Source of the DNA: Christensenella sp. UBA7571
GTDB taxonomy: Bacteria > Bacillota > Clostridia > Christensenellales > CAG-917
Reading direction: 5' to 3'
NCBI GenBank assembly: GCA_002476605.1
Contig: DLLD01000005.1
Coordinates: 702 to 64,701, forward strand
Length of the DNA: 64,000 nucleotides
Part shown: positions 1 to 64,000 of the stretch, in pieces
Layout: the number at the start of each line of letters is the position of its first letter
Numbering within the stretch: the stretch's first letter is position 1
Translations under genes and position numbers: made by a program
The notes under the pieces: model-generated
The model's input: only the letters and a program-made list of their open reading frames with translations
Told to the model about the DNA's origin: nothing
Database searches by the model: none

Positions 1-2
1 TG

Positions 3-467
3 ATTACGAGCATAATAGGGTGCGCGTCGATATGTACTCGCTACCGAGACAGTATTCTCAACGTAAAAGACGTTGAATACTTGTTTTCGGCAAGACCTAA
101 TATAACTTCCGGCTTGGCAAAATACGTTGAGGTAGCGAAGAAAAGTTATAAGTATGCGTGCGTTGAAGACTGCGACAACGGCTTTTGGGTGGTCGCTCAA
201 ACGATAGACGATAGATGCTCGACTATGGAAAGTGCGACGAGGTATTATTTCAACTATTTTAATGCGGAGAGATTGAAAAGCGTGCTTCAAAGAATAACGA
301 ACGAGAATATAGAAACGGCGTTGGTGCAATTATTCTACAAGTTCACGAACGTCGAAACGTGGTTTGACGCGGAAGAGTTTGAAACGTTTTGCAAGCAAAA
401 CGGCGTAAAATATAGGAAAAGTATAGCGGTATTGTTTGAGGAAGCAGTGCTGGTCGTGACTGACTAA
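3..467 (+). CDS. hypothetical protein, 5' end outside window
   Basis: The frame is open from nt 3 to the stop at 465-467; the track ORF 81..467 is only the part after the first TTG. A bidirectional terminator hairpin follows. No family recognised. Confidence 0.4.
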   Translation: MTSIIGCASICTRYRDSILNVKDVEYLFSARPNITSGLAKYVEVAKKSYKYACVEDCDNGFWVVAQTIDDRCSTMESATRYYFNYFNAERLKSVLQRITNENIETALVQLFYKFTNVETWFDAEEFETFCKQNGVKYRKSIAVLFEEAVLVVTD

Positions 468-544
468 ACGACGCCGTGAGTGAACCGTAAACCGCGGGAA
501 TAAGAGGCAACGATTAGCGTTGTAATGAATTGTCGCTAAAACCG

Positions 545-581
545 AAAAAAGAACGCCACTAATAATGGCGTTCTTTTTTTT
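545..581. terminator. bidirectional rho-independent terminator between convergent genes
   Basis: AAAAAAGAACGCC (545-557) pairs with GGCGTTCTTTTTT (567-579), with A-run and T-run flanks. Confidence 0.8.
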
Positions 582-592
582 AAGTGTTCGTT

Positions 593-1705
593 TTAGTCAA
601 CGATTTTGTTTTGCACGTACAAAGTGATTGAATGATTGTTTGCAATCATCGTGAGCATCGAGTCTTTCAATTGGTCGTAGCCCGTTTGAGTAGAACCCGT
701 TCCAATAGTGTCGAGAAGGTTATAACAAGTGGTTTTGCCACCGTCGCCGACAATCCAAAACGCGACGTAATATCTGTGATTGGGCACGTATTCGATATTA
801 AGAGTGACTTTCCCGTCATCGTCGATTTGCACGTCGAGGAAGTTTTGATACTCTTGATTGTCGCTGCCGGATACGTAGTCAAAGTCGGTGAAATAGACGT
901 TGAATTTGCCTTTTTGCAAATTGCTCGGGAGAGCGGATACGTCAAAGACCACGGTTTCCGACCATTTTTCCGTCACGATGGTTTCTTTGACTTCAAGCGG
1001 AACGACGAGGCTTGCCTTTTGAGAGGATACGTTGCCGTTTTTAAGGTCGATGAGAAGGAAGGTTTTGCCCGTGCTGATTTTGTCCGTATCGACGGTGACT
1101 GTGAGCGCGTTGATAACGTTGTCGTATCTGCCCGTTTGCACGCTTGCGGAAATCGCACCGGTTTCGGTAAGTTCGGTATAAGAGTTTTTGACACTTGAAC
1201 CCATGATTACCGCTTGGTTGGTGGATTTTATGCTCCAATCAAGTATCGTCATATAACTTCCGTTGAGCGATATCGTGAGGTCGACTTCGCCGTTGCCTTT
1301 TGCAAGGGAAGTGGGATTAATAAGCAAGTACGTTGCAAAACCGTTGCCGTCGGTGAGGCGTTTTTGATAGTCTTTCAACACGGCAGTTACGACGACGTCG
1401 TCGTTGCCCATAAGGAAGTCGTAAGTCGTTTCCGAACGCTTGTAGGCCTCTTGACCGTTGAAAAGCACGCTTTCAACGTATTTGTTGGTGTTTTTGAGGT
1501 TGATCGTAACGGTTACAGTCTCGGCAAATTCCGCTTGCGCCTTATCGACGGTGAGAGTGCAGTCCTCGGTGGGTTGCACCGTAACGCTATGTTTTGCGGG
1601 GGTTGGTTGCGAATCGTCACCGTCATCGCACGCCGTAAGCGCAAATATTCCGCATACGATCACGAACGTAAGGCAAAGTGTAATTATAATTCTCTTGGTT
1701 TTCAT
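593..1705 (-). CDS. lipoprotein of unknown function
   Basis: The N-terminus MKTKRIIITLCLTFVIVCGIFALTAC is a signal peptide plus lipobox (LTAC). The remainder is beta-rich and Ig-like; no family recognised. Confidence 0.7.
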   Translation of the reverse strand: MKTKRIIITLCLTFVIVCGIFALTACDDGDDSQPTPAKHSVTVQPTEDCTLTVDKAQAEFAETVTVTINLKNTNKYVESVLFNGQEAYKRSETTYDFLMGNDDVVVTAVLKDYQKRLTDGNGFATYLLINPTSLAKGNGEVDLTISLNGSYMTILDWSIKSTNQAVIMGSSVKNSYTELTETGAISASVQTGRYDNVINALTVTVDTDKISTGKTFLLIDLKNGNVSSQKASLVVPLEVKETIVTEKWSETVVFDVSALPSNLQKGKFNVYFTDFDYVSGSDNQEYQNFLDVQIDDDGKVTLNIEYVPNHRYYVAFWIVGDGGKTTCYNLLDTIGTGSTQTGYDQLKDSMLTMIANNHSITLYVQNKIVD

Positions 1706-1736
1706 AGTGTTTTCCTCTTGCTATATATTAGCAAAA

Positions 1737-3122
1737 TCAATACTTGAATTGCTCGGTGAAGTATTCAACGAGGCTATCGATGGGGATACGGACTTGTGCC
1801 ATCGTATCACGCTCACGCACGGTTACGCAACTGTCTTCGAGAGTGTCGAAGTCAACGGTGACGCAGTAGGGCGTGCCGATTTCATCTTGACGACGATATC
1901 TCTTGCCGATTGACGCGGACGTGTCGAAATCGCAAGCAAAGTGCTTGGAAAGCTCGATATAAAGCTCTTCCGCCTTGTCGTTGAGTTGTTTTTGCAAGGG
2001 GAGAACTGCAACCTTGACGGGCGCGATTTGGTGATGCAAGTGAAGCACCACACGAGTGTCGTTTTCACCCACTTGTTCTTCGTCGTAAGCGTCTGCGAGG
2101 AACGCGAGGAATACGCGGTCTGCGCCGAGGGACGGCTCGATGACGTAAGGCACGTATTTTTCGTTGGTGACGGGATCGATATAGCTCAAATCCTTACCGC
2201 TCGTCTTGATGTGTTGATTGAGGTCGTAATCGGTGCGGTCTGCAACGCCCCAAAGTTCGCCCCAACCGAAGGGGAATTTATACTCGAAATCCGTCGTGGC
2301 CTTGGAGTAGAAGCAAAGCTCTTCTTTGTCGTGGTCGCGAAGTTTGAGATTTTCGTCTTTCATACCGAGGTCGAGCAACCATTTGTGGCAGAAGTCCTTC
2401 CAGTATGCAAACCATTCGAGGTCAGTGCCGGGTTTGCAGAAGAATTCGAGCTCCATTTGTTCAAACTCGCGGATACGGAAAATGAAGTTGCCGGGAGTGA
2501 TCTCGTTGCGGAAGCTCTTGCCGATTTGTCCGATGCCGAAAGGCACTTTTTTACGAGTGGTGCGTTGCACGTTCTTGAAGTTTACGAATATACCTTGTGC
2601 TGTTTCGGGGCGCAAATATACGGTGGAGGTGCTATCCTCGGTTACGCCGATAAACGTCTTGAACATAAGGTTGAATTTTCTCACGCCCGTAAAATCGCTG
2701 TTACCGCATACGGGGCAAGGAATTTTATGCTCTGCGATGTATTGTTCCATTTGTTCGTTGGTCCAGCCCGCGATGCTCTCTTCGATGCCGTGTTTTGCCA
2801 TATAATCTTCAATGAGATCGTCTGCGCGGTGACGAGATTTGCACGCTTTGCAGTCCATAAGAGGATCGGAGAAACCGCCGATATGTCCGCTTGCTTGCCA
2901 AGTGGTGGGGTTCATAATGATTGCGCTGTCGAGACCTACGTTGTAGGGGCTTTCGACGACGAATTTTTTCCACCAAGCTTGCTTGATGTTGTTTTTCATT
3001 GCAACACCGAGAGGGCCGTAGTCCCACGAGTTTGAAAGACCGCCGTAGATTTCACTGCCGGGATATACGAAACCGCGGTTTTTCGCAAGGGCGACGAGTT
3101 TGTCCATTGTAACGTTTGCCAT
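1737..3122 (-). CDS. glyQS: glycine--tRNA ligase (alpha2 GlyQS type)
   Basis: Product [39 protein letters not shown]... is a typical class II GlyRS. I start it at ATG 3122 (GGAAGGAG RBS just upstream) rather than at the track ORF start 3215. Confidence 0.93.
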
Positions 3123-3186
3123 AATAAAAACTCCTTCCGCACTCATCCGGATGATGAGCCGATGTTTATTGTTTATTCGTTTATAA

Positions 3187-3215
3187 ATAATAAAATAAAG
3201 CAAATCAAAAGTCAA
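3187..3215 (-). promoter_or_regulatory. sigmaA-type promoter for glyQS
   Basis: On the minus strand: TTGACT (3215-3210), 17 nt spacer, TATTAT (3192-3187). Confidence 0.55.
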
Positions 3216-3253
3216 ATAAAATGCAACAGTCGCCTCGATTGAGGCGACTGTTG
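3211..3253 (-). terminator. terminator of the small Cys-rich peptide gene
   Basis: 13-bp stem CAACAGTCGCCTC/GAGGCGACTGTTG (3224-3253), followed on the minus strand by CATTTTATTT. Confidence 0.75.
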
Positions 3254-3265
3254 CGTCCGATTGGT

Positions 3266-3457
3266 TTACTTACAAGAACATCCACCGCCGCAAAGGCAGG
3301 AGAGAATGAGAATGAGCCATACGATGTCGCAAGAATTGCAACCGCCAAAGCTCGTTCCACCGCCGCAACCGCAACAATTGAGCAACATAATGAGCAACAC
3401 TATGTCACAAGTATTGCAACCGCAACCGTTTGCACCGTTTGAAAAGAATCCGTTCAT
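3266..3457 (-). CDS. 63-aa Cys/Gly-rich hydrophobic peptide (YjcZ-like sporulation peptide?)
   Basis: AAGGAGGT RBS lies 7 nt upstream of the ATG and the gene has its own terminator. There are 12 Cys and an internal duplication GCN(T/S)CDIV.LI..L. The overlapping + strand ORFs 3221..3442 and 3261..3482 lack an RBS. Confidence 0.6.
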
Positions 3458-3583
3458 TTTATGTACCTCCTTGTTTGATTAGGATTGCTCCTACATTACC
3501 TTACGCAACCTTCAAAAATTGTGTTACTCCGTCATTTAACTTGCGCAAGGCAAATATACTTTGACGTGGGGTATTTGAAACGT

Positions 3584-4030
3584 ATGATCGGAATAGTCGT
3601 CGGTATATTCGCGATACTCGTGGTGTCGGGATTGTGTTCCTTATGTTTCAAAACGGACTTAAAGTGGTATATTGCGCTTGAAAAACCCTCGTTTGTGGTG
3701 AGTGGCGGTTGGTTTACGGTTTTGGTGTCAACGGCGTACGTGTCTTGCGTGCTTGCGATATCGCGCCTCGTGGAGTACAAACATTTTTTTCCTTCAACGA
3801 TATTTTTCTTGATTTTGGGAATATTCGCGGTGCTATTCGTCTTTGCGTTCTTCACGTTGAAAAATCTTTGGTTTGCGCTCGTATGTATGACGGTGGTGCT
3901 TGCCTTTTCCTACGTACTATTTATACGCTTTTTGACCAAAGAGGTGAAAATCGCAATAGAATTCTTGCCCGCGTTCCTATTCAACTTTTACGCATTTCTC
4001 TGCACGCTCTGCATTGCGATGAACAATTGA
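3584..4030 (+). CDS. TspO/MBR-family-like integral membrane protein
   Basis: 148 aa from ATG 3584, about 5 TM segments. The motif LKWYIALEKPSFVVSGGWF resembles the TspO WY..L.KP.F.P signature. Family assignment is tentative. Confidence 0.5.
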   Translation: MIGIVVGIFAILVVSGLCSLCFKTDLKWYIALEKPSFVVSGGWFTVLVSTAYVSCVLAISRLVEYKHFFPSTIFFLILGIFAVLFVFAFFTLKNLWFALVCMTVVLAFSYVLFIRFLTKEVKIAIEFLPAFLFNFYAFLCTLCIAMNN

Positions 4031-4041
4031 AAAAAATATAA

Positions 4042-4230
4042 AAATGTAAAATCAATACTTTTTGGGGTTGGTCGTTCTTGCCAAAAGATAATCTATACTT
4101 AGGAGAAGAATATTCATCGACCACAAAAAGAGTAGTCGTTACTTTTGACGGTACAAAAGCGGAATGGGAAAGTCTTGCAAAATATATTAACAGCTCGTCC
4201 AAAGTAACTTGCATTGATGGAATTTATTAA
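4042..4230 (+). pseudogene. orphan C-terminal fragment resembling the tail of LRR/BspA-type surface proteins
   Basis: Open frame without a start codon: ...INTFWGWSFLPKDNLYLGEEYSSTTKRVVVTFDGTKAEWESLAKYINSSSKVTCIDGIY*. It is followed by terminator 4273-4299. Confidence 0.3.
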
Positions 4231-4272
4231 CGTTCTGTTTCCAATAACACCTAATAGAATTAAGCAAAAATT

Positions 4273-4299
4273 GACGGTAGCGGTGCTATCGTCTTTTTT
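4273..4299 (+). terminator. rho-independent terminator
   Basis: GACGGTAG/CTATCGTC stem (one G-U pair) followed by T6. Confidence 0.6.
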
Positions 4300-4303
4300 A
4301 TGG

Positions 4304-4332
4304 TTGATAATATCCGAATAGTTTGCTATACT
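4304..4332 (+). promoter_or_regulatory. sigmaA-type promoter for coaX operon
   Basis: TTGATA (4304-4309), 17 nt spacer, TATACT (4327-4332). Confidence 0.6.
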
Positions 4333-4388
4333 ATTGTCAATTTACTGAACGATTGCGCACGATATACTCTGCGCATTAGAGGTACGAG

Positions 4389-5165
4389 ATGATACTCACG
4401 ATGGATATTGGCAACACCAACGTAAAATACGGCGTTTTTGACAAGGACGACCTCATTGCGTCTTGGCGTGTTTCGACCAAAGCGTCGCGCACGGCGGACG
4501 AATACGGTATGGTGCTGTACGATTTGCTCAAACAAAGAGGCGTAAACTTTGCGGATATAGACGACGCGGTTATGTCCTCTGTTGCGCCCGCGCTCAATTA
4601 TACCATAGAGCATATGTGCAACTACTATATTGGCAAAAAGCCTTTGATCGTTTCGGGCACTACGGATACGGGGCTCAAAATCAAGTACGATCACCCCTCG
4701 CAACTCGGCACGGACAGACTCGTCGGCGCGGCGGCGGCGTACAAGTTTTACGGCGGACCGGTTATCGTGGTGGATTTCGGCTCGGCAACGACGTTCAACC
4801 TCGTCACCAAAGACGGAGAGTATATAGGCGGTGCGATTGCACCCGGTATCAAGACGGCAACAGAATCACTCGTTACGACGGCGGCAAAACTTCCGAGAAT
4901 AGAGCTTGAAAAACCGCAAAACATCGTCGGTACGGATACCAAGAGTTGTATGCAAAGCGGTATCGTATACGGGTATACGGGGCTCGTCAAATATATGGTT
5001 GCCAAGTACAAGGAATTGCCCGAGATGCAAGGCGCAAAGGTGGTTGCGACGGGCGGTCTTAGCGAACTCGTCGAGAAGGTCGAACCCGATCTCATCGATA
5101 TAAGCGATCGCGCGCTTGCGCTCAAAGGTCTCAAATATATCTACGACAGAAATCAAAGCAAATAA
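4389..5165 (+). CDS. coaX: type III pantothenate kinase
   Basis: MILTMDIGNTNVKYGVF... with the ASKHA fold motifs of CoaX. Confidence 0.9.
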   Translation: MILTMDIGNTNVKYGVFDKDDLIASWRVSTKASRTADEYGMVLYDLLKQRGVNFADIDDAVMSSVAPALNYTIEHMCNYYIGKKPLIVSGTTDTGLKIKYDHPSQLGTDRLVGAAAAYKFYGGPVIVVDFGSATTFNLVTKDGEYIGGAIAPGIKTATESLVTTAAKLPRIELEKPQNIVGTDTKSCMQSGIVYGYTGLVKYMVAKYKELPEMQGAKVVATGGLSELVEKVEPDLIDISDRALALKGLKYIYDRNQSK

Positions 5166-5208
5166 GCGTAGGGATAAGGGAAAACGATCAATTTGACAGA
5201 GTATAGAT

Positions 5209-5718
5209 ATGGTACTGTTTTTTGCGAGAGGGGAACTCAATAGCGACGATTTCGTCAAGTTTTGCTACGGACATTATAGAGATATAATGTCGCAATACGG
5301 AGCGGATTTGCCAAAGTCGCTTGAAATAATCAGAGAAGAAGGGCAAAAACCGCGCTTTGACAGCGAAGAAGTGTTTTTCAATCTTTCGCACTCTCACGGC
5401 GTGATTATGCTTGGAATATCACACACCCCGATTGGCGTGGATATAGAAAAAATCCGCGATATAGACTACAAAAAGTTTACGTTCATAGACGCCGAGGATC
5501 TCGAAGATTTCTTTGAAAAATGGACGGAAAGAGAGAGTTATCTCAAATGGACGGGTGAGGGATTGTCCGCTTTTAGACGCGAGATTCCCAAAGACGCGCA
5601 TTTCGAGCATTTTCCCGTCTACGACGACTATCACGCTTGCGTCTGCGCGGACGAGCAAAGCATTATAGCGTACGAGATAGATCCAAACGCAGTAAAAGAG
5701 GAATTTTGCTCTTGTTAA
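5209..5718 (+). CDS. 4'-phosphopantetheinyl transferase (Sfp type)
   Basis: FNLSHSHG...IGVDIE...W(T)ERESYLKWTGEG motifs typical of Sfp-type PPTases. Confidence 0.75.
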   Translation: MVLFFARGELNSDDFVKFCYGHYRDIMSQYGADLPKSLEIIREEGQKPRFDSEEVFFNLSHSHGVIMLGISHTPIGVDIEKIRDIDYKKFTFIDAEDLEDFFEKWTERESYLKWTGEGLSAFRREIPKDAHFEHFPVYDDYHACVCADEQSIIAYEIDPNAVKEEFCSC

Positions 5719-5768
5719 AAGCATATTCTCGTGATATAATTACAACATCAACAAGGTAGGTAACGACA

Positions 5769-5999
5769 ATGATTTTTGAAACCGTCAGAGACATAATAGC
5801 AGCACAATTGGGTATGGACGCAAGCAAAATCACGCCCGAAAGCGACCTTATCAACGATTTGGGACTCGACAGCCTCGATATCGTGGATCTCGGAATGACG
5901 CTTGAAGAAAAGTGGAATCTCATCATCGAAGACGACGATATGGGCAAAATCAAAACCGTCGCGGACGTTGTGAAATACATAGAAAACAACGCAAAATAA
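5769..5999 (+). CDS. acyl carrier protein
   Basis: 76 aa with an [11 protein letters not shown] phosphopantetheine attachment motif. Confidence 0.85.
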
Positions 6000-6072
6000 T
6001 TGCAGTTCGGCTTAGTAACGCTTTTATAGTTCGTGCATAAAGTCTTTATGCCGTTTTCGTTTGGAGGATCGT

Positions 6073-6351
6073 ATGGATGAGGAGAAAACCGCTTGCACGG
6101 AAAGTGTTGGCGATAGACTGAAATTGATTATGAAAATGAGAAGAGTTTCTCCTTCTCGTATAGCAAAAAAGTCGGGCATTGACGAGGATAGATTAAATAG
6201 TATTCTCAACGATGGCGTCGAGCCTACGGAAGAGGAAATGACGAAGATTGCTTTCGTTATCGTCAATCCGTTAAATCCGAAAAAAGTAGAAAAGACGTGG
6301 AATAAGTATTCACCGCATATCGACCAATCGACGGACGAAGCCGAAAAATAG
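6073..6351 (+). CDS. XRE-like helix-turn-helix protein
   Basis: GGAGGA RBS lies before ATG 6073. The segment LKLIMKMRRVSPSRIAKKSGIDEDRLNSIL looks like an HTH. Confidence 0.5.
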   Translation: MDEEKTACTESVGDRLKLIMKMRRVSPSRIAKKSGIDEDRLNSILNDGVEPTEEEMTKIAFVIVNPLNPKKVEKTWNKYSPHIDQSTDEAEK

Positions 6352-6363
6352 TAAATATTCAAA

Positions 6364-6395
6364 TAAAAAAAGCGCACGGGTTGCGCTTTTTTGTT
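6364..6395. terminator. bidirectional terminator
   Basis: AAAAAAAGCGCA-CGGGT-TGCGCTTTTTT between convergent genes. Confidence 0.7.
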
Positions 6396-6420
6396 TTCAA
6401 TAGAATTCTTTATATTCCGA

Positions 6421-6888
6421 TTATAGATTTACGATTTTGGCGGTAATTTTTCCGTCGGTGAGGACTACGTAGGCGTACGAGGGCGTACCCGAGAGCGGAG
6501 AGAGCAAAGAGCCGGGGCAGATAAACGTTATGCCGTCGCTTTGCGTGATATCGGCAAAGTGGGTGTGTCCGTAAAAGACGAGATTGCAACCGAGTTCTTG
6601 CGCGCGGAATTTGAGTGAAGTCAAATCGCGTTTGACGTGATATTTATCTCCGTGCGTGAGCAAAATCTTTAAGTCGCCGATTTGCACGATCTCTTCGTCG
6701 TTGAAACCGTACGGATCGCAATTGCCTTTGACTGCGTGAAGATTTTTGTGGAACAACAAATCACCGAGCGAGGTAATGCCGTCACCCAAAAAGAAGACGT
6801 AATCGTTTTCTTGCGCCACGCTCAAAAGACGAGGCGGAAGCGGTAAATTGTGGCTGTCGCTGAGGGCGACTATCGTGGTCATTTTCAT
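6421..6888 (-). CDS. YfcE/MJ0936-family metallophosphoesterase
   Basis: SDSH, GD, GNCD, HGD and GHTH motifs. Paired with rdgB, as B. subtilis ysnA-ysnB are. Confidence 0.8.
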   Translation of the reverse strand: MKMTTIVALSDSHNLPLPPRLLSVAQENDYVFFLGDGITSLGDLLFHKNLHAVKGNCDPYGFNDEEIVQIGDLKILLTHGDKYHVKRDLTSLKFRAQELGCNLVFYGHTHFADITQSDGITFICPGSLLSPLSGTPSYAYVVLTDGKITAKIVNL

Positions 6889-7469
6889 TGTTCGTTCTGC
6901 AATTTTTCAAGCATAGCGCGCAAGGCTCTGCCTCTGTGACTGACTGAATTTTTCTCTTCTTGCGACGCCTCTGCAAACGTCTTTTTGAGCTCGTACGAAT
7001 AGAAAAGCGAGTCGTAACCAAAGCCTTCGTTTCCGCGCTCTTCGCGCAAAATCTCACCGTCAACGCGTCCTTTTGACGTGATAAAGTCCCCGTTTGGATA
7101 AACGATTGCAATTACGGTGGCAAAATGCGCGTTGCGATTTTGCTCGTTTTGAAGGTTTTTGAGAAGCAACGCACGGTTGCCCGCGTCGTTGTGTTCTTCA
7201 CCCGCGTAGCGTGCCGAATATACGCCCGGTGCGCCGTTTAGTGCGTCAACCATAAGCCCCGTATCGTCGGCAAGCGTGGGTATGTGGCAAATCTCTTGAA
7301 CGGTGCGTGCTTTGAGCAGTGCGTTCTCTTCGAGTGTCGTGCCCGTTTCCTCCACGTCGACGTCTATGCCGAGGTCTTTGAGAGAGAGAAGTTCGTCAAA
7401 TTGCCCGTTGAGTATGGCGCGGATTTCTTGCAGTTTGTGTGCGTTGTTGGTTGCGATGGCGAGTTTCAT
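6885..7469 (-). CDS. rdgB: non-canonical purine NTP pyrophosphatase (RdgB/HAM1)
   Basis: MKLAIATNNAHKLQEIRAIL... is the family signature. The gene overlaps the downstream gene by 4 nt. Confidence 0.88.
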   Translation of the reverse strand: MKLAIATNNAHKLQEIRAILNGQFDELLSLKDLGIDVDVEETGTTLEENALLKARTVQEICHIPTLADDTGLMVDALNGAPGVYSARYAGEEHNDAGNRALLLKNLQNEQNRNAHFATVIAIVYPNGDFITSKGRVDGEILREERGNEGFGYDSLFYSYELKKTFAEASQEEKNSVSHRGRALRAMLEKLQNEQ

Positions 7470-7479
7470 TTTTCACCTC

Positions 7480-9183
7480 TTATTGCTTATCTTCGTTCCA
7501 TTGTTTTATACATTTTGCGATATTGATAAAGTGGTCTGCGATACGTTCGGAGTCGGACGCAAGCGACAAGTATTGTGCGCCGACGTCGGGCGTGCAATCA
7601 CCGTTTCTCAAACGCGTGATGTGATTTTCGCACATCTCGTCGGTGATATCGTCGACTTGTTCTTCGATTGCGTTGGCGTCGCTCAGACTTCCGAGGTCGG
7701 CATTGACGTACGCTTTCATAGTCTTTTGGAACAAGTTTTCTATATGCTCTTGCAAATTGCGTATTTCACCGACGGCTTTGTCGGAGAATTTTTGGTCTAT
7801 GTCGCGGAGCTTGTCGGCGTATTCCACGATGTTTTCGGCGTAATCACCGATACGCTCGATATCCGATACCGTATGGAACGTCGTTGCAAGATAGTTGTGG
7901 TCGGCGTCGTTCATTTCGCATTTTGAAAGCTTGACGACGAAGCGGGAGATTTCTTTGTTGAGGAAGTTGAGCTCGTCCTCGTTTTTGCGGAATTTGTCCA
8001 CGTTTGAATAATCCAAAGTGCAAACGATATCGCAAGCAATCTGATAGTTGTGCAACGCGATTTCCGCCATATTGACGATTTCGTTCTTGGTTTGAAGCAC
8101 GGCAATCGGCGGAGTGGATATCAAGTGCTCGTCAAGATAATAGAGCTTTTCTTCCGGCTCTTGTACCGACGCCTTTTTGTCGGGAATAATCTTGGTGACG
8201 AGCTTGACTAAAAGATTGGTAAACGGCAACACCAGCGCAACCGTGATGACGTTGAAGAACGTATGGAACATTGCAAGTTGCGTTTGAGGAGCGTTTGGAA
8301 ACATCTTCTCGAACAAATAACCGAACGTTATTACGTGCGACGGATTGACGCTCTTGCTTATCTCTCGCATCATCATTGCGACGAGCATAAAGATTATCAC
8401 GCCCGTAACGTTGAAAAGTAAGTGGATAAGAGCGGTGCGCTTTGCGTTTGTGCCAGAGGTGATACCCGCGATAATTGCGACCACGCACGATCCGATGTTT
8501 GAGCCCATCGTGAGATAAATGCCTTGGTCGAGGGTTATAAGCCCCGTAAACACCATTGTGATTGCAACGGACGTCATAACCGACGAGCTCTGAATGATTG
8601 CGGTGAACACCGCACCGATGAGCACGAGCAAAATCGGATTTTTGATGAGAGCAAGGAAGTTTTTGACGGATTCGAGTTCCGCAAACACTTTCATCGACGC
8701 GCTCATCATATCGAGACCGACGAACAACATACCGAAGCCCGCCAAAATACCGCCGATCTTTTTTACTACGTCCTTTTTTGCAAACGCCATTATAAACGCG
8801 CCTATTCCGGCAAAAGTTGCAAATATCACGCCCGTTGATATGGTGTCTTCAAACATACCGAGTGCGGTGATCTGTCCCGTTATCGTCGTACCTATGTTTG
8901 CGCCGTAAATGACGGTTGCCGCTTGCATAAGCGTCATAATGCCCGCGTTGACGAAGCCTATGACCATAACCGACGTTGCGCCCGAGCTTTGTATAGCGGC
9001 GGTTGCGACCGTGCCTATGCCGACGCCCATAAGTTTGCTCTTCGAGGTCTTGGCAAAAAGTTTTTTGAGTTTGTTTGACGAAACGGATTCAAGGTTTGAG
9101 CTCATCATCGTACAAGCAATAAGGAAAACGCCTATACCTGCGATGAGAGATAAAACTGCGGTTGCTATTTGAACGGGTGTCAT
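7480..9183 (-). CDS. Na/Pi cotransporter family protein with PhoU-like C-terminal domain
   Basis: N-terminal multi-TM NptA-like half plus a C-terminal helical PhoU-like repeat region. Confidence 0.85.
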   Translation of the reverse strand: MTPVQIATAVLSLIAGIGVFLIACTMMSSNLESVSSNKLKKLFAKTSKSKLMGVGIGTVATAAIQSSGATSVMVIGFVNAGIMTLMQAATVIYGANIGTTITGQITALGMFEDTISTGVIFATFAGIGAFIMAFAKKDVVKKIGGILAGFGMLFVGLDMMSASMKVFAELESVKNFLALIKNPILLVLIGAVFTAIIQSSSVMTSVAITMVFTGLITLDQGIYLTMGSNIGSCVVAIIAGITSGTNAKRTALIHLLFNVTGVIIFMLVAMMMREISKSVNPSHVITFGYLFEKMFPNAPQTQLAMFHTFFNVITVALVLPFTNLLVKLVTKIIPDKKASVQEPEEKLYYLDEHLISTPPIAVLQTKNEIVNMAEIALHNYQIACDIVCTLDYSNVDKFRKNEDELNFLNKEISRFVVKLSKCEMNDADHNYLATTFHTVSDIERIGDYAENIVEYADKLRDIDQKFSDKAVGEIRNLQEHIENLFQKTMKAYVNADLGSLSDANAIEEQVDDITDEMCENHITRLRNGDCTPDVGAQYLSLASDSERIADHFINIAKCIKQWNEDKQ

Positions 9184-9272
9184 AAAATAAAGTTTTGCAC
9201 TTCTCGTGCCGTTGGGTTGCCCCTGCGAGCGCGCTCGCGTTTATAAAGTTCGTTACCCCTTATAACGATTTT

Positions 9273-9300
9273 ATTATAAAGAAAAACGCGGTCTTTGTAA
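9273..9300 (-). promoter_or_regulatory. candidate sigmaA promoter for the Na/Pi transporter gene
   Basis: On the minus strand: TTACAA (9300-9295), 16 nt spacer, TATAAT (9278-9273). Confidence 0.45.
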
Positions 9301-9456
9301 AACGATTTGCGAAAGTCAGCTCGAATTTATATGGAGAGTGCGGTAACGCTCGTCTTTTTGGAGCAAAGGCTTTATAAAACGGCGTGAAATAAGTGTTGCG
9401 TTTTCAAGGGTAAAGATAATCCGAAAATCCGTCAAAATAGCAAAAATCGACAAATA

Positions 9457-9579
9457 ACACGATAAGTGTATCTAAAATCAAAAATACATATCGTGTGATA
9501 GCGTGTTGAAAATAAGGTAAAAATAAGGCGTTTTAAGCGGTTTTTCGCTCAAAACGCCAGTTTAGAAACACGATAAGTG
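9457..9579. promoter_or_regulatory. repeated near-palindromic 13-mer ACACGATAAGTGT (candidate operator sites)
   Basis: Identical AACACGATAAGTGT at 9456-9469 and 9566-9579, with a partial inverted version ATATCGTGTG at 9487-9496. Confidence 0.3.
9519..9557 (-). terminator. terminator of dinB
   Basis: GGCGTTTT (9526-9533) pairs with AAAACGCC (9550-9557). On the minus strand TTATTTTT follows. Confidence 0.6.
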
Positions 9580-9596
9580 TTATTTTGTAAAAATCG

Positions 9597-10892
9597 TCAA
9601 GTTGTTTTCGATTGATGGAACGGACGGAAATCGTCTTCTTCGTGAAGGTTGCCCGTAAGGTCGTTGCCCACGAGTAAACCGCGCTGTACGGCTTTATATC
9701 CGTACTTTCCGCGTATCTTGTCAAGGCTCTCTTCGAGTTTGTCGTTTTTGCTCTCGACGTCGTCGAAAAGTGACAGTTGCATTTGACTTTTGTCGTTGAG
9801 ACGTATTGCCGATACTGTGATTGCTCGAAGAGGCGTGCCGAAAGTGTGCATTTGTTTCAAGAGTTCGATTGCGCTTTGTGCGATTGCGCTCGAAGTGGCA
9901 CTTGCGGGATTGAGCGGAACTTGCTTGCTCGTCCATTGAAGGTCGGGATTTTTGATTGACAGTCCCACACCGTTTGCTACGAGATTGTATTGACGAAGAC
10001 GCGTTGCCACCATTTCCGACAACGCGTAGACGACGATTTTTGCTTCGTCGAGATTTTTTATATCGCGTGGCGTGGTAGTGCCGTTGGATACGCTCTTGGG
10101 TATGCGCACGTCGTAGTAGCGTTTGACCTCGTCCGTTTCTATGCCCGCGGCGGCGTTTATCATATTGTCCGCAATCACGCCGAATTTGTAGCGGAGCGTG
10201 TCTCTGTCCGCGTTCGCAAGTTGACGTATGGTGCGGATATTCATTTTATCAAGCTTTTCGGAGGTATGTCTGCCTATCATAATAAGCTCGGACGGGGACA
10301 TATCCCCTATGATTGACATATAGTGCTCTTGGTCGAGCACGGTGGTGGCGTCGGGCTTTTTGAGGTCGCTGCCGAGTTTTGCAAGCGTTTTGGTGAACGA
10401 TACGCCCACGGATATGGTGAGCCCCGTCTTTTCCTTGACTTTTTGGCGCAACTCGTTTGCGATTTGCTCGCCCGTGCCGAAAAGTCTCTCGCAACCCGTA
10501 ACGTCAAGCCAGCACTCGTCTATGCCGAAACTTTCCACTCTGTCCGTATACGTGGTGTAAATTTCAAAGACTTGTTTGGAATATTTGACGTATTCGTCAA
10601 AATGCGGGGGAACGAAGACGATATCGGGGCATTTTTGCTTTGCCGACCACAACGTTTCGCCCGTTTGAACGCCCGCTTTTTTGGCAAGTTGATTTTTTGC
10701 AAGCACGATGCCGTGTCTTGCTTCGGGATTTCCGCAAACGGCAAGAGGCATCCCGTCGTATTCGGGATGCAGTTTTTGTTCCACCGAAGCGTAGAAGTTG
10801 TTTAAGTCGCAATGTAAAATTGTTCTGCCCACGATTTGATTATACACAATTTTGTCTTGCAAAACAAGCGGTTCTAGTTTATAATAAGTCAT
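9597..10892 (-). CDS. dinB: DNA polymerase IV (Y-family)
   Basis: ILHCDLNNFYASVEQ... and the full Y-family layout are present. The exact start is uncertain: there is no RBS before ATG 10892, and a leaderless GTG further in is possible. Confidence 0.85.
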   Translation of the reverse strand: MTYYKLEPLVLQDKIVYNQIVGRTILHCDLNNFYASVEQKLHPEYDGMPLAVCGNPEARHGIVLAKNQLAKKAGVQTGETLWSAKQKCPDIVFVPPHFDEYVKYSKQVFEIYTTYTDRVESFGIDECWLDVTGCERLFGTGEQIANELRQKVKEKTGLTISVGVSFTKTLAKLGSDLKKPDATTVLDQEHYMSIIGDMSPSELIMIGRHTSEKLDKMNIRTIRQLANADRDTLRYKFGVIADNMINAAAGIETDEVKRYYDVRIPKSVSNGTTTPRDIKNLDEAKIVVYALSEMVATRLRQYNLVANGVGLSIKNPDLQWTSKQVPLNPASATSSAIAQSAIELLKQMHTFGTPLRAITVSAIRLNDKSQMQLSLFDDVESKNDKLEESLDKIRGKYGYKAVQRGLLVGNDLTGNLHEEDDFRPFHQSKTT

Positions 10893-10935
10893 AGATTAAA
10901 ATTTTTGCGCGCATAGTGCGTGCGAGGAGTGTTAT

Positions 10936-11922
10936 ATGATTTTGGTTACGGGCGGAGCGGGCTATATCGGCTCGCATTGCGTAAGAGAACTCAAAGAGCG
11001 CAATATGGACGTCGTGGTATACGACAATCTTTCTACGGGACATATCGAATCCGTGCCCCAAGGCGTGCCTTTCGTCAAGGGCGACATCTTTGATGTCGAG
11101 TTGTTGAAATCCACTTTTGAAAAATATCACGTGGATTCCGTTATTCACTTTGCGGCGTTCTCGCTGGTCGGTGAGAGTATGTCCAATCCCGCCAAGTATT
11201 ATCACAACAACGTGGCGGGCACGCTTGCACTTTTGGACGCTATGATTGCTCGCGACGTAAAATACCTCGTGTTTTCGTCTTCGGCGGCAACGTACGGAGA
11301 TTGCGGTGACGGTCTCATCACGGAAGAGAGCCCGCAACACCCGACGAGCGTTTACGGTCAAACCAAGCTTATGATGGAGCAATTTATGCAAGACTACGAC
11401 AAGGCGTACGGTCTCAAATACGTGGCGTTGCGTTATTTCAACGCGGCGGGCGCGCACAAGAGCGGTGAGATAGGCGAGGCGCACAATCCCGAGTCGCACC
11501 TTATCCCGATAATCTTGCAAGTTGCCAACCACACTCGCGATTATATCGGCATTTTCGGTGAAGATTATCCCACGCCTGACGGAACTTGCGTGAGAGACTA
11601 TATCCACATCACCGACCTTGCGGACGCACATATCCGCGCGCTCGATTATCTCAAACACGGCGGAAAATCCACCTATTACAACCTCGGCAACGGCAACGGT
11701 TTTTCCGTGAAAGAAGTCATCGATATGACGGAAAAAGTGACGGGAATAACCATTCCGCGCAAGATCGAAGGACGTCGTCCCGGTGATCCCGCAACGCTCG
11801 TCGCTTCGAGCGAGAAGATCAAACGCGAACTCGGTTGGAAGCCTCAATACGACAGCCTCGAAAGCATTATTTCGTCGGCGTGGAAGTGGCATTCGACGCA
11901 TCCGCACGGATACCAAAAGTGA
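10936..11922 (+). CDS. galE: UDP-glucose 4-epimerase
   Basis: MILVTGGAGYIGSH..., YGQTK catalytic motif, GAGGAG RBS. Confidence 0.92.
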   Translation: MILVTGGAGYIGSHCVRELKERNMDVVVYDNLSTGHIESVPQGVPFVKGDIFDVELLKSTFEKYHVDSVIHFAAFSLVGESMSNPAKYYHNNVAGTLALLDAMIARDVKYLVFSSSAATYGDCGDGLITEESPQHPTSVYGQTKLMMEQFMQDYDKAYGLKYVALRYFNAAGAHKSGEIGEAHNPESHLIPIILQVANHTRDYIGIFGEDYPTPDGTCVRDYIHITDLADAHIRALDYLKHGGKSTYYNLGNGNGFSVKEVIDMTEKVTGITIPRKIEGRRPGDPATLVASSEKIKRELGWKPQYDSLESIISSAWKWHSTHPHGYQK

Positions 11923-12002
11923 GCTCTGATCGTATTATCGCAAAGTATATGTGACGATTTCGTCGCATAAGGTGGTAAAAACGAAACGATGGGGGACTAT
12001 TT

Positions 12003-12866
12003 ATGAAAGTTAGAAAAGCCGTTATACCTTGCGCCGGTTTCGGGACGAGATTTTTGCCCGTCACCAAAGTGCTTGCCAAAGAACTTTTGCCCATAGTGGA
12101 TACGCCCGCTTTGACGTATATCGTCGACGAGGCGGTGAAGAGCGGTATAGAAGAGATTATGATCGTCATATCCCCTCAAAAAGAGGATATAAGACGCCTT
12201 TTCGAGCCAAATCAACCGCTCAACGCAAGACTGAAAGAGGTGGGAGACGAGTATTCCTATTCGCTTGCCAACAAAGAGGTGGGCGCGAAGGTTAGTTTCG
12301 TGGTGCAAGAGAAGATGGACGGCAACGCCAACGCCATATATCTTTGCAAAGAATTTGCAAACGGAGAGCCTTTTGCGGTGCTTTTCGGTGACGACGTTAT
12401 GTACACGGCGGAGGGCGTTTTGCCGGTCACCAAGCAACTTATCGACGCGTACGAAAAGACGGGCGGAGCAATCGTGGGGTGCCAACACACGAGCGAGGAA
12501 GTTGCGCGTCGTTGCGGAGTTATGATTGCCGAGGAGCAAGTAGACGAGAGAATAACCAAGATAAGCGGAATTATCGAAAAACCGACGGGTGAAATGCCCG
12601 GTAATCTCGTATCTCTCGGACGTTTCGTGCTTCCGAGCGATATATTCGACGTAATAGAGCGCACACCGAAGACCAACGGTGAGGCGTACCTTACGGACGC
12701 AATAAGTATCCTTGCCAAGGAAAAGAGCGCGTACTCTTGCATTTTTGACGCAAGACGCTACGATATCGGCAACAAGGAAGGATATTTGGAAGCGACGATT
12801 GAATTTGCGCTCCGTGACGAGAAACTCAAAAACAACTTCAAAAAGTATATAGAAACTATCAAATAA
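12003..12866 (+). CDS. galU: UTP--glucose-1-phosphate uridylyltransferase
   Basis: KAVIPCAGFGTRFLPVTKVLAKELLPIVD signature. Confidence 0.88.
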   Translation: MKVRKAVIPCAGFGTRFLPVTKVLAKELLPIVDTPALTYIVDEAVKSGIEEIMIVISPQKEDIRRLFEPNQPLNARLKEVGDEYSYSLANKEVGAKVSFVVQEKMDGNANAIYLCKEFANGEPFAVLFGDDVMYTAEGVLPVTKQLIDAYEKTGGAIVGCQHTSEEVARRCGVMIAEEQVDERITKISGIIEKPTGEMPGNLVSLGRFVLPSDIFDVIERTPKTNGEAYLTDAISILAKEKSAYSCIFDARRYDIGNKEGYLEATIEFALRDEKLKNNFKKYIETIK

Positions 12867-12941
12867 AACTTCAAAATCGAGCGTCGAGACGGTGTTTTTT
12901 TGATTGAATTTACAGAGTTAGATGTTCGATTTGGTGCGGAT

Positions 12942-14390
12942 ATGCAAAGGACGTGCGATATATGCGGTGAAAGCGAGGCAACTCTTTTCGACCGCGTGAT
13001 TGAGAATAACAAAAGCGTTGAATACGCCTATTGCGAGGCGTGCTATACGCGCGCACTCAAAGCCGGCAAAAATCCGCACGAAGAGGCGCAAAAGAGGCTT
13101 GCGAGACGTGGCAAAGAGTGCAAATTTTGCGGTTGCGAGGTCGAAGAATTTCAAAAGACTTTTTTATTCGGTTGCGCGCACTGCTACGAGCAAATGCGCG
13201 GTATTGCCGTCGATAGCGCACTCAAAGCACAACATATATCTCAAAGCGATTTGCACGGCGCTATCCCTCTCGTTCACGTACATAGTACGTGCGATTTGGA
13301 CGGCTCGCTGTTTGAAAGCAAAAAGGGTGATTGCGACGGTACGCAATATCTCAAAAGCGCAAACGAGTGCAGTATAGGTGAACTTCTCCAAAACAACGTA
13401 ATTTCGTCGAGAATACGCCTTGCAAGAAATATAAAAGGGCTTGAATTTCCATCTCATATCAAAGTTACCGACCAACGTTGCGTGGACCTCATGAATTCGG
13501 CGTATTTTGCGTCGCAAGGCATATTCAACGCAAGGCTTTTGCCTATGTCGAGGCTCACAAAAGAGCAGAAAAAAGCACTTATCGAAAGACATATCATATC
13601 GATCAATCTTGCCAACAACGACAAAAACGGCGCGGTCATAGTGGAAGGGGACAAGAAGTACGGCGGAATTTCCATTATGGTCAACGAAGAAGACCATATA
13701 CGAGAGCAATGCGTGGTGGACGGATTTAACCTTGCGGGCGCGTTTGAAAGATTGCACCGCTACGACGTCAATCTCATAAAGAGCGTGCCTATTGCCTACG
13801 ACGAACAGTTGGGCTTTTTGACGGCGTGTCCCACCAATCTCGGCACGGGTATGCGCGCTTCGGTAATGCTGTTTTTGCCCGCGCTCAAAAGGGCGGGTGC
13901 AATCGAGGACGCACTCAAAACCTTCAAGACGGAATTCGGCTTGACCATAAGAGGCGTTTTCGGCGAGGGAAGCGAGGCGGCGTACGATATGTATCAAGTG
14001 TCCAATTCGCGTACGCTCGGAGTCAGCGAAGAGAGTATAATCGGGCAAGTGGAACAAGCGGCCGTAAGAATGTGTTATTGCGAAAGAGTCGCGCTCGAAA
14101 GGCTTGTGAGAGACAAGCAAACGGAACTTTTGGACGGAATATCCAGAAGTTATGCCGTGCTTAAAAGCGCGTACGCTCTCACTTCAAAGGAACTTATGAA
14201 ACTACTTGTCGACGTAAAACTCGGCGTAATACTGGGCATTTTGCCCATAAAAAACACACGAAAACTCGACGAAACGATATGGTCTTGCACCTCGTCGTCG
14301 TTGAGTATTATTACTGGCGGAAATTCCGACGAAGAGCGCGATAAAATGCGCGCGCAAATCGTGAGGAAGATTCTCGCGGAGGACAAATGA
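12942..14390 (+). CDS. mcsB: fused McsA-like zinc-finger region + protein arginine kinase McsB
   Basis: The N-terminal ~110 aa carry four CxxC pairs (CDIC..CEAC, CKFC..CAHC). The rest is an ATP:guanido phosphotransferase (RLARNIKGLEFP, EEDHIR, CPTNLGTGMRAS). Alternative start is TTG 12900. The gene overlaps clpC by 4 nt. Confidence 0.8.
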   Translation: MQRTCDICGESEATLFDRVIENNKSVEYAYCEACYTRALKAGKNPHEEAQKRLARRGKECKFCGCEVEEFQKTFLFGCAHCYEQMRGIAVDSALKAQHISQSDLHGAIPLVHVHSTCDLDGSLFESKKGDCDGTQYLKSANECSIGELLQNNVISSRIRLARNIKGLEFPSHIKVTDQRCVDLMNSAYFASQGIFNARLLPMSRLTKEQKKALIERHIISINLANNDKNGAVIVEGDKKYGGISIMVNEEDHIREQCVVDGFNLAGAFERLHRYDVNLIKSVPIAYDEQLGFLTACPTNLGTGMRASVMLFLPALKRAGAIEDALKTFKTEFGLTIRGVFGEGSEAAYDMYQVSNSRTLGVSEESIIGQVEQAAVRMCYCERVALERLVRDKQTELLDGISRSYAVLKSAYALTSKELMKLLVDVKLGVILGILPIKNTRKLDETIWSCTSSSLSIITGGNSDEERDKMRAQIVRKILAEDK

Positions 14391-16888
14391 TAAACTATTC
14401 GGATAACGCCCGCGCCGTACTGAATACGGCGGGTGAACTTGCCGTTCGCACAGGCGGACTTATTTGCACCGAACATTTGTTGTACGGTCTTTTGAGCGTT
14501 GACGGAAGCGCAAAACGCATACTCAATCAATATGGATTGTACGAAGACGACGTTTTGAAGATATTCTCGCCTATGCCCCTTCGCCCGCGCGTGGAAATGT
14601 CGGCAAGAGCGGGCAGAGCGGTGCAAAACGCAAGAGACGTCGCAACGAGACTCGGCTCGTCGTGCGTGGGTACGGAGCATATTTTGTACACCGTGCTTGA
14701 CGAAACGTCGTCGGTGGCGGCGGAAGTGCTTCGCGACAGCGGTATAGACACGGAGAGCTTGCAAAGATTGGTGTACAACGCCATAATTGCAAACGGCGGC
14801 GGTCGTCCCACGATGTGCGTTGCAAACGGCGCGCAAGATAAAGTAAACGATATTTTGAGCGGTTACGTTTCGCAATACTACGGTGACGACGAGGCGGAAA
14901 AGCACGTCGCAGTCGAGCCTCAAAAGGAAGAAAAAGACGATTTCGACTTGTCCAAATACGGCACGGATTTGACGAAAAAGGCAAGGGACGGCAATCTCGA
15001 TCCCGTCATCGGCAGAGGCAAGGAAACGGAAAGAGTTATCCAAGTGCTTTGCCGTAGAACCAAGAACAATCCCGTGCTTATCGGTGAACCGGGCGTTGGC
15101 AAAAGTGCTGTCGTGGACGGACTTGCGCAAGCAATCGTATCGGGAGACGTGCCCGACGCGTTGCGCGGAAAGACTGTGTTTTCGCTCGATTTGACGTCGT
15201 TGGTTGCGGGCACGAGATATAGAGGAGACTTTGAAGAAAGATTGAAAGAAACCCTCAACGGTATAAAACGCAGAGGGGATATTTTGCTTTTTATAGACGA
15301 AATTCACACCATTTTGAAAGCGGGCGCAAGCGAGGGCGGATTGGATATCGCAAATATTCTCAAACCAATGCTTGCGAGGGGCGAATTGCAGACGATAGGC
15401 GCAACCACGCTTGAAGAATATCGCAAGCAATTTGAACAAGACAGTGCGTTAGAACGCCGTTTTCAACCCGTTTTGGTGGAAGAACCGAGCGTGAGCGACA
15501 CGATAGAAATTTTGCAGGGGTTGAAGCCCAAATACGAGGCGCACCACGGCGTCGTTATCACGGACGAAGCAATATCGTCGGCTGCGATTTTGTCGGATAG
15601 ATACGTTGCGGACAGATTTTTGCCGGACAAGGCTATCGATCTTATCGACGAGGCGGCATCGAGAAAGAAAATTTTCAATTTTACCACACCGCAAGAAATA
15701 CGCGATTTGGAGGGGAAAATCAAGCAAGCCGACCTCGATTTGAGTGAGGCAAAGCGCAGAGACAACTTCGAGCTTTGCGCCAAATATAAGGCACTTCGCG
15801 ACGATTATATAGAAAAGCGCGAAAAAGCCGAGATCGAATGGAAGGAAAAATGCGCCTCTATGACGTTGTCCATAGGTGAGGACGAGATTGCCGAAGTCGT
15901 GGGCAATTGGACGGGTATTCCCGTGAGCAAAATCACGCAAGGGGAGAGCGAAAAACTGGTAAATCTCGAAAAAGTTTTGCAATCGAGAGTCATCGGTCAA
16001 GACGAAGCGTGCTTGGCGGTGGCAAGGGCAATCAAGCGTGCGAGAGCGGGACTTAAAGACCCCAAACGCCCAATCGGTTCATTTATATTCCTCGGCCCGA
16101 CGGGCGTTGGTAAAACGGAACTTGCAAAGGCACTTGCGGGTGCGCTTTTCGGTGACGAAGACTTGCTTATCCGCGTGGATATGAGCGAGTATATGGAAAA
16201 GGACAGCGTGTCTCGACTTATAGGCTCTGCCCCCGGTTTGGTAGGGTTTGAAGAGGGCGGACAACTCACGGAAAAAGTGCGTAGAAAGCCCTATTCAGTG
16301 GTGCTTTTCGACGAAATCGAGAAGGGACACCCCGATATTTTCAACATATTGCTTCAAATTCTCGAAGACGGTATACTCACGGACAGCCACGGTCGCACGG
16401 TGAGCTTCAAAAACACGGTGGTTATCCTCACGTCCAATATCGGTGCGAAAGAGGCGTCAGAGCCTCGTCACACCCTCGGTTTTGCAAGCGCGCAAGCCAC
16501 GGAAAACGAGACGGAGCGAAATAGAGAAAGACATATCCAAGCCCTCAAAGGCGCAATGAAACCCGAGATTATCAACCGTATAGACGAAATCGTCGTGTTC
16601 AAGAAATTGGACAAGGAAAACATCGTTAGAATCGCGAATTTGATGTTCTCGTCGCTTGCAAAACGCCTTGAAGAAAGAGGCGTAAGCGTAGAGATTACGG
16701 ACAAAGCAAAGGATTATATTGCAAACGTTGGTTACGACGCAGAGTACGGCGCAAGACCGCTTCGTCGCACCATACAACGCCTCGTCGAGGACAAGCTCAG
16801 CGAAAACCTTATACGCGGTGAAATAGGCGCAAACGACAAAGTGAAAATCGATTGCGACGGCGATACGCTCACTTTTGCTAAACTGTAA
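14387..16888 (+). CDS. clpC: ATP-dependent Clp protease ATP-binding subunit ClpC
   Basis: Clp N repeats and two AAA+ modules (GEPGVGKS, GPTGVGKT). Confidence 0.93.
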   Translation: MINYSDNARAVLNTAGELAVRTGGLICTEHLLYGLLSVDGSAKRILNQYGLYEDDVLKIFSPMPLRPRVEMSARAGRAVQNARDVATRLGSSCVGTEHILYTVLDETSSVAAEVLRDSGIDTESLQRLVYNAIIANGGGRPTMCVANGAQDKVNDILSGYVSQYYGDDEAEKHVAVEPQKEEKDDFDLSKYGTDLTKKARDGNLDPVIGRGKETERVIQVLCRRTKNNPVLIGEPGVGKSAVVDGLAQAIVSGDVPDALRGKTVFSLDLTSLVAGTRYRGDFEERLKETLNGIKRRGDILLFIDEIHTILKAGASEGGLDIANILKPMLARGELQTIGATTLEEYRKQFEQDSALERRFQPVLVEEPSVSDTIEILQGLKPKYEAHHGVVITDEAISSAAILSDRYVADRFLPDKAIDLIDEAASRKKIFNFTTPQEIRDLEGKIKQADLDLSEAKRRDNFELCAKYKALRDDYIEKREKAEIEWKEKCASMTLSIGEDEIAEVVGNWTGIPVSKITQGESEKLVNLEKVLQSRVIGQDEACLAVARAIKRARAGLKDPKRPIGSFIFLGPTGVGKTELAKALAGALFGDEDLLIRVDMSEYMEKDSVSRLIGSAPGLVGFEEGGQLTEKVRRKPYSVVLFDEIEKGHPDIFNILLQILEDGILTDSHGRTVSFKNTVVILTSNIGAKEASEPRHTLGFASAQATENETERNRERHIQALKGAMKPEIINRIDEIVVFKKLDKENIVRIANLMFSSLAKRLEERGVSVEITDKAKDYIANVGYDAEYGARPLRRTIQRLVEDKLSENLIRGEIGANDKVKIDCDGDTLTFAKL

Positions 16889-17030
16889 AAACGGGTGCAA
16901 AATTAACTCAAAAAGTGCAAAAAAATGCGCAAAAATTATGTTAATTTCGGGGCTGAATTATGTCATTTTTGCAAACCAAAATATCATAAAAGAGTGCAAA
17001 ATATCATAATCCCGACATTTTATGTTTAAG

Positions 17031-17215
17031 GAGTGATATTGCGGCGTTGCCGCAGTGATATTCTCGCAAAGCGAGAGTGATATTTTTGGCTGTGCCAAAA
17101 GTGATATTCGCACGGTGTGCGAGTTGAGGAATATTCGATATGCGCCTTCGGCTGGATTGCCACGTCGCAACGTTCGTTACTCCTCGCAATGACAAAAGGA
17201 GAATTGGAAGATTTG
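17031..17215 (+). repeat. composite repeat A: four AGTGATATT/hairpin units + GGAATATTC cap + X hairpin module
   Basis: 9-mers start at 17032, 17054, 17076 and 17100. Hairpins are GCGGC-GTT-GCCGC, CTCGC-AAA-GCGAG, TTTGGC-TGT-GCCAAA and CGCAC-GGT-GTGCG. X module is at 17155-17193. Confidence 0.9.
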
Positions 17216-17266
17216 CGGACGTGAGAAAAATTGGGGATAAAATCAAAGCAAAAATGCGTTTTGCTA

Positions 17267-17295
17267 TTGAATAATAAAAATATATTTGCTATAAT
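17267..17295 (+). promoter_or_regulatory. sigmaA promoter (extended -10) for hpf
   Basis: TTGAAT (17267-17272), 17 nt spacer, TGC-TATAAT (17290-17295). Confidence 0.6.
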
Positions 17296-17327
17296 GCATA
17301 TATAAAGAACTTTTAGGAGGTTACTTT

Positions 17328-17660
17328 ATGAGAATCGAAATTTTTGGCAAGAACTACAACCCAAGTGATTCACTCAAGGCAATCACCGAGAAAAAGTGCG
17401 CAAAGCTCGAAAGACGTTTTGCAGACGAGGACACGGAAGTCAAGTTTACCGTAACTTACGAGAACGGTGACTACACCACTGATATGGTGGTTACCGACAA
17501 AGGCTTGACTTATCGCGCACAAGCAGTGTCCGGCTCTCCGTTCGACAACGTGGACGAGGTTATCCCCAGACTCCTCGGACAAATGAGAAAGCAAAAGGAC
17601 ATTTGGGACAAAGACAAGAAAGGCACGCCCAACGTTTACGACGAAAGCGAAGAAGTGTAA
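17328..17660 (+). CDS. hpf: ribosome hibernation/ribosome-associated inhibitor, short form
   Basis: MRIEIFGKNYNPSDSLKAITEKKCAKLERRF... is the sigma54-modulation/RaiA fold. At 110 aa it lacks the long-HPF C-terminal domain. Confidence 0.82.
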   Translation: MRIEIFGKNYNPSDSLKAITEKKCAKLERRFADEDTEVKFTVTYENGDYTTDMVVTDKGLTYRAQAVSGSPFDNVDEVIPRLLGQMRKQKDIWDKDKKGTPNVYDESEEV

Positions 17661-17733
17661 TAAAGTTACGCCCGCATTTTGCGGGTGAAGAATAAAAGGA
17701 CGTACCCTTGTTTATAGAGGGCGAAAAGAGTAA

Positions 17734-18513
17734 ATGAAAGTCGGAATATCGACAGCAACGTTTTTTACAAAGGAATTGACCGAGAACTCGTTCTCGGTCA
17801 TTCAACGCTGTGGAGGGGACACCGCCGAGGTGTTCCTTACCACTTTTTGTGAGTACGAAAGCGATTTCGGACGCCTTTTGGCAGAGAGAAAGGGCAGTCT
17901 CGATATCTATTCGGTGCACTCGCTCAACACCGAGTTTGAACCGCAACTTTTCAATATCGCACCGCGCACTTACGAGGACGCGGAAAAGATATTCCGCAAA
18001 GTGCTTACCGTCGGCAACACGATAGGCGCAAAGGCGTACACCTTCCACGGACAACCGAGGCTCAAACGCAATCAGTATTTCGACCCCGTTTTCGTTGGAA
18101 AACGTATGGCAAAACTCGGTGATATCGCAAGCGAATACGGCATAAAACTATGCCTTGAAAACGTGCATTGGGCGACTTTCAACACGCCCGATTTTTATGA
18201 AAAAATGCGCTCGTACGCTCCAAACGTCGGCACTGTGCTCGACGTAAAGCAAGCAAGACAATCGGGCTACGATTGGCGCGAATATCTTGCGGTTATGGGG
18301 AATAGCCTCAAAAACGTGCATTTGAGCGACGTCAAAGACGGTGAGATTACGATGGTGGGAAAAGGTGAATTTCCGTTTGACGAGCTTATCGCAAGGCTCA
18401 AAGACGGTGGATACGACGGACCGCTCATCATCGAACAATACGCAAAAAATTACGACTCTTACGACGAAGTGGCGGAGTCGGTGAAATATTTGAAAAATCT
18501 TTTGGAGGCATAA
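17734..18513 (+). CDS. sugar phosphate isomerase/epimerase (xylose isomerase-like TIM barrel)
   Basis: General family resemblance (CLENVHW, HLSDV motifs). Confidence 0.7.
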   Translation: MKVGISTATFFTKELTENSFSVIQRCGGDTAEVFLTTFCEYESDFGRLLAERKGSLDIYSVHSLNTEFEPQLFNIAPRTYEDAEKIFRKVLTVGNTIGAKAYTFHGQPRLKRNQYFDPVFVGKRMAKLGDIASEYGIKLCLENVHWATFNTPDFYEKMRSYAPNVGTVLDVKQARQSGYDWREYLAVMGNSLKNVHLSDVKDGEITMVGKGEFPFDELIARLKDGGYDGPLIIEQYAKNYDSYDEVAESVKYLKNLLEA

Positions 18514-18518
18514 GTATT

Positions 18519-19913
18519 ATGCAATTGAAGTTTGACTTTAACAATATGATGCAATCGTCCATAGGCGAGCAAGGCATCACCGAAAAAGAGATAGAAAGCG
18601 TTCTCGACAAGGCGCAAGACAGTTACGCTTACTTCGAGAAAAATCGCGGAACGGGCTGGATGGGTTGGTCGGAACTTCCGTACAATCAAGAAGATGTCGT
18701 GCGCGACATCATTTATACGGCGGCGGAAGTGCGCGCGCATTACGACAATTTCGTGGTGCTCGGCATCGGCGGAAGCGCACTCGGTCCTATGGCGGTGTTC
18801 AACGCGCTTTGCCATTTCAGATACAACGACCTCGACGCAAAGAAAAGGGGCGTGAAATTCTACGTGGAAGACAACGTAGACCCCGAAAGAATGTTGGCAC
18901 TTCTTGACGTTATCGACGTTGAAAAGACTATGTTCAACGTCATCACCAAAAGCGGTGCGACGTCCGAGACTATGAGTCAATATCTCATCATCACGGATAT
19001 CCTCAAAAAGAGATGCGGAGACGATTGGGCAAAGCATATCATCGCAACGACGTCTCAAAGCAAGGGCAACCTCATCAAACTTGCAAAGAAAGAGGGCTTC
19101 AAGACCTATTATATCCCCGACGGAGTGGGCGGTCGTTTCAGCGAACTTTGCCCCGTTGGACTTCTTCCGGCGGCGGTGCTCGGCATCGACATCATCGGAC
19201 TTTTGCGCGGTGCGGCGGAGATGGACAAGGCGTGCAATTCCTCCAATCCGTACAAGAACCCCGCTTTGATGGCGGCAACGCTTCAATACATCGCAATGGA
19301 GCAAAAAGGCAAAAACATTTCGGTTATGATGCCGTATGCGGACAGCCTCAAACTCATTGCGGACTGGTATTGCCAACTTTGGGGCGAGAGCCTCGGTAAG
19401 GCCGTTGATTTTGACGGCAACGTCGTGCACAAGGGACAAACTCCCGTCAAGTCTTTGGGCGTCACCGACCAACACTCGCAAGTGCAACTTTACACCGAAG
19501 GTCCGTTTGACAAAGTGGTCACGTTTATCGGCGTAAAGAAGTATAGAGGAGACGTGGTTATCGCAAACGGCGCGGAAGAATTTGCAGACGTCAACTTCCT
19601 TTGCGGACACACGATGGGTGAGCTTATCAACACCGAAAGAGAAGCGACGGAGTACGCGCTCACTCGCTCCAAACATATGAACCGCACCATTATGCTTGAC
19701 GAAGTCAACGCGGTGTCAATCGGTCAATTGCTTATGTTCTTCCAACTCGAAACGGCGTATTGCGGAAAGATGCTCAACATCGATACGTTCAATCAACCGG
19801 GCGTTGAAGAGGGCAAGAATGCAACGTACGCAATGTTTAACAGAGCTGGTTACGAAGCAAAGAAAGCGGAACTCGAAGCCGCTCCCAAGAAGAACGACAA
19901 ATATATTATCTGA
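18519..19913 (+). CDS. pgi: glucose-6-phosphate isomerase
   Basis: VVLGIGGSALGP and a bacterial/archaeal-type PGI of about 460 aa. Confidence 0.9.
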   Translation: MQLKFDFNNMMQSSIGEQGITEKEIESVLDKAQDSYAYFEKNRGTGWMGWSELPYNQEDVVRDIIYTAAEVRAHYDNFVVLGIGGSALGPMAVFNALCHFRYNDLDAKKRGVKFYVEDNVDPERMLALLDVIDVEKTMFNVITKSGATSETMSQYLIITDILKKRCGDDWAKHIIATTSQSKGNLIKLAKKEGFKTYYIPDGVGGRFSELCPVGLLPAAVLGIDIIGLLRGAAEMDKACNSSNPYKNPALMAATLQYIAMEQKGKNISVMMPYADSLKLIADWYCQLWGESLGKAVDFDGNVVHKGQTPVKSLGVTDQHSQVQLYTEGPFDKVVTFIGVKKYRGDVVIANGAEEFADVNFLCGHTMGELINTEREATEYALTRSKHMNRTIMLDEVNAVSIGQLLMFFQLETAYCGKMLNIDTFNQPGVEEGKNATYAMFNRAGYEAKKAELEAAPKKNDKYII

Positions 19914-19915
19914 TT

Positions 19916-20968
19916 ATGCTTGAACTCGTCGGTGTCAGCAAGCAATATCTGTACGGCGCGAGGGTGCTCGGCTCGTTGGATATGAAAATAGAGGACGGCA
20001 AAATACTTGCCTTGCTCGGTGACGAATTGAGCGGAAAAACCACCTTTTTGAAGGTGGTTGCGTCCGTTACCGACTGCGAGGGTAAAGTGCTTTTTGACGG
20101 TGAACCTCTCGACAAAAAGCCCGACGACGTGATTATGGTGTTTGACGATTTGGCTATGTTTGAAAATCGTTCTTGCTACTATAATCTGGCGTACCCGCTT
20201 ATTATCCGCGGATACGATAAGGATAAAATCAAGCAAATCGTCAACGATTGCGCCGAGAAAACGGGCGTGGTTGCCATACTTCACGACAAGGCAAAAAAGA
20301 CTTCGCTCATAGACCTCAAAAGGCTTGCGATCGCAAGACTGTTTTCAAGACCCGCCAAAGTCATACTCGTCGACGATATAACGAGAGGACTTGATAAGGA
20401 CGAGGCAAGAGAGCTTTGGAGCGAAGTCGCGCCAATCTTGCAAAATATGGCAAGAGAGGGCAAGATCGTGATATTTGCAACGCGCGATAAGGACGAGGCT
20501 CTTTCGATTGCCGACAAGATTGCCGTTATGCATTACGGGGAAGTGAAGCAAGTGGGTACGTACGAGCAAATACTTGCCAATCCCTCCAACGTGTGGGCGG
20601 TGCAAGCGTTTGATAGAGACTACCGCTTTGAAAAGGCGCACCTCGACCAAAAGGACGGCAAACTCGTTGCGACGACGCTTGACGACTACGATATCGACCT
20701 ATCTCACATCGACGGCAAGATTGCCACGGGATATATCGGCAAAGACGTTTTCGTCGGTTGGGTAAGCGATTGCTACGACGTAAACGGAGATAGAAAAGAG
20801 AGCGTGCAAAACTCTATTCGCACGCAAAACGGATACGAATTGCGCGTAAAATCGGGCGTGGTGCACTGTAAGCAAAGGCTTGGCGAGGTTGGCACATTGC
20901 CAATCGATGGTTGCGCGAAAGTGTACGATTTTGCAAGCGAAAACAGCATTATAAAGGACGTTTTATGA
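19916..20968 (+). CDS. ABC-type ATPase homologue (MalK-like) with degenerate catalytic motifs
   Basis: Walker A GDELSGKT is kept. The Q-loop, LSGGQ (TSLIDL), catalytic Glu (VDDI) and H-loop (ATRD) are all substituted. No permease gene is adjacent. Confidence 0.7.
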   Translation: MLELVGVSKQYLYGARVLGSLDMKIEDGKILALLGDELSGKTTFLKVVASVTDCEGKVLFDGEPLDKKPDDVIMVFDDLAMFENRSCYYNLAYPLIIRGYDKDKIKQIVNDCAEKTGVVAILHDKAKKTSLIDLKRLAIARLFSRPAKVILVDDITRGLDKDEARELWSEVAPILQNMAREGKIVIFATRDKDEALSIADKIAVMHYGEVKQVGTYEQILANPSNVWAVQAFDRDYRFEKAHLDQKDGKLVATTLDDYDIDLSHIDGKIATGYIGKDVFVGWVSDCYDVNGDRKESVQNSIRTQNGYELRVKSGVVHCKQRLGEVGTLPIDGCAKVYDFASENSIIKDVL

Positions 20969-21462
20969 TAATATTGGGCATTGACCCCGGTCTTGCGACT
21001 ATGGGGTACGGGGTGATAAACGCCGTCAAAGGCAACTATTCCGTAATAGATTACGGCGCTGTCATCACGCCCAAAGATTGCACTTTGCCTCAACGCCTCA
21101 AACAACTTGAAGAGGGCGTGCAAGAGCTTATCGAGACGTTCAAACCCGACAATATCGCTATCGAGGAACTGTTCTTTTCAAAGAACGTCACCACGGGTAT
21201 TGCGGTGTCCGAGGCAAGAGGCGTGATTTTGCTCACGGCGATGAAGGGGCTCGGAGACGAGGTGTACGAATATACGCCAAACCAAATTAAGCAAGCGGTT
21301 ACGGGTTACGGCGGTGCGGACAAAATGCAAATGCAACATATGGTGCAAGCACTGTTGCGCTTAAAGAGCGTTCCGCGTCCCGACGACGCTGCGGACGCCC
21401 TTGCAGTCGCTATATGCCACGCTCAAACGAGCAGAATGACGACAAGTTTTAAGGTGCAGTAA
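20965..21462 (+). CDS. ruvC: crossover junction endodeoxyribonuclease RuvC
   Basis: MIILGIDPGLATMGYGVI... The start overlaps the upstream gene's stop as ATGA. Confidence 0.9.
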   Translation: MIILGIDPGLATMGYGVINAVKGNYSVIDYGAVITPKDCTLPQRLKQLEEGVQELIETFKPDNIAIEELFFSKNVTTGIAVSEARGVILLTAMKGLGDEVYEYTPNQIKQAVTGYGGADKMQMQHMVQALLRLKSVPRPDDAADALAVAICHAQTSRMTTSFKVQ

Positions 21463-21652
21463 GTTTTTGCGCCGAATGCGAGCAAAAGTCGTCGCTGTGG
21501 CAAAGACAACTCACAAGTTCATTGTCTACTGCCACGTTAGCCTTATTGCTCTACTAACCGAGCAACCGATACACGCTATCAGTATAGCAAGGATAAAAAC
21601 TCATACCACAGTTTCGCTATATCGATTGCTTGGTGTGTGCGGCTTGCGCCTA

Positions 21653-21827
21653 GATTCCCACGCTATCGCTCGGAATGACGAGAGGGTGGGACACCCACAC
21701 CCCGAACGGAATATTCCGCAACTCGCACGAAGTGCGAATATCACTTGCCGTTAGGCAAATATCACTCTCGCAAAGCGAGAATATCACTGCACCTATGGTG
21801 CAAATATCACTTGCGTGCTTGCACGCA
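21653..21827 (-). repeat. composite repeat B (inverted relative to A): X module, G-rich hairpin, GGAATATTCC, four AATATCACT/hairpin units
   Basis: X module is at 21653-21679 and GGAATATTCC at 21708-21717. 9-mers start at 21737, 21758, 21780 and 21803. There are five hairpins. The element ends 13 nt before the ruvA ATG. Confidence 0.9.
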
Positions 21828-21840
21828 ATAAAGGTGTAAA

Positions 21841-22425
21841 ATGTACAATTACATTCAAGGTAAAATAGTAGATAAGACGCTTTCCACGATAGTGGTGGAT
21901 AACAACGGCATCGGTTACGAAATCGGCGTGAGCGGAAATACGCTTATGGACGTCGATTTGGGTGAAATCGTCAAGATTTATACCTATCTTTACGTGAGAG
22001 AAGACGAGATGTCGCTTTACGGCTTTTCGCGCACGGACGAGAAAAGATTGTTTATGCGCCTTATCGAAATCAGCGGTATCGGTCCGAAGCTTGCAATGCA
22101 AATTCTCGGCGGTTACGACCTCAAAACGCTCACCGTGGCAATTGCAAGCGGTGACGTAAAGACGCTCACCAAAATCAAGGGACTCGGCAAAAAGACCGCG
22201 GAACTTATCGTGTTGAGCCTCCGTGAGCAAGTTGCGGACGATATAACCATATTCAACGACCACCAAGACGCACTTACGGGTGAAGACCTTGCGGACGTGG
22301 TGTTTGCGCTTGAAAGTCTCGGACTTTCCAAAACCGACGCGGTGCGTATGGCAACCGAGGCAAGCAAGAGAGTGCAAGGCACGGAAAATATTATCAGACA
22401 TTGCTTACAAAGTCTAAACAAATGA
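21841..22425 (+). CDS. ruvA: Holliday junction DNA helicase RuvA
   Basis: MYNYIQGKIVDK..., HhH motifs IEISGIGPKLA and IKGLGKKTAE. Confidence 0.92.
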   Translation: MYNYIQGKIVDKTLSTIVVDNNGIGYEIGVSGNTLMDVDLGEIVKIYTYLYVREDEMSLYGFSRTDEKRLFMRLIEISGIGPKLAMQILGGYDLKTLTVAIASGDVKTLTKIKGLGKKTAELIVLSLREQVADDITIFNDHQDALTGEDLADVVFALESLGLSKTDAVRMATEASKRVQGTENIIRHCLQSLNK

Positions 22426-22426
22426 A

Positions 22427-22634
22427 AATTAATAATTAATAATTATTAATTAATAATTGAGGGGGGGGGGACACCCGCACCCGAGCAAAAATAAATATGG
22501 AATATTCCACTTGTCATTCCGAGGGAACGAAGTGACCGTGGGAATCCAGCGTAGCGAAATGCGCCTTCGGCTTGATTGCCACGTCGCAACAATGTTGCTC
22601 CTCGCAATGACATATGGAGAAATGGAATATTCCA
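22427..22634. repeat. composite repeat C: AT-heptamer run, G10 hairpin, and a 138-bp unit bounded by ATGGAATATTCCA containing two inverted X modules
   Basis: (AATTAAT/AATTATT)n is at 22427-22458 and G10 at 22461-22470. The 13-mers are at 22497-22509 and 22622-22634. X modules are at 22513-22546 (inverted) and 22574-22611. Confidence 0.9.
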
Positions 22635-22676
22635 TAAATAAAATAACGTCGAAAAATAATACCTAAAAGGTTAAAA

Positions 22677-23717
22677 ATGATAAAATCGCAATTTACAAAA
22701 GAAAATCAAGACTTTGACGTCGACAATAGGGTGGTGAGTTCGCTCACTATCGACGAGGACGAGCAAGAAAACAGTCTCCGTCCCCACAGTATGACGGAAT
22801 ACGTCGGTCAAGAGAAGATAAAGAAAAATCTCGAAGTGTTTATCTCTGCCGCAAAAGCGAGAAACGACGCGCTCGACCACGTGTTGCTATACGGTCCTCC
22901 CGGTCTCGGTAAAACCACTCTTGCACACGTCATCGCAAGCGAACTCGGCTCGCAAATAAGAGTTACGAGCGGTCCCGCAATCGAAAAAGCGGCGGATCTT
23001 GCCGCACTTTTGACGAACCTTGAAAAAGGGGACGTGCTTTTCATCGACGAAATACACCGCCTCAACCGCAATATCGAAGAGGTGCTTTATCCCGCAATGG
23101 AAGACTTTTCGCTTGATTTGGTGACGGGGTCGGGTCCTATGGCAAGAAGCATAAGAATACCACTCAAACGCTTTACGCTTATCGGTGCGACTACGAGGGC
23201 GGGTATGCTTTCAAGTCCGTTGCGTGACCGTTTCGGTATGGCGTTGCGCCTTGAAATCTATTCCAACGACGAGCTTAAACAAATCGTTATGCGCTCGGCA
23301 AACATTTTGGGTATATCCATTGACGAGCAAGCGGCTCTCGAACTTGCCAAACGCTCGCGCGGAACTCCGCGTATCGCAAACAGACTTTTGAGACGCGTGC
23401 GCGACTTTGCGGAATACGAAAAACTTGACGGTATCAACCTCGATATCACCAAGAAAGCGTTGCGCCTTATGGACGTTGACGAGCTCGGTCTCGACGTCAC
23501 CGACCGCACGGTTATCGAGGCAATTATAGACAAATTCGGCGGTGGCCCGGTGGGACTCGATACACTCTCGGCGGCAACGGGTGAAGAAGCGTCTACGATC
23601 GAAGACGTGGTTGAACCTTTCCTCATTCAACTCGGTTTCATATCTCGTACACCGAGGGGAAGAGTGTGCACCAAAAACGCGTACGAACATCTCGGCAGAC
23701 CTTATACCGAAGCGTAA
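22677..23717 (+). CDS. ruvB: Holliday junction DNA helicase RuvB
   Basis: [17 protein letters not shown]. Confidence 0.95.
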
Positions 23718-23759
23718 AAGCACTTTATATATCAAAAAACAACGGATAAAACATCGATT

Positions 23760-24812
23760 ATGCAACAAAACCAAACTATATCGACCACTCTTACGACGCA
23801 CGATTTTTATTATCATTTGCCCGAAGAGTTGATTGCTCAAACGCCTATCGACCCTCGCGATCATTCGAGATTGCTCGTCTATAACAGAGAGACGGACACG
23901 ATTGAGCATAAACATTTTTACGACTTGCCGTCCTATCTCAAAAAGGGCGACTTGCTCGTTATCAACAACACGAGAGTTATTCCCGCGCGTATTTTCGGTC
24001 ATATCGAAAATCACGAAAGCGTGCTCGAAGTCTTGCTCTTAAAACGCAAAGACTACACGCATTGGGAAACCATTATGAAACCCGCCCGCAAGGCGCGCCT
24101 CGGCTCGGTTATACATTTTTGCGACGAGTTGAGCGCGGTCGTTACGGAAGTGGGGGACTACGGCGCACGCACCATCGAGTTTAAGTTCGAGGGTGTGTTC
24201 GAGGATATTCTCGACAGAGTGGGTAATATGCCTCTTCCGCCGTATATCAAGGAAAAACTTGCCGATAAGGAAAGATATCAAACCGTATACAGCAAGATAG
24301 AAGGCTCGGCGGCTGCACCCACCGCGGGACTGCATTTTACGCCCGAACTTATGCAAAAAGTGCGCGATATTGGCGTGGATTTTGCCGAAGCGCTTTTGCA
24401 TATAGGGCTCGGAACGTTCCGTCCCGTCAAAGAGGAGAATATCCTCGACCACGAGATGCACACCGAGTATTACGAAATCGACGAGGAAAACGCCGAGAAA
24501 ATCAACTCCGCAATCAGAGAGGGAAGGCGCGTTATTTGCGTAGGCACTACGAGTGTGCGCACGCTTGAAACCGTTGCGGACGAAAACGGCTACGTAAGAG
24601 CGCAAAAAGGCGATACGAGCATATTTATCTATCCCGGGTACAAATTTAAGTGCGTAAAGGGGCTTATCACCAACTTCCACTTGCCAGAAAGCACGTTGAT
24701 TATGCTCGTGTCTGCGTTCGTCGGCAGAGAAAAGACATTGGAAATATACAAAACGGCAGTCGACGAGAAATACAGATTTTTCTCGTTTGGCGACGCGTGT
24801 TTCTTTGAGTGA
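23760..24812 (+). CDS. queA: S-adenosylmethionine:tRNA ribosyltransferase-isomerase
   Basis: DFYYHLPEELIAQTPIDPRDHSRLLV... signature. Confidence 0.95.
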   Translation: MQQNQTISTTLTTHDFYYHLPEELIAQTPIDPRDHSRLLVYNRETDTIEHKHFYDLPSYLKKGDLLVINNTRVIPARIFGHIENHESVLEVLLLKRKDYTHWETIMKPARKARLGSVIHFCDELSAVVTEVGDYGARTIEFKFEGVFEDILDRVGNMPLPPYIKEKLADKERYQTVYSKIEGSAAAPTAGLHFTPELMQKVRDIGVDFAEALLHIGLGTFRPVKEENILDHEMHTEYYEIDEENAEKINSAIREGRRVICVGTTSVRTLETVADENGYVRAQKGDTSIFIYPGYKFKCVKGLITNFHLPESTLIMLVSAFVGREKTLEIYKTAVDEKYRFFSFGDACFFE

Positions 24813-25146
24813 GCGCACTTATTAACGGTATGTGCTTATTCGAGGTGTGGAGGCGCAAGGCGCCGACCGCATCGAGCGCCAAGCTTGACGGACAGTACAA
24901 GCGACTGCGCCGTGTTGTTGCGTAGCTGGCGCACAAAGCGCAGTGGCATAATGAGGGGATTGTCCCTATTATGCGCGTGCCGAGTGTGTCCCCCTGCGGA
25001 GCAGTTCCGTGGGTTCCCTCAAGCAGAGCGCAGAGGGGGAACGGAATAGGGGAAACACCGTGAGGAAGGGGGAAAGTTGCATTTTATAGTTGGTGGGAGA
25101 AATGCCGGCGTGTCCGGAAAGAGGGGGCATTGCATTAAAGATAACG
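24813..25146 (+). repeat. R1 interspersed element, copy 1 (candidate structured RNA)
   Basis: Begins at the nucleotide after the queA stop. Nearly identical to 53142-53485, related to 62310-62569, and its 5' half is inverted at 27167-27298. Confidence 0.9.
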
Positions 25147-25181
25147 AATACTCAATTGAAAATTGATGTCAACGATAATAA

Positions 25182-26300
<1,119 letters not shown>

Positions 26301-26366
26301 AATCGTCTTATAGACAAAAAATTGCTTAAATCGAATTTAATATTTGGACAAAATCGGTGATTTTTG

Positions 26367-26395
26367 TTGCAAATCTATCGTTCATCGTGTATGAT
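26367..26395 (+). promoter_or_regulatory. sigmaA-type promoter for yajC
   Basis: TTGCAA, 17 nt spacer, TATGAT. Confidence 0.5.
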
Positions 26396-26448
26396 TTAAG
26401 CACATAAATTCAATTATAAATCGCCTCTTTGGCGAATAAGGAGTAAAA

Positions 26449-26952
26449 ATGTTCGTTTCTACACTTGCGGCTTTGCCGGCTTGGTCTATGTACGTCATCA
26501 TCGGCGTTGTCTTCGTCGTAATGATCGTTCTCACGGTCGTTCCTCAAAAGAAACGTCAAAAAGAGCAACAAAATATGCTCAACAATCTTGCAGTCGGCAC
26601 GAAGCTTATGACGGTCGGCGGTATCGTCGGTAAAATCACCCAAGTGAACGCTGACAACACCCTCATCGTCAACGTCGGCACGGAAAACAATCCCACTCTC
26701 ATCGTTATCGACAAGAAAGCGGTCGGTTACGTTCTTGAAAAAGTCGACGCTCCCCAAGCTCCCGCAGCACCCGCAACGGAAGAGAAGAAGGAAGAAACCG
26801 TTGAGTGCGACAACAATTGTGACGCTTGCGACGCAAAAGCAGACTGCGACAAAGCAGAAAACTTCGAGCCCGCAACCGAAGCAACCGATTGTGACAACAA
26901 CTGCGATGCTTGCGATGCAAAAGCAGATTGCGACAAAGCTGATAAAGAATAA
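26449..26952 (+). CDS. yajC: preprotein translocase subunit YajC with a duplicated Cys-rich C-terminal extension
   Basis: One N-terminal TM segment plus the KKRQKEQQNMLNNLAVGTKLMTVGGIVGKI core. The extra tail carries two copies of CDNNCDACDAKADCDKA. Confidence 0.8.
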   Translation: MFVSTLAALPAWSMYVIIGVVFVVMIVLTVVPQKKRQKEQQNMLNNLAVGTKLMTVGGIVGKITQVNADNTLIVNVGTENNPTLIVIDKKAVGYVLEKVDAPQAPAAPATEEKKEETVECDNNCDACDAKADCDKAENFEPATEATDCDNNCDACDAKADCDKADKE

Positions 26953-26971
26953 TTTGATTTAACGCACAATA

Positions 26972-27002
26972 AAAAGCACTTGCGATTTGCAAGTGCTTTT
27001 TT
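26972..27002 (+). terminator. yajC terminator
   Basis: 12-bp stem AAAAGCACTTGC/GCAAGTGCTTTT followed by a T run. Confidence 0.8.
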
Positions 27003-27013
27003 ATGTTTTGAAT

Positions 27014-27166
27014 AGTGATATTTGCCTACGGCAAGTGTTATTCTCGCGTAGCGAGAGTGATATTTTTTGCTTGCGCAAAAAGTGATATTGCGCCGTAGGC
27101 GCAGTTGTGGAGAATTTGTATTCGCTACGCTGGATTCCCACGGTCACTTCGTTCCCTCGTTATGCC
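27014..27166 (+). repeat. composite repeat D: four AGTGATATT/hairpin units + cap + X-like module
   Basis: 9-mers start at 27014, 27034 (variant AGTGTTATT), 27056 and 27081. Hairpins are TGCC-TAC-GGCA, CTCGC-GTA-GCGAG, TTTTGC-TTGC-GCAAAA and GCGCC-GTA-GGCGC. The X-like module is at 27133-27166. Confidence 0.9.
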
Positions 27167-27298
27167 ACTGCGCTTTGTGCGCCAGCTACGCAACAACACG
27201 GCGCAGTCGCTTGTACTAATCGTCAAGCTCGGCACTTATCTGCTCGTCGCCTTGCGACTCGAAGCTTCGAATAAACACATTCCGTTAATAAGTGCGCT
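27167..27298 (-). repeat. R1 element, inverted 5' half copy
   Basis: The reverse complement matches R1 from GCGCACTTATTAACGG through GCGCAGTGGC. It joins directly to the X-like module of repeat D. Confidence 0.85.
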
Positions 27299-27348
27299 CC
27301 GAATTGGCACATATCGTGTATAAGTAGTCTTCGATTGAGTTTTCGTTT

Positions 27349-27399
27349 AGGTGTGGGCAAAGCCCACCCGCAATTATTAATTATTAATTATTAATTATT
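27349..27399 (-). repeat. G-rich hairpin + (AATTATT)x4 tandem heptamer at the 3' end of the membrane-protein gene
   Basis: GTGGGC-AAA-GCCCAC is at 27353-27367 and the heptamers at 27372-27399. The same module pair follows the ruvA stop at 22427-22485. Confidence 0.8.
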
Positions 27400-27799
27400 A
27401 GTTTTTCCTCTCACTTTTTCTGCCTTTTATATTTACGGTGATTATTCCGCTGATTGCGCCGGCAAGGGGGAGGGTGATGAGGTCTATCCAGCTAAATTTG
27501 ACGTCTTTGAAACCGTTGAGGGCGGAGAAAATCAAAAACGTGAGAAGCATATAGACAAGGCCACAAATCGCGCCTTTGAGCAAGCCGTTTTGCGCTTGCT
27601 TGAAGCCTATGAGCACTCCGACTAATACCGATACGATTTTGATTGCGATATTGACGGGCATAATGACTTTGTTTTCCACTGACGCAAAGCGTATGATAAC
27701 GGCAAAAATCAGCACCAAGCCGAGAGAGATAAGGGTTGCAAACAATACTGCTTTGAGGACGTCAACGACGTCGTTTTTGATGAGTTTTGCTTTTTCCAT
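27398..27799 (-). CDS. small 4-TM membrane protein (YrzE/TIGR04086-like?)
   Basis: 133 aa, four hydrophobic segments, positioned next to secDF. Family name is from memory only. Confidence 0.55.
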   Translation of the reverse strand: MEKAKLIKNDVVDVLKAVLFATLISLGLVLIFAVIIRFASVENKVIMPVNIAIKIVSVLVGVLIGFKQAQNGLLKGAICGLVYMLLTFLIFSALNGFKDVKFSWIDLITLPLAGAISGIITVNIKGRKSERKN

Positions 27800-27905
27800 A
27801 CCAAAAAATATGACGCGTCGCGTTGCGATATGATAGACAAGTGTCGTTTTTGGGGATAATTTTGCAAAAATACTGTTAAAAATTTATATAATCAAACGTA
27901 ATTTC

Positions 27906-27934
27906 TTGACTTAAACTATCTCATTGTTTATAAT
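27906..27934 (+). promoter_or_regulatory. sigmaA consensus promoter for secDF
   Basis: TTGACT, 17 nt spacer, TATAAT. Confidence 0.65.
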
Positions 27935-27966
27935 ACTTATGTTTTACTATATGGAGGAATATTCCT

Positions 27967-29328
27967 GTGAACAAAAAGAAATCGATAGTCGTCTTGTGCA
28001 TAGTGAGTATATTCATAATTCTTATGACAGTGTTTGCCGTCGTGGACTTTCCTATTGCAAACACCGTTTATGATTATACCGGCTATGTGAAGACAATCAA
28101 ACTCGGCCTCGATATGTCGGGCGGTGTGTCGGCAGTTTTCAACGTTGAAAACGACAACTACGGCGACCTCGACACTCGTATCAGTGGCACAGTAAGTTCT
28201 TTGCAAAGTTTGCTCGTATCCAAGGGCTATACGGAAGCAACCGTTACCAAGGGCACGAACAGCAACGGCGGAAACACAATCCGCGTTGAAATCCCCGACG
28301 TTGACGATCCCGAAAAAGTTCTCGAACTCATCGGCCGTCCGCAATCGTTGTATTTCACACTCGAAGACCTCGGTGACGAGGCTGCCGAGAGCGAGCTTTA
28401 CGAGAAAGCGTTCATAAGAGGACGCGAAGACCTCGAAAGTGCGTACGTGACGACCTCCGACAGCAGTACGAGCTACGCAATCGGACTCAAATTCAACGAA
28501 TCGGGTACGAAAAAGTTCTCTGATACCACGACGAATAACGTAGGCAAATCCACGTATATTTACGTCGGCGGAAGAAAGATAATGTCTCCGACGATCAACA
28601 GCGCGATCACCAACGGTCAAGCAATCATCACCGGCAACTACGATTATCAATCCGCTTACGACTTTGCAACTCAATTGCAATCGGGTACGTTCGGCGTTAC
28701 GCTTCAAATCTCGGAAGTGAGAAACATCTCCGCAACGCTCGGTGAGAACTCCATTAGAATCGCACTCATCGCGGGTGCAATCGGCGTGGCACTCATCTTC
28801 GTGTTTATGGCTGTGGTTTATCGCGGTCTCGGTCTTGCGGCTGACCTTTCGCTCTGCATCTACATCGTGCTCTTGCTTTGGTTCTGCGCAGTGTTGCCGT
28901 GGGTACAACTCACGCTCCCCGGTATCGCGGGTATCTTGCTCTCAATCGGTATGGCAGTCGACGCCAACGTAATTATCTTCGAGAGGGTGAAGGACGAATA
29001 CAAGCACTCTTCAAAGCCCATCGGCACTTGCATCAAGATCGGTTTCAAACGCTCCGCGGCTGCAATCATCGACGGTCAAGTTACGACGCTCATCGGCGCA
29101 ATCGTGCTTTGGATACTCGGCTCTTCCTCAATCGTCGGCTTCGCAGTGACGTTGTTCATAGGTATCGTGCTCTCACTCTTCGCATCGTTGGTGTGCACGA
29201 GACTTATCCTCAAAGCGTTTATCCCGCTCAACAGCACAAGCGAAAAGTTCTACGGACTTAAACGCGTCAAAGAAGAAGACGAAGCGGTCAATACCGTTTC
29301 TACACAAACTGCAAAGGAGGAGGCGTAA
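27967..29328 (+). CDS. secD: protein translocase subunit SecD
   Basis: GTG start after GGAGGA. Periplasmic domain plus six C-terminal TM segments (LDMSGG, IGMAVDANVIIFERVKDE). Confidence 0.9.
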   Translation: MNKKKSIVVLCIVSIFIILMTVFAVVDFPIANTVYDYTGYVKTIKLGLDMSGGVSAVFNVENDNYGDLDTRISGTVSSLQSLLVSKGYTEATVTKGTNSNGGNTIRVEIPDVDDPEKVLELIGRPQSLYFTLEDLGDEAAESELYEKAFIRGREDLESAYVTTSDSSTSYAIGLKFNESGTKKFSDTTTNNVGKSTYIYVGGRKIMSPTINSAITNGQAIITGNYDYQSAYDFATQLQSGTFGVTLQISEVRNISATLGENSIRIALIAGAIGVALIFVFMAVVYRGLGLAADLSLCIYIVLLLWFCAVLPWVQLTLPGIAGILLSIGMAVDANVIIFERVKDEYKHSSKPIGTCIKIGFKRSAAAIIDGQVTTLIGAIVLWILGSSSIVGFAVTLFIGIVLSLFASLVCTRLILKAFIPLNSTSEKFYGLKRVKEEDEAVNTVSTQTAKEEA

Positions 29329-29330
29329 TT

Positions 29331-30524
29331 ATGAAAAAGTCAAACTTCCGCAATCTTTGCAACAATTACAGCGTCTGCAAAAACGGCAAATACGCGGCAA
29401 TTCTTCCCGTCGTTATCGTGCTTGTGGCGGTTATTATGATCGTCGCACTCGGTACGAGACCGGGTAGCAGTTACTCCGACGCAGTCGGTATCGGTATCGA
29501 CTTCGAGGGTGGTACTATCCTCACCGTTACGCTTGGTCAAGACGCGAAAGACAACTACGACACCAATCGCGACGCTATCATCAAAGCGATCCAAGACGTT
29601 GAATACAAGGGCGTAAAAGTCGTCGTCAGCTACTCGCAATTGCAAGAAGCAAACGACGTAAATAAAACCGCTATCGTGTTCAGATACAAAAACGTCCTCG
29701 ACAACGACGCAGACATTGCGGCTATGAACGAAGCAATCAGAGACGCAGTCGATAAGAACGCTTTCCCCAATATCAACCTCGCAGATAAGATCACTTATCA
29801 ATCTATCGGTGCAACCGCGGCAAGCGACTTGCTCTCCAAAGCGGGTATCGCACTTGCTGTTTCGCTTGCTCTCATCCTTATCTACATTATGATAAGATTC
29901 ACCTTGATGAGCGCGTTTGCGGCAATCATCGCACTCGTACACGATATCGTGATAATGTTTGCTCTCACCGTCATTTGCAGAGTGCAAATCAACAGCTCCT
30001 ACGTCGCTGCTATGATTACGATCGTTGCTTACTCAATCAACAACACGATCATCATCTTCGACCGTTGCCGTGAAATGATCAAGCCTCTCAAAGGCCAAAA
30101 GAACATCGACTACAAGGGTATCGGCGACCAAGCGGTTCGCGCTTCCTTGACTCGTACGATTTTCTCGACTTTGACGACGATGGTTACCGTTATATTCCTT
30201 GCAATTCTCGGTAGCGAATCCATCAGAGAGTTCTGCGTGCCTATCATTCTCGGTTTGATGGCAGGTTTGTATTCGGCATTGACTATCGCAACTCCGTTGT
30301 GGGCGGCAATGAGCATCTCCTTTGACAAGACCAAAGAGAAATATGCAAAACGCCACAACGTATCTTACGACAAAAAGGACGACGAAGACGTGGTTGACGC
30401 AACCGTCGTGAAAGACGACGAGGCAACTCCCGTCCAAGTCAAACAAGCCGGTGCACAAAAACAAAAAGCAAACACGGTTTACAAATATTCCAAGAAGAAC
30501 ACGACCTTCAAGAAAAAGAAATAA
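29331..30524 (+). CDS. secF: protein translocase subunit SecF
   Basis: GIDFEGGT and the SecF TM core, with a Lys-rich tail. Confidence 0.9.
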   Translation: MKKSNFRNLCNNYSVCKNGKYAAILPVVIVLVAVIMIVALGTRPGSSYSDAVGIGIDFEGGTILTVTLGQDAKDNYDTNRDAIIKAIQDVEYKGVKVVVSYSQLQEANDVNKTAIVFRYKNVLDNDADIAAMNEAIRDAVDKNAFPNINLADKITYQSIGATAASDLLSKAGIALAVSLALILIYIMIRFTLMSAFAAIIALVHDIVIMFALTVICRVQINSSYVAAMITIVAYSINNTIIIFDRCREMIKPLKGQKNIDYKGIGDQAVRASLTRTIFSTLTTMVTVIFLAILGSESIREFCVPIILGLMAGLYSALTIATPLWAAMSISFDKTKEKYAKRHNVSYDKKDDEDVVDATVVKDDEATPVQVKQAGAQKQKANTVYKYSKKNTTFKKKK

Positions 30525-30535
30525 TTAAAGAAAAA

Positions 30536-30571
30536 CGTTTGCGCCCTCACAAAACGTGAGGGCGTCGTTTT
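30536..30571 (+). terminator. secF terminator
   Basis: GCGCCCTCAC-AAAAC-GTGAGGGCGT followed by a T-rich stretch. Confidence 0.6.
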
Positions 30572-30579
30572 ATGTCTAT

Positions 30580-32868
30580 ATGCAATATACCGTAAAAACT
30601 CAAAATTTTGAATTGTCCGCCTCGCAAACGGCACTTGCGAAAAAGCTCGGGATATCCCGAGAGTTTTTGCGTTTGCTTTTGGGTAGGGGAATGAAGGAGA
30701 ACGAGATTTTTGCGTTTTTGCATCCGTCTATCGACGATTTGTCCTCACCGTTTGAAATCGACGGTATGAGGGAAGCCGCCGAGCGCATAAAAAAGGCAAT
30801 CGCAAATAAGGAAAAAGTGCTTATTTACGGTGACTACGACTGCGACGGCATTTGCGCGATATCAACTCTTATGTTGTACTTGCGCGACAAACTCGACGTT
30901 TTCTATTTTATCCCCGACCGCAACAAGGACGGCTACGGCATAAGCGTGGACGCGTTGAAGAGAATTCTTGCCAATCACTCGCCGAGCCTCGTTATCACCG
31001 TAGATACGGGCATTACGGCGGTTGAAGAGGTGGAATATCTCAAATCTGTCGGAATAGACACCATCGTCACCGACCACCACGAACCGCAAGAGAAAATTCC
31101 CGATTGCATAGTGGTAGACCCCAAAGTCGCACGCAAAGGCTTTTTCGATTTGTGCGGTGCGGGCGTTGCTCTCAAACTCGTCGAAGCGTTGAGCAATAGG
31201 CAAGAGGCGTGCAAATACCTCGATATCGTGTCCATTGCCACCATTGCGGACGTCGTTCCGCTCGTGGGGGACAATAGAATAATTGCCTACTACGGACTCA
31301 AACAAATCACTACGTCCCCGAGAAAGGGCGTCAAAATGCTTCTCAATCAAGAGACGGTGTCGTCGCAAGACGTTATGTTCCGCCTTGCACCGAGAATGAA
31401 TGCCGCGGGCAGACTCAATTCCGCAATGAAAGTGGTGGGCTTGTTCCTCGAAAACGATTATTTCCTTTTGAGAACGCTCACGGAGGAACTTGCAAGGGAC
31501 AACTCTGCGCGCCAACAATTGTGTGAAGAGGCGGTGGAGTCGGCAAAGCAAATGCTCAAAGGCGCGGACTTTGAGAATATGGGCATTATCGCGCTTTACA
31601 GCGACAAGTGGGAGCCCGGTATATTAGGTATCGCGTGCGCGCGACTGGTTGAGGAATTCAAACGTCCCGCAGTGCTCTTTGCAAAGAACGGGGAAGAGCT
31701 TCGAGGCTCTGCTCGTTCCGTGCCGTCGGTGAATATATTCGAGCTTTTCTGCTCGCTTTCCGAATACTTTACGGCGTTTGGCGGACACGCGCAAGCGGCG
31801 GGCGTCAGTATGAACGTGTCGGCGTTTGAGGACTTCAAACAAGACGCTAATAAGAAACTTTTGTCAGAGCATAAGGCGGAAGATTTCACTCACGTAGTCG
31901 AGTGTGAAATGCAACTGCCTATGGATATGAATTTCCTTTCCTTTGCAAAGGAATTGGAACTGTTAGAACCCACGGGTTATCAAAATCCAAAGCCCACATT
32001 CTTAATCGAGGCGCAAGGGCTTAAATTTGAAAGAATAGGCTTTTCGCAACACGTAAAATACTCGGGAAACAACATCGAATTGATGGGATTTTCCAAGTTT
32101 GCGCCGTGTCTTTTCCCCGTTACGGGCAAGACCAATTTTGAGGTTACGCTGGGCGTAAACGTATTCCAAAACAGAGAAAACGCGCAAGGAATTATTCAAA
32201 CGCTTGAATTCGAAAACGTGTCCGTTACACCGCAAGAGAGCGAGTGTATGAACTTGCATCAACTTTCGTGCGAAGGCAACGCAACTTTGCAAAAAACGAA
32301 CTTTAACGAACTTAAATCGTGGCTTAAAGAGCCGTTTGGTACGGTTGTGTTGTGTTTCTCGGAGGAAGAGTATAACGGAATTTGCAACGAGTGCGAGGAA
32401 GTGAAGTCGCTTCCCGTGCTTATAGCGACGCCTCGTTGTCTCAATCCCGAAAACTGCGTGGTCGTGTGTCCCGCCGAGTGCTACGATTTCTCTTTCTACA
32501 AGAGAATAGTGGTTGCGGGTAGTCCGCTTTGCGAGGGGTATCTTGCAAAACTACAAAAACAAGCGACGTGCTACGCCCTGGGTAACGTTACGCCAAAGCA
32601 ATTGCGCATAACCGACGAGAAATTGAGAAATATCTACAAAGAGATATTCAACATCTCGGCAAGGGGCGGAAAGCAAGGCGGATATAGAAAGATGTATATT
32701 GCGGTGTGTTCGAGATACAAGGTCAAAGAAAGCGAATTTTACGTCGCTATGACTATTTTCGAGCAACTCGGACTGGTACAAATAAGCGATAGGGGTATAG
32801 TGACGGTGAGTAGGAAGAAATCAAACCTTCAAGACAGCGTCGTATATCGCAATCTCTTGCACGCCTAA
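30580..32868 (+). CDS. recJ: single-stranded-DNA-specific exonuclease RecJ
   Basis: DHH motifs (IYGDYDCDGI, VTDHH) and a DHHA1 region. Start set at ATG 30580 because the track start 30556 lies inside the terminator hairpin. Confidence 0.87.
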   Translation: MQYTVKTQNFELSASQTALAKKLGISREFLRLLLGRGMKENEIFAFLHPSIDDLSSPFEIDGMREAAERIKKAIANKEKVLIYGDYDCDGICAISTLMLYLRDKLDVFYFIPDRNKDGYGISVDALKRILANHSPSLVITVDTGITAVEEVEYLKSVGIDTIVTDHHEPQEKIPDCIVVDPKVARKGFFDLCGAGVALKLVEALSNRQEACKYLDIVSIATIADVVPLVGDNRIIAYYGLKQITTSPRKGVKMLLNQETVSSQDVMFRLAPRMNAAGRLNSAMKVVGLFLENDYFLLRTLTEELARDNSARQQLCEEAVESAKQMLKGADFENMGIIALYSDKWEPGILGIACARLVEEFKRPAVLFAKNGEELRGSARSVPSVNIFELFCSLSEYFTAFGGHAQAAGVSMNVSAFEDFKQDANKKLLSEHKAEDFTHVVECEMQLPMDMNFLSFAKELELLEPTGYQNPKPTFLIEAQGLKFERIGFSQHVKYSGNNIELMGFSKFAPCLFPVTGKTNFEVTLGVNVFQNRENAQGIIQTLEFENVSVTPQESECMNLHQLSCEGNATLQKTNFNELKSWLKEPFGTVVLCFSEEEYNGICNECEEVKSLPVLIATPRCLNPENCVVVCPAECYDFSFYKRIVVAGSPLCEGYLAKLQKQATCYALGNVTPKQLRITDEKLRNIYKEIFNISARGGKQGGYRKMYIAVCSRYKVKESEFYVAMTIFEQLGLVQISDRGIVTVSRKKSNLQDSVVYRNLLHA

Positions 32869-32960
32869 AAAAAATCGGCGTGCTTTTTTGAGTTGCTATT
32901 GCAATGTTTTTTAAGATAAAGTATAATAATCTATTATAGGTAACACGGCAAGAGGAATTT

Positions 32961-35105
32961 ATGGAAGACTTGCTCATAAAACTCAGAAAAACGTATCCGC
33001 TCAATTATGCGGAAATCAAAAAGGCGTACGACTTTGCCAAAGAGGCGCACAAGGGACAAAAAAGAAGTTCGGGTGAGGACTACTTTATTCATCCGTGCGC
33101 GGTGGTGGAGATACTGACGGATTACGGCTTTGACAGCTCAACGGTCATAGCCGCGTTTTTGCACGACGTTTTGGAGGATACGGAGGTAACTTACGAGCAG
33201 TTGCGAGACGAATTCGGAGACGAAATCGTCGAACTCGTCGAGGGTGTTACCAAACTCGACAAACTTCAATTTGTCAACAGAGAGGAGGCGCAGGCGGAAA
33301 ACTTCCGCAAAATCTTCGTCGCAATGGCAAAAGATTTGAGGGTTATTATCATCAAACTTGCCGACAGACTGCACAATATGCGCTCGCTCCAATATTTACC
33401 GCCCGAAAAGCAACAGCGTATCGCAAAAGAGACTCTCGATATCTACGCACCGCTTGCGGGTAGACTCGGTATATCCTTCTTCAAGTGCGAACTGGAAGAC
33501 TTGGCAATGAAATACCTTTATCCCGCGGAGTACAAGTACGTTGCCGAGAGCGTCAACAAAAAACGTAGCGAAAGACAGGGTTTTTTGGATAAGATTTGCA
33601 AGCAGATAGAGGAAAAACTCAAAGAAATGGGCATACACGGAGAAGTGAACGGCAGACCGAAGCACTTTTATTCCGTGTATAAAAAGATGCACAATCTTCA
33701 CATCGATATAGACCAAATTTACGACCTTTTGGCAGTGCGTATCATCGTGGACACCGTAAAGGACTGCTACACTATGCTCGGTGAAATCCACACTATGTGG
33801 AAACCGCTCCCAGGTAGATTCAAAGACTACATCGCAATGCCCAAGGCAAACAACTATCAGTCGTTGCATACCACCGTCGTCACACCGTTCAACGAGACTT
33901 TCGAGATACAAATCCGCACGTACGAAATGCACAAAATCGCGGAATACGGCGTTGCGGCGCACTGGAAGTACAAAGAGGGTACGACGGGTAAGGATAGCGA
34001 ACTCGACAGCAAAGTGCGTTGGCTTCGCGAGGTTATGGACGCTCAAAAGGATATAGACGGCGCAAAAGAGTTTATGGACGCCGTCAAAATCAACGTCTTT
34101 GACGACGAAGTGTTCGTATTCACTCCGAAGGGCGACGTATTCGATTTGCCGGTAGGGTCGACTCCGCTCGACTTGGCGTATAAAATTCACTCCGCAATAG
34201 GCAACAAGTGCATAGGCGCAAAAGTCAACAAGCGTATGGTGCCTTTGTCAACGAAGCTCGTAAACGGCGATATCGTCGAGATTTTGACGTCCAACGCTTC
34301 AAAAGGTCCTAGCCTCGACTGGCTTAAATACGTGCATACTGCGTCCGCTCGCTCCAAAATCCGCGCTTACTTCAAGAAAGAGAAGAAGGACGAGAATATC
34401 GCGCGCGGTAAGGAAATGCTCGAAAGAGAGGCAAAACGCAGAGGTTACGCGCTTGCCGATATCTTTACTCCCGACATTTTGAGCGGTATTTTGCAACGCC
34501 ACGCAATGAGTTCGGAAGAAGACTTGTACGCAATGGTCGGTTACGGCGGTCTTACGACTAGCCAAGTCCTCACCAAGATAATCGAGGGCTTCAAAAAGGA
34601 AGACCACACCTCGCAAAACGCGCAACTTCCCGCAGTGCCGATACAAGAGCAAAAACCGCGCAAACACTCCAAGAGCGGTGTGCTTATCAACGGCAACGCC
34701 AACTTCACGGTGCGTATGGCGCAATGTTGCTCACCCGTCCCCGGTGACGAGATTATCGGATATATTTCGAGGGGTAGAGGCGTGTCCATTCACCGTAAGG
34801 ATTGCCCCAACGTCAAGGGAATGGAAGAAGAGCGTCTTATTCAAGCGAGTTGGGACAGCGACGGTGAAGAGATGTTCAACGCAACGCTCATCATCACCGT
34901 TGAGAACAAGGACGGCGTAATCGCGTCTATCACGGCACTTATCGCAAACGCCAGATTGAATATCGTTGCCGCAAACGCAAGATTGGAAGATAAGACGGGA
35001 CTCGGTGAATTTACCGTAACCGTGCAAATAAAACAAGGAAGCGTGCTCGAAGAGCTTGTAAAGAAAATACGCGCAATCGACGGCGTTATCGAGGTGCATA
35101 GATGA
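32961..35105 (+). CDS. relA: bifunctional (p)ppGpp synthetase/hydrolase
   Basis: HD domain (HDVLEDT), synthetase domain, TGS and ACT regions. Confidence 0.93.
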   Translation: MEDLLIKLRKTYPLNYAEIKKAYDFAKEAHKGQKRSSGEDYFIHPCAVVEILTDYGFDSSTVIAAFLHDVLEDTEVTYEQLRDEFGDEIVELVEGVTKLDKLQFVNREEAQAENFRKIFVAMAKDLRVIIIKLADRLHNMRSLQYLPPEKQQRIAKETLDIYAPLAGRLGISFFKCELEDLAMKYLYPAEYKYVAESVNKKRSERQGFLDKICKQIEEKLKEMGIHGEVNGRPKHFYSVYKKMHNLHIDIDQIYDLLAVRIIVDTVKDCYTMLGEIHTMWKPLPGRFKDYIAMPKANNYQSLHTTVVTPFNETFEIQIRTYEMHKIAEYGVAAHWKYKEGTTGKDSELDSKVRWLREVMDAQKDIDGAKEFMDAVKINVFDDEVFVFTPKGDVFDLPVGSTPLDLAYKIHSAIGNKCIGAKVNKRMVPLSTKLVNGDIVEILTSNASKGPSLDWLKYVHTASARSKIRAYFKKEKKDENIARGKEMLEREAKRRGYALADIFTPDILSGILQRHAMSSEEDLYAMVGYGGLTTSQVLTKIIEGFKKEDHTSQNAQLPAVPIQEQKPRKHSKSGVLINGNANFTVRMAQCCSPVPGDEIIGYISRGRGVSIHRKDCPNVKGMEEERLIQASWDSDGEEMFNATLIITVENKDGVIASITALIANARLNIVAANARLEDKTGLGEFTVTVQIKQGSVLEELVKKIRAIDGVIEVHR

Positions 35106-35782
35106 GCGATTTGAGATTTTTCCATCTATACACGGGCAAGCTCGGCACGAATACGTATATCGTCATCAACGGCAATCGTGGGTTCGTGGTCGACCCCGGC
35201 GGTGAAGCGGAGCAGATTGCGGAGATTTTTAAGGACGCAAAAGCCAAAATCGACGCTATATTGCTTACTCACGCGCACTTTGACCATATCGCGGGCGTCG
35301 CACCGCTTTTGAAAATCGTATGCACGGACGAAAACGGCGTATACGACGAAAGCAAAGTTCCCTCCGTGTTCTTGCATAAAGACGAGGCGGAAAAGATAAA
35401 TTCCTACAAAAATATGGGCTTTTCCGTTGGTGTAAAGGTGGAAAAGTTCGTGCCCGACGTGCTCTTGCAAGGCGGTGAAACGCTGAAAATCGCGGGACTC
35501 GACGTCAAAGTTATTCACACCCCCGGACACGCAAAGGGAAGCGTGTGCTATATAGTGGGCAACAAGATTTTCGTTGGAGACACGATATTCTTCACATCGT
35601 ACGGACGCACCGATTTTTACGACGGAAACGCAAAAGATATCAAAAATTCAATCGTCAACAAACTTTTTACTCTCAAAGGCAACTATACGCTTTTGACGGG
35701 GCACGGTGAGCCTACGACGCTTGATTTTGAAAGAAAAAACAACCCGATTATAGAGAAAAACGCTTATATACCCGTAGAATAA
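35102..35782 (+). CDS. MBL-fold metallo-hydrolase
   Basis: LTHAHFDHIAG motif. Overlaps the relA stop by 4 nt. Confidence 0.8.
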   Translation: MSDLRFFHLYTGKLGTNTYIVINGNRGFVVDPGGEAEQIAEIFKDAKAKIDAILLTHAHFDHIAGVAPLLKIVCTDENGVYDESKVPSVFLHKDEAEKINSYKNMGFSVGVKVEKFVPDVLLQGGETLKIAGLDVKVIHTPGHAKGSVCYIVGNKIFVGDTIFFTSYGRTDFYDGNAKDIKNSIVNKLFTLKGNYTLLTGHGEPTTLDFERKNNPIIEKNAYIPVE

Positions 35783-35832
35783 AACGATAATAATCAAATA
35801 GAATTAAGACGAAGTAACCGAAGCAGAAGCCA

Positions 35833-37242
35833 ATGATTGATTTTCATATCGCAAACGAAGAATACCTAAACGATTTGATGGAACTCGTGCGCCCGTTCGA
35901 AAGTAGAACGGACGTTGATTTGAAACTCGACGTTGACTACGTTAGACAAAAAAACGCGATTAGAATATCGATTTATTCGGATTATTTTGAAAATTTTCAA
36001 AAGTGTTACACTTTCCCGATAAAGAGCAAGGACGAGCTTGAACGCAAGCGTAAAGAGAAGCGATTTTTGAAAATCGCTATATATCGCACGCTGTCTTTCC
36101 TTACGGGCGTAAATCTTCCGTACGGTTGCCTTACGGGCATAAGACCTACCAAGTTGTTTCTTGAAATTCAAAACGACTTCAAGGACTACGGAAAGAGCGC
36201 AAGGGAAGTGTTTATAGACGATTATAGCGTGAGCGAAGGCAAGGTCAATCTCGTTGAGAAAATCGTGAACGTGCAAGCACCTATACGCAACAAATCGAGC
36301 AAGGAATACGACGTTTTCGTGTTTATTCCGTTTTGTCCGACGAGATGCGCGTATTGCTCTTTCGTATCCCTCCCCATAGACAAGCAAAGAAAGCTCGTCG
36401 AGCCGTACGTCGAGTGTCTTATAAGAGAGCTCGAACAGACGAAAGAGCTGATTAGAAGCAAGAAATGGAAGATACGAGCGGTGTACGTCGGAGGCGGAAC
36501 GCCTACGTCAATCGGCGCGGAAGCGTTGGATAGAGTTTTGGAGCATTGCCACTTCGACGCAAGGGAATTTACCGTCGAGGCGGGACGTCCCGATACCATT
36601 GACGAGGATATCGTTGCGGTTATGCAAAAGCACGGCGTAACGAGGGTGTCCGTCAATCCGCAGACCTTCAACGACAAGACTTTGGAGATTATCGGAAGAC
36701 GCCACAAGAGCGCGCAAACGTACAACGCGTATATGCTTGTCAAGGACAAATTCGACGTAAATATGGACTTGATCGCGTGCCTTCCCGAAGAGACTTTCGA
36801 GGACTTCAAGCGTAGCGTGGATATTGCGGTTGCGCTCAATCCCGCCAATATTACCGTGCATACGCTTTATATGAAAAAGGGTTCTGCGCTCAAACAGGGC
36901 GGATACGACAACACGGACTTCGAGACGGCGTCGAAAATGGTGGATTACGCGTATTCTAAACTGACGGAATCGGGATACGAGCCATATTATATGTACCGCC
37001 AAAAATACACGAGCGGAAACCTCGAAAACGTCGGATACGCAAAGCCTAACAAGGCGTGTATTTACAACGTGGACATTATGGAAGAGGACACGTCCATAAT
37101 CGCAAACGGCGCAAACGCCATATCCAAAAAGTGGAATAAAAAACTCAATCTCATCACGAGATGCGCAAATTATAAAGAACCGCTTGAATACGTCAAGCAT
37201 ATAGACGAGATGATGAAGCGTCAGCACGATTTTTGGCTTTGA
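35833..37242 (+). CDS. HemN-family radical SAM protein (HemZ-like coproporphyrinogen dehydrogenase family)
   Basis: CPTRCAYCSF radical SAM motif; size and position after relA resemble HemZ in other Clostridia. Confidence 0.72.
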   Translation: MIDFHIANEEYLNDLMELVRPFESRTDVDLKLDVDYVRQKNAIRISIYSDYFENFQKCYTFPIKSKDELERKRKEKRFLKIAIYRTLSFLTGVNLPYGCLTGIRPTKLFLEIQNDFKDYGKSAREVFIDDYSVSEGKVNLVEKIVNVQAPIRNKSSKEYDVFVFIPFCPTRCAYCSFVSLPIDKQRKLVEPYVECLIRELEQTKELIRSKKWKIRAVYVGGGTPTSIGAEALDRVLEHCHFDAREFTVEAGRPDTIDEDIVAVMQKHGVTRVSVNPQTFNDKTLEIIGRRHKSAQTYNAYMLVKDKFDVNMDLIACLPEETFEDFKRSVDIAVALNPANITVHTLYMKKGSALKQGGYDNTDFETASKMVDYAYSKLTESGYEPYYMYRQKYTSGNLENVGYAKPNKACIYNVDIMEEDTSIIANGANAISKKWNKKLNLITRCANYKEPLEYVKHIDEMMKRQHDFWL

Positions 37243-37407
37243 CGAAAATAAGATTTTCCGTTAAAGCGAAAAAATCACTCAAAAACGGTTTACTTTATTT
37301 TTTGTATATGTTAATATACACACGTACTTTCGACGAGGTTGCGACAATACTCCGAGTCGCTACTTGGTTGAAAGCGAATTATTTATCCAACGAAGGAGGC
37401 AAAAACA

Positions 37408-37671
37408 ATGGATAAAACTACGAAACAAGAAATTATCGCAAAGTACGCTCGTACAGAGGGCGACACCGGTTCTCCGGAAGTTCAAATCGCACTTTTGACT
37501 GCACGTATCGCAGAGCTCACCGCTCACCTCAAAAATCACCCCAAAGATCACCACAGCCGTCGCGGTCTTCTTATGATGGTCGGCCACAGAAGAGGTCTTT
37601 TGGATTACCTTAAAAAGGTTGATATCGAAAGATACCGTGCAATCGTCAGCTCTCTCGGTTTGAGAAAGTAA
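37408..37671 (+). CDS. rpsO: 30S ribosomal protein S15
   Basis: [17 protein letters not shown]...[16 protein letters not shown]. Confidence 0.96.
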
Positions 37672-37677
37672 AAATTT

Positions 37678-37706
37678 CGGGTGTGGTTTACGCACCCGTT
37701 TTTTTT
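37678..37706 (+). terminator. rpsO terminator/attenuator
   Basis: CGGGTG...CACCCG stem followed by T8. Confidence 0.8.
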
Positions 37707-37790
37707 GCGGAATTATCCGCACAATAAATAAAAAATAAAATGCCGAAAGGCAATATTCGGGAATGACGGAATTCCCAGAAGGAGAAATTT

Positions 37791-39905
37791 ATGGAAAAAA
37801 GAATTTTCAAGACAACGGTAGGCGGCAGAGAAATGACCGTCGAAACAGGCGCATACTGCGGACAATCCAACGGTTCTTGCATCGTGCGTTGCGGTGATAC
37901 GGTGGTTATGGTCAACGCAACGATGAGCAAAGCTCCGCGTGACGGTATGGACTTTTTCCCTTTGAGCGTTGACTACGAAGAGAAAATGTACGCAATCGGC
38001 AAAATCCCCGGCGGATTTAAGAAGAGAGAGGGCAGAGCAAGCGACAAGGCTATCCTCACGTCGCGTCTTATCGACCGCCCTATTCGTCCGCTTTTCCCCA
38101 AGGGACTTTATAACGACGTTACGGTTATCGCAACGGTTTTGTCGGTTGACACCAACATTCCGCCGGAAGTATTCGGTATGATCGGTTCGTCCGTCGCGCT
38201 TTCTATCAGTGATATACCTTGGGCAGGTCCTACGGGTTCTGTCGTAGTCGGTATGGTCGACGGTGAATACGTCATCAACCCCGACAGCGCACAACGTGCA
38301 AAATCTCGCCTCACCCTCAACCTCGCGGGTACGAAAGACGCAATTATGATGGTTGAAGCGGGCGCAGACGTGATCACCGAACAAGAAATGCTCGGCGCAA
38401 TTATGTTCGGTCACGAAGAGATCAAGAAGATCGTCGCTTTCATCGAAGAGATCCAAAAAGAAGTAGGCAAACCCAAACAAGATATCGAACTCGAACATAT
38501 CCCCGACGACATCAACGAGGCAGTGAGAGCTTACGCAAACGAGAAGATGGATTACGTCCTCGAAGCGTTTGACCGCTACGAGAGAGAGGAAAGAGAAGAC
38601 GCTCTCAACGAAGACGTGCTTGCTCACTTTGCAGATCAATTCAACGACGAAGCAAAGAAGACCAAATTTATCCTCGACAGCCTCTATTATCTCAAAAAAG
38701 AGAAAGTCCGTGCAAAGATCTTGGACAACGGCGTACGCCCTGACGGAAGAAAACTTACCGAAATTCGTCCTATTTGGTGCGAAGTAGGTATGCTCCCGAG
38801 AGTCCACGGCAGTGCAGTCTTCACCAGAGGACAAACGCAAGCTTTGACCACTTGCACGCTCGGCACGATCAGCGAAGCTCAAAAGCTCGAAGGTCTTGAC
38901 GACGACTACTACAAGAGATATATGCATCAATACAATATGCCAGGTTACTCCACCGGCGAAGCAAAAGCGCTCAAGAGTCCCGGCCGTCGTGAAATCGGTC
39001 ACGGCGCACTTGCAGAACGCGCTCTCGAACCCGTTCTTCCCAGCGAGGACGAATTCCCGTACGCAATCCGCACGGTATCCGATATTTTGAGCTCCAACGG
39101 TTCAACCTCACAAGCGTCGGTATGCGGTAGCACGCTCGCACTTATGGACGCAGGCGTTCCTATCAAAGCACCCGTCGCAGGTATCGCAATGGGACTTATC
39201 AAGAACGAAGAGAGCCACAAAGTCGCAGTTCTTACGGATATCCAAGGTCTTGAAGACTTCCTCGGCGATATGGACTTCAAAGTCGCAGGTACTACCGAAG
39301 GTATCACCGCAATCCAAATGGATATCAAGATCAAGGGCATCGACGAGGAGATTCTCACTCGCGCTCTCGAACAAGCTCGTCTCGGCAGACTCGAAATCTT
39401 GGGCAAGATGCTCGCAACTCTTCCCGGACCGCGTGCCGAACTCAGCAAGTTCGCTCCCAAGATCGTGTCCTTCTCAATCGATCCAGATAAGATCCGCGAC
39501 GTCATCGGCACGGGCGGTAAGACCATCAACAAGATCATCGAAGATACCGGCGTAAAAATCGATATCAACGACGAGGGTATGATCTTCATCGCATCAAGCG
39601 ACGACGCAGCCATCAAGAAAGCGCGCACCATCATCGAGAACATCGTTCGCGACGTAGAGGTGGGTGACGTTTACGAAGGCAAAGTCACCAAGATTATGGA
39701 AAACGACAAAGGACAATTTGGCGCATCGGTCAACTTTGCACCCGGCAAAGACGGTATGATCCACATCTCCAAACTTTCCGACCAACGCGTCGAGAAGGTT
39801 ACGGACGTAGTCAACGTCGGTGATATCGTTCTCGTCAAAGTTATTAAAATCGACGAGAAGCACCGTGTTGATCTTCGCCTCAAAGAAGTCATCGCCAAAG
39901 CGTAA
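37791..39905 (+). CDS. pnp: polyribonucleotide nucleotidyltransferase
   Basis: Two RNase PH domains, a KH domain and an S1 domain. Confidence 0.96.
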   Translation: MEKRIFKTTVGGREMTVETGAYCGQSNGSCIVRCGDTVVMVNATMSKAPRDGMDFFPLSVDYEEKMYAIGKIPGGFKKREGRASDKAILTSRLIDRPIRPLFPKGLYNDVTVIATVLSVDTNIPPEVFGMIGSSVALSISDIPWAGPTGSVVVGMVDGEYVINPDSAQRAKSRLTLNLAGTKDAIMMVEAGADVITEQEMLGAIMFGHEEIKKIVAFIEEIQKEVGKPKQDIELEHIPDDINEAVRAYANEKMDYVLEAFDRYEREEREDALNEDVLAHFADQFNDEAKKTKFILDSLYYLKKEKVRAKILDNGVRPDGRKLTEIRPIWCEVGMLPRVHGSAVFTRGQTQALTTCTLGTISEAQKLEGLDDDYYKRYMHQYNMPGYSTGEAKALKSPGRREIGHGALAERALEPVLPSEDEFPYAIRTVSDILSSNGSTSQASVCGSTLALMDAGVPIKAPVAGIAMGLIKNEESHKVAVLTDIQGLEDFLGDMDFKVAGTTEGITAIQMDIKIKGIDEEILTRALEQARLGRLEILGKMLATLPGPRAELSKFAPKIVSFSIDPDKIRDVIGTGGKTINKIIEDTGVKIDINDEGMIFIASSDDAAIKKARTIIENIVRDVEVGDVYEGKVTKIMENDKGQFGASVNFAPGKDGMIHISKLSDQRVEKVTDVVNVGDIVLVKVIKIDEKHRVDLRLKEVIAKA

Positions 39906-39910
39906 CGCAT

Positions 39911-40016
39911 CCAAATAGCAAATAGCTTTGTCAAAGCCCTTTTGTCACTCGTCACGTACGCAAAAGTACGTTAGGCGAGCGCCAAAAGGGCTTTTTCGCG
40001 CTCTTTATCTATTTGG
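39911..40016 (+). repeat. H-family long hairpin, copy 1 (6 nt after pnp stop)
   Basis: CCAAATAG/CTATTTGG and AAAGCCCTTTTG/CCAAAAGGGCTTT stems, apical ACGTAC-GCAAAA-GTACGT, and the conserved internal loop. Confidence 0.85.
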
Positions 40017-40045
40017 AATGTGTTACGACTTTGGCGATGTGAAAG

Positions 40046-40171
40046 CCTAAGCGCACTATTTAGCGAATAACTTCGTCAGAGCCACGCCTCGACAACTCAT
40101 TTACGTTTAGTAAATTAGGGTTGCCGAGATCGTGGCTCTTTCTTGTTCTTCATCTAAATAGTGCGCTTAGG
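40046..40171 (+). repeat. H-family long hairpin, copy 2
   Basis: 18-bp outer stem CCTAAGCGCACTATTTAG/CTAAATAGTGCGCTTAGG, AGAGCCACG/CGTGGCTCT stem, and the same internal loop sequences. Confidence 0.85.
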
Positions 40172-40235
40172 ACTTCCGCAAGTAGTGGAAATATTAGAGC
40201 GCGTTATGCACTTGGCGATGCTGGTTTTGGAGAGA

Positions 40236-40258
40236 ACTTCTTACGAAGTCTTTTTTTT
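40236..40258 (+). terminator. candidate terminator distal to pnp
   Basis: ACTTC-TTAC-GAAGT followed by T8. Confidence 0.5.
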
Positions 40259-40266
40259 AAGGAATC

Positions 40267-40393
40267 GGAATATTCCACAACTCGCACGAAGTGCGAATAT
40301 CACTGTGACAAAGTCACAATATCACTTTTTGCGTAAGCAAAAAATATCACTTGCCAAAGGCAAATATCACTGCGCCTACGGCGCGATATCACT
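40267..40393 (-). repeat. composite repeat E: GGAATATTCC cap + five AATATCACT/hairpin units
   Basis: Cap is at 40267-40276. 9-mers start at 40296, 40318, 40343, 40363 and 40385 (variant GATATCACT). Hairpins are CGCAC-GAA-GTGCG, GTGAC-AAA-GTCAC, TTTTGC-GTAA-GCAAAA, TGCC-AAA-GGCA and GCGCC-TAC-GGCGC. Confidence 0.9.
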
Positions 40394-40411
40394 TTTGATA
40401 TGTAGGAATAT

Positions 40412-40443
40412 AAAGAAAAGTAATGCCTCGGCATTACTTTTCT
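40412..40443 (-). terminator. terminator overlapping the deacetylase stop codon
   Basis: GAAAAGTAATGCC-GAG-GGCATTACTTTTC. Confidence 0.65.
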
Positions 40444-41159
40444 ATTACGTTGCTGACGATATCCACTTTGAGACTTTGAGATTTGAGGTGATAGAGGATA
40501 CGAGGGAGGGCGGTGACGGTGGCGTCGGTGGGGTGCATAAGTATCAAATCTCCCGCTTTGACGTCTTTTATCGCTCGCTCGAATATGATATCGGCGTCTT
40601 TGTCCCGCCAGTCTATCGTGTCGCGCGTCCACATTATCACTTTGTAGTCGAGTTTTTTGCACGCCTCGAACATTTTGTTGCCGATACTTCCGCTCGGGGG
40701 TGCAAACAGTTTGCAGTTTTTATAATCGGGAAGAGAGGACAGTGCGGAGTCGATGAGTTTTTGCGTGACCAAAATTTCGTCCTCGTTTTGTTTGAGGTTG
40801 AGTTTTGCGTGGTCGCGGTGCATATAGCCGTGATTGCCTATTTCAAAGCCGTTTGCGCCGAGTTGGAGCAGTACGTCTTGATTTTTTGCCGCCCACACTC
40901 CGCCTACGAAAAAGGTGGTTTTATAGCCGTATTCGTCAAGAATTTCGGCTATTTTTTTGACGTTGTCGACGTTTTCGTACACGTTGAACATAAGCGATAC
41001 GCTTCCCGAGTCTTGATTGCCTTCGTAAATGGCGTTATTTACCGTTTGCGAGGGGATTTGCTCGGGATAGGTTGCGACGAACGCTATGCCGAAGGTCAAA
41101 AGCAGAGTCGCAAGTATGACAAAATTTGCGCAAAAAGTGCGGAATCTCGTTTCGTTCAT
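40434..41159 (-). CDS. polysaccharide deacetylase (NodB domain, YlxY-like)
   Basis: Start set at MNETRF... (ATG 41159), giving one TM segment plus a NodB domain (FFVGGVW, GNHGYMH). The track ORF extends artificially to 41573. Confidence 0.8.
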   Translation of the reverse strand: MNETRFRTFCANFVILATLLLTFGIAFVATYPEQIPSQTVNNAIYEGNQDSGSVSLMFNVYENVDNVKKIAEILDEYGYKTTFFVGGVWAAKNQDVLLQLGANGFEIGNHGYMHRDHAKLNLKQNEDEILVTQKLIDSALSSLPDYKNCKLFAPPSGSIGNKMFEACKKLDYKVIMWTRDTIDWRDKDADIIFERAIKDVKAGDLILMHPTDATVTALPRILYHLKSQSLKVDIVSNVIEK

Positions 41160-41312
41160 ACCATAAAATATGATTGCGCGATTGAAACTATGTGATATAA
41201 TAAAACGGTAAATCGCAAAAACTCGTTTGCGCCGCCGAAAAATAGGCGGATTTGCACAAAAAATCAAGGGGAAGCAACGGACGGCAAACGCCTCGTTGCA
41301 AGGATAGTAATT

Positions 41313-42584
41313 ATGCAAAAAATGATAAATTTTCCAAGCGGACTTAAACTCGTGTTCGTGCCCAATACCGCGGTGCGTTCCGTTGCAATAGGCGTATTCG
41401 TGGGCGCGGGCGTCGTTAGGGAGACGCCGGATATCGCGGGTATATCTCACTTTATCGAACATATGGTGTTCAAGGGCACGAAAACGCGTTCGAGTTTCGA
41501 TATAGTCAACGAAATCGATTCGATCGGAGCGCAAATCAACGCTTTTACCGCAAAAAGTTACACTTGCTTCCACACGGTGTCAATAGATACCAACGCCGAC
41601 AAGTGCTCCGACGTGCTTTCGGATATGTACTTCAATCCCGCCTTCGACAAAGAGGAACTCGAAAAAGAGCGTAGGGTGGTTATAGAGGAAATCAACGAGA
41701 GTGAAGACACGCCCGACGATTTGTGCCTTGAAAGATTGCTTTGCAACTTCTTTAAGGGCAGTCAACTCGAAAAAGCGATATTAGGCACTAAAAAGACGCT
41801 CAAAGAGATGAACAGCGACACTTTGAGAGCCTATCACGACCGCTATTACGTGGCAAATAACACCGTCGTGTCCGTTGCGGGCAACCTCACCGAGGAAGAA
41901 GCGGTTGCGCTCGTAAACAAGCATTTCGAGAGCAAATTCACGAACGTTGCAAGCGAAAATATGGACTGCGACGTTGCCGTAAGACACGCTCACAGCACGT
42001 CCGTCAAGAAGAAAAAGGAAATCGAGCAAACGCATATTGCTTTTGCATTCCCGAGCTACGCCTACAACGACGAAAGGGGAGTTGCAATGCAACTTATGAC
42101 CATAGTTTTCAGTATGGAAATGTCCTCTCGTCTCTTCCAAAGCGTGCGTGAAAAGCTTGGGCTTTGCTATACCGTATTCGGATATCCGTCCGCATACAAG
42201 AATAACGGCGCGTTTATAATCTACACCTCGACCAGCCCCGAAAACGCAGGAAAAGCGGTGAGAGCGATAAGAAAAGAGATAGATTTGTTGCTCGAAAAAG
42301 GTGTGAGCGAACAAGAACTCGAAAAGGGCAAACAACAACTCAAAACGTCCCTCGTTTTGGGACAAGAAAGCACTACGGCAATGATGCGCACGTTCGGCTC
42401 GCACGCGATTCAAACGGGTGAATTGTACGATTTCGACAAGCGCATTGCGCAAATAGACGCGACTACTTCAGAGGACGTTCTCAAAGCGTCGAGAGAAATT
42501 TTCGATTTTTCAAACGTGTGCGCAAGCATCGTCGCAAAAGAGGACGACGTGGATATTTTGTCGATTATGAAAAACGCAAAATAA
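41313..42584 (+). CDS. M16-family zinc peptidase (YmxG/MlpA-like)
   Basis: HFIEH zinc motif (inverted HxxEH). Confidence 0.85.
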   Translation: MQKMINFPSGLKLVFVPNTAVRSVAIGVFVGAGVVRETPDIAGISHFIEHMVFKGTKTRSSFDIVNEIDSIGAQINAFTAKSYTCFHTVSIDTNADKCSDVLSDMYFNPAFDKEELEKERRVVIEEINESEDTPDDLCLERLLCNFFKGSQLEKAILGTKKTLKEMNSDTLRAYHDRYYVANNTVVSVAGNLTEEEAVALVNKHFESKFTNVASENMDCDVAVRHAHSTSVKKKKEIEQTHIAFAFPSYAYNDERGVAMQLMTIVFSMEMSSRLFQSVREKLGLCYTVFGYPSAYKNNGAFIIYTSTSPENAGKAVRAIRKEIDLLLEKGVSEQELEKGKQQLKTSLVLGQESTTAMMRTFGSHAIQTGELYDFDKRIAQIDATTSEDVLKASREIFDFSNVCASIVAKEDDVDILSIMKNAK

Positions 42585-42716
42585 TGCGGTTAGATAACCG
42601 AAAAATCAATCATAATTATAAAAACGAGCGGTACGAAAACGCTCGTTTTTCGTTGTGAAAACGGAAGGTAAAATTTGTCTTTTGACAATTATTTATTTGA
42701 GAGATTGCACAATTGC

Positions 42717-42745
42717 TTGAAATCGCGCGCGATATGTGGTATAAT
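42717..42745 (+). promoter_or_regulatory. sigmaA promoter for ftsK
   Basis: TTGAAA, 17 nt spacer, TATAAT. Confidence 0.6.
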
Positions 42746-42784
42746 CTCGATACTAATATTATATATAATACGGGTAGGTAAAAC

Positions 42785-45700
42785 TTGACGGATACAAGGC
42801 AAGCAAAAGCAAATAAGGGCAACAGGATTGCAGCGGGCATTTTGGTTATATTGGTGTCGCTGTTTTGTTTCTTGTCGCTGGTTGGCGCACTCGGCGGAGT
42901 GGGCAGAATGGTGTACGGATTTTTGGCGGGATTTTTCGGTCTTGCCGCTTATGCGTACTCGCTTATGGGGCTTATCGTCGGCATTTGCGTGACTTTCGGC
43001 GTGAGAGTGAAGATGCGCCCCTCGAAGGCACTCGTTTATTTCGGCTTGCTGTTGATAGGCATTTTGGCTTTGCACGTCTATACGTCCAGCGCACATATTA
43101 TGGGCGCAAGTTACGGCACTTACCTCAAAAATTGTTACGACAACACCAATACCGCGGGCGGTATGCTTTTCGGTGTGGTGGCGTTCCCGATTATGAAAGC
43201 AATAACTTCCGTCGGCGCACTCGTCGTGGTGTGCGTGGCGTTCTTTATTTTGGCGTTTTTTGCAATTTATCCGTCCTTAAAGCGCAACGTGACTTATACC
43301 GTGGCTTCGGGACGCGACCGCGAAAGACAAATGAGCGCACCCAAGCAAAAACGCAAACTTTTTGAAAGAAAACCCAAACAAAAACAAGTTGAACAAGGTC
43401 AACCTATCGGAGTGCAAACCGCACCGACGATTACGGACTTTTCCAACGTGCAAAACGGCGGTGGACTTTACGTCGTGGACGTCGAGGGAGATCCTTTGCA
43501 ACAAAAGGGCAACAAAAAGGCGTTCGGGGCGGAGGGATACAGTCCGCTCGGCTCTTTCAATCCGCTTTATCCCAACGCGCAAGGCGGTATGGAAGACGAG
43601 GTAAAGCGCGCGCCCAAGTACGATCCCGAGAAGTTCTCGGCAAGAGGCGTGGCAAGAGATATTTTGTTCGGCTCAGGTCCGAGCAAGGACAATCTTGCAA
43701 GATTTGACAGCGTAAGCGACCCGAGAAACGCACTTTCCAGCGTATCTCCGTCTTATAGCGCGGTGCGCAGAAACGAGCTTAAAAACAAACTCGGCGTAGA
43801 CACCACTCAAAGCGCGATCCGCGAAGACTTTATGTCGAGATACAGAGCCGTGCAAGACGAGGTGGTGCAAAACGCGCAAGCTTCTCAAAAGAGCGTGCCC
43901 GTCCAAAACGTCGTAAAGAAAGCGGACGAACCTATCGATTTCAAGCGTGATTTCAACGCGTTGAAACAACAACAAATAGAGCGTTTCGGTGAGATGTACG
44001 CAAAGCCCGAATTCGAGGCGGAAGCACATCTCGAACAACAAGACGAAGCGTGCCTCATTGCGGAACCCGTCAAAAAAGAAGTGGTGAAGCCGACCAAGGT
44101 TATGTCTCACGACGACGGCGTGTCTTCCACTCTCAAAAAAGCGGAAGAGGCTGTCAATAAACCGCAAGTGAACGTGGGTATGCTCGGTGCGCTCAACAGA
44201 GCGATTTCGGGTGAAGAACCGCCCAAACCCGTGGTGAAAGAAGAAGTGACGTCCGAGGCGTACGACAAGCCGAAGACGGATATGGTGTATATTGCAAGAG
44301 ACGATCAAAACGCTCCGCAATCTACGCAAAACGCTTCACAAAACGCGCAAAATAACGCTCAAAACGGTGCTCAAAACGCGGTTTCCGCACCTCAAAGCAA
44401 CGCGGGCGCGGTGCAAGAGACGCAACAAAAACCCGTCGTCGCACCTCGTCAAAGCGCAAGCATAGAGGACTTGGAAAAGAGCGGTTATCAATCGGTGAAG
44501 GGTGAGAAGAAAATTCCGCGTGCATTTGCCGCTACGGCAGTTGATACCACTCAAAAGACGGAAAAGACCGAAGAAACGGAGACCAATTTCTTTGGCGGTA
44601 TCGGCAAAACCAAACCTATCAAAAAGTACGAGATGCAACAAGCGACGCTTGAAAGCACTCGTCCTAAATACGTGGATAACGACAAATCCGTCGGCGGTGA
44701 CGTGCCGAGCGCACCCGCACCTATTCAACAAAAGGTTACGGGCGGTGATATGTCGCGTACCGCTATACAATCCACGACTGCAATCGCAAAGCAATCCGCA
44801 AGAAATATCGAGGACGCAGAGGTGTCCGCTCGTATTCAAAACATAAAACAAGCGATAAAAGAAACGCCGTCTATGGGACAATACGAACGTGAAGCTCTTA
44901 TGAGAGAAGAGAAGATGAAAGCGTCCCAAGGCAGAGGCTTGCAAAGCGTCGAAAAGCCCAAGAAGGCGGAAAAAGAACGCCTTACGCAAGTGAATATGGA
45001 ACAAGCCATCGCGCAAGCCACGCCCAAGCGTCCTTACGTTGCGCCTCCGATATCCTTGCTTGCTCCGCCCGCGCCCGAAATCGACCAAAACGAAGATTAC
45101 GAGCAAAAGAAAGAGCAAATCATCAAGACGCTCAACTTTTTCAGTATTACGGGTGAGGTTATCGACATTTTGGTCGGTCCTACCTTTACGATGTACAAAT
45201 TGCGCGTCGAGATGCCCAAGGGCAGAACTATCGGCTATATTTCCTCTCTCGAAAGCGATATCGCTATGAAGATGGAGGCGGGAAGCGTGCGTATCATCGC
45301 GCCTATCCCCGGTGAGAACGCAGTCGGCATCGAAGTGCCTAACAAGCATCGTCGCAACGTCAACCTCAGCGAGATTATCGGCTCGCCCGAGTTTAACAGC
45401 GCAAAAGCTCCCGCAACGTTTGCTCTCGGCAAAAACCTTTACGGCACGTCGAGAGTGGTGGAAGTGCGCAAACTTCCGCACGTGCTTATCGCTGGTGCAA
45501 CGGGTGCTGGTAAGAGTTGCTGTATCAACTCCATTATCGTCAGCTTGCTCTATAAGGCGTCTCCCGACGACGTGCGTCTTATTCTCATCGACCCCAAGCG
45601 CATAGAAATGAGCGTGTACGCGGGTATTCCGCATTTGCTTATGGACGAGATTATTTGCGATACCGACAAGGCTATCCGCTCTCTCAACTGGGCAATCAGC

Positions 45701-46534
45701 GAGATGGAAAGACGTATCAAGTTCCTTGCGGAAGTCAATTACAGAGATATCGACGAGTACAACGCCGATTGCGCAAAGAACGGCTTTGAAAAAATGCCTC
45801 GTATCGTGATTATCGTCGACGAGTTTGCAGACCTTATGTCTACGGGTAAAAAGGCTGTGGAAGACACCGTCAATCGTATCGCTCGTCTTGCTCGTGCGGT
45901 GGGTATTCACCTCGTGCTTGCAACGCAACGTCCGTCGGTAGACGTCATCAGCGGTACTATCAAGAACAACTTCCCGAGCCGTGTGGCGTTTAAGGTTACG
46001 TCGAGCTTCGACAGTAAAACTATTCTCGACGCAGTCGGAGCGGATAAACTTCTCGGCTACGGAGATATGCTTTATATGATGCCGGGTGCAAACGAGCTTG
46101 AACGTATGCAAGGCGCATTTATATCCAACGAAGAAGTCAAACGCGTGGTCGACTTCGTCAAGTCCAAGAACGACGCGTTCTTCGACAACAGCATTAAGGA
46201 CGCAATCTTCAAGGATAAAGAGGAAGAAAAGCCCGCTCAATCCAAGGGTGATAAATCGCAAGACAAGGACAAAATTCCGCCCGAACTCTTTGACGCGTTG
46301 CAACTCGGCATAGAACTTCGCGAAGAGCAAGACGCGCCTATAAGCATATCCTTTATGCAACGCAGATTGGGACTCGGCTGGCCGAAGGCGGCAAAAATTT
46401 ACGACAAGATGGACCTTATGGGATATCTCACGCCCGACGAGCACGACCCCAAGAAAAAGAAAGTCAATATCTCGTACGAGGAACTCGAAGAGCTTCGAGC
46501 CGCTGCGGAACAAGGTGAAGGAGACGACGAATGA
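42785..46534 (+). CDS. ftsK: DNA translocase FtsK/SpoIIIE
   Basis: N-terminal TM segments, a ~700-aa low-complexity linker, a motor domain (GATGAGKS) and a gamma domain. The TTG start is uncertain. Confidence 0.88.
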   Translation: MTDTRQAKANKGNRIAAGILVILVSLFCFLSLVGALGGVGRMVYGFLAGFFGLAAYAYSLMGLIVGICVTFGVRVKMRPSKALVYFGLLLIGILALHVYTSSAHIMGASYGTYLKNCYDNTNTAGGMLFGVVAFPIMKAITSVGALVVVCVAFFILAFFAIYPSLKRNVTYTVASGRDRERQMSAPKQKRKLFERKPKQKQVEQGQPIGVQTAPTITDFSNVQNGGGLYVVDVEGDPLQQKGNKKAFGAEGYSPLGSFNPLYPNAQGGMEDEVKRAPKYDPEKFSARGVARDILFGSGPSKDNLARFDSVSDPRNALSSVSPSYSAVRRNELKNKLGVDTTQSAIREDFMSRYRAVQDEVVQNAQASQKSVPVQNVVKKADEPIDFKRDFNALKQQQIERFGEMYAKPEFEAEAHLEQQDEACLIAEPVKKEVVKPTKVMSHDDGVSSTLKKAEEAVNKPQVNVGMLGALNRAISGEEPPKPVVKEEVTSEAYDKPKTDMVYIARDDQNAPQSTQNASQNAQNNAQNGAQNAVSAPQSNAGAVQETQQKPVVAPRQSASIEDLEKSGYQSVKGEKKIPRAFAATAVDTTQKTEKTEETETNFFGGIGKTKPIKKYEMQQATLESTRPKYVDNDKSVGGDVPSAPAPIQQKVTGGDMSRTAIQSTTAIAKQSARNIEDAEVSARIQNIKQAIKETPSMGQYEREALMREEKMKASQGRGLQSVEKPKKAEKERLTQVNMEQAIAQATPKRPYVAPPISLLAPPAPEIDQNEDYEQKKEQIIKTLNFFSITGEVIDILVGPTFTMYKLRVEMPKGRTIGYISSLESDIAMKMEAGSVRIIAPIPGENAVGIEVPNKHRRNVNLSEIIGSPEFNSAKAPATFALGKNLYGTSRVVEVRKLPHVLIAGATGAGKSCCINSIIVSLLYKASPDDVRLILIDPKRIEMSVYAGIPHLLMDEIICDTDKAIRSLNWAISEMERRIKFLAEVNYRDIDEYNADCAKNGFEKMPRIVIIVDEFADLMSTGKKAVEDTVNRIARLARAVGIHLVLATQRPSVDVISGTIKNNFPSRVAFKVTSSFDSKTILDAVGADKLLGYGDMLYMMPGANELERMQGAFISNEEVKRVVDFVKSKNDAFFDNSIKDAIFKDKEEEKPAQSKGDKSQDKDKIPPELFDALQLGIELREEQDAPISISFMQRRLGLGWPKAAKIYDKMDLMGYLTPDEHDPKKKKVNISYEELEELRAAAEQGEGDDE

Positions 46535-47838
46535 AAATCGGTGCAATTTCGCTCGGATGCGATAAAAATAGGGTAGATACCGAAAAAATGCTCTCTCGTC
46601 TCACAAACGGCGGTCATACGCTCGTTGGAAGCGAAGAGGAAGCGGACGTAATAATCGTCAATACTTGCGCTTTTATCGACAAGGCAAAAGAGGAGTCGAT
46701 TGACGAGATTTTGAACGCGATAAGCGCAAAAAAGAGCGATAAAAAGAAGAAAATCATAGTTACGGGTTGCCTTGCGCAACGCTATGCGGACACTCTCAAA
46801 GAGGAATTTCCCGAAGTTGACGCAGTGCTCGGCATTGCCGACTACGACGAGATTTTGTCCACCGTGCAAAAGGTGAGCGAAGGCGACAAGGTATACGATT
46901 GCGTGGTTAAAGACCACTTTTACGAAAACAGAGTGCTGACCACGCCGTATCACTACGCTTATCTCAAAATTGCCGACGGTTGCGATAATCATTGCACTTA
47001 TTGCGCAATTCCGTCAATACGCGGAAAATACCGCTCGGAAAAGATGCAAGATTTGCTTGCGGAGGCAAAGAAACTGTCCGACGACGGAGTGAAAGAACTT
47101 ATCCTCGTTGCGCAAGACGTTTCGAGATACGGCACGGACTGGGACGGAAAACCTCATATTATCGAACTTGTGGACGAACTTTCCAAACTCGACTTTGAGT
47201 GGATAAGACTTTTGTATCTCTATCCCGAGATGGTGGACGATACGCTTATAAACTACGTTCTTTCCAATCCCAAAGTGGTGAAGTATATGGATATTCCGCT
47301 TCAACACATAGACGACGCCGTGCTCAAACGTATGAACAGACGCACGAACGAGAAGAGCGTGAGAGAGTTGATTGCAAAGCTCAAAAAAGCGGGTATTGCA
47401 ATCCGTACGACGTTTATTTGCGGTTTCCCCGGTGAAACCGAGGCGCAGTTTGAAAAGCTCAAAGCGTTCGTTGAGGAAACCGAGTTCGACTACGCGGGAT
47501 TCTTTGCGTATTCAAGAGAAGAGGGTACTCCCGCCGACAGACTTGACGGACATCTCGACGAGGAAGTCAAGCAAGCACGCGCGGACGAACTTTGCGCAAT
47601 TCAAGCGCGTATTATTCAAAAACGCAACGCCGAAAAAATCGGTGAGCGCGTAAGAGTTATATACGACGATATCGATTACGACAAGCAATTGTTCGTGGGC
47701 AGAATGCCTACGCAAGCACCCGATATCGACAACGTCGTATACTTTACGTCCGACGAGAGAGTGCAAATAGGCAATTTCTACGACGTGCTTATCGAAGGTA
47801 CGGACGGCATTGACCTCGTAGGGAGGTGTGTGGAATGA
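46531..47838 (+). CDS. rimO: ribosomal protein S12 methylthiotransferase
   Basis: MTTase N-terminal domain, CDNHCTYC radical SAM motif, TRAM domain. Confidence 0.9.
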   Translation: MKIGAISLGCDKNRVDTEKMLSRLTNGGHTLVGSEEEADVIIVNTCAFIDKAKEESIDEILNAISAKKSDKKKKIIVTGCLAQRYADTLKEEFPEVDAVLGIADYDEILSTVQKVSEGDKVYDCVVKDHFYENRVLTTPYHYAYLKIADGCDNHCTYCAIPSIRGKYRSEKMQDLLAEAKKLSDDGVKELILVAQDVSRYGTDWDGKPHIIELVDELSKLDFEWIRLLYLYPEMVDDTLINYVLSNPKVVKYMDIPLQHIDDAVLKRMNRRTNEKSVRELIAKLKKAGIAIRTTFICGFPGETEAQFEKLKAFVEETEFDYAGFFAYSREEGTPADRLDGHLDEEVKQARADELCAIQARIIQKRNAEKIGERVRVIYDDIDYDKQLFVGRMPTQAPDIDNVVYFTSDERVQIGNFYDVLIEGTDGIDLVGRCVE

Positions 47839-48488
47839 AAATTACGCTTGCAACAAAAATCACCATAGCAAGAATATTCTTGATTATTCCAACGGTGATA
47901 ACCTTTATTTTGGCACAAATGCTCGACGCGGGCAGAACGGTGTATATCGCGCTCGTGGTGCTGTCGGCGGTGCTGTTTGCAATATGTTGCGCGACGGACT
48001 TCGTTGACGGACATATCGCGCGCAAGACCAACACGGTGTCTATGCTCGGCAAATTGCTCGACCCGCTTGCGGACAAGGTCGTCATCGTGATTATGCTCTT
48101 CTTGCTCGTCTATTTCAAGGACGGACTCGATAGCGCGTTTGCGTACAACACGCTCGTGATTGCCATTCTTTCGGGAATTATCCTTTCGAGAGAACTTATG
48201 ATAGGCGTGTTCCGCTCCATTGCGGCAAGCAGAGGTCTCGTTCTCGCGGCGGATATATTCGGCAAAATCAAGACCGTGTGCCTCGATATCGGCGTCACGA
48301 TTATGATGCTTGCGGGGCTTCACGTATCGCTTGCGTGGATAGGAACTATCGTGTTCTACGTCGGCGCGATTTTGGCGGTGTACAGCGGTCTGAATTACGT
48401 CGTGAAAAACAAGCACGTTTTGAAGCAAGACGACGAACAATCGGAAGAAAAATCGGAAAACGCGCAAGAAACGCAAAAAGCGGAATAA
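47835..48488 (+). CDS. pgsA: CDP-diacylglycerol--glycerol-3-phosphate 3-phosphatidyltransferase
   Basis: DFVDGHIARK...GKLLDPLADK motif. ATGA overlap with rimO, GGGAGG RBS. Confidence 0.88.
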   Translation: MKITLATKITIARIFLIIPTVITFILAQMLDAGRTVYIALVVLSAVLFAICCATDFVDGHIARKTNTVSMLGKLLDPLADKVVIVIMLFLLVYFKDGLDSAFAYNTLVIAILSGIILSRELMIGVFRSIAASRGLVLAADIFGKIKTVCLDIGVTIMMLAGLHVSLAWIGTIVFYVGAILAVYSGLNYVVKNKHVLKQDDEQSEEKSENAQETQKAE

Positions 48489-48516
48489 ATGCGTTAGAAT
48501 ATCGAAAAATTGCGTT

Positions 48517-49212
48517 ATGATAAAAGAAATCGTTAAAATTTGCGGGCTCGATAAAGACGAGATAGAAGGCAGACTGAAAAAGTTTGACGGTTTCGGCGTT
48601 GAATTTTCCGTTGAGGAAGATTGTCTCGACGCAACGATATCTATGACGAGCACCGCGCCTCGTCAAACCTTTGAAACGGTCAAGAGCAGAGTATACAACG
48701 CCTTTGAAGAGGAAGTGTATTCCGCGGTGGAAGGTTCGCTGGAAGAGATTGCGGCAAGGCTTCTTAAAATGAACGCTCGCACGCTGGCGGTGGGAGAGAG
48801 TTTGACGGGCGGTGAGATATGCTCGCGACTTACGGCAATCCCCGGCATAAGCGCAAACTTTTACGAGGGTATAGTGTGCTACAATCGTATGTCCAAGGCG
48901 GATAGATTGGGCGTGCCCAAATCCGTGCTTGCCGACTACGGCGCGGTGTCGAGAGAGACGGCGTACGCAATGGTCAAAGGGCTTTGCAAACGTCCCGTGG
49001 ATATCGCGCTTGCAACCACCGGTCTCGCAGGTCCGACGGGTGACGAAGGGAAACCCGTGGGTCTCGTGTATATAGGCGTAGGGGGCGGTGATTTTATCAC
49101 CGTGTTCGAGAGAAAGTTCTCGGGTAGCCGCAACGAGATAAGAAGAGCGACGTCAAACGTTGCGCTGTTTTATCTCATAAGATATCTCAAAGGCGATATT
49201 TTGAGATTGTAA
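48517..49212 (+). CDS. CinA-family protein (PncC-like nicotinamide-nucleotide amidohydrolase domain only)
   Basis: ESLTGGE...TTGLAGP...KPVGLVYIG motifs. There is no N-terminal MoCF domain. Confidence 0.75.
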   Translation: MIKEIVKICGLDKDEIEGRLKKFDGFGVEFSVEEDCLDATISMTSTAPRQTFETVKSRVYNAFEEEVYSAVEGSLEEIAARLLKMNARTLAVGESLTGGEICSRLTAIPGISANFYEGIVCYNRMSKADRLGVPKSVLADYGAVSRETAYAMVKGLCKRPVDIALATTGLAGPTGDEGKPVGLVYIGVGGGDFITVFERKFSGSRNEIRRATSNVALFYLIRYLKGDILRL

Positions 49213-49326
49213 CGAGGTTATTTGGGCGCTGTGTACCGATTTTGGTGCATACGTAGCCGTATAATGATATTGAAAAAAGAAAATACTTAAAGCCTTTTGG
49301 GCAATAGGATATAAAGGAGAAAAACA

Positions 49327-50337
49327 ATGGCAGAAAAAATTCAAGACAAATCCAACGACAGAGCGCACAATCTGCAACTTGCTCTTGCCAAGATAGAAAA
49401 GGATTTCGGCAAAGGCGCGGTTATGCGTTTGGGCGAAACCGAAATACCGAAAGTCGAGGCTATCTCGACGGGTTGTCTTACGCTTGACGTCGCTCTCGGC
49501 ATCGGCGGTATTCCCAAGGGAAGAATTATCGAAATATACGGACCCGAATCTTCGGGCAAGACGACCGTTGCGCTTCATTGCGTGGCGGAAGTGCAAAAAA
49601 TCGGCGGAACTGCCGCTTACGTCGACGCAGAACACGCTCTCGATCCCTCTTACGCAAGCAAACTCGGAGTAAACCTCGACGATTTGTACATTTCTCAACC
49701 CGACAGCGGTGAGCAAGCGCTCGAAATCGTGGAAACGCTCGTAAGAAGCGGTGCTATCGATATTATCGTAGTCGACTCCGTCGCGGCACTCACTCCGCAA
49801 GCGGAACTGGACGGCGATATGGGTGACAGTCACGTAGGTATGCAAGCGCGTCTTATGTCGCAAGCACTCCGCAAAATTACCGCGGCAACCTCAAAGAGCA
49901 AATGCACCATCATCTTCATCAACCAATTGAGAGAGAAGATAGGCGTTATGTACGGCAACCCCGAGACGACTACGGGCGGTAAAGCGCTCAAATTCTACGC
50001 TTCCGTGCGTATCGAAGTGCGCAAAGCGGACACCATCAAAGACGGCAGCGACATCATCGGCAACCACGTCAAAGCAAAGGTCGTCAAGAACAAAGTCGCA
50101 CCTCCGTTCAAAGTGGCGGAATTCGACATTATGTACGGCACGGGCATTTCCAATATGGGTTGCGTGCTCGATCTCGCTATCGAAAACGGATTTATCCAAA
50201 AGAGCGGAAGCTGGTTCAGCTACAACGACGAGAAGATCGGTCAAGGCAGAGACAAGGCTATGGAATTCTTGAAAGCGCACCCCGAAGTCTTTGAAGAAGT
50301 CGACGCGAAAATCCGCGAAAAATACGAGATGCAATAA
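49327..50337 (+). CDS. recA: recombinase RecA
   Basis: GPESSGKTT, full RecA core. Confidence 0.97.
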
Positions 50338-50370
50338 GCCGTTTTGTCGCAACGCGTAACAATAACGACA

Positions 50371-50407
50371 AAAATCGTTTTTCGAGTCCCGAAAAACGAT
50401 TTTTTTT
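50371..50407 (+). terminator. recA terminator
   Basis: 11-bp stem ATCGTTTTTCG/CGAAAAACGAT followed by T7. Confidence 0.85.
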
Positions 50408-50419
50408 GTGCCGTCGGCA

Positions 50420-50448
50420 TTGACTAAACGCTATAAATAGTATATACT
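50420..50448 (+). promoter_or_regulatory. sigmaA promoter for rny
   Basis: TTGACT, 17 nt spacer, TATACT. Confidence 0.6.
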
Positions 50449-50611
50449 AATTAAGACAAAACTATATATTGGAAACAATTGTCGATATAGATATAATATA
50501 GATTGAATTTGAATATGGCATTTTCGTGCGTATTTGGCTCGTTAAATCTTTTTGATATAACTATATTTTTGGTTTTCAATCGGTTTTGATTATATATACG
50601 GAGGTCACCAA

Positions 50612-52228
50612 ATGACCAGCAATTTTATTAATTTGCTTGCGCTCACGCCGGGGGCTGCCGCAGGTATCGCTGCTGCAATCGCTATCGTGGTGGGCGGTGT
50701 ACTCGGTTGGGTTATTTACAGAGTCTACTCTCAAAACAAAATCGGCAACGCCAAACGTGAGGCCGCAAGAATTATCGAAGAAGCAAATCTCGAAGCAAAA
50801 ACCATTCGCAAAGACGGTATGCTCGAGGCAAAAGAACAAATGAACAAAATGCGCGTTGATTTCGAGAACGAAACCAAAGAGCGCAAGCAAGACTGGCAAC
50901 GCACCGAGAATCGCCTTGCTCAAAAAGAAGCGGCTCTCGACAAGAAAGAGGACACGCTCGATAAAAAGGACGCTGCTCTCGACAAGAAACTCGACGACGT
51001 TGAGAAATCTCAAAAGCAAATCGAGGAAACCAAAGAACGCCTCAAAGGCATCGAAGCAGAACTTGGCAACGCCCAAGAAAAGATGCAAAAGGAACTTGAA
51101 AGAGTTGCCGGTATGACCAAAGAAGAGGCGTGCCAAGAACTCAAAGACGCATTGCTTGACGGCGTCAAGAAGAGTGCGGCAAACGACGCAAAGAACCTCA
51201 TCGCAGAGGCAAAAGACAACGCGGTGAAGGAAGCGCAAAACATCATCTCGCAAGCAATACAACGTTGCGCGGCGGACCACGCCACCGAGAACACGGTATC
51301 CGTAGTCGCGCTCCCCAACGACGAGATGAAGGGAAGAATTATCGGTCGTATGGGCAGAAACATTCGCGCACTCGAAAGTGCGACGGGCGTGGACCTCATC
51401 ATCGACGACACTCCCGACGTTATCACACTTTCAAGCTTCGACCCCGTAAGAAGGGAAGTTGCAAGATTGACGCTCGAAAAACTTATCACCGACGGACGTA
51501 TTCACCCCGCACGCATTGAAGAAATGGTGGACAAGGTGAGAAAGGAAGTCGAGGCGGGCATCAAGGAAGCGGGTGAAGAGGCAGCCTTTGAAGTGGGCGT
51601 GCACGGCTTGCATCCTGAGATTATCAAAATTCTCGGCAGACTTAAATATCGTACAAGTTACGGCCAAAACGTACTCAAGCACTCCATCGAAGTTGCGTCC
51701 TTGGCGTCCGTTATGGCAGCGGAACTCGGCGTAGATCCTCGTATCGCACGCAGAGCTGGCTTGCTCCACGACATAGGCAAAGCCGTCGATCACGAACTCG
51801 AAGGCACGCACATTCAACTGGGCGTAGACATCGCAAAGAAGTATCGCGAAAGCAACGAAGTTATCCACGCAATCGCGGCACACCACAACGATATCGAGCC
51901 TCAAACCATCGACGCGGTGCTCGTTCAAGCGGCTGACGCAATTTCCAGTGCAAGACCGGGCGCAAGACGTGAATCCGTCGAAACTTACGTCAAACGTATC
52001 GAGAAACTCGAAGAAATCGCAAAATCTTTCGACGGCGTCGACCAAACGTTCGCGGTTCAAGCGGGTAGAGAAATCCGCGTTATGGTCAAACCCGAGCAAG
52101 TCAACGACGCAAATACGGTGTTCCTCGCAAGAGAGATTGCCGAGAAACTCGAAAACGAACTCGAATATCCGGGACAAATCAAAGTCAACGTTATCCGTGA
52201 AGTTCGCAGCGTAGATTACGCAAAATAA
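50612..52228 (+). CDS. rny: ribonuclease Y
   Basis: N-terminal TM segment, coiled coil, KH domain, HD domain (LLHDIGK). Confidence 0.93.
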
Positions 52229-52330
52229 AAACGACAGCTTTGACCTTTGCGTAGAGTGGAGGTCAAAGCAAGTTTACCAGACGATAAACGAGCGCAATTG
52301 CACTCTTGTGCGAGAAATTTTGCATAAAAC

Positions 52331-52359
52331 TTGCAATATGCGATATAAGATGTTAAAAT
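52331..52359 (+). promoter_or_regulatory. sigmaA promoter for efp
   Basis: TTGCAA, 17 nt spacer, TAAAAT. Confidence 0.5.
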
Positions 52360-52417
52360 GTGTCTATATAGGCATTATTGCATCACCAATCAAAACACAA
52401 TTTAGGAGAATATCATT

Positions 52418-52981
52418 ATGGCACAAATTATGGCAGGCGATTTGAGAAAGGGCGTTACCTTCCTTTACGACAACAAGATTATGACGGTCGTTGATTTCTT
52501 GCACGTCAAACCGGGCAAAGGCGCGGCTTTCGTCCGTATGAAAATGAAAAACGTCGTCACGGGCGCGGTTTTGGAACAAACCTTCAACCCCACCGAAAAG
52601 TTTGAACTTGCTCACATCGAGACCAAGACTATGGAATATCTTTACAACGACGGTGAGTTCTACTACTTTATGGACGCCGAGACGTACGAGCAAATTCCGC
52701 TCAACAAGAGCCAAGTCGAAGACGCTCTCAACTTCGTCAAAGAGAATATGAACGTCACGATGAAATTCTTCCAAGGCGCACCGTTCTCCGTTGAACCGCC
52801 AAACTTCGTCGAACTCCTCATCACGGTATGCGAACCCGCAGTTGCCGGCAACACCGCCACCAACGCAACCAAGCCCGCAACCGTCGAGACCGGTTACGAA
52901 CTTCAAGTTCCTATGTTCGTCAACGAGGGCGATACTATACGTATTGATACTCGTACCGGCGAATATATGTCCCGTGTATAA
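52418..52981 (+). CDS. efp: elongation factor P
   Basis: Typical 187-aa EF-P ([11 protein letters not shown]). Confidence 0.96.
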
Positions 52982-52983
52982 CA

Positions 52984-53097
52984 CTCTCAAATAGCGAATA
53001 ACTTTGTTAGCACCCATCCGCTACAAAATCACGTACGCTCGTGTACGTTGGGTTTTGTATCGGGTGGGTGCTTTCGCGTTCTTCATCTATTTGAGAG
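52984..53097 (+). repeat. H-family long hairpin, copy 3 (2 nt after efp stop)
   Basis: CTCTCAAATAG/CTATTTGAGAG and AGCACCCATCCG/CGGGTGGGTGCT stems (one G-U), apical ACGTAC-GCTCGT-GTACGT, and the conserved internal loop. Confidence 0.85.
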
Positions 53098-53141
53098 CGT
53101 TATATTTTTTAAGCGCATCAAACAGCGATATACTGTGTCAA

Positions 53142-53485
53142 GCGTACTTATTAACGGAATGTGCTTATTTGTAGCGTGGAGGCGCAAGGCGCCGACCGTA
53201 TCGAGCGCCAAGCTTGACGGACAGTACAAGCGACTGCGCCGTGTTGTTGCGTAGCTGGCGCACAAAGCGCAGTGGCATAATGAGGGAATTGTCCCTATCT
53301 ATGCGCGTGCCGAGTGTGTCCCCCCCCGCGGAGCAGTTCCGTGGGGTCCCTCAAGCAGAGCGCAGAGGGGGAACGGAATAGGGGAAACACCGTGAGGAAG
53401 GGGGAAAGTTGCATTTTATAGTTGGCGGGAGAATTGCCAGCGTGTCCGGAAAGAGGGAGTTATTGTATTAGGGGGAGTTACGACG
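53142..53485 (+). repeat. R1 interspersed element, copy 2
   Basis: Collinear with copy 1, differing by about a dozen substitutions/indels by eye. The 3' end (GTTATTGTATTAGGGGGAGTTACGACG) matches copy 3 instead. Confidence 0.9.
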
Positions 53486-53488
53486 AAA

Positions 53489-53517
53489 ACATATTTGTTC
53501 TGTTGTTTATACTTATT
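53489..53517 (+). promoter_or_regulatory. weak candidate sigmaE-type promoter for spoIIIA operon
   Basis: ACATATT, 13 nt spacer, ATACTTAT; a partial match to the remembered sigmaE consensus (kmATATT / CATACAnT). Confidence 0.25.
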
Positions 53518-53606
53518 GTAGATTTGAATTGTTGATAAAATTTTTCTTTTTTTGTCTTATTTTGCGCTCGCGCAATTTGTGCGAGGTGTTGCTCATATAG
53601 TTTTCT

Positions 53607-54455
53607 ATGCTCATAGATTTGGTGGGGGCGGATATTGCAAGCATCGTCGGGGACGAAAAAGATATCGCAGAGATTAGAATGCGTGTGTTTCGGCCTTTGG
53701 TGGTTTGCCGTATCGACGGAACGAGGCAGGTTGCAAGGCATTTCGGTTTGCCGTACGTAGTGGGCGAAAACGATATACAGAGAGTTCTGTCAAACGCAAC
53801 CAATATGTCGTTATACAGCGCGTCCGACGAGATCAAGAGGGGTTATATTCCTTGCGGACGGTATCGCATAGGCGTCGGGGGAGAAGGCGTTTTTGACGAC
53901 GAAAAATTCGTTGCGGTGAAAAACATATCTTATCTCGTTATCCGTGTCCCTCACCAAATCAAGGGCGTTGCCGACAAAATAGGGGAAGACGTGTTCGTGG
54001 GCGGTGGCGTGCGTTCTACGCTGGTCATATCGCCCACGGGAGCGGGCAAAACGACGCTTTTGAGAGAGATGGCAAGGATAGCGTCAGAGGACTTCAACGT
54101 CGTTGTAATCGACGAGCGGTACGAACTATGCTCTTGCTCGCACGGTGCGCCCGCGCTCGATATCGGAGACGCGGAAGTGCTCTCGGGCGTGCCCAAAAGC
54201 ATTGCGTATCAAAACTGCGTGCGGGCTATGAACCCCGATATAATCGTCACGGACGAGTTGTTCGGAAAGAGTGACGTGGACGCAATTTGCGACGTTATAC
54301 GGAGCGGTGTAAAGGCGTTTGCTTCCGTACACGGAAGTAGCGTTGAGGCAGTGCGTAACAACGTTATATACGAGCCTCTTTTCAACGCTTTCGAGCTTGT
54401 CGTGGTGCTGGGCAAATCACCGATAGGGGCAATAGTGCAAAAGGTGACGTTATGA
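53607..54455 (+). CDS. spoIIIAA: stage III sporulation protein AA (ATPase)
   Basis: Walker A SPTGAGKTTLLRE; first gene of the eight-gene spoIIIA order. Confidence 0.85.
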   Translation: MLIDLVGADIASIVGDEKDIAEIRMRVFRPLVVCRIDGTRQVARHFGLPYVVGENDIQRVLSNATNMSLYSASDEIKRGYIPCGRYRIGVGGEGVFDDEKFVAVKNISYLVIRVPHQIKGVADKIGEDVFVGGGVRSTLVISPTGAGKTTLLREMARIASEDFNVVVIDERYELCSCSHGAPALDIGDAEVLSGVPKSIAYQNCVRAMNPDIIVTDELFGKSDVDAICDVIRSGVKAFASVHGSSVEAVRNNVIYEPLFNAFELVVVLGKSPIGAIVQKVTL

Positions 54456-54949
54456 GCGGGGATATCGCAAGACTTATAGCGGGCGGACTGTTGGCACTTA
54501 TATGTTGTTATATAGGTTTGCTTATAAAGCGCAGATACTGTGCAAGAGTGAAGTTTTTCAAGTCCGCAACCGATTTTTGCCGTATGCTTCAAGACGAGTT
54601 GTCTATGCGAAAAACGCCTATGCCCGAGATATGCACCAAGTTTTTGGACGGAAGAAAAGGGCAGTTCGAGGACTTTTTGTCCGAGTGGCGCGATAAGGAA
54701 AAAACGCAAGAGGGCGTTGACAAGGATAAGTGCCGATTGCTCAAAAACGACGAGATAAAGGACTTGAATACCTTTCTTTGCAATCTTGGCAAAACCGACC
54801 TTAAAGACCAACTCTCGCACGTGGCGCATTATGAAAAGTGCTTTGAAAAAAAGGCGAGCGAGTGCGAAGAACAAAACAAAAAAACGGGCTCGATGTACTT
54901 CAAACTGTGTGTGCTATTTGGGCTCGCCGTCATACTGATTTTGGCGTGA
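54452..54949 (+). CDS. spoIIIAB: stage III sporulation protein AB
   Basis: Size, N-terminal TM segment and position; ATGA overlap with AA. Confidence 0.75.
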   Translation: MSGDIARLIAGGLLALICCYIGLLIKRRYCARVKFFKSATDFCRMLQDELSMRKTPMPEICTKFLDGRKGQFEDFLSEWRDKEKTQEGVDKDKCRLLKNDEIKDLNTFLCNLGKTDLKDQLSHVAHYEKCFEKKASECEEQNKKTGSMYFKLCVLFGLAVILILA

Positions 54950-54956
54950 GGTGCGT

Positions 54957-55154
54957 ATGGATACTAATATAATCTTGAAAATCGCAGGCGTGGGACTGCT
55001 TACGGCAATCGTGTGCGTGATACTCAAAAAGAGCGACCGAGACGAGATTGCCACCTTTGCAACGCTTGCGGGACTTATCATCGTGGCGGTGCTCGTTATC
55101 GATATGTTGGGCGGGCTTTTTGATACGCTCAAATCGCTACTGTCACTTTATTAG
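54957..55154 (+). CDS. spoIIIAC: stage III sporulation protein AC
   Basis: 65 aa, two TM segments, NIILKIAGVGLL; GAGGTG RBS before ATG 54957. Confidence 0.8.
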   Translation: MDTNIILKIAGVGLLTAIVCVILKKSDRDEIATFATLAGLIIVAVLVIDMLGGLFDTLKSLLSLY

Positions 55155-55296
55155 CGCAAAACGACGATATAAAGTGCTCGTTGTGTGAATTTAGCGTAAA
55201 TTTTGAGAAAAAGATATGCGCTTGTAATTAGTAGTAAATTGCAAATAATATGCGCCCAAAGCAGTGCGCGCGTGGTTGAAAAACGGATAAATCGTT

Positions 55297-55686
55297 ATGA
55301 TATTCAAACTTATCGGAATTGCAATAATCGGGGTGATAACGGTGACTTTGCTTAAAACCGCAAAGCCCGAATTTGCCGTATTCGCGACTATTGCAACGGG
55401 TATCGTGATGGTAATCACTATGCTATCCGCGCTTCGCGACGTGGTGCTTGCATTTGACGATATCGTGGAAAAGAGCGGTATTGACGATAGGGTGTTTTCT
55501 GCCGTTTTGAAGATAATCGGCATCGGATATCTTACGGAATATTCCTCGTCGGTGGCAACGGACGCGGGGTGTGCCTCCATTGCTCAAAAGTTGCAATTCG
55601 GCGGAAAAATCGTGATTTTTCTTATGAGTATATCCATCGTATCGACGCTCGTCGATCTCGTGTCCACGCTCGTTTCGGCAATATGA
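55297..55686 (+). CDS. spoIIIAD: stage III sporulation protein AD
   Basis: 129 aa, four TM segments, KIIGIGYLTEY. Confidence 0.85.
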   Translation: MIFKLIGIAIIGVITVTLLKTAKPEFAVFATIATGIVMVITMLSALRDVVLAFDDIVEKSGIDDRVFSAVLKIIGIGYLTEYSSSVATDAGCASIAQKLQFGGKIVIFLMSISIVSTLVDLVSTLVSAI

Positions 55687-56891
55687 AAAAAGCGGTTTTT
55701 GCAATAGTTTCGATATGCGTTTTGACGTGCTTCGTTATCCTTTTTAGTGCGGACGGAGTTTGTCTTGCATCGGACGAAAAAAAGTCCGACGAGCAAATAA
55801 AAAGCGAACTTCAAGACGCGTACGACAAAGCAGTGGACAACCTCGATTTGAGCGGATTGCAAGAGTATCTCGATTCGCTTTCGCAAGAGGGGCGCGACGC
55901 TATATCTGTATCCGACGTTCGCTCGGCTCTCAAAGCGTTGGCAAGAGGGGAGAGCGAGCAATTTTTCGACGTGTTTTTCAACCTCTTGGCAAAGTCGGCG
56001 GGGAGGTATTTTCTCAGCTTTATCCCCGGTTTTATAACCATCGTTATTATATGTCTATTAAAGACTATGCTTTGCGGGCTTACGGGGGACTTTCTCAATA
56101 CCTCAACTACGGAAGTGGTGAACGTGGTGTGTTACTGCGCGACGGTCATAGTGCTTATGAGCGGTGTGGTGACGGTTGTCGAGACGGTGACCAAAACTAT
56201 CGGGGCGTTGGTTACTCTGTCTAACGTGCTTTTCCCCGTATTGTTGACGCTTCTTTCCGCGCTCGGCGGCAATGCAAGCGTTGCGGGATATTCACCTCTT
56301 ATGGCGGTGCTTTGCGGATTTATTATGAAAATCGTGACGGCGGTGATACTGCCCGCGTTTATTGCGTGTATAGTTTTCAGTATCGTAGGCAACGTGTCCA
56401 AGACCGTCAAAATAGACAAACTCGCAAAACTCATAAAGTCGGCTTCGAGTTGGCTTATAGGTATATGTTTCGGACTGTTTGCAACATTCCTCACTATGCA
56501 AGGCATATCGGGCGGTGTGGTGGACAAATTCGGCTTCAACATCGCAAAATTTGCCGTGTCGAGTTACGTCCCGATACTCGGCGGATATCTCTCGGACGGC
56601 TTCGACCTTATGACGGCGTCTCTCGTTTTGGTCAAAAACGCGGTGGGGTATACGGGTGCGGTGCTACTTTGCGCGACGGTGGCTTTTCCGCTTGTCAAAG
56701 TGGTAGTGTTTTCGTTGACCACGCGCCTTGCAAGCGCAATTGCAGAGCCTATCGGAGACCAAAGAGTGTCGACTTTGCTCGGTGACGTTGCAAAAAATCT
56801 GAATTTGCTAATAACGGCACTTGCGGGCGTGGCGTTCTTGTTCTTCTTACTGCTTATGCTTTTGGTGTCGTCTTGCAATATGGGGTTGTGA
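55683..56891 (+). CDS. spoIIIAE: stage III sporulation protein AE
   Basis: Start at MKKAVFAIVS (signal peptide), ATGA overlap with AD, polytopic membrane protein. Confidence 0.85.
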   Translation: MKKAVFAIVSICVLTCFVILFSADGVCLASDEKKSDEQIKSELQDAYDKAVDNLDLSGLQEYLDSLSQEGRDAISVSDVRSALKALARGESEQFFDVFFNLLAKSAGRYFLSFIPGFITIVIICLLKTMLCGLTGDFLNTSTTEVVNVVCYCATVIVLMSGVVTVVETVTKTIGALVTLSNVLFPVLLTLLSALGGNASVAGYSPLMAVLCGFIMKIVTAVILPAFIACIVFSIVGNVSKTVKIDKLAKLIKSASSWLIGICFGLFATFLTMQGISGGVVDKFGFNIAKFAVSSYVPILGGYLSDGFDLMTASLVLVKNAVGYTGAVLLCATVAFPLVKVVVFSLTTRLASAIAEPIGDQRVSTLLGDVAKNLNLLITALAGVAFLFFLLLMLLVSSCNMGL

Positions 56892-56892
56892 T

Positions 56893-57330
56893 ATGGGTGC
56901 GTGGATACTTTCGATTGCGGGGGTGATATGCCTCGGAATATTGCTTGAAATCGTACTGCCCGAAGGCAAGACGGCAAAGTACGTCAAGGGCGCGTTTTCT
57001 TTGCTGGTGGTGATTGCGATAGTCGCGCCTCTTCCGAAACTTATAAAAAGCGATTTTGACCTAAACGTCGACGCGGATATTCCGTCTTGGTCGCAAAGCG
57101 ACGATTATACGACGGCGTATTATTCCGCGTTTGAAGACAAGGTGCAAAACGCGCTTTTGCAAGAGGGGTGCGAAAGCAAAGTGAAAATCAACGTTTCCAG
57201 CGGTGTGATCGTGAGGGTGGAAGTGACTGTGTACGATATGATACTGGACGGCAAAGATATCGTGAGCATAACGTCTAAAACGCTTGGAATATCCGAAGAC
57301 AAAGTGAGGGTGTTATACGAGTTGTTTTGA
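56893..57330 (+). CDS. spoIIIAF: stage III sporulation protein AF
   Basis: Start at MGAWILSIAGV; two TM segments plus a soluble domain; called mainly from position. Confidence 0.7.
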   Translation: MGAWILSIAGVICLGILLEIVLPEGKTAKYVKGAFSLLVVIAIVAPLPKLIKSDFDLNVDADIPSWSQSDDYTTAYYSAFEDKVQNALLQEGCESKVKINVSSGVIVRVEVTVYDMILDGKDIVSITSKTLGISEDKVRVLYELF

Positions 57331-57416
57331 AATGCTTTGGGTAAACTGTGAAAAAATGTGTGTTTTTTACGCAAAAAAGCGTGATTTTTTGATGTTTTTT
57401 GTGTCAAAAAAAAAGG

Positions 57417-57489
57417 TCGCGCGCGCGTGCGCGCGTGCGCCCACTCGTACAAATAAAAAACGCGCCCAAACGCGCGCACGCGCGCGCGA
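57417..57489. repeat. perfect 20-bp inverted repeat of alternating C/G-rich sequence with 33-nt loop
   Basis: TCGCGCGCGCGTGCGCGCGT (57417-57436) pairs with ACGCGCGCACGCGCGCGCGA (57470-57489). Confidence 0.95.
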
Positions 57490-57623
57490 AATCGAAAAGA
57501 AAATCCGAATATTTAGTGATTTTACGAGTGGGTGCAACGACTGATTTTGAGAGGTTTTGTCGAATAGAAAAATTTTAGAATATTTGCAAATCCGTATAAA
57601 TATATTTTGGTATCGAGGGCGGA

Positions 57624-58046
57624 ATGGAAGTAGAGGATAGAAGAAGCGACGGTATATTGCACAAGGTGAAGCAAAGTGCGGTGGTGCAAAAGCTAAAAGG
57701 TATCAAAAATATACGAATTATTGCAGTCGTATTCATAATTGCAATCGCACTTATCATATACTCTACCGTAGCAACCTCGACGAAGAAAAATGCGGGGACG
57801 CAAACGAGCGTTTCGCAGTCTCTTGAAAACGACGAGGAAGCAAGGTTGTCCGCGATACTTTCAAATCTCGAAGGGGCGGGGAACGTACGAACGATGATAA
57901 CCGAGTCGGACGGAGAAATTACGGGCGTGCTCGTCGTTGCCGACGGCGCGAAAAATCCGATGACGAGACTGAAACTCACGCAAGCGTGCGCAAGTGCACT
58001 CGGGATAAGCGAGGATATAGTGTGCGTGCTTTGCAAACAAAATTAG
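57624..58046 (+). CDS. spoIIIAG: stage III sporulation protein AG
   Basis: One TM segment plus LEGAGNVRTMIT...GVLVVADGAKNP. Confidence 0.78.
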   Translation: MEVEDRRSDGILHKVKQSAVVQKLKGIKNIRIIAVVFIIAIALIIYSTVATSTKKNAGTQTSVSQSLENDEEARLSAILSNLEGAGNVRTMITESDGEITGVLVVADGAKNPMTRLKLTQACASALGISEDIVCVLCKQN

Positions 58047-58068
58047 CGAACCTATGTAGGAGGAATAT

Positions 58069-58563
58069 ATGAAAATCAAACCGAAAACCAAGAAAATCAT
58101 CGTATTGTCAGTTATGGTGTTGTTGCTCGTTGCGACGGGTGTCTTGAACTTCGTGCTCAGCGACAAACTCAACAAGACCACCGACAACGTCAACGCCGAC
58201 CAAGGCACGGTTACGCAAACGTTCTTTGCTGCGGCAAAAAGCGACCGCGATTCCACGCGTGAATCGGAGTTCCTTTATCTCGACGCGATAATGCAATCAG
58301 AATCCAGCACGGAAAGCGCAAAGAAGAGCGCGCAAGAGCAAAAACTCACGCTCGTCAGCCGTATGGAGAAAGAGCTTGCACTCGAAACGCTTATCAAAGC
58401 AAGAGGCTTTGAGGACGCAATCGTAACGATAGGGGACAAGGGCGTAAGTATCGTTGTCAACTCCACCGAACTTACCGCCGAGCAAGCAAACCAAATCCTT
58501 TCGGACGTGCTTGCCGAGACTACGTTCAAAGCGTCGGAAGTGAAGGTCATTCCGTACAACTGA
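58069..58563 (+). CDS. spoIIIAH: stage III sporulation protein AH
   Basis: One TM segment plus a YscJ/FliF-like C-terminal domain (LETLIKARGFEDAIV); position. Confidence 0.75.
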   Translation: MKIKPKTKKIIVLSVMVLLLVATGVLNFVLSDKLNKTTDNVNADQGTVTQTFFAAAKSDRDSTRESEFLYLDAIMQSESSTESAKKSAQEQKLTLVSRMEKELALETLIKARGFEDAIVTIGDKGVSIVVNSTELTAEQANQILSDVLAETTFKASEVKVIPYN

Positions 58564-58592
58564 AAACAATAATAAAGTGTTTTGCCATACTG

Positions 58593-58618
58593 CCCACGGA
58601 TAAATTCCGTGGGTTTTT
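58593..58618 (+). terminator. spoIIIA operon terminator
   Basis: CCCACGGA-TAAAT-TCCGTGGG followed by T5. Confidence 0.8.
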
Positions 58619-58704
58619 CTTTGAATAGTTTTGGCACAATAAATTTTGAGTAATGATTGATATAATTTTCGGTATGTGCTATAATACTCCAAGCGGAGGT
58701 CGAT

Positions 58705-59016
58705 ATGGCAAAAGATTCGACGAAAATCACAACTGCGCTCAGCAACGTTCTCGTATCGTTGGCAAGCGAAGCGGCGCAAGACGTGGAAGGCATTTGCCTT
58801 CTCAATTCCAAACGCAACAAAGGGGCGGTGTCCGTCTACGTGTTGCCAAACGAGAAAGTCGCGGTGGATCTGTTTATAGACATCGAGCAAGGCTATTCCG
58901 TTCCGTCCGCAGTCGCAGTGCTTCAAGAGAGAGTGAAGACTCAAATCGAGAGCGCAACCAAATTCAAAGTACAATCGGTCAACGTTCAAGTGATGAACGT
59001 AAACGTAACACAATAA
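58705..59016 (+). CDS. Asp23/Gls24-family envelope stress protein
   Basis: Family-typical 103 aa; position before nusB, as yqhY is in B. subtilis. Confidence 0.8.
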   Translation: MAKDSTKITTALSNVLVSLASEAAQDVEGICLLNSKRNKGAVSVYVLPNEKVAVDLFIDIEQGYSVPSAVAVLQERVKTQIESATKFKVQSVNVQVMNVNVTQ

Positions 59017-59020
59017 GACT

Positions 59021-59416
59021 ATGAGAAGAATTGCAAGAGAAAACGTTTTTAAGCTCGTGTTTGAATACACATTTTACGGCGTGGTCAACGACTCTACGTT
59101 GGAACTTATGCTCGTCGACAGCGACTTGACGGAAGACGATAAGAACTATATCAACTCAACCTATTTCGGCGTCGTAACCAACGAGGAAGAATTGAGAAAG
59201 GCAATTGCCGACCACCTCGAAGGTTATCGTATCGAAAGAGTGTATCGTCCCGATTACGCAGTGTTGTTGCTTGCAACGTACGAACTCAAAGAACACACCG
59301 CACCCAACGCGGTCGTTATCAACGAAGCGGTGGAACTTTCAAAGAAGTACGGCACGGACAAGTCTGGCTCGTTCGTAAACGGCGTGCTTGCCAAAATCGT
59401 AAAAGATATAAAATAA
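59021..59416 (+). CDS. nusB: transcription antitermination factor NusB
   Basis: RRIARENVFKLVFEY..., 131 aa. Confidence 0.9.
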   Translation: MRRIARENVFKLVFEYTFYGVVNDSTLELMLVDSDLTEDDKNYINSTYFGVVTNEEELRKAIADHLEGYRIERVYRPDYAVLLLATYELKEHTAPNAVVINEAVELSKKYGTDKSGSFVNGVLAKIVKDIK

Positions 59417-59547
59417 CAAAAGATAATCCCGACGTTCATATTGTGGTCAAAAAAATACGACAAACGTATGATATTTCGGGATTTTTTAATCGGAAAACGC
59501 CGAAAAATCGGTGTTTTACTGCAAAAATGGTGCATAAAGTGTCGATT

Positions 59548-60756
59548 ATGTTAGATAAAACCCCATTTTCTGAAAAAACGATATCCGTAAGCGAGGTAAA
59601 TGCCACTATAAAAGCGTGCATTGACGCTCCGATATTCAAAGGTTTGGAAGTTTTCGGTGAGGTTTCGGGCTTCAAGTTCAGCGGACCTCACGCATACTTC
59701 ACGCTCAAAGACAAGGATTCGCAATTGTCTTGCGTTTGCTTTTACGCGTCAAAGAAGTACAATCCCAAAGACGGTGAAAGCGTCATCGTAAAAGGCTCGC
59801 TCGACTATTATTTCAAAGGCGGAAGATTGTCCCTTCAAGCAAGTTCCATTCAACCCGTGGGCAAGGGTATGCTGTTTTTGGAGTTCGAGAGACTCAAAGC
59901 AAAGTTGCTTGCGGAAGGATTGTTTGACGAGGCGCACAAAAAGCCTATCCCCAAATTTGCAAAACGCGTGCTCGTGGTGACGTCCAAGACGGGCGCGGTT
60001 ATACGAGATATCGTAACGACCGTAAGACGCAAAAATCCCGTCCTCGACATCGTAGTCAAAGACGTGCGCGTGCAAGGTGAGGGCGCGGGCAAAGAGATTG
60101 CCAAAGTGCTTGAAAGGGTGGACAAACTCGGATACGACATAATCGTTATCGCTCGCGGTGGCGGTTCGCTGGAAGACCTTGCTCCGTTTTACGACGAGCA
60201 ACTCGTGAGAGCGGTGTACGCAATGAAAACTCCCGTCGTATCGGCGGTGGGACACGAGACGGACTTTTCGCTTTGCGACTTCGTTGCCGACGCGCGCGCC
60301 GCTACGCCGACAGCCGCGGGTGAATTGATTGCGTACGACTATTACGCTATGCGCGACCAACTCACGGCGGATATGCAACGTCTCAAACAAAGCGCGACGA
60401 GGGGATACGAAAGATGCGTGTCCAAGGCAAGACTGTCTTCGGCGCAATTGCAAAGACTTGCGAGCGGTTTTTATACGGCGCATCAACACAAAGTGGAAAA
60501 CTGTATCCAACGCATAAGGACGCTTGCGGAAAGAAAGATGGAGGGCGCAATCGCGCGCACGGAAAAGGCTACGGCGTCGCTTGACAATCTTTCACCGCTT
60601 AAAGTGCTCGGCAGAGGATATTTCAGATTGCAGTCGGGACAAAAGACGATAAGCAAAGTTGCGACTCTCAAGGTGGGAGAATATATAAAAGCTACGGGCG
60701 GTGACGGATCGGTCACGGCACAAATCACACAAATCGACTTGAACAAGGAGAACTGA
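59548..60756 (+). CDS. xseA: exodeoxyribonuclease VII large subunit
   Basis: SVSEVNATIK...GEVSGFK OB fold plus catalytic domain. The start is ambiguous: ATG 59527 and the track start 59443 are alternatives. Confidence 0.87.
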   Translation: MLDKTPFSEKTISVSEVNATIKACIDAPIFKGLEVFGEVSGFKFSGPHAYFTLKDKDSQLSCVCFYASKKYNPKDGESVIVKGSLDYYFKGGRLSLQASSIQPVGKGMLFLEFERLKAKLLAEGLFDEAHKKPIPKFAKRVLVVTSKTGAVIRDIVTTVRRKNPVLDIVVKDVRVQGEGAGKEIAKVLERVDKLGYDIIVIARGGGSLEDLAPFYDEQLVRAVYAMKTPVVSAVGHETDFSLCDFVADARAATPTAAGELIAYDYYAMRDQLTADMQRLKQSATRGYERCVSKARLSSAQLQRLASGFYTAHQHKVENCIQRIRTLAERKMEGAIARTEKATASLDNLSPLKVLGRGYFRLQSGQKTISKVATLKVGEYIKATGGDGSVTAQITQIDLNKEN

Positions 60757-60757
60757 T

Positions 60758-60976
60758 ATGGCAGAAATAAAAAAATTTGAAGAGGCGTTGAGCGAACTCG
60801 AAGGCATCGTAAAAAAACTCGAAGGGGATATTCCTCTCGACGAGGCTATGAACGCTTTTGAAAAAGGTATCGAACTCAGCAAAATTTGTATGGAAAACCT
60901 AAAAGCCGAAAAGGGCAAACTTGCGCTTTTGGTGGACGACATCAACAATCTCACGGAAGAGATGAAGCTTGACTGA
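60758..60976 (+). CDS. xseB: exodeoxyribonuclease VII small subunit
   Basis: FEEALSELEGIVKKLE... Confidence 0.9.
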   Translation: MAEIKKFEEALSELEGIVKKLEGDIPLDEAMNAFEKGIELSKICMENLKAEKGKLALLVDDINNLTEEMKLD

Positions 60977-60978
60977 TT

Positions 60979-61794
60979 ATGAAAATCTCGACGATTGACA
61001 AAAACGAGTTTCTTTCTATGTTCGAGCAGTCGCTCAAAAACGCGATCGGGTACGGCAATTCCGTAATCGACGAGGGTATGCGTTACGCAACTCTCGACGG
61101 CGGAAAACGCGTGCGCCCGCTTTGCGTGTATTACGGTGCGCGCTCGACTGGCAAGGACGCGGAAGTTGACGAAGTTATTTGTCTTGCCGTGGCAATCGAG
61201 CTTATCCACAACTATTCGCTCGTACACGACGATTTGCCCGCAATGGACAACGACGATTATCGTAGGGGTAAACTGTCCGTGCATAAAAAATTCGGCCACG
61301 CCAACGGAATACTCATCGGAGACCAACTTCTTACGCTTGCATCTTGCGTATTGCTTGACGGCGCAAGAGAGTTCGGTTCGCATTTCGCAAGGGCGGGACA
61401 AGAGATAACCTCCGCGGCAAAACGTATGGTTTTGGGACAAGCAAACGATTTGCAAGGTTGCGAAACCGCGGACGACTTCCTTGAAATGTATTCTCAAAAA
61501 ACCGCCGCATTGATCGTCGGTGCGTTCTGCGCGGGCGCGATTTGCGCGGGGGCGGACTTTGAGCAAATAGAAAAAATCGGTGAATACGCAACGAATATAG
61601 GCATAGCTTTCCAACTTGCCGACGACCTTTTGGACGAAGGAGAAGAGGGGAGCATCGTATCCGTACTCGGCGCGGACGAAACGCGCGACTTGCTAAATGC
61701 AAAAACACAAAAGGCAAGAGAGATATGTGCGGGCTTTTCGGGCGCAAAAGAATTGTCCGATTTTGCCGATGCGCTTTGCAATAGACAAAAATAA
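60979..61794 (+). CDS. ispA: (2E,6E)-farnesyl diphosphate synthase / polyprenyl synthetase
   Basis: DDLPAMDNDDYRRG and FQLADDLLD aspartate-rich motifs. Confidence 0.85.
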   Translation: MKISTIDKNEFLSMFEQSLKNAIGYGNSVIDEGMRYATLDGGKRVRPLCVYYGARSTGKDAEVDEVICLAVAIELIHNYSLVHDDLPAMDNDDYRRGKLSVHKKFGHANGILIGDQLLTLASCVLLDGAREFGSHFARAGQEITSAAKRMVLGQANDLQGCETADDFLEMYSQKTAALIVGAFCAGAICAGADFEQIEKIGEYATNIGIAFQLADDLLDEGEEGSIVSVLGADETRDLLNAKTQKAREICAGFSGAKELSDFADALCNRQK

Positions 61795-61825
61795 ATGAAA
61801 TATAGCGTAAACTTTCAAAAAGTTG

Positions 61826-61854
61826 TTGCCAAATTCGTTTGTTTTTGATATATT
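61826..61854 (+). promoter_or_regulatory. sigmaA promoter for tRNA cluster
   Basis: TTGCCA, 17 nt spacer, TATATT; lies 16 nt upstream of tRNA-Gly. Confidence 0.55.
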
Positions 61855-61870
61855 GTTAAAGCAATCGAAT

Positions 61871-61945
61871 GCGGGAGTGACTCAGTGGTAGAGTGTCACC
61901 TTGCCAAGGTGAAAGTCGCGGGTCCGAATCCCGTCTCCCGCTCCA
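61871..61945 (+). tRNA. tRNA-Gly (GCC), CCA encoded, unusual T-loop
   Basis: Hand-folded cloverleaf: acceptor GCGGGAG/CTCCCGC, anticodon loop TTGCCAA, T arm GCGGG-TCCGAAT-CCCGT (C instead of U at position 55). Confidence 0.8.
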
Positions 61946-62003
61946 AACGATAGTGCAGTGAAAAGAATTGAAGACGAAAACTTGAAAATGATGAAAATCA
62001 TAT

Positions 62004-62114
62004 AGACGGGATTCGGCTTCACGGAGTGAAGAGTGCAGTATGCACAGACCCGCGCGGGTTCGTTCCGCAAGGTCGCCATCGAAGATGGCTACACCGTCTC
62101 CCGCTCCAAACGAT
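62004..62114. pseudogene. scrambled tRNA-Gly 3'-half fragments (one inverted, one direct)
   Basis: AGACGGGATTCGG (62004-62016) is the reverse complement of tRNA nt 61924-61936. CCGTCTCCCGCTCCAAACGAT (62094-62114) duplicates 61931-61951. Confidence 0.7.
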
Positions 62115-62141
62115 TAGCGCATAGCAAAAATGCGCATATAC

Positions 62142-62215
62142 GGCATCATAGCCAAGAGGTAAGGCAAGGGTCTGCAAAATCCTCACCCCCAGTTCAAGTC
62201 TGGGTGATGCCTCCA
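62142..62215 (+). tRNA. tRNA-Cys (GCA), CCA encoded
   Basis: Acceptor GGCATCA/TGATGCC, anticodon loop CTGCAAA, T arm CCCAG-TTCAAGT-CTGGG. Confidence 0.88.
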
Positions 62216-62248
62216 AAAAACAAGCGACGGTATTGTCGCTTGTTTTTA
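62216..62248 (+). terminator. terminator after tRNA-Cys
   Basis: ACAAGCGAC-GGTATT-GTCGCTTGT followed by T5. Confidence 0.8.
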
Positions 62249-62249
62249 T

Positions 62250-62277
62250 TTACAAACTCAAAGCCTTGTGCTACAAT
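62250..62277 (+). promoter_or_regulatory. candidate promoter reading into R1 copy 3
   Basis: TTACAA, 16 nt spacer, TGC-TACAAT (extended -10). Confidence 0.4.
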
Positions 62278-62309
62278 AATTTTCGCTAAATGCGTAGTAA
62301 ACTTCTTTC

Positions 62310-62569
62310 GGAGAAGGAGCTTCGAGTCGCAAGGCGACGAGCGGTGGAGCGCCGAACTTGACGGATAGTACAAGTGAGCCAACGAGCGTTGTTCTTTTCG
62401 TTGGCGAACGAGTGGCATAATAAGAGGACGATACTCTTCTATGTGAGTGCCGATTGTCTCCCCCGCGAGCGATGTTCACTCTTGTAGAGAAATGCCCCTA
62501 ACCGAGTGGTGGGAGAAATGCCGGCGTGTCCGGAAAGAGGGGGTTATTCTATTTAGAGGAGTTACGACG
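62310..62569 (+). repeat. R1 interspersed element, copy 3 (diverged, shorter)
   Basis: Collinear with copies 1 and 2 but with many substitutions and a ~50-nt internal deletion. The 36-nt core at 62508-62543 is identical to 25092-25127. Confidence 0.85.
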
Positions 62570-62611
62570 CACATTAGTTGATGCGAAATTGAAATAATTA
62601 TTAAAATTTTT

Positions 62612-62636
62612 GCCGGAATGGCGGAATAGGCAGACG
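62612..62636 (+). pseudogene. duplicated 5' fragment of tRNA-Leu
   Basis: The 25 nt GCCGGAATGGCGGAATAGGCAGACG are identical to the first 25 nt of tRNA-Leu at 62713. Confidence 0.8.
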
Positions 62637-62712
62637 AATGAACGATGTTCATCCCGGCGTCTGCGCAAAGACCGTCACGCTCTATGTGAGAAAGGTGAGC
62701 AAAACTGAATAA

Positions 62713-62799
62713 GCCGGAATGGCGGAATAGGCAGACGCAAGGGACTTAAAATCCCTCGATGGAAACATCGTATCGGTTCGACCCCGATTTTCGGCACCA
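62713..62799 (+). tRNA. tRNA-Leu (UAA), CCA encoded
   Basis: Acceptor GCCGGAA/TTTCGGC, anticodon loop CTTAAAA, long variable arm CGATGGAAACATCGT, T arm ATCGG-TTCGACC-CCGAT. Confidence 0.9.
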
Positions 62800-62801
62800 A
62801 A

Positions 62802-62832
62802 CGTCCCGTATATCTCGTACGGGGCGTTTTTC
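62802..62832 (+). terminator. terminator after tRNA-Leu
   Basis: CGTCCCGTA...TACGGGGCG stem followed by T5. Confidence 0.8.
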
Positions 62833-62947
62833 TTTGTTTTCGGGCAAAATTCGTATTTACGTTCGTTTGCGACCCAAAATCTCATACCTTTGTAAGATAT
62901 CGGTACATTTGTATCGTTATCGGCGGTTATTATGCCATTAAAATCTA

Positions 62948-62976
62948 TTGCAAAGCTTTGCGCGCGATGTTATAAT
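62948..62976 (+). promoter_or_regulatory. sigmaA consensus promoter for the EAL-like gene
   Basis: TTGCAA, 17 nt spacer, TATAAT. Confidence 0.6.
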
Positions 62977-63038
62977 TAGATGATATATTGAGAAAGTATG
63001 CGTAGGCGCACTCGCGTGCGTAGGCGCAATGAGGCAAT

Positions 63039-64000
63039 ATGAATTCCACTGCATACGCAAAAAGAACGCTTTACAAACCTATCGACTTCTTTTTTAGGGG
63101 AGTCGCGGATTCTTCTACCAAGAATAAGAAGGTGGTTTTCGTCGACGCGTTCCAAATTATGAACGACCGCTATCTCGGCAGAATGAGCGTGTGCAACTAT
63201 TTCTATATTGCCGAAAGTTCCGTCCGCATAAACGAACTCAACGTTATCGCTTTTGAAGAACTGCGCAATTACGATCTCGTTATGCGCGAAAATTTCCTTA
63301 TTCCCGACGTCACGTACTGTCTTGCGGTGTCCACGCGTTTTTTGGACAACGACAAAGATTTTGACATTCTTTTGACCTTGCTCAAAGACTACGGCTACAA
63401 AAAGAACAATTTGATAATCTCGTTTTTCGTGAGTTCGCTCGTGTCTTTGGACGAAAAGGGCAGAGCGCGTTACAACCGTTTGCGCAAGGCGGGATACAAG
63501 ATTTGCGCGTCGGCGTACGGTGAAGATTACAATTCGCTCGACGTATTCGGTGAATTCAATTTCGATTATTTGAGATGCGAGTCGCAATACTTTGACGCTA
63601 CGCCCAATAAGAAGAAAGTGCTTGCTATGCTCGTGAATTTCTGCAAAGCAAACAAAATCGGCTTTATTATGGAAGGCGTGGACTCTCCCGCTCAATACGC
63701 AAGATACAAGCGCGAGGGCGTCAAGCTTATGACGGGCAGAGCGGTGTCAAAACTCTCTCGCTGGGTCACTAACGAGTTTTTGGGAGTGAAAGCACCCGCG
63801 GGCAAGGAAAAGGAAGCGTATCTCAAAAAACTGCAAAAGGACCTTGACGCAAAGAAGAAAGCGGAAGATGCGGAACTCGACGCGCTCCGCCAAGCGGCAA
63901 TAGAGAAAGCGCAAGCGGAGGACGGAAGCAAGGTTATGCCGAGCGCACCGAGACCCGAACTTGCAAAATCTCCTTATCAAATAAGGCTGGAACAACAAAA
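63039..64000 (+). CDS. degenerate EAL-domain-like protein, 3' end outside window
   Basis: My own translation from ATG 63039 (absent from the ORF track because no stop lies inside the window): MNSTAYAKRTLYKPIDFF...ICASAYGEDYNSLDVFGEFNFDYLRCE...GFIMEGVDSPAQYARYKREGVKLMTGRAVSK. It follows EAL domain order, but the DDFG-type metal ligands are replaced. Confidence 0.55.
   Translation, partial: MNSTAYAKRTLYKPIDFFFRGVADSSTKNKKVVFVDAFQIMNDRYLGRMSVCNYFYIAESSVRINELNVIAFEELRNYDLVMRENFLIPDVTYCLAVSTRFLDNDKDFDILLTLLKDYGYKKNNLIISFFVSSLVSLDEKGRARYNRLRKAGYKICASAYGEDYNSLDVFGEFNFDYLRCESQYFDATPNKKKVLAMLVNFCKANKIGFIMEGVDSPAQYARYKREGVKLMTGRAVSKLSRWVTNEFLGVKAPAGKEKEAYLKKLQKDLDAKKKAEDAELDALRQAAIEKAQAEDGSKVMPSAPRPELAKSPYQIRLEQQ

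Follow-up and report, generated by a model that had tools for sequence, protein, structure and literature searches.

The block of short words alternating with hairpins that lies between clpC and hpf in the 64,000-nt stretch of Christensenella sp. UBA7571 analysed here (the window) is a variant of an already catalogued RNA motif, Gut-1. Complete elements of this type consist of two inverted arms placed around, or directly upstream of, a small gene encoding a four-helix-bundle protein of family PF05635 (23S-rRNA-IVP/Avd-like, hereafter IVP). On the reading preferred here, to which we give about an even chance, the block is one orphan arm of such a hairpin-array element, and an oligomer of the IVP protein would dock on arrays of this kind.

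The array of the clpC-hpf spacer (locus A, 17032-17121, forward strand) was recognised from its sequence, its match to Rfam and its predicted RNA fold. Four copies of AGTGATATT (17032, 17054, 17076 and 17100) serve as linkers, each followed by a perfect hairpin: GCGGC-GTT-GCCGC, CTCGC-AAA-GCGAG, TTTGGC-TGT-GCCAAA and CGCAC-GGT-GTGCG, respectively. The sequence continues with a cap, AGTTGAGGAATATTCG (17122-17137, forward strand), which is half of TGGAATATTCCA, the palindrome in which nearly every array ends, and then with a separate repeat module (17138-17215, forward strand) that forms a GGATTGCCACG...CGCAATGAC hairpin. This module, named X in the initial annotation, comes after many arrays and is also present without them; it lies outside the array family, as a frequent neighbour. 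By Pfam, the flanking genes encode a Clp ATPase (clpC) and an S30AE/HPF protein (hpf), in agreement with their first assignment. The layout, coordinates and sequences first described for 17031-17215 were likewise borne out, as was the count of four arrays and 17 units in 64 kb. With at most one mismatch, AGTGATATT occurs 37 times in the window, compared with 11.3 +/- 3.1 times in shuffled sequences, and none of 100 shuffles reached 37. Phased copies were found at four loci only, namely 17032-17108 and 27014-27089 on the forward strand and 21737-21811 and 40296-40393 on the reverse strand, and a search of the window gave 4+4+4+5 units.

The other three arrays share the same anatomy. Locus B (21708-21828, reverse strand) comprises a pre-hairpin, four linkers with their hairpins and a cap; both neighbouring genes run antisense to it, and it lies directly against the ribosome-binding site (RBS) of the gene that starts at 21841. 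Locus C (27014-27118, forward strand) has four linkers with hairpins and a cap, directly 3' of the terminator of the upstream gene, and locus D (40267-40393, reverse strand) has five linkers with hairpins and a cap, also after a terminator.

The initial annotation held that no described repeat family had this layout, a statement that finds no support, as Rfam family RF01706 (Gut-1, Weinberg 2010) has exactly this architecture. In an Rfam scan RF01706 matched locus B with 53.5 bits and locus D with 50.4 bits, both reaching the gathering score of 50, and locus A with 39.0 bits (E 2.6e-6), loci A and C remaining below the gathering score; genome-wide, 46 matches were obtained at E <= 0.001. The arrangement of at least three adjacent A-U/U.G hairpins with a G-A-rich word is present as well. 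The RF01706 consensus contains four UGAAAU words with three hairpins between them, whose stems start A-U, U.G, and the corresponding word is here UGAUAU. Gut-1 was known solely from human-gut environmental sequence and was judged a likely ncRNA by Weinberg et al. 2010, in a published description of one sentence that treats it as an sRNA gene (PMC2864571). The arrays share with it the consecutive short hairpins, the A-U/U.G closing pairs and the conserved purine-rich joining word; uncultured human-gut bacteria are the source of both, and congeners of the source genome carry canonical GUGAAAU copies. They differ in their linker, which is GAU within AGUGAUAUU and not GAA within GUGAAAU, in having 4-7 hairpins followed by a constant terminal hairpin and a cap, and in being interspersed at high copy number and associated with a partner gene.

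Within each unit, the stem reaches through ATT...AGT (A-U, U.G, U-A), so that the unpaired remainder is GAU only. The upper stem, of 4-7 bp, has no fixed sequence, and the loop is U-rich and 3-4 nt long. GAU joins the units, 4-5 in a string, which ends in the constant hairpin and the half-palindromic cap. Spacers measure 11-17 nt and the period is 20-26 bp, about two helical turns. Hairpins are perfect in 249 of 270 units genome-wide. In a set of 77 distinct units with 13-nt spacers, pairing holds in 98.7% of the cells. The three pairs at the base of the stem (A-U, U.G, U-A) do not vary, and double (compensatory) changes occur at each of the four variable pairs, at a level reached by none of 500 shuffles. 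Constraint on hairpin potential together with a fixed 9-mer, first read as selection, is backed by this pairing, by the compensatory changes and by the low divergence of stems and linkers between species.

The hairpins are not ever-different, as they had been called: genome-wide only about 14 stem types recur, in partly fixed order. Counting from the cap, CGCAC is the last stem in 38 of 60 arrays, TTTGGC/TTTTGC/TTTAGCC occupies the second position in 34 of 60 and CTCGC/TGCGC the third in 28 of 59, while the entropy of stem types rises outward (1.99, 3.25, 3.17 and 3.86 bits). The arrays are thus homologous copies which vary mainly at their cap-distal end. The loops are biased by strand (TTT 52 vs AAA 9, TTC 37 vs GAA 3, TAC 24 vs GTA 9), and orphan arms retain the strand-specific features, that is the U.G closing pair and the T-rich loops. 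Folded as RNA, the sense strand of locus A forms four hairpins of 8-10 bp (-40.1 kcal/mol, z -4.1) and the antisense strand shorter ones (-30.3 kcal/mol).

The source genome (G000; 1.71 Mb, 19 contigs, 96.7% complete; other G labels denote congeners) contains 256 exact 9-mers in 66 intergenic arrays, most with four linkers. The genome-wide count proposed in the initial annotation places the family well beyond the window. Four hairpins are found in 35 arrays and five in 25, on which grounds a fixed five-fold repeat number matching a pentamer was rejected. Relative to the upstream gene, 30 arrays lie on the same strand and 36 on the opposite one, gene positions around the arrays being simple ORF picks; across all 66 arrays no orientation bias was found with respect to local gene strand (31/66) or GC skew (29/66). 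The bias expected of an element transposed as single-stranded DNA or co-transcribed with its neighbours was thus not seen. A role as terminator was rejected: some units before T-rich hairpins look terminator-like, but orientation relative to genes is random. The nearest gene end or start is about 40 nt (median) away from the cap-distal end, whereas the cap end faces other repeat modules, and many copies abut an RBS in antisense or come after a terminator. A promoter-like site within 90 nt upstream was detected for only 8 of 66 arrays; the corresponding share is 27% for genes and 6% for random DNA. A search for promoters inside loci A and B found none; the hpf promoter (17267-17295) is downstream of locus A.

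The array modules share intergenic DNA with at least five other repeat modules in a mosaic. Several of them come after the caps, in the window (17138-17215, 21640-21707 and 27119-27170) and at many sites of the genome: a GGATT(C/G)CCACG...GGAATGAC hairpin, TTCGGGTGTGGGTGTCCCACCC, an element of about 100 nt written GCAAAAGTCGTCGCTGTGGCAAAGACAAC..., and ATTAGCGCAATTT...CTCGTAGACAGGCGGAGCC. Another module, …AAATATCATAAAAG…GCAAAATATCATAATC.CGACATTTTATG…, precedes some arrays (window 16890-17030, G000 C10:18640-18697, G012 C10) and is common to G000 and G012 at clpC-hpf, though G012 has no array there. At G000 C6:83215-83235 the upstream gene takes its TGA stop codon from an array's first linker; in the sister species, which lacks an array at this position, the codon is TAA. 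Moreover, six overlapping Rfam Gut-1 matches offset by 63 nt at G004 C40:13694-14085 mark a long tandem run of units.

Across 25 congeners, exact-word arrays are abundant in G000, G012 and G017 only. Seven congeners have 25-46 Rfam Gut-1 matches each; 16 other families of the order gave none. The whole composite insert of locus A, which extends from the clpC stop to the hpf promoter (16889-17245, forward strand), is absent from the sister species G017, where flanks 95% identical enclose a 75-nt spacer with the hpf promoter only; this promoter is conserved in G000 and G017. G012 has other modules at this place and no array. The comparison of orthologous spacers suggested earlier therefore finds the clpC-hpf array in the source genome and misses it in both relatives, and the empty site of G017, together with the other modules of G012, argues against a locus-specific role for the loci of the window.

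An outer-flank orthologue in 453 kb of G012 was available for 33 arrays of G000, and for 23 of them an array is present at the same place. Unit order is kept in nine of these 23 pairs, and in the other 14 whole units have been replaced, inserted or deleted; overall, 70 units agree, 18 have been replaced and 12 have been gained or lost. Matched units differ at 10/698 positions in their stems (1.4%), at 9/630 in their linkers (1.4%) and at 18/229 in their loops (7.9%; loops vs stems p = 8e-6), with flanks differing by 5.1%. Three units are replaced in the G012 orthologue of locus B, that of locus C has one extra 22-nt unit, and that of locus D differs in two loops and one linker base and in nothing else. 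The low divergence of stems and linkers could stem from gene conversion among the 66 copies instead of selection. Template switching or gene conversion over short tracts is indicated by the turnover of whole units at the 9-nt joints, and such a process could explain part of the apparent constraint. Past the cap, the sequences of G000 and G012 are often unrelated.

Two PF05635 genes are present in the source genome. The first, IVP1 (C13:67058-67411), lies about 2.4 kb past the end of the window and encodes 117 aa; it scores 97.1 bits against PF05635 (cut-off 33.8) and 106.6 bits against TIGR02436, and matches PDB 2RLD, a five-chain entry, with E 1.8e-29. It is enclosed by a pair of AGTGATATT arrays in inverted orientation, with a cap half turned towards the gene on either side (C13:67030-67440). 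The second (C12:99029-99402, in the region C12:98931-99615) has inverted AATTATTAATTA runs on its two sides, and a GGAAGGC-NNN-GCCTT hairpin closes each run. G000 contains about 35 AT-rich runs of this type, several of them joined cap-to-cap with Gut-1 arms (e.g. C1:81583-81725). Between G000 C15:2618-2710 and G012 C4:65816-65874, one and the same slot, bounded by GGGTGTGGGTGTCCCACCC and GGATTCCCACG modules, is occupied by a Gut-1 arm in the former and by an AT-run arm in the latter. Judging by this slot, the two kinds of arm appear to behave as interchangeable cassettes.

The association between arrays and IVP genes extends to the relatives. PF05635 was detected in 10 of 12 Gut-1-positive congeners and in none of nine Gut-1-negative ones. 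The words of the arrays at the relatives' IVP genes vary: AGTGATATT in G012, where the locus is syntenic, AGCGATATT-like in G004 and G009, GATGATATC in G011, GTGAAAT in G015, G013 and G011, and AATGAAG in G006. On contig C82 of G015, canonical Rfam Gut-1 matches lie on the flanks of the IVP gene. G000 has arrays of the word type of its resident IVP only, and the GTGAAAT and GATATC arrays that are plentiful in other congeners are absent from G000, G012 and G017. The match between word and IVP is not clean, as G004 and G009 have many GATATC-type arrays, yet their single detected IVP carries AGCGATATT-like arms; in G017 no IVP gene was found despite 25 Rfam matches (assembly 93% complete, 170 contigs). 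Matching words do not prove recognition, in that a gene and its flanking repeat co-diverge in any element.

On a broader scale, phased triples of the exact word occur in at least 119 stretches of gut MAGs, human and ruminant, labelled Oscillospiraceae, Acutalibacteraceae, Christensenella and others. Eighty outside loci with AGTGATATT arrays contained four IVP ORFs, all four directly adjoining the array. Of 400 genomes sampled from the class, 97 contained homologues of IVP1, and in 16 of the 18 homologue loci examined, which belong to other Clostridia families, a two-armed word-hairpin array lies upstream of the IVP gene, with a terminator before the array. The last reverse word of those 16 arrays overlaps the -35 box of a TTGAAA-17-TATAAT promoter. 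The exact-word detector missed most arrays near IVP homologues; the sequences were therefore read directly, and a word-free count of hairpin trains was used, which has a high background for trains of three hairpins. Trains of at least four number 18 in 31 kb near IVP genes (within 400 bp) and 10 in 184 kb farther away, and are thus about ten times denser near the genes. At the IVP loci of other Clostridia (L183-L192), the ribosome-binding region has the form AGAGGTGATA(N)4-6 ahead of ATG, GTG or TTG. In its letters this region resembles the array word (A/G)GTGATAT, so that the leader of its own mRNA might be a further target of the protein.

We know of no function for PF05635 proteins outside diversity-generating retroelements (DGRs). 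A search of the literature for a link between Gut-1 and PF05635 found none, and in a CRISPR survey the '23S rRNA IVP' is listed only as linked to adaptation modules.

A conserved joint under helices free of sequence constraint fits a protein that grips helix junctions, and its repetition suits an oligomer. The repeated junction, GAU with the closing pairs, would accordingly be a candidate docking site of an oligomeric IVP protein, the hairpins being spacers that may present several docking sites at once. As the hairpins must fold, the active form is expected to be single-stranded. We infer a slight preference for folded or extruded DNA over RNA, which is only a little less probable. The DNA form is favoured by the random orientation and by the position upstream of a promoter and behind a terminator, and the RNA form by a sense strand that folds better and has the U.G pair and U-rich loops; hairpins of 5-9 bp are also short for extrusion from duplex. 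Since the array of a complete element makes contact with the -35 box of the IVP promoter, binding may exert feedback on the expression of IVP. Orphan arms would either add docking sites or be mere remnants, and the four loci of the window would have no regulatory role specific to their position. The arms presumably change by whole-unit exchange at the linkers, through template switching or gene conversion, and not by cut-and-paste transposition.

Of the competing readings, the one that survives best, though we find it rather doubtful, takes the arrays for palindromic intergenic repeats, selfish or neutral, which form a REP/BIME- or BOX-like mosaic and owe their uniformity to gene conversion and template switching; the IVP gene would be no more than a frequent passenger or neighbour, and the arrays would have no specific binder. 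It would account for the mosaics with at least five other modules, for the slot occupied by different kinds of arm in the two species (Gut-1 in G000, AT-run in G012), for the swapping of past-cap sequence between species, for the frequent exchange of whole units and for the random orientation relative to genes and GC skew. It is at odds with an IVP link that spans different words and Clostridia families with a geometry fixed relative to the IVP promoter, with the retention of strand-specific features in orphans, and with a genome that lacks a RAYT/Y1 transposase. REP/BIME/REPIN repeats with RAYT and pneumococcal BOX are likewise short, palindromic, intergenic and high-copy, sit in mosaics with other modules, and come and go between relatives; here, in contrast, there is no Y1/RAYT gene and no GTAG-type head, and the unit joins several different hairpins through a constant joint, in place of a single conserved palindrome. 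REP/REPIN with RAYT was rejected, PF01797 being absent from the 96.7%-complete genome. A plain MITE or transposon, the case which the initial annotation had set against its own proposal, was also rejected: four comparisons of empty and filled sites revealed no terminal inverted repeats and no target-site duplication, no transposase is adjacent, the orphans are one-armed and no Y1 transposase is present.

It is improbable that the arrays are phased operators of duplex DNA, in which a protein, IVP or another, reads the 9-bp words on one face of B-DNA every 22 bp or so and the palindromic spacers are incidental. The period of about two helical turns, the overlap of the last word with the -35 box of the IVP promoter in other genomes and the neutral orientation relative to transcription would suit such operators. 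Incidental spacers, however, would not have kept their perfect palindromic form across about 14 stem types and with compensatory changes; strict phasing is at odds with spacer lengths that range between 11 and 17 nt, and the conserved ATT/AGT flanks pair with each other.

Least probable, and in our judgement unlikely, are stand-alone ncRNA genes (Rfam type 'Gene; sRNA'), each array being transcribed as a multi-hairpin scaffold or sponge: structure conserved with covariation, the better fold and U.G closing pair of the sense strand and the opinion of Weinberg 2010 speak for them, but 66 copies, promoter-like sites upstream of only eight, the many copies antisense against an RBS or behind a terminator, the absence of the clpC-hpf copy in the sister species, and the position of complete-element arrays between the upstream terminator and the IVP promoter, where they are not obviously transcribed, speak against.

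Other known systems were compared as well. A CRISPR array, with repeats of at least 23 nt and unique non-palindromic spacers, was rejected in view of the 9-nt word and the palindromic 11-17-nt spacers of about 14 recurrent types. The 23S rRNA intervening sequences of the Leptospira type, which contain a PF05635 ORF, also place a small IVP gene between inverted repeats (see also PMC10053308); here, in contrast, the IVP gene is not part of an rRNA gene, and the arms are arrays of unrelated hairpins that would pair with each other via their 9-nt words only. Avd of DGRs belongs to the same Pfam family as the partner protein and shares its four-helix-bundle fold (PMC10053308), but no adjacent reverse transcriptase (RT) and no template/variable repeat pair are present here. 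Diversification of loops by a DGR or DGR-like system was rejected, the only RT (C4:126609-127622) being retron-like and on another contig. This RT (337 aa, VTG and YADD motifs) lies beside a 400-aa gene in G000 C4:123219-130126, the pair being flanked by two near-identical 206-aa sigma-like genes, and the region is probably a defence island.

The docking of an IVP oligomer on Gut-1-type arms, preferred here, may be part of something wider. As a tentative proposal, of which we are less than half persuaded, Gut-1-type arrays would be one half, and non-DGR PF05635 proteins the other, of a two-component system that has gone unrecognised, in which a ring-shaped IVP oligomer reads the joint (GAU and the closing pairs) between sequence-free hairpins and each IVP lineage has its own word. 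Gut-1 arms (IVP1) and AT-run arms (IVP2) would then be cassettes able to stand in for one another, taking up the same intergenic slots and rebuilding themselves unit by unit.

Gut-1 has been in Rfam since 2010 without organism, context or function, and the source genome now gives it an organism, in which it is a high-copy interspersed repeat and not a single RNA gene, with the constraint on stems and linkers measured in orthologous copies. The 117-aa PF05635 protein is a concrete and clonable candidate partner, through which an orphan motif and an orphan protein family become testable; PF05635 itself is a very large family that includes the DGR accessory protein Avd. If the two-component proposal is true, these elements would represent a transposase-free kind of mosaic mobile DNA.

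Follow-up and report, generated by a model that had tools for sequence, protein, structure and literature searches.

What occupies the gap between queA and tgt in the 64-kb stretch of DNA analysed here (the window), and is it an RNA gene, a regulator of its neighbours or a repeat? The original prediction described the occupant, R1, as a candidate structured RNA present in several copies and named transposon-associated guide RNAs and ROOL/GOLLD-type RNAs as possible kin. The first part of this proposal stands: R1 does recur in multiple copies, and covariation supports a conserved fold. The second part, a guide-RNA or ROOL/GOLLD-type RNA gene, is not supported. We instead consider it probable, on balance, that R1 is a modular, structured, interspersed intergenic repeat family of the bcr/ERIC/BIME-like kind, which is co-transcribed and whose fold is under selection, and not a dedicated RNA gene.

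Copies of R1 in the window and in related genomes

Four copies of R1 were recovered in the window, with their extents set by nhmmer using a profile built from the three plus-strand copies (Table 1). Further copies had been predicted at 53142–53485 and 62310–62569, along with an inverted 5′ half at 27167–27298; blastn and nhmmer confirmed all of these with slightly adjusted coordinates. Likewise, the start of copy 1, which had been placed right after the queA stop codon, shifts only to the final base of that codon (queA ORF 23760–24812). The start codon of tgt at 25197 lies 37 nt past the end of copy 1, which occupies the intercistronic gap between the two genes. Copy 1 (24812–25137) and copy 2 (53141–53470) share 93.9% identity over 330 nt (blastn E 2.5e-142), and the 5′ half of copy 1 (24811–24957) matches the opposite strand at 27299–27154 with 87% identity over 147 nt (E 3e-46). 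Copy 3 is more diverged, with 70% identity between 24850–24994 and 62324–62464 (E 7e-10), and shares a perfectly identical stretch of 37 nt with copy 1 (25091–25127 versus 62507–62543, 100%, E 1e-13). The parts of the copy 4 leader occur in an order that also heads R1 arrays in other genomes. Separately, a long hairpin element was noted at 52986–53105, between efp and copy 2.

Table 1. Coordinates of the R1 copies in the window and of the structural parts of copy 1
Feature	Position	Strand	Description
R1 copy 1	24812-25160	+	Found by blastn and nhmmer; row 1 of alignment A2
R1 copy 2	53141-53494	+	Found by blastn and nhmmer; between efp and spoIIIAA, co-oriented with both
R1 copy 3	62301-62580	+	Found by blastn and nhmmer; type-C 3′ domain, degenerate 5′ module; between tRNA-Cys and tRNA-Leu
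R1 copy 4	27298-27150	-	5′ half only (model positions 1-150), joined to a different module
Copy 4 leader	27299-27405	-	(TAATAATT)n, then a GC hairpin, then two degenerate 5′-module repeats
5′ module, GCGCACTTATTAACGGTATGTGCTTATTCGAGG...	24812-24848	+	Sequence conserved; degenerate tandem repeats upstream of copies in other genomes
P2 hairpin	24849-24867	+	G/C pair, tandem G.A/A.G, 5-bp stem, AAG loop; 100% of cells paired
Central domain	24873-24984	+	Closed by P9; encloses P3, P4 and P5
P9 long-range helix	24876/24981, 24878/24980, 24879/24979	+	Adjoins the second tandem G.A/A.G
P3	24883-24902	+	Inside the P9-closed junction
P4 variable hairpin	24903-24945	+	Inside the P9-closed junction
P5	24946-24974	+	Inside the P9-closed junction
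Type-A 3′ domain	24984-25059	+	P6 (GUGU..CCCC with GGGG..ACAC; coordinates good to about 1 nt, the row being misaligned by one column) encloses hairpin P7 and long hairpin P8
Purine-rich tail, GUGAGGAAGGGGGAAA	25060-25075	+	Shine-Dalgarno-like; unpaired in the curated fold
Type-C module fragment, 37 nt	25091-25127	+	3′ strand of the type-C closing helix, GCCGG-CGUGU-CCGG hairpin, purine tail; identical to 62507-62543

The plus strand is purine-rich, as had been noted, with 34% G and 25% A next to 21% C. The claim that no reading frame is conserved among the copies was borne out and fits the 1-nt indels that separate them. A small ORF starting from a UUG after the purine tail was rejected, its frame being broken by such indels.

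R1 lies outside the known RNA classes, as had been suspected. A cmscan of the whole window against Rfam 15 at the gathering threshold returned three tRNAs and two Gut-1 motifs, none of them over R1, and scans of copies 1 and 3 at E<=10 gave only noise. Among 18 further loci bearing R1 copies, no Rfam family was found to overlap R1. Specifically, the Rfam models for HEARO (RF02033), ROOL, GOLLD, OLE and raiA did not match R1 in the window, in the 18 loci or, at E<=10, in copies 1 and 3, and no riboswitch or T-box matched it in the window scan or in the E<=10 scan of a copy. Searches of phage, plasmid and IMG/VR collections returned no R1 match, and a literature search found no earlier description. 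The R1 family is previously uncatalogued and absent from Rfam 15.

An exact-pattern scan with two conserved R1 boxes, run on one genome per species, returned at least 109 further R1 loci in about 24 assemblies, all of them from uncultured gut Clostridia among the matches listed. Within these loci nhmmer delineated at least 151 copies. The elements are about 270–350 nt long, and the sampled blocks of one genome assembly alone hold at least 27 of them; matches are often located at contig ends. The carriers, among the matches listed, are related human-gut Clostridia, such as Christensenella sp. UBA6880, Firmicutes bacterium CAG:475 and CAG:238. In those R1-bearing assemblies that were also covered by the tgt scan, Tgt is 95–99% identical to the protein from the window, which indicates that the R1 family belongs to one closely related group. 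In more distant relatives, with Tgt below about 93% identity, the 6 kb examined contained no R1. Of 101 copies, 47 have their nearest relative within the same genome.

Fold and modular architecture

The fold of R1 was derived from 32 non-redundant type-A copies (alignment A2) using RNAalifold, with refinement by hand and an all-against-all column covariance scan. The curated structure comprises 10 helices and 48 pairs, and 94.1% of its cells in A2 are paired, compared to 37.5–52.1% when the 3′ partners are slid by 1–3 columns. Changes on both sides are seen in 14 pairs versus 1–5 for slid partners. The covariation score is 0.156 versus at most 0.046 for slid partners, and 0 of 500 shuffles reach 0.156, these controls being shuffles and partner slides that are not tree-aware. 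The type-A 3′ domain, aligned separately over 39 distinct sequences (A4), is 95% paired versus 46–61% when slid, with 7 pairs changed on both sides. In both A2 and A4, three rows (both window copies and the L081 copy) are shifted by one column at P6, so that the counts come out slightly too low.

The hairpin GGCGC-AAG-GCGCC with flanking tandem G.A/A.G mismatches, which had been picked out from the sequence, is helix P2, and two of its pairs show compensatory changes from C-G to G-C. A second predicted hairpin, GCATA...TATGC, exists as P5, and the option of long-range pairing between a C-run and a G-run is realized as P6, where C-G is replaced by U-A in 7–14 sequences. In P9, the pair 72–183 is A-U in 15, G-C in 15 and G-U in 2 sequences, and the pair 75–181 is C-G in 26 and U-A in 5. 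P8 features three adjacent pairs that switch together, as well as two invariant U.G pairs. Both tandem G.A motifs are conserved. The fold ends in the unpaired purine tail GUGAGGAAGGGGGAA, which in other copies is also found as a stand-alone terminal module.

The invariant U.G pairs and tandem G.A motifs would be mismatches on the opposite strand, and G.U cells outnumber A.C cells (85 versus 27). Thus, the fold belongs to the plus strand, either as RNA or as single-stranded DNA. The asymmetry is modest without the two invariant U.G pairs, the counts falling to about 25 versus about 12 once these and one doubtful pair are removed. Minimum-free-energy z-scores (-2.3 for the plus and -3.1 for the minus strand) do not separate the strands.

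Several other structural readings were considered and discarded. A helix between the 5′ module and the segment following P5, present in the single-sequence minimum-free-energy fold, is mismatched in most copies, and the pair 72–183 covaries instead. A CCCACG/CGUGGG helix in the 3′ domain is unconserved in other subfamilies. A K-turn reading of P2 was dropped, since P2 lacks the 3-nt bulge and its outer pair shows Watson–Crick covariation.

At least three forms of the 3′ domain are interchangeable, namely A (copies 1 and 2), B and C (copy 3). In type B, a closing helix of 11 bp is combined with an inner hairpin that covaries and with a GCCC-GAA-GGG hairpin; 95% of its cells are paired versus 50–58% when slid. 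For this domain, a CUUGCG/CGCAAG stem was rejected, one of its strands varying without compensation, and the extended closing helix was adopted. Copy 1 combines the 5′ module, the central domain, a type-A 3′ domain and an orphan type-C module: in both copy 1 and copy 2 the type-C fragment follows a type-A domain that is itself complete, and its own 5′ pairing partner is missing. In the relative L081, the copy upstream of tgt has a 36-nt deletion at the position of this fragment, as seen directly in the sequence. The fragment corresponds to a 36-nt block that the original prediction had singled out as identical in copies 1 and 3 despite divergence elsewhere. The identity is real (37 nt, 100%), but the block is a shared type-C 3′ module, orphaned in copies 1 and 2, and no independently conserved core. 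Its identity between copies 1 and 3 is best read as a sign of recent module exchange.

Modularity is not confined to the 3′ domain. In one subfamily, the P4 hairpin is swapped whole for an unrelated hairpin. Optional hairpins are found at fixed peripheral sites, including insertions of about 150 nt in the P3 loop (L110 and L119). An optional insert of about 45 nt lies between P9 and P6, and extra modules may stand ahead of the 3′ strand of P6. R1 copies also occur in tandem, truncated and chimaeric forms, and they are often preceded by degenerate 5′-module repeats, by an AT-rich (TAATAATT)n tract with a hairpin module, or by Gut-1 arrays.

Genomic setting and turnover between relatives

R1 is almost always situated 3′ of the end of a gene, mostly in the sense orientation. 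The statistics behind this pattern rest on gene calls from a codon-model caller and on terminator calls, both simple heuristics of our own. The gene on the 5′ side of R1 is on the same strand in 93 cases versus 43, and of 97 fully flanked copies only 3 lie in a divergent-promoter gap, compared to 30 in convergent gaps. In tandem gene contexts, 41 copies are sense and 23 antisense. Terminator-like sites within 250 nt were found on the 3′ side of 18 (sense) and 26 (antisense) of 91 copies, compared to 5 and 6 on the 5′ side, which makes such hairpins about four times commoner on the 3′ side. All four window copies follow a co-oriented gene or tRNA, namely queA, efp, tRNA-Cys and a DUF3792 gene (27398–27799, minus strand). 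Copy 3 is placed just 3′ of a promoter-like site, TTTACA-17-TACAAT with TG (62249–62277), and 5′ of tRNA-Leu. No conserved promoter or terminator was found as part of R1. A candidate promoter inside the 5′ module was rejected, its -35/-10 arrangement being inconsistent. The bases that precede the left boundary of R1 vary, and among them we found no fixed target of 4–5 nt.

The window itself is a housekeeping region, with the genes ruvCAB-queA-tgt-yajC-secDF-recJ-relA ... recA-rny-efp-spoIIIA. Its 57 ORFs, compared against Pfam, are mostly housekeeping, about 12 being without a family and none belonging to a mobile element. This agrees with the earlier statement that IscB, TnpB and RT genes are missing from the window, and extends it to transposases and integrases. 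Elsewhere, the 148 R1-flanking ORFs shorter than 450 aa gave 151 Pfam families, none with more than three members among those listed, and contained no nuclease or transposase by Pfam. The 51 longer flanking ORFs, compared by all-versus-all clustering only, showed no recurrent family. No IscB, TnpB, RT or integrase gene recurs beside the R1 copies covered by these two comparisons. All-versus-all clustering of 1051 ORFs from the at least 109 loci returned an ABC-ATPase cluster alone.

The queA–tgt gap, compared across species whose QueA proteins are 82–98% identical, shows a rapid turnover of its content. R1 is present on the plus strand in the window, L114 and L122, whereas L110 and L135, the two closest relatives, carry it on the minus strand. 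In L111, L118 and L121 the gap is taken up by unrelated elements, and in L113, L115–L117 and L119 it measures only 20–150 nt and contains no R1. When two species carry R1 at the same locus, the copies are 52–83% identical in nearly all pairs, compared to 80–94% for the flanks. Identities of up to 94–97% are found between copies at unrelated loci, many of them in different species.

Of a simple MITE with terminal inverted repeats and target duplications, R1 has the behaviour of an interspersed repeat but not the end signatures. In copies 1–3, the first 45 nt match the reverse complement of the last 45 nt no better than shuffles do, and no direct repeats flank the window copies. Neither flank-pair searches nor pairwise alignments of close relatives uncovered clean filled and empty sites, the intergenic content being replaced wholesale. 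The boundaries of homology between R1 copies are ragged.

Interpretation and comparison with known systems

In its distribution, R1 resembles repeats that move or recombine more than it does a gene dedicated to a regulatory or guide RNA. The searches turned up neither a mobilising enzyme nor an insertion junction or a clean empty site, so the word mobile describes distribution only. The 3′-end and sense bias, together with the terminators on the 3′ side, suggest that R1 is probably co-transcribed with its flanking genes. In the window, this would take place inside the queA–tgt operon, after efp and in the leader of the tRNA-Leu transcript. Selection would act on the folded RNA, or on the corresponding single strand of DNA, and the family may have spread when copies recombined ectopically or underwent gene conversion, or by means of an enzyme encoded elsewhere. 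An effect on the host, if any, would be that of a structured 3′-UTR or intercistronic element; R1 could block exonucleases or offer a processing site, as REP, ERIC and Correia elements have been shown to do. A role as a CsrA sponge was also considered and rejected, as GGA triplets are about as frequent as the base composition predicts (by hand count and estimate).

Two features of R1 pull in another direction. First, 10 helices, two tandem-G.A motifs and expansion sites go far beyond the hairpins of known REP elements and MITEs, and look more like a functional large RNA. Second, the identity of 94–97% at unrelated loci in different species exceeds that of neighbouring genes and could reflect strong purifying selection instead of recent spread. 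Because the fold is so elaborate and is better conserved than the neighbouring genes, a large trans-acting RNA remains a rival. Under this alternative, the copies would be the genes or processed products of a guide or scaffold for an effector encoded elsewhere, much as stand-alone omega RNAs serve IscB/IsrB, or of an architectural RNA of the ROOL/GOLLD/OLE type, with individual copies supplying variable modules. The complex, covariation-supported fold with its tandem G.A motifs and peripheral expansion sites, the high between-species conservation at non-orthologous loci, the variable 3′ modules and the promoter-like site directly upstream of copy 3 would all suit such an RNA. We nevertheless regard it as unlikely, given that no candidate effector is seen in the window or beside any of the approximately 150 copies and that 23 of the 64 copies in tandem contexts are antisense to the surrounding genes. 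Truncated, chimaeric and tandem copies and the lack of a conserved promoter or terminator within R1 also speak against it, as does the failure of the HEARO, ROOL, GOLLD, OLE and raiA models to match even at E<=10. For the specific kinship first proposed, with HEARO/omega guide RNAs or ROOL/GOLLD, there is thus neither a covariance-model match, nor an IscB, TnpB, RT or integrase neighbour, nor a match in phage, plasmid or viral collections. It is similarly rather doubtful that R1 is a functional large RNA that serves as a scaffold or guide in trans for an enzyme that also propagates it, or that spreads via an RNA intermediate. If it were, the interchangeable 3′ domains and optional hairpins would be specificity modules, and R1 would be in the position of HEARO before IscB was understood, except that an ORF lay next to HEARO and none accompanies R1.

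A different use of the same fold would be as single-stranded DNA. Enzymes of the HUH/Y1 and IS110 types move elements that lack terminal inverted repeats and target duplications. R1 lacks both and its fold is specific to one strand, and the mild co-orientation with genes could mirror a replication-strand bias; the fold might then be a structure recognized by a trans-encoded HUH/Y1 transposase (IS200/IS605- or RAYT-like) or an IS110-type recombinase. There is a precedent in the REP/REPIN–RAYT system, in which hairpin repeats are mobilised in trans (PMC3184786). This explanation appears improbable to us, as no HUH/Y1 or IS110-type gene is found in the window or beside any copy, and the ends of known single-stranded DNA transposons are short subterminal hairpins and not an element-wide fold of 10 helices. 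Further, the left boundary has no conserved target tetra- or pentanucleotide, and the homology boundaries between copies are ragged. The traits of TnpB reRNAs and IS200/IS605 elements are likewise missing, with no adjacent tnpB or tnpA among the R1-flanking ORFs and no fixed target at the left boundaries; an enzyme acting in trans from another part of the genome is still conceivable.

Finally, a cis-regulatory leader (riboswitch, T-box or attenuator-like) of tgt and other downstream genes, suggested by the placement of copy 1 37 nt upstream of tgt and by R1 upstream of tgt in L114, L122 and L081, is highly improbable and, as a regulator of tgt, is contradicted by the orientation and presence/absence data: R1 is inverted in the closest relatives L110 and L135 and absent in L113, L115–L117 and L119, in only 51 of 112 cases does the gene that follows R1 share its orientation, the functions of the genes that follow are unrelated, and no terminator or sequestered ribosome-binding site lies at a fixed distance.

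Should the reading of R1 as a structured interspersed repeat family be correct, it would be an unusually elaborate addition to the structured intergenic repeats of bacteria and would account for the breaks at R1 sites in assemblies of this gut group. It would also serve as a warning to annotators that a covariation-supported fold of about 300 nt is not necessarily an RNA gene or riboswitch. At the same time, so complex a fold, conserved more strongly than the genes around it, would be compatible with a real function at the RNA level.

Among known systems, the HEARO/IscB omega RNA (RF02033) resembles R1 in being large (about 300 nt), multi-copy and complex in fold, and it first came to attention as a repeat-like element, at a time when its role had yet to be established. 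HEARO immediately precedes an HNH/IscB ORF, whereas no ORF is associated with R1, which occurs in both orientations relative to its neighbours. No copy was found immediately 5′ of an IscB/IsrB (RuvC/HNH) ORF among the 148 flanking ORFs compared to Pfam, the 51 compared by clustering and the window ORFs, and the HEARO covariance model does not match R1 either at the gathering threshold or, for copies 1 and 3, at E<=10.

The Gut-1 motif (RF01706) shares with R1 the same uncultured gut genomes, multiple copies and an intergenic location. Two Gut-1 motifs in the window (21733–21812 and 40314–40394) score above the Rfam threshold, and in several genomes, e.g., at L027, Gut-1 lies directly upstream of R1 in the same orientation. 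The two are distinct elements: a Gut-1 array spans 77 nt, consists of four GUGAUAU-plus-hairpin units and has no sequence or structure in common with R1, the Gut-1 model does not match R1, and the two never overlap in the window or the 18 loci. Of 19 Gut-1-like matches, 11 are not near an R1. R1 helps to place this orphan motif, as the two belong to the same mosaic system of intergenic elements, confined to one uncultured lineage.

In its features, R1 most closely resembles the intergenic repeats of other bacteria. The bcr1 element of the Bacillus cereus group is transcribed, and compensatory changes preserve its RNA fold, although its positions are not conserved from strain to strain; bcr1, ERIC and REP/BIME are co-transcribed and found at 3′ ends or between convergent genes, and repeats of the bcr, ERIC, Correia and REP/BIME kind can alter mRNA stability or processing (PMC3184786). 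Like R1, the bcr1–bcr18 elements (bcr1 about 155 bp, bcr5 310 bp) are intergenic repeats of 100–400 bp in a Firmicutes lineage, with unfixed positions. They differ in that bcr1 has 5-bp terminal direct repeats and a simple two-stem cruciform, whereas R1 lacks a target duplication, folds into two domains with about 10 helices and carries interchangeable 3′ domains as well as optional insertions. REP/BIME, ERIC and Correia elements likewise share with R1 a mosaic of modules, a preference for 3′ ends and convergent gaps, occurrence in both orientations and a strong depletion from divergent promoter regions. However, REP units are hairpins of about 35 nt, and ERIC and Correia elements are MITEs of 100–160 nt with terminal inverted repeats; R1, at 270–350 nt, has no such repeats, its fold is asymmetric and not palindromic, and no RAYT-like gene was seen. 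R1 shows the marks of an interspersed structured repeat, with many dispersed intergenic copies, an unconserved position and a fold maintained by compensatory changes. Given that its fold is larger and asymmetric, that its 3′ domains are interchangeable and that it has no MITE end signature, we place it with the repeats of the bcr/ERIC/REP-BIME kind, as a family outside every named one.

Gut-1 arrays and the R1 repeat

In other genomes, R1, the interspersed structured repeat of about 330 nt, often has a Gut-1 RNA motif (RF01706), an array of four units each made up of GUGAUAU and a short hairpin, immediately 5' to it on the same strand; for example, in locus L027 from a related uncultured gut Clostridia genome, Gut-1 at 1488-1568 is followed by R1 at 1621. 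Gut-1 and R1 therefore seem to belong to a single mosaic system of intergenic elements. Further, the R1 arrays of several other genomes are headed by a module, present twice in the window, in which an AT-rich (TAATAATT)n run precedes a GC hairpin. The long imperfect hairpin element beside R1 copy 2 belongs to a family with at least 12 other loci in related genomes, where its members frequently adjoin R1 in either orientation. The window also features two internal tandem duplications in coding DNA.

Features in the window
Feature	Position	Strand	Remarks
Gut-1	21733-21812	-	Rfam match
Gut-1	40314-40394	-	Rfam match
Gut-1, weaker copy	17032-17111	+	
Gut-1, weaker copy	27014-27090	+	
AT-rich run and GC hairpin	27340-27405; 22425-22467		GUGGGC-UUU-GCCCAC
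Long imperfect hairpin element	52986-53105		Separates R1 copy 2 from the stop codon of efp
Tandem duplication	26791-26945		Cys/Asp-rich repeat, C-terminus of YajC-domain ORF (26449-26952)
Tandem duplication	3281-3423		Inside small minus-strand ORF (3269-3457)
Terminator-like hairpin	62221-62255		3' of tRNA-Cys; CAAGCGAC-GGUAUU-GUCGCUUG and U run
Strong promoter-like site	62249-62277		TTTACA-17-TACAAT with TG

The queA-tgt gap in relatives

Two related loci (L111, 2012-2110; L121, 2343-2440) hold in this gap a nearly palindromic element of about 95 nt, GCGCCGAAUGCUAAACACGUGUCAC...GACACAUAUUUAGGCGCAA, different from R1, which fills the gap in the window. In a third (L118), an A-rich, repetitive filler of about 480 nt occupies the position taken by R1 in the window.

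The tRNA cluster around R1 copy 3

The terminator-like hairpin after tRNA-Cys, absent from the list of the terminator scan and noticed by direct inspection of the sequence, is directly followed by the promoter-like site; the tRNA-Leu transcript would then carry R1 copy 3 in its leader. The cluster also contains partly duplicated tRNA ends: the final 15 nt of tRNA-Gly with 6 nt of trailer are repeated 163 nt downstream (61931-61951 and 62094-62114), flanking a stretch of about 140 nt, and the initial 25 nt of tRNA-Leu are repeated 101 nt upstream of the gene (62612-62636 and 62713-62737). Insertions or recombination within the cluster may have left these duplications behind as scars.

Follow-up and report, generated by a model that had tools for sequence, protein, structure and literature searches.

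R1, a modular interspersed repeat with a conserved plus-strand fold in uncultured gut Clostridia

Main finding

R1 is an undescribed interspersed repeat of ~290 bases with a conserved plus-strand fold, and it occurs only in a narrow clade of uncultured gut Clostridia that form spores. The interpretation that we favour, by a modest degree, is that R1 is a modular, ~290-nt, non-autonomous mobile or recombining repeat that is selected as a folded plus-strand RNA. This RNA would probably act as a handle for a protein whose gene is located elsewhere in the genome, candidates being a transposon-type nuclease, a recombinase or a reverse transcriptase, rather than being the product of a cellular sRNA gene. 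We infer the mechanism, since the analysis yielded neither a partner protein nor terminal inverted repeats nor a target duplication.

The stretch of DNA analysed here (64 kb, hereafter the window) contains four R1 copies (Table 1). The initial annotation had drawn attention to the one that we term copy 3, as a diverged relative of copy 1 in which the letters had changed and the pairing had been kept, and its comparison of the two copies proved accurate. The hairpin GGCGC-AAG-GCGCC of copy 1 (24852-24864) is GTCGC-AAG-GCGAC in copy 3 (62326-62338), with the flanking tandem G.A/A.G mismatches retained (GA/GA) and the closing pair flipped from G-C (24849/24867) to C-G (62323/62341). The stem TGCGCC/GGCGCA (24906-24911/24928-24933) is swapped for the unrelated CCAACGA/TCGTTGG (62379-62385/62398-62404), which amounts to a helix of 8 bp (H4) once G62378-C62405 is counted, and the GTTGTT loop is retained. 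The inner stem AGGG/CCCT of the GCATAAT hairpin (24946-24974) has become AAGAG/CTCTT (62415-62444), copy 1 reading GCATAAT-G-AGGG...CCCT-ATTATGC where copy 3 reads GCATA-AT-AAGAG...CTCTT-C-TATGT. A core of 36 nt is identical between copy 1 (25092-25127) and copy 3 (62508-62543), a match seen in 0 of 100 shuffles, and outside this core the two copies agree at 67% of 249 aligned positions, the alignment having 84 gap columns (71% identity in the 5' domain).

The compensatory changes do represent a real, strand-specific conserved fold, given that the same helices covary over ~35 copies, and the structure-aware alignment that had been proposed as a check, performed here with a covariance model on 35 copies, finds the pairings held by compensation. 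Evidence for the fold, with these ~45 further copies from related genomes, is consequently strong. The accompanying picture of an RNA gene in three copies has to be abandoned, since each genome probably contains this repeat 100 or more times.

Table 1 Positions of R1 copies, predicted helices of copy 3 and neighbouring features in the window
Feature	Positions	Strand	Description
R1 copy 1	24812-25153	+	L+S hybrid in queA-tgt spacer; without GGAGTTACGAC tail
R1 copy 2	53141-53506	+	L+S hybrid in efp-spoIIIAA spacer; 4 mismatches in core
R1 copy 3	62296-62590	+	Common short 'S' form; covariance-model match 62301-62590
R1 copy 4	26934-27293	-	Missed by the initial annotation; covariance-model match, 99 bits, E=1e-25
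36-nt core of copy 3	62508-62543	+	Same letters as copy 1 25092-25127; holds hairpin H6
H1	62323-62341	+	C-GA-GUCGC-AAG-GCGAC-GA-G, tandem G.A/A.G; 5/6 pairs compensatory, 98% of cells paired
H2	62342-62351	+	Short 2-bp hairpin CG-GUGGAG-CG; second pair G-C, G-U or A-U across copies
H3	62356-62375	+	ACUUG-loop-CAAGU
H4	62378-62405	+	8-bp variable stem GCCAACGA/UCGUUGGC; 8/8 pairs covary (35-copy alignment)
H5	62415-62444	+	Two-part GCAUA..AAGAG-GACGAUA-CUCUU.UAUGU; 86% paired, G-U pairs numerous
P-alpha	62457-62516	+	Long-range helix; UCUCCCCCGC (62457-62466) with GUGG(U)GGGAGA (62506-62516); 98% paired
Hv	62479-62489	+	Weak variable hairpin, enclosed by P-alpha
P-beta	62490-62548	+	Probable pseudoknot; AAAUGCCCC (62490-62498) with GGGGGUUAUU (62539-62548)
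H6	62521-62533	+	CCGG-CGUGU-CCGG within 36-nt core
tRNA-Cys gene	62142-62215		Hairpin and T-run 62220-62247
Sigma-70-type promoter	62249-62277	+	TTTACA-17-TGCTACAAT ((TG)TACAAT); 10/12 matches
tRNA-Leu(UAA)	62713-62799	+	Leader holds R1 copy 3; terminator-like hairpin 62799-62829

Copies, searches and host range

A covariance model built from the R1 copies of other genomes matches copy 3 with 324 bits (E=3e-88, 62301-62590). Copy 3 is shortened at its 5' end, where it begins at ~62295 (GCGTAGTAAAC...), and carries the conserved tail GGAGTTACGAC at 62558-62568. Copies 1 and 2 are 95% identical to one another. In copy 4 the 5' domain (H1-H5) is intact, the 3' module having been deleted or replaced by another repeat, and the segment 27034-27080 matches 17054-17100.

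Searching one genome per species for the exact core returned 20 loci, 4 of them at contig ends, in four assemblies of uncultured Clostridia: UMGS1366, a Hadza-derived MAG (CAKQUV), a MAG labelled Butyrivibrio crossotus (CAVANK) and Christensenella sp. UBA767. A metagenome scan in which the core hairpin was left free yielded 15 more true copies, and the hairpin was the same in all of them. Using a covariance model of R1 built from 17 short copies, we obtained 49 matches in 319 kb, including copy 4 of the window and second copies in many of the 8-kb loci (fetched loci are numbered with the prefix L below). DNA that was fetched through the xseB protein, and thus independently of R1, holds 2-3 copies per 20 kb. 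R1 occurs roughly once per 10-20 kb, the window having 4 copies in 64 kb, and a genome of 2-3 Mb would, by extrapolation from this density, hold ~100-300 copies.

Most copies were recovered by the exact-core pattern, such that the core identity among them is partly ascertainment and its invariance partly an artefact of searching by the exact core; in copies found by the model in flanking DNA the core is often mutated or missing (copies 2 and 4, L016b and the long copy of L046). The contrast between copies 1 and 3, which are 100% identical in the core and 67% elsewhere, stays striking despite this ascertainment.

At the gathering thresholds of Rfam 15, no family overlaps R1, and searches of copy 3, copy 1 and L013 at E<=10 returned only noise far below threshold (mir-23c, PutA thermometer, snoR28). 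We found no match between R1 and the Rfam models for HEARO, IS605-orfB-I/II, group I/II introns, T-box, riboswitches or Gut-1, nor any R1 match in phage records, plasmid records or viral contigs, and a full-text literature search for the core sequence retrieved no paper that contains it. R1 has stops in all six frames, and its longest open peptide, compared with 5.8 billion proteins, matched only six short spurious ORFs (46-80 aa); therefore, no real protein overlaps R1.

Modular build

R1 combines a shared 5' domain with two alternative 3' modules, and one of its hairpins can carry an insert at the tip. The 5' side comprises 1-3 tandem units of ~31 nt (ACTTATTAACGGAATGTGCTTATTCGGAG), of which copy 3 has a shortened version, and this variable unit number renders the left end of the repeat ambiguous. 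The insert, which lies in the loop of H3 in six copies, is structured, 80-170 nt in length and was seen nowhere except inside R1. At the 3' side, module S is made up of P-alpha, the 36-nt core and P-beta, and module L is G-rich (...GGGGGAACGGAAUAGGGGAAACACCGUGAGGAAGGGGGAAAG...) and 95% conserved between genomes. The S and L modules are found singly or together, and modules thus recur in varied combinations and copy numbers, as is characteristic of mosaic repeats.

This architecture alters the reading of one feature of copy 3. A G-rich middle stretch had been described as missing from it, and the absence is correct, whereas its interpretation as a loss is not: the family norm is the short form, to which copy 3 belongs, and copies 1 and 2, with their G-rich stretch, are unusual hybrids. 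In L046 and L016b, module L continues directly into the common tail UUGCAUUUAGAKGAGUUACGAC with no core, L elsewhere taking the place of the 36-nt core, whereas in copies 1 and 2 of the window L is followed by the S core. The 'missing middle' is therefore an extra module of the hybrids, and copy 3 has suffered no deletion.

Predicted fold and covariation

RNAalifold applied to MAFFT alignments gave a poor consensus, because alternative H4 types misalign, and linkage within subtypes overwhelmed a naive all-against-all covariation scan. The structure was consequently built by hand from alignments and the copies were then realigned with a covariance model. In the resulting alignment of 35 copies, which is fitted to the model and hence biased towards it, standard pairs occupy 93.1% of pair cells, compared with 34-49% in slid controls in which the 3' partners were moved by 1-3 columns; 22 of the 49 pairs show compensatory change on both sides, and the observed covariation score was matched by none of 500 shuffles. 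In a MAFFT alignment made independently of structure, 5 of the 8 pairs of H4 show changes on both sides and 99% of cells are paired. From the MAFFT result and the slid controls, we argue that the covariation signal is real. R1 thus has the property expected of structured RNAs in general, namely compensatory substitutions in excess of both shuffled and slid-partner controls.

Within the helices, G-U/U-G cells outnumber A-C/C-A cells by 134 to 35, and it is therefore the plus strand that folds, as RNA or as single-stranded DNA. Loop sequences are also conserved (GUGUUGUU, GACGAUA and AGUA), and hairpin tips vary in length; the first of these is the loop of H4, with the family form G(Y)GUUGUU, and the family form of H3 is RCUUG...CAAGY. 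P-alpha, the 3' strand of which reads GUGG(Y)GGGAGA across the family, and H6 are nearly invariant and therefore uninformative for covariation, although a natural P-alpha variant, GGGGUGAG (L006b, L045), retains 10 pairs with its bulged U moved. P-beta (AAWUGYCCC with GGGGG-Y-N-AUU) is 89-96% paired and displays only one-sided changes, from G-U to G-C; the pseudoknot that it would form is plausible. One further candidate, an end-joining helix or inverted repeat between 5' AUUC-GGAG and 3' CUCU..GAAU, appeared promising on 17 copies and was rejected because it performed no better than shuffles on 35.

Copy 3 and the tRNA-Leu(UAA) leader

The tRNA-Cys gene, its hairpin and T-run, and a promoter-like site are all present upstream of copy 3, as the initial annotation had noted. 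Its additional proposals, that the extended -10 promoter is copy 3's own and that copy 3 could be an independent transcription unit, fail on comparison with relatives. We used the exact xseB protein to reach 6-7 related genomes that span the region from ispA through the tRNAs to an EAL gene, and the TTTACA-17-TACAAT promoter is kept in all of them. R1 lies between this promoter and tRNA-Leu in the window/L056, L054 and L057, and is absent in L055, L053 and L058; in L055 and L058 the promoter stands 30-45 nt upstream of tRNA-Leu(UAA), and L053 retains it together with a separate 100-nt indel. Because the promoter exists in relatives that have no R1, it is the tRNA-Leu promoter, and copy 3, situated between that promoter and the tRNA-Leu gene, is an insertion into a tRNA leader.

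Presence and absence at orthologous sites is a general mark of mobile repeats, and at the tRNA-Leu leader three genome types have R1 and three do not. Comparison of a filled with an empty site (L054 vs L055) reveals no target duplication beyond 0-1 nt and no inverted termini. The three orthologous copies in this leader have a common right junction and differ in their H1 and H4 types, which points to exchange between copies. We found no terminator-like site between copy 3 and tRNA-Leu, and one precursor transcript is thus the simplest explanation; copy 3 would be co-transcribed with tRNA-Leu, and cleavage by RNase P at the 5' end of the tRNA would release a leader containing R1.

The locus has other rearrangements. 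Positions 62613-62637 repeat the first 25 nt of tRNA-Leu (GCCGGAATGGCGGAATAGGCAGACG), followed by a 75-nt segment and then the intact tRNA-Leu at 62713. This 100-nt indel (62613-62712) is independent of R1, being present in the window/L056/L064, diverged in L053/L059/L061 and absent in L054, L055, L057 and L058, and a second promoter-like site (62578-62607) lies just 5' of it. The tRNA-Gly/tRNA-Cys pair (61871-62215 in the window) is inverted in four of six relatives (L053/L054/L057/L058 5089-5430), irrespective of R1.

Genomic neighbourhood and turnover

The genes flanking R1 copies are unrelated housekeeping genes, and their strands relative to R1 (upstream/downstream) are same/same in 9 cases, opposite/opposite in 7, same/opposite in 8 and opposite/same in 3. 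These mixed orientations and unrelated genes rule out a role as a 5' leader. An apparent co-orientation with the upstream gene (15 of 18 in an early count) disappeared with more loci and stricter ORF calls. A sigma-70-like match occurs upstream of 7 of 28 family copies, at scattered positions and with none conserved, and R1 lacks the promoter and terminator of its own, at a conserved position, that would be expected of an independent sRNA gene.

Beside ~45 copies, in ~700 kb of fetched loci plus the window, we detected no transposase, TnpA, TnpB, IscB, reverse transcriptase or other recurrent gene; within the window, judging by the starts of ORFs, there is no transposase-like protein and the genes look like housekeeping genes. 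Nor were the terminal inverted repeats and target-site duplications of DDE-type MITEs found in R1. The 5' flank mostly ends in YAC, and H1 and H6 are not alike.

Turnover is evident between close relatives. Over 21009-28642 CAVANK and the window share 94-96% identity, and the queA-tgt spacer of CAVANK contains an R1 of 460 nt that belongs to another subtype and lies on the opposite strand. A full-length ortholog of copy 4 exists in CAVANK and in L006 (1351-1650), and the window's copy 4 has therefore decayed; decayed or truncated copies thus exist (copy 4, L016b). The efp-spoIIIAA spacer of relatives holds plus-strand long forms, a tandem pair, or minus-strand short or insert-bearing forms, and that of CAVANK holds a different R1 subtype on the opposite strand. 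These comparisons show that R1 is gained, lost, flipped in orientation and module-swapped between ~95%-identical genomes. For a full-length copy there was no clean empty site among the spacers compared, those of L012/L037 being wholly different and the queA-tgt and efp spacers holding other subtypes. Some orthologous copies are retained at ~90% identity (L017/L041, L019/L035), and L005/L026 form a further orthologous pair; the retention in the former two pairs fits a host function as well as old insertions.

Comparison with known systems and alternative explanations

By analogy, R1 appears to behave most like the mosaic repeats BOX, BIME and ERIC, and to resemble orphan RNAs of the HEARO/omega type in size and architecture. 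BOX (Streptococcus pneumoniae), BIME/REP and ERIC (enterobacteria) are mosaic intergenic repeats, and as generally described they share with R1 a high copy number, intergenic location, variable sub-unit numbers, stable predicted RNA folds, non-coding character and presence or absence among strains. R1 differs from BOX and BIME in being larger (~290-460 nt), in combining six or more covarying helices with conserved loops and a probable pseudoknot, and in that its best-conserved part is internal rather than terminal and no terminal inverted repeats were found. The bcr1-type repeats of the Bacillus cereus group offer a Firmicute parallel in which RNA secondary structure is reported to be kept by compensatory changes; these are shorter than R1 and possess MITE-like ends and a target duplication, whereas R1 differs in sequence and showed neither feature. 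HEARO (RF02033), the omega-RNA of IscB and the reRNA of TnpB are comparable to R1 in length (~300 nt) and in the probable pseudoknot. HEARO can occur in many copies per genome, at times without an ORF, and the mobile element to which it belongs has no inverted repeats and makes no target duplications. However, R1 matches neither HEARO nor IS605-orfB in sequence or structure, adjoins no IscB, TnpB or TnpA gene, and its ends are not defined in the fashion of IS200/IS605.

These likenesses suggest alternative explanations for R1. If it were a BIME/BOX/REP-like mosaic repeat acting at the level of DNA or mRNA ends (termination, mRNA stabilisation or protein binding sites), its hairpins would be local palindromes with no global RNA function. 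This would suit the modular build, with its tandem 31-nt units, optional insert and alternative 3' modules, the location in intergenic spacers alongside other repeat families (the R3 palindrome, Gut-1 and R2) and the excess of convergent over divergent gene spacers (8 vs 3). We nevertheless consider it unlikely, given that the G-U to A-C ratio of ~4 to 1 indicates constraint on a single strand rather than on a duplex palindrome, that loop sequences and a long-range helix are conserved, that no U-tract terminator follows R1 and that copies occur in both orientations relative to their neighbours. Alternatively, R1 might be a non-autonomous IS200/IS605-type element (PATE) with an OMEGA-type guide-RNA scaffold, like HEARO/IscB omega-RNA or TnpB reRNA, in which case a TnpB/IscB-like nuclease produced elsewhere would be bound by the 3' module with its pseudoknot, and the DNA next to the element would be the guide. 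A structured, probably pseudoknotted, strand-specific fold of ~300 nt in multiple copies with no adjacent ORF, the abrupt end of conservation after GGAGUUACGAC and the variable sequence beyond it, the lack of inverted terminal repeats and target duplication, and the usual YAC at the end of the 5' flank are all in keeping with such an element. Against it, neither HEARO, an IS605-orfB motif nor any other Rfam family matches even at E<=10, genes for TnpA, TnpB or IscB are absent next to all the copies and within the window, R1 is overlapped by no protein C-terminus and lacks paired hairpins at its left and right ends, and a further 15 nt past the supposed end are common to about half of the copies; we therefore regard it as quite unlikely.

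On another reading, copy 3 would be transcribed separately as a small RNA, from an extended -10 promoter of its own, and would belong to a small family of trans-acting sRNA genes. This reading draws on the strong promoter-like site ~20 nt upstream, the well-supported fold and the retention of some R1 copies at orthologous sites. It is decidedly improbable in view of the identical promoter that R1-free relatives have at 30-45 nt upstream of their tRNA-Leu, the absence of a terminator between R1 and tRNA-Leu, and the lack of an upstream sigma-70-like site in 21 of 28 copies and of any such site at a conserved position; so high a density of copies, the decay of some of them and their flips of orientation are likewise atypical of an sRNA gene family. 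More remote still is a cis-regulatory leader, riboswitch- or T-box-like, for the downstream gene. Copy 1 does lie 45 nt upstream of tgt and copy 3 upstream of tRNA-Leu, but the genes downstream of R1 have no relation to one another and are split about equally between its own strand and the opposite one, no expression platform (a terminator or SD-sequestering helix) is present, and relatives have no R1, or an inverted R1, at the same genes. A leader role is thus contradicted by the context data, and we hold it to be very improbable indeed.

A more specific proposition is that gut Clostridia harbour an RNA-dependent mobile system, not yet described, and that R1 is its RNA. The system would be of either a guide/scaffold or a SINE-like kind, and we consider this proposition possible, if on the unlikely side. 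In the guide/scaffold version the RNA would serve a nuclease or recombinase whose gene lies elsewhere in the genome, and in the SINE-like version R1 would be a bacterial retroelement copied via its conserved 3' module; the invariant pseudoknotted core would then be the protein handle. HEARO looked alike before IscB was understood.

Other repeats and features of the window

Several distinct repeat families crowd the spacers of this genome. Gut-1 (RF01706), which to our knowledge is known only from gut metagenomes, scores above its gathering threshold at 21733-21812 (-) and 40314-40394 (-) in the window and at L063 15645-15723 (-). An orphan structured RNA motif from human-gut metagenomes, it is dispersed like R1 in the spacers of the same genomes, but it has a length of 77 nt, bears no relation to R1 in sequence or structure, and its model misses R1. 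R3, a palindromic repeat of ~110 nt (AATAGCGAATAAC followed by a long hairpin), occurs at 52990-53104 and also at 40061-40095; it lies 50-140 nt upstream of many R1 copies (L010, L019, L020, L002, L047, L051, L059), and in L046 (17111-17681) three units of it stand in tandem, with a period of 239 nt. R3 and R1 may be parts of a larger composite element. A repeat family of ~200 nt (D5, D7, D8) is present at 17005-17213, 22555-22631 and 27034-27080, and also in L009, L027 and L043.

At 52364-53017 the longest ORF is on the minus strand (217 aa); the plus-strand ORF at 52418-52981 is annotated as elongation factor P in relatives (Pfam EFP domains), and the minus-strand ORF is therefore probably spurious. 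About 2.4 kb past the 3' end of the window there is a 117-aa PF05635 protein (L064 15600-15953, L065 15357-15710), with the fold of the 23S rRNA-intervening-sequence protein. The PF05635 fold is also that of Avd proteins in diversity-generating retroelements.

Implications

It is rare for a bacterial genome to repeat, about every 10-20 kb, a 290-nt fold that has conserved loops, a probable pseudoknot and six or more covarying helices; this fold is also absent from Rfam 15. R1 accounts for assembly breaks at certain points in these gut genomes, and for the strong differences between the spacers of 95%-identical strains. The tRNA-Leu locus, where relatives with and without the insert share one promoter, is a natural test bed for the effect of a structured leader on tRNA maturation. 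HEARO and the IS605-orfB motifs were likewise orphan multi-copy RNAs, later proven to be guide RNAs of transposon nucleases; given that orphan RNAs of similar type have turned out this way, R1 provides a concrete lead to a partner protein.
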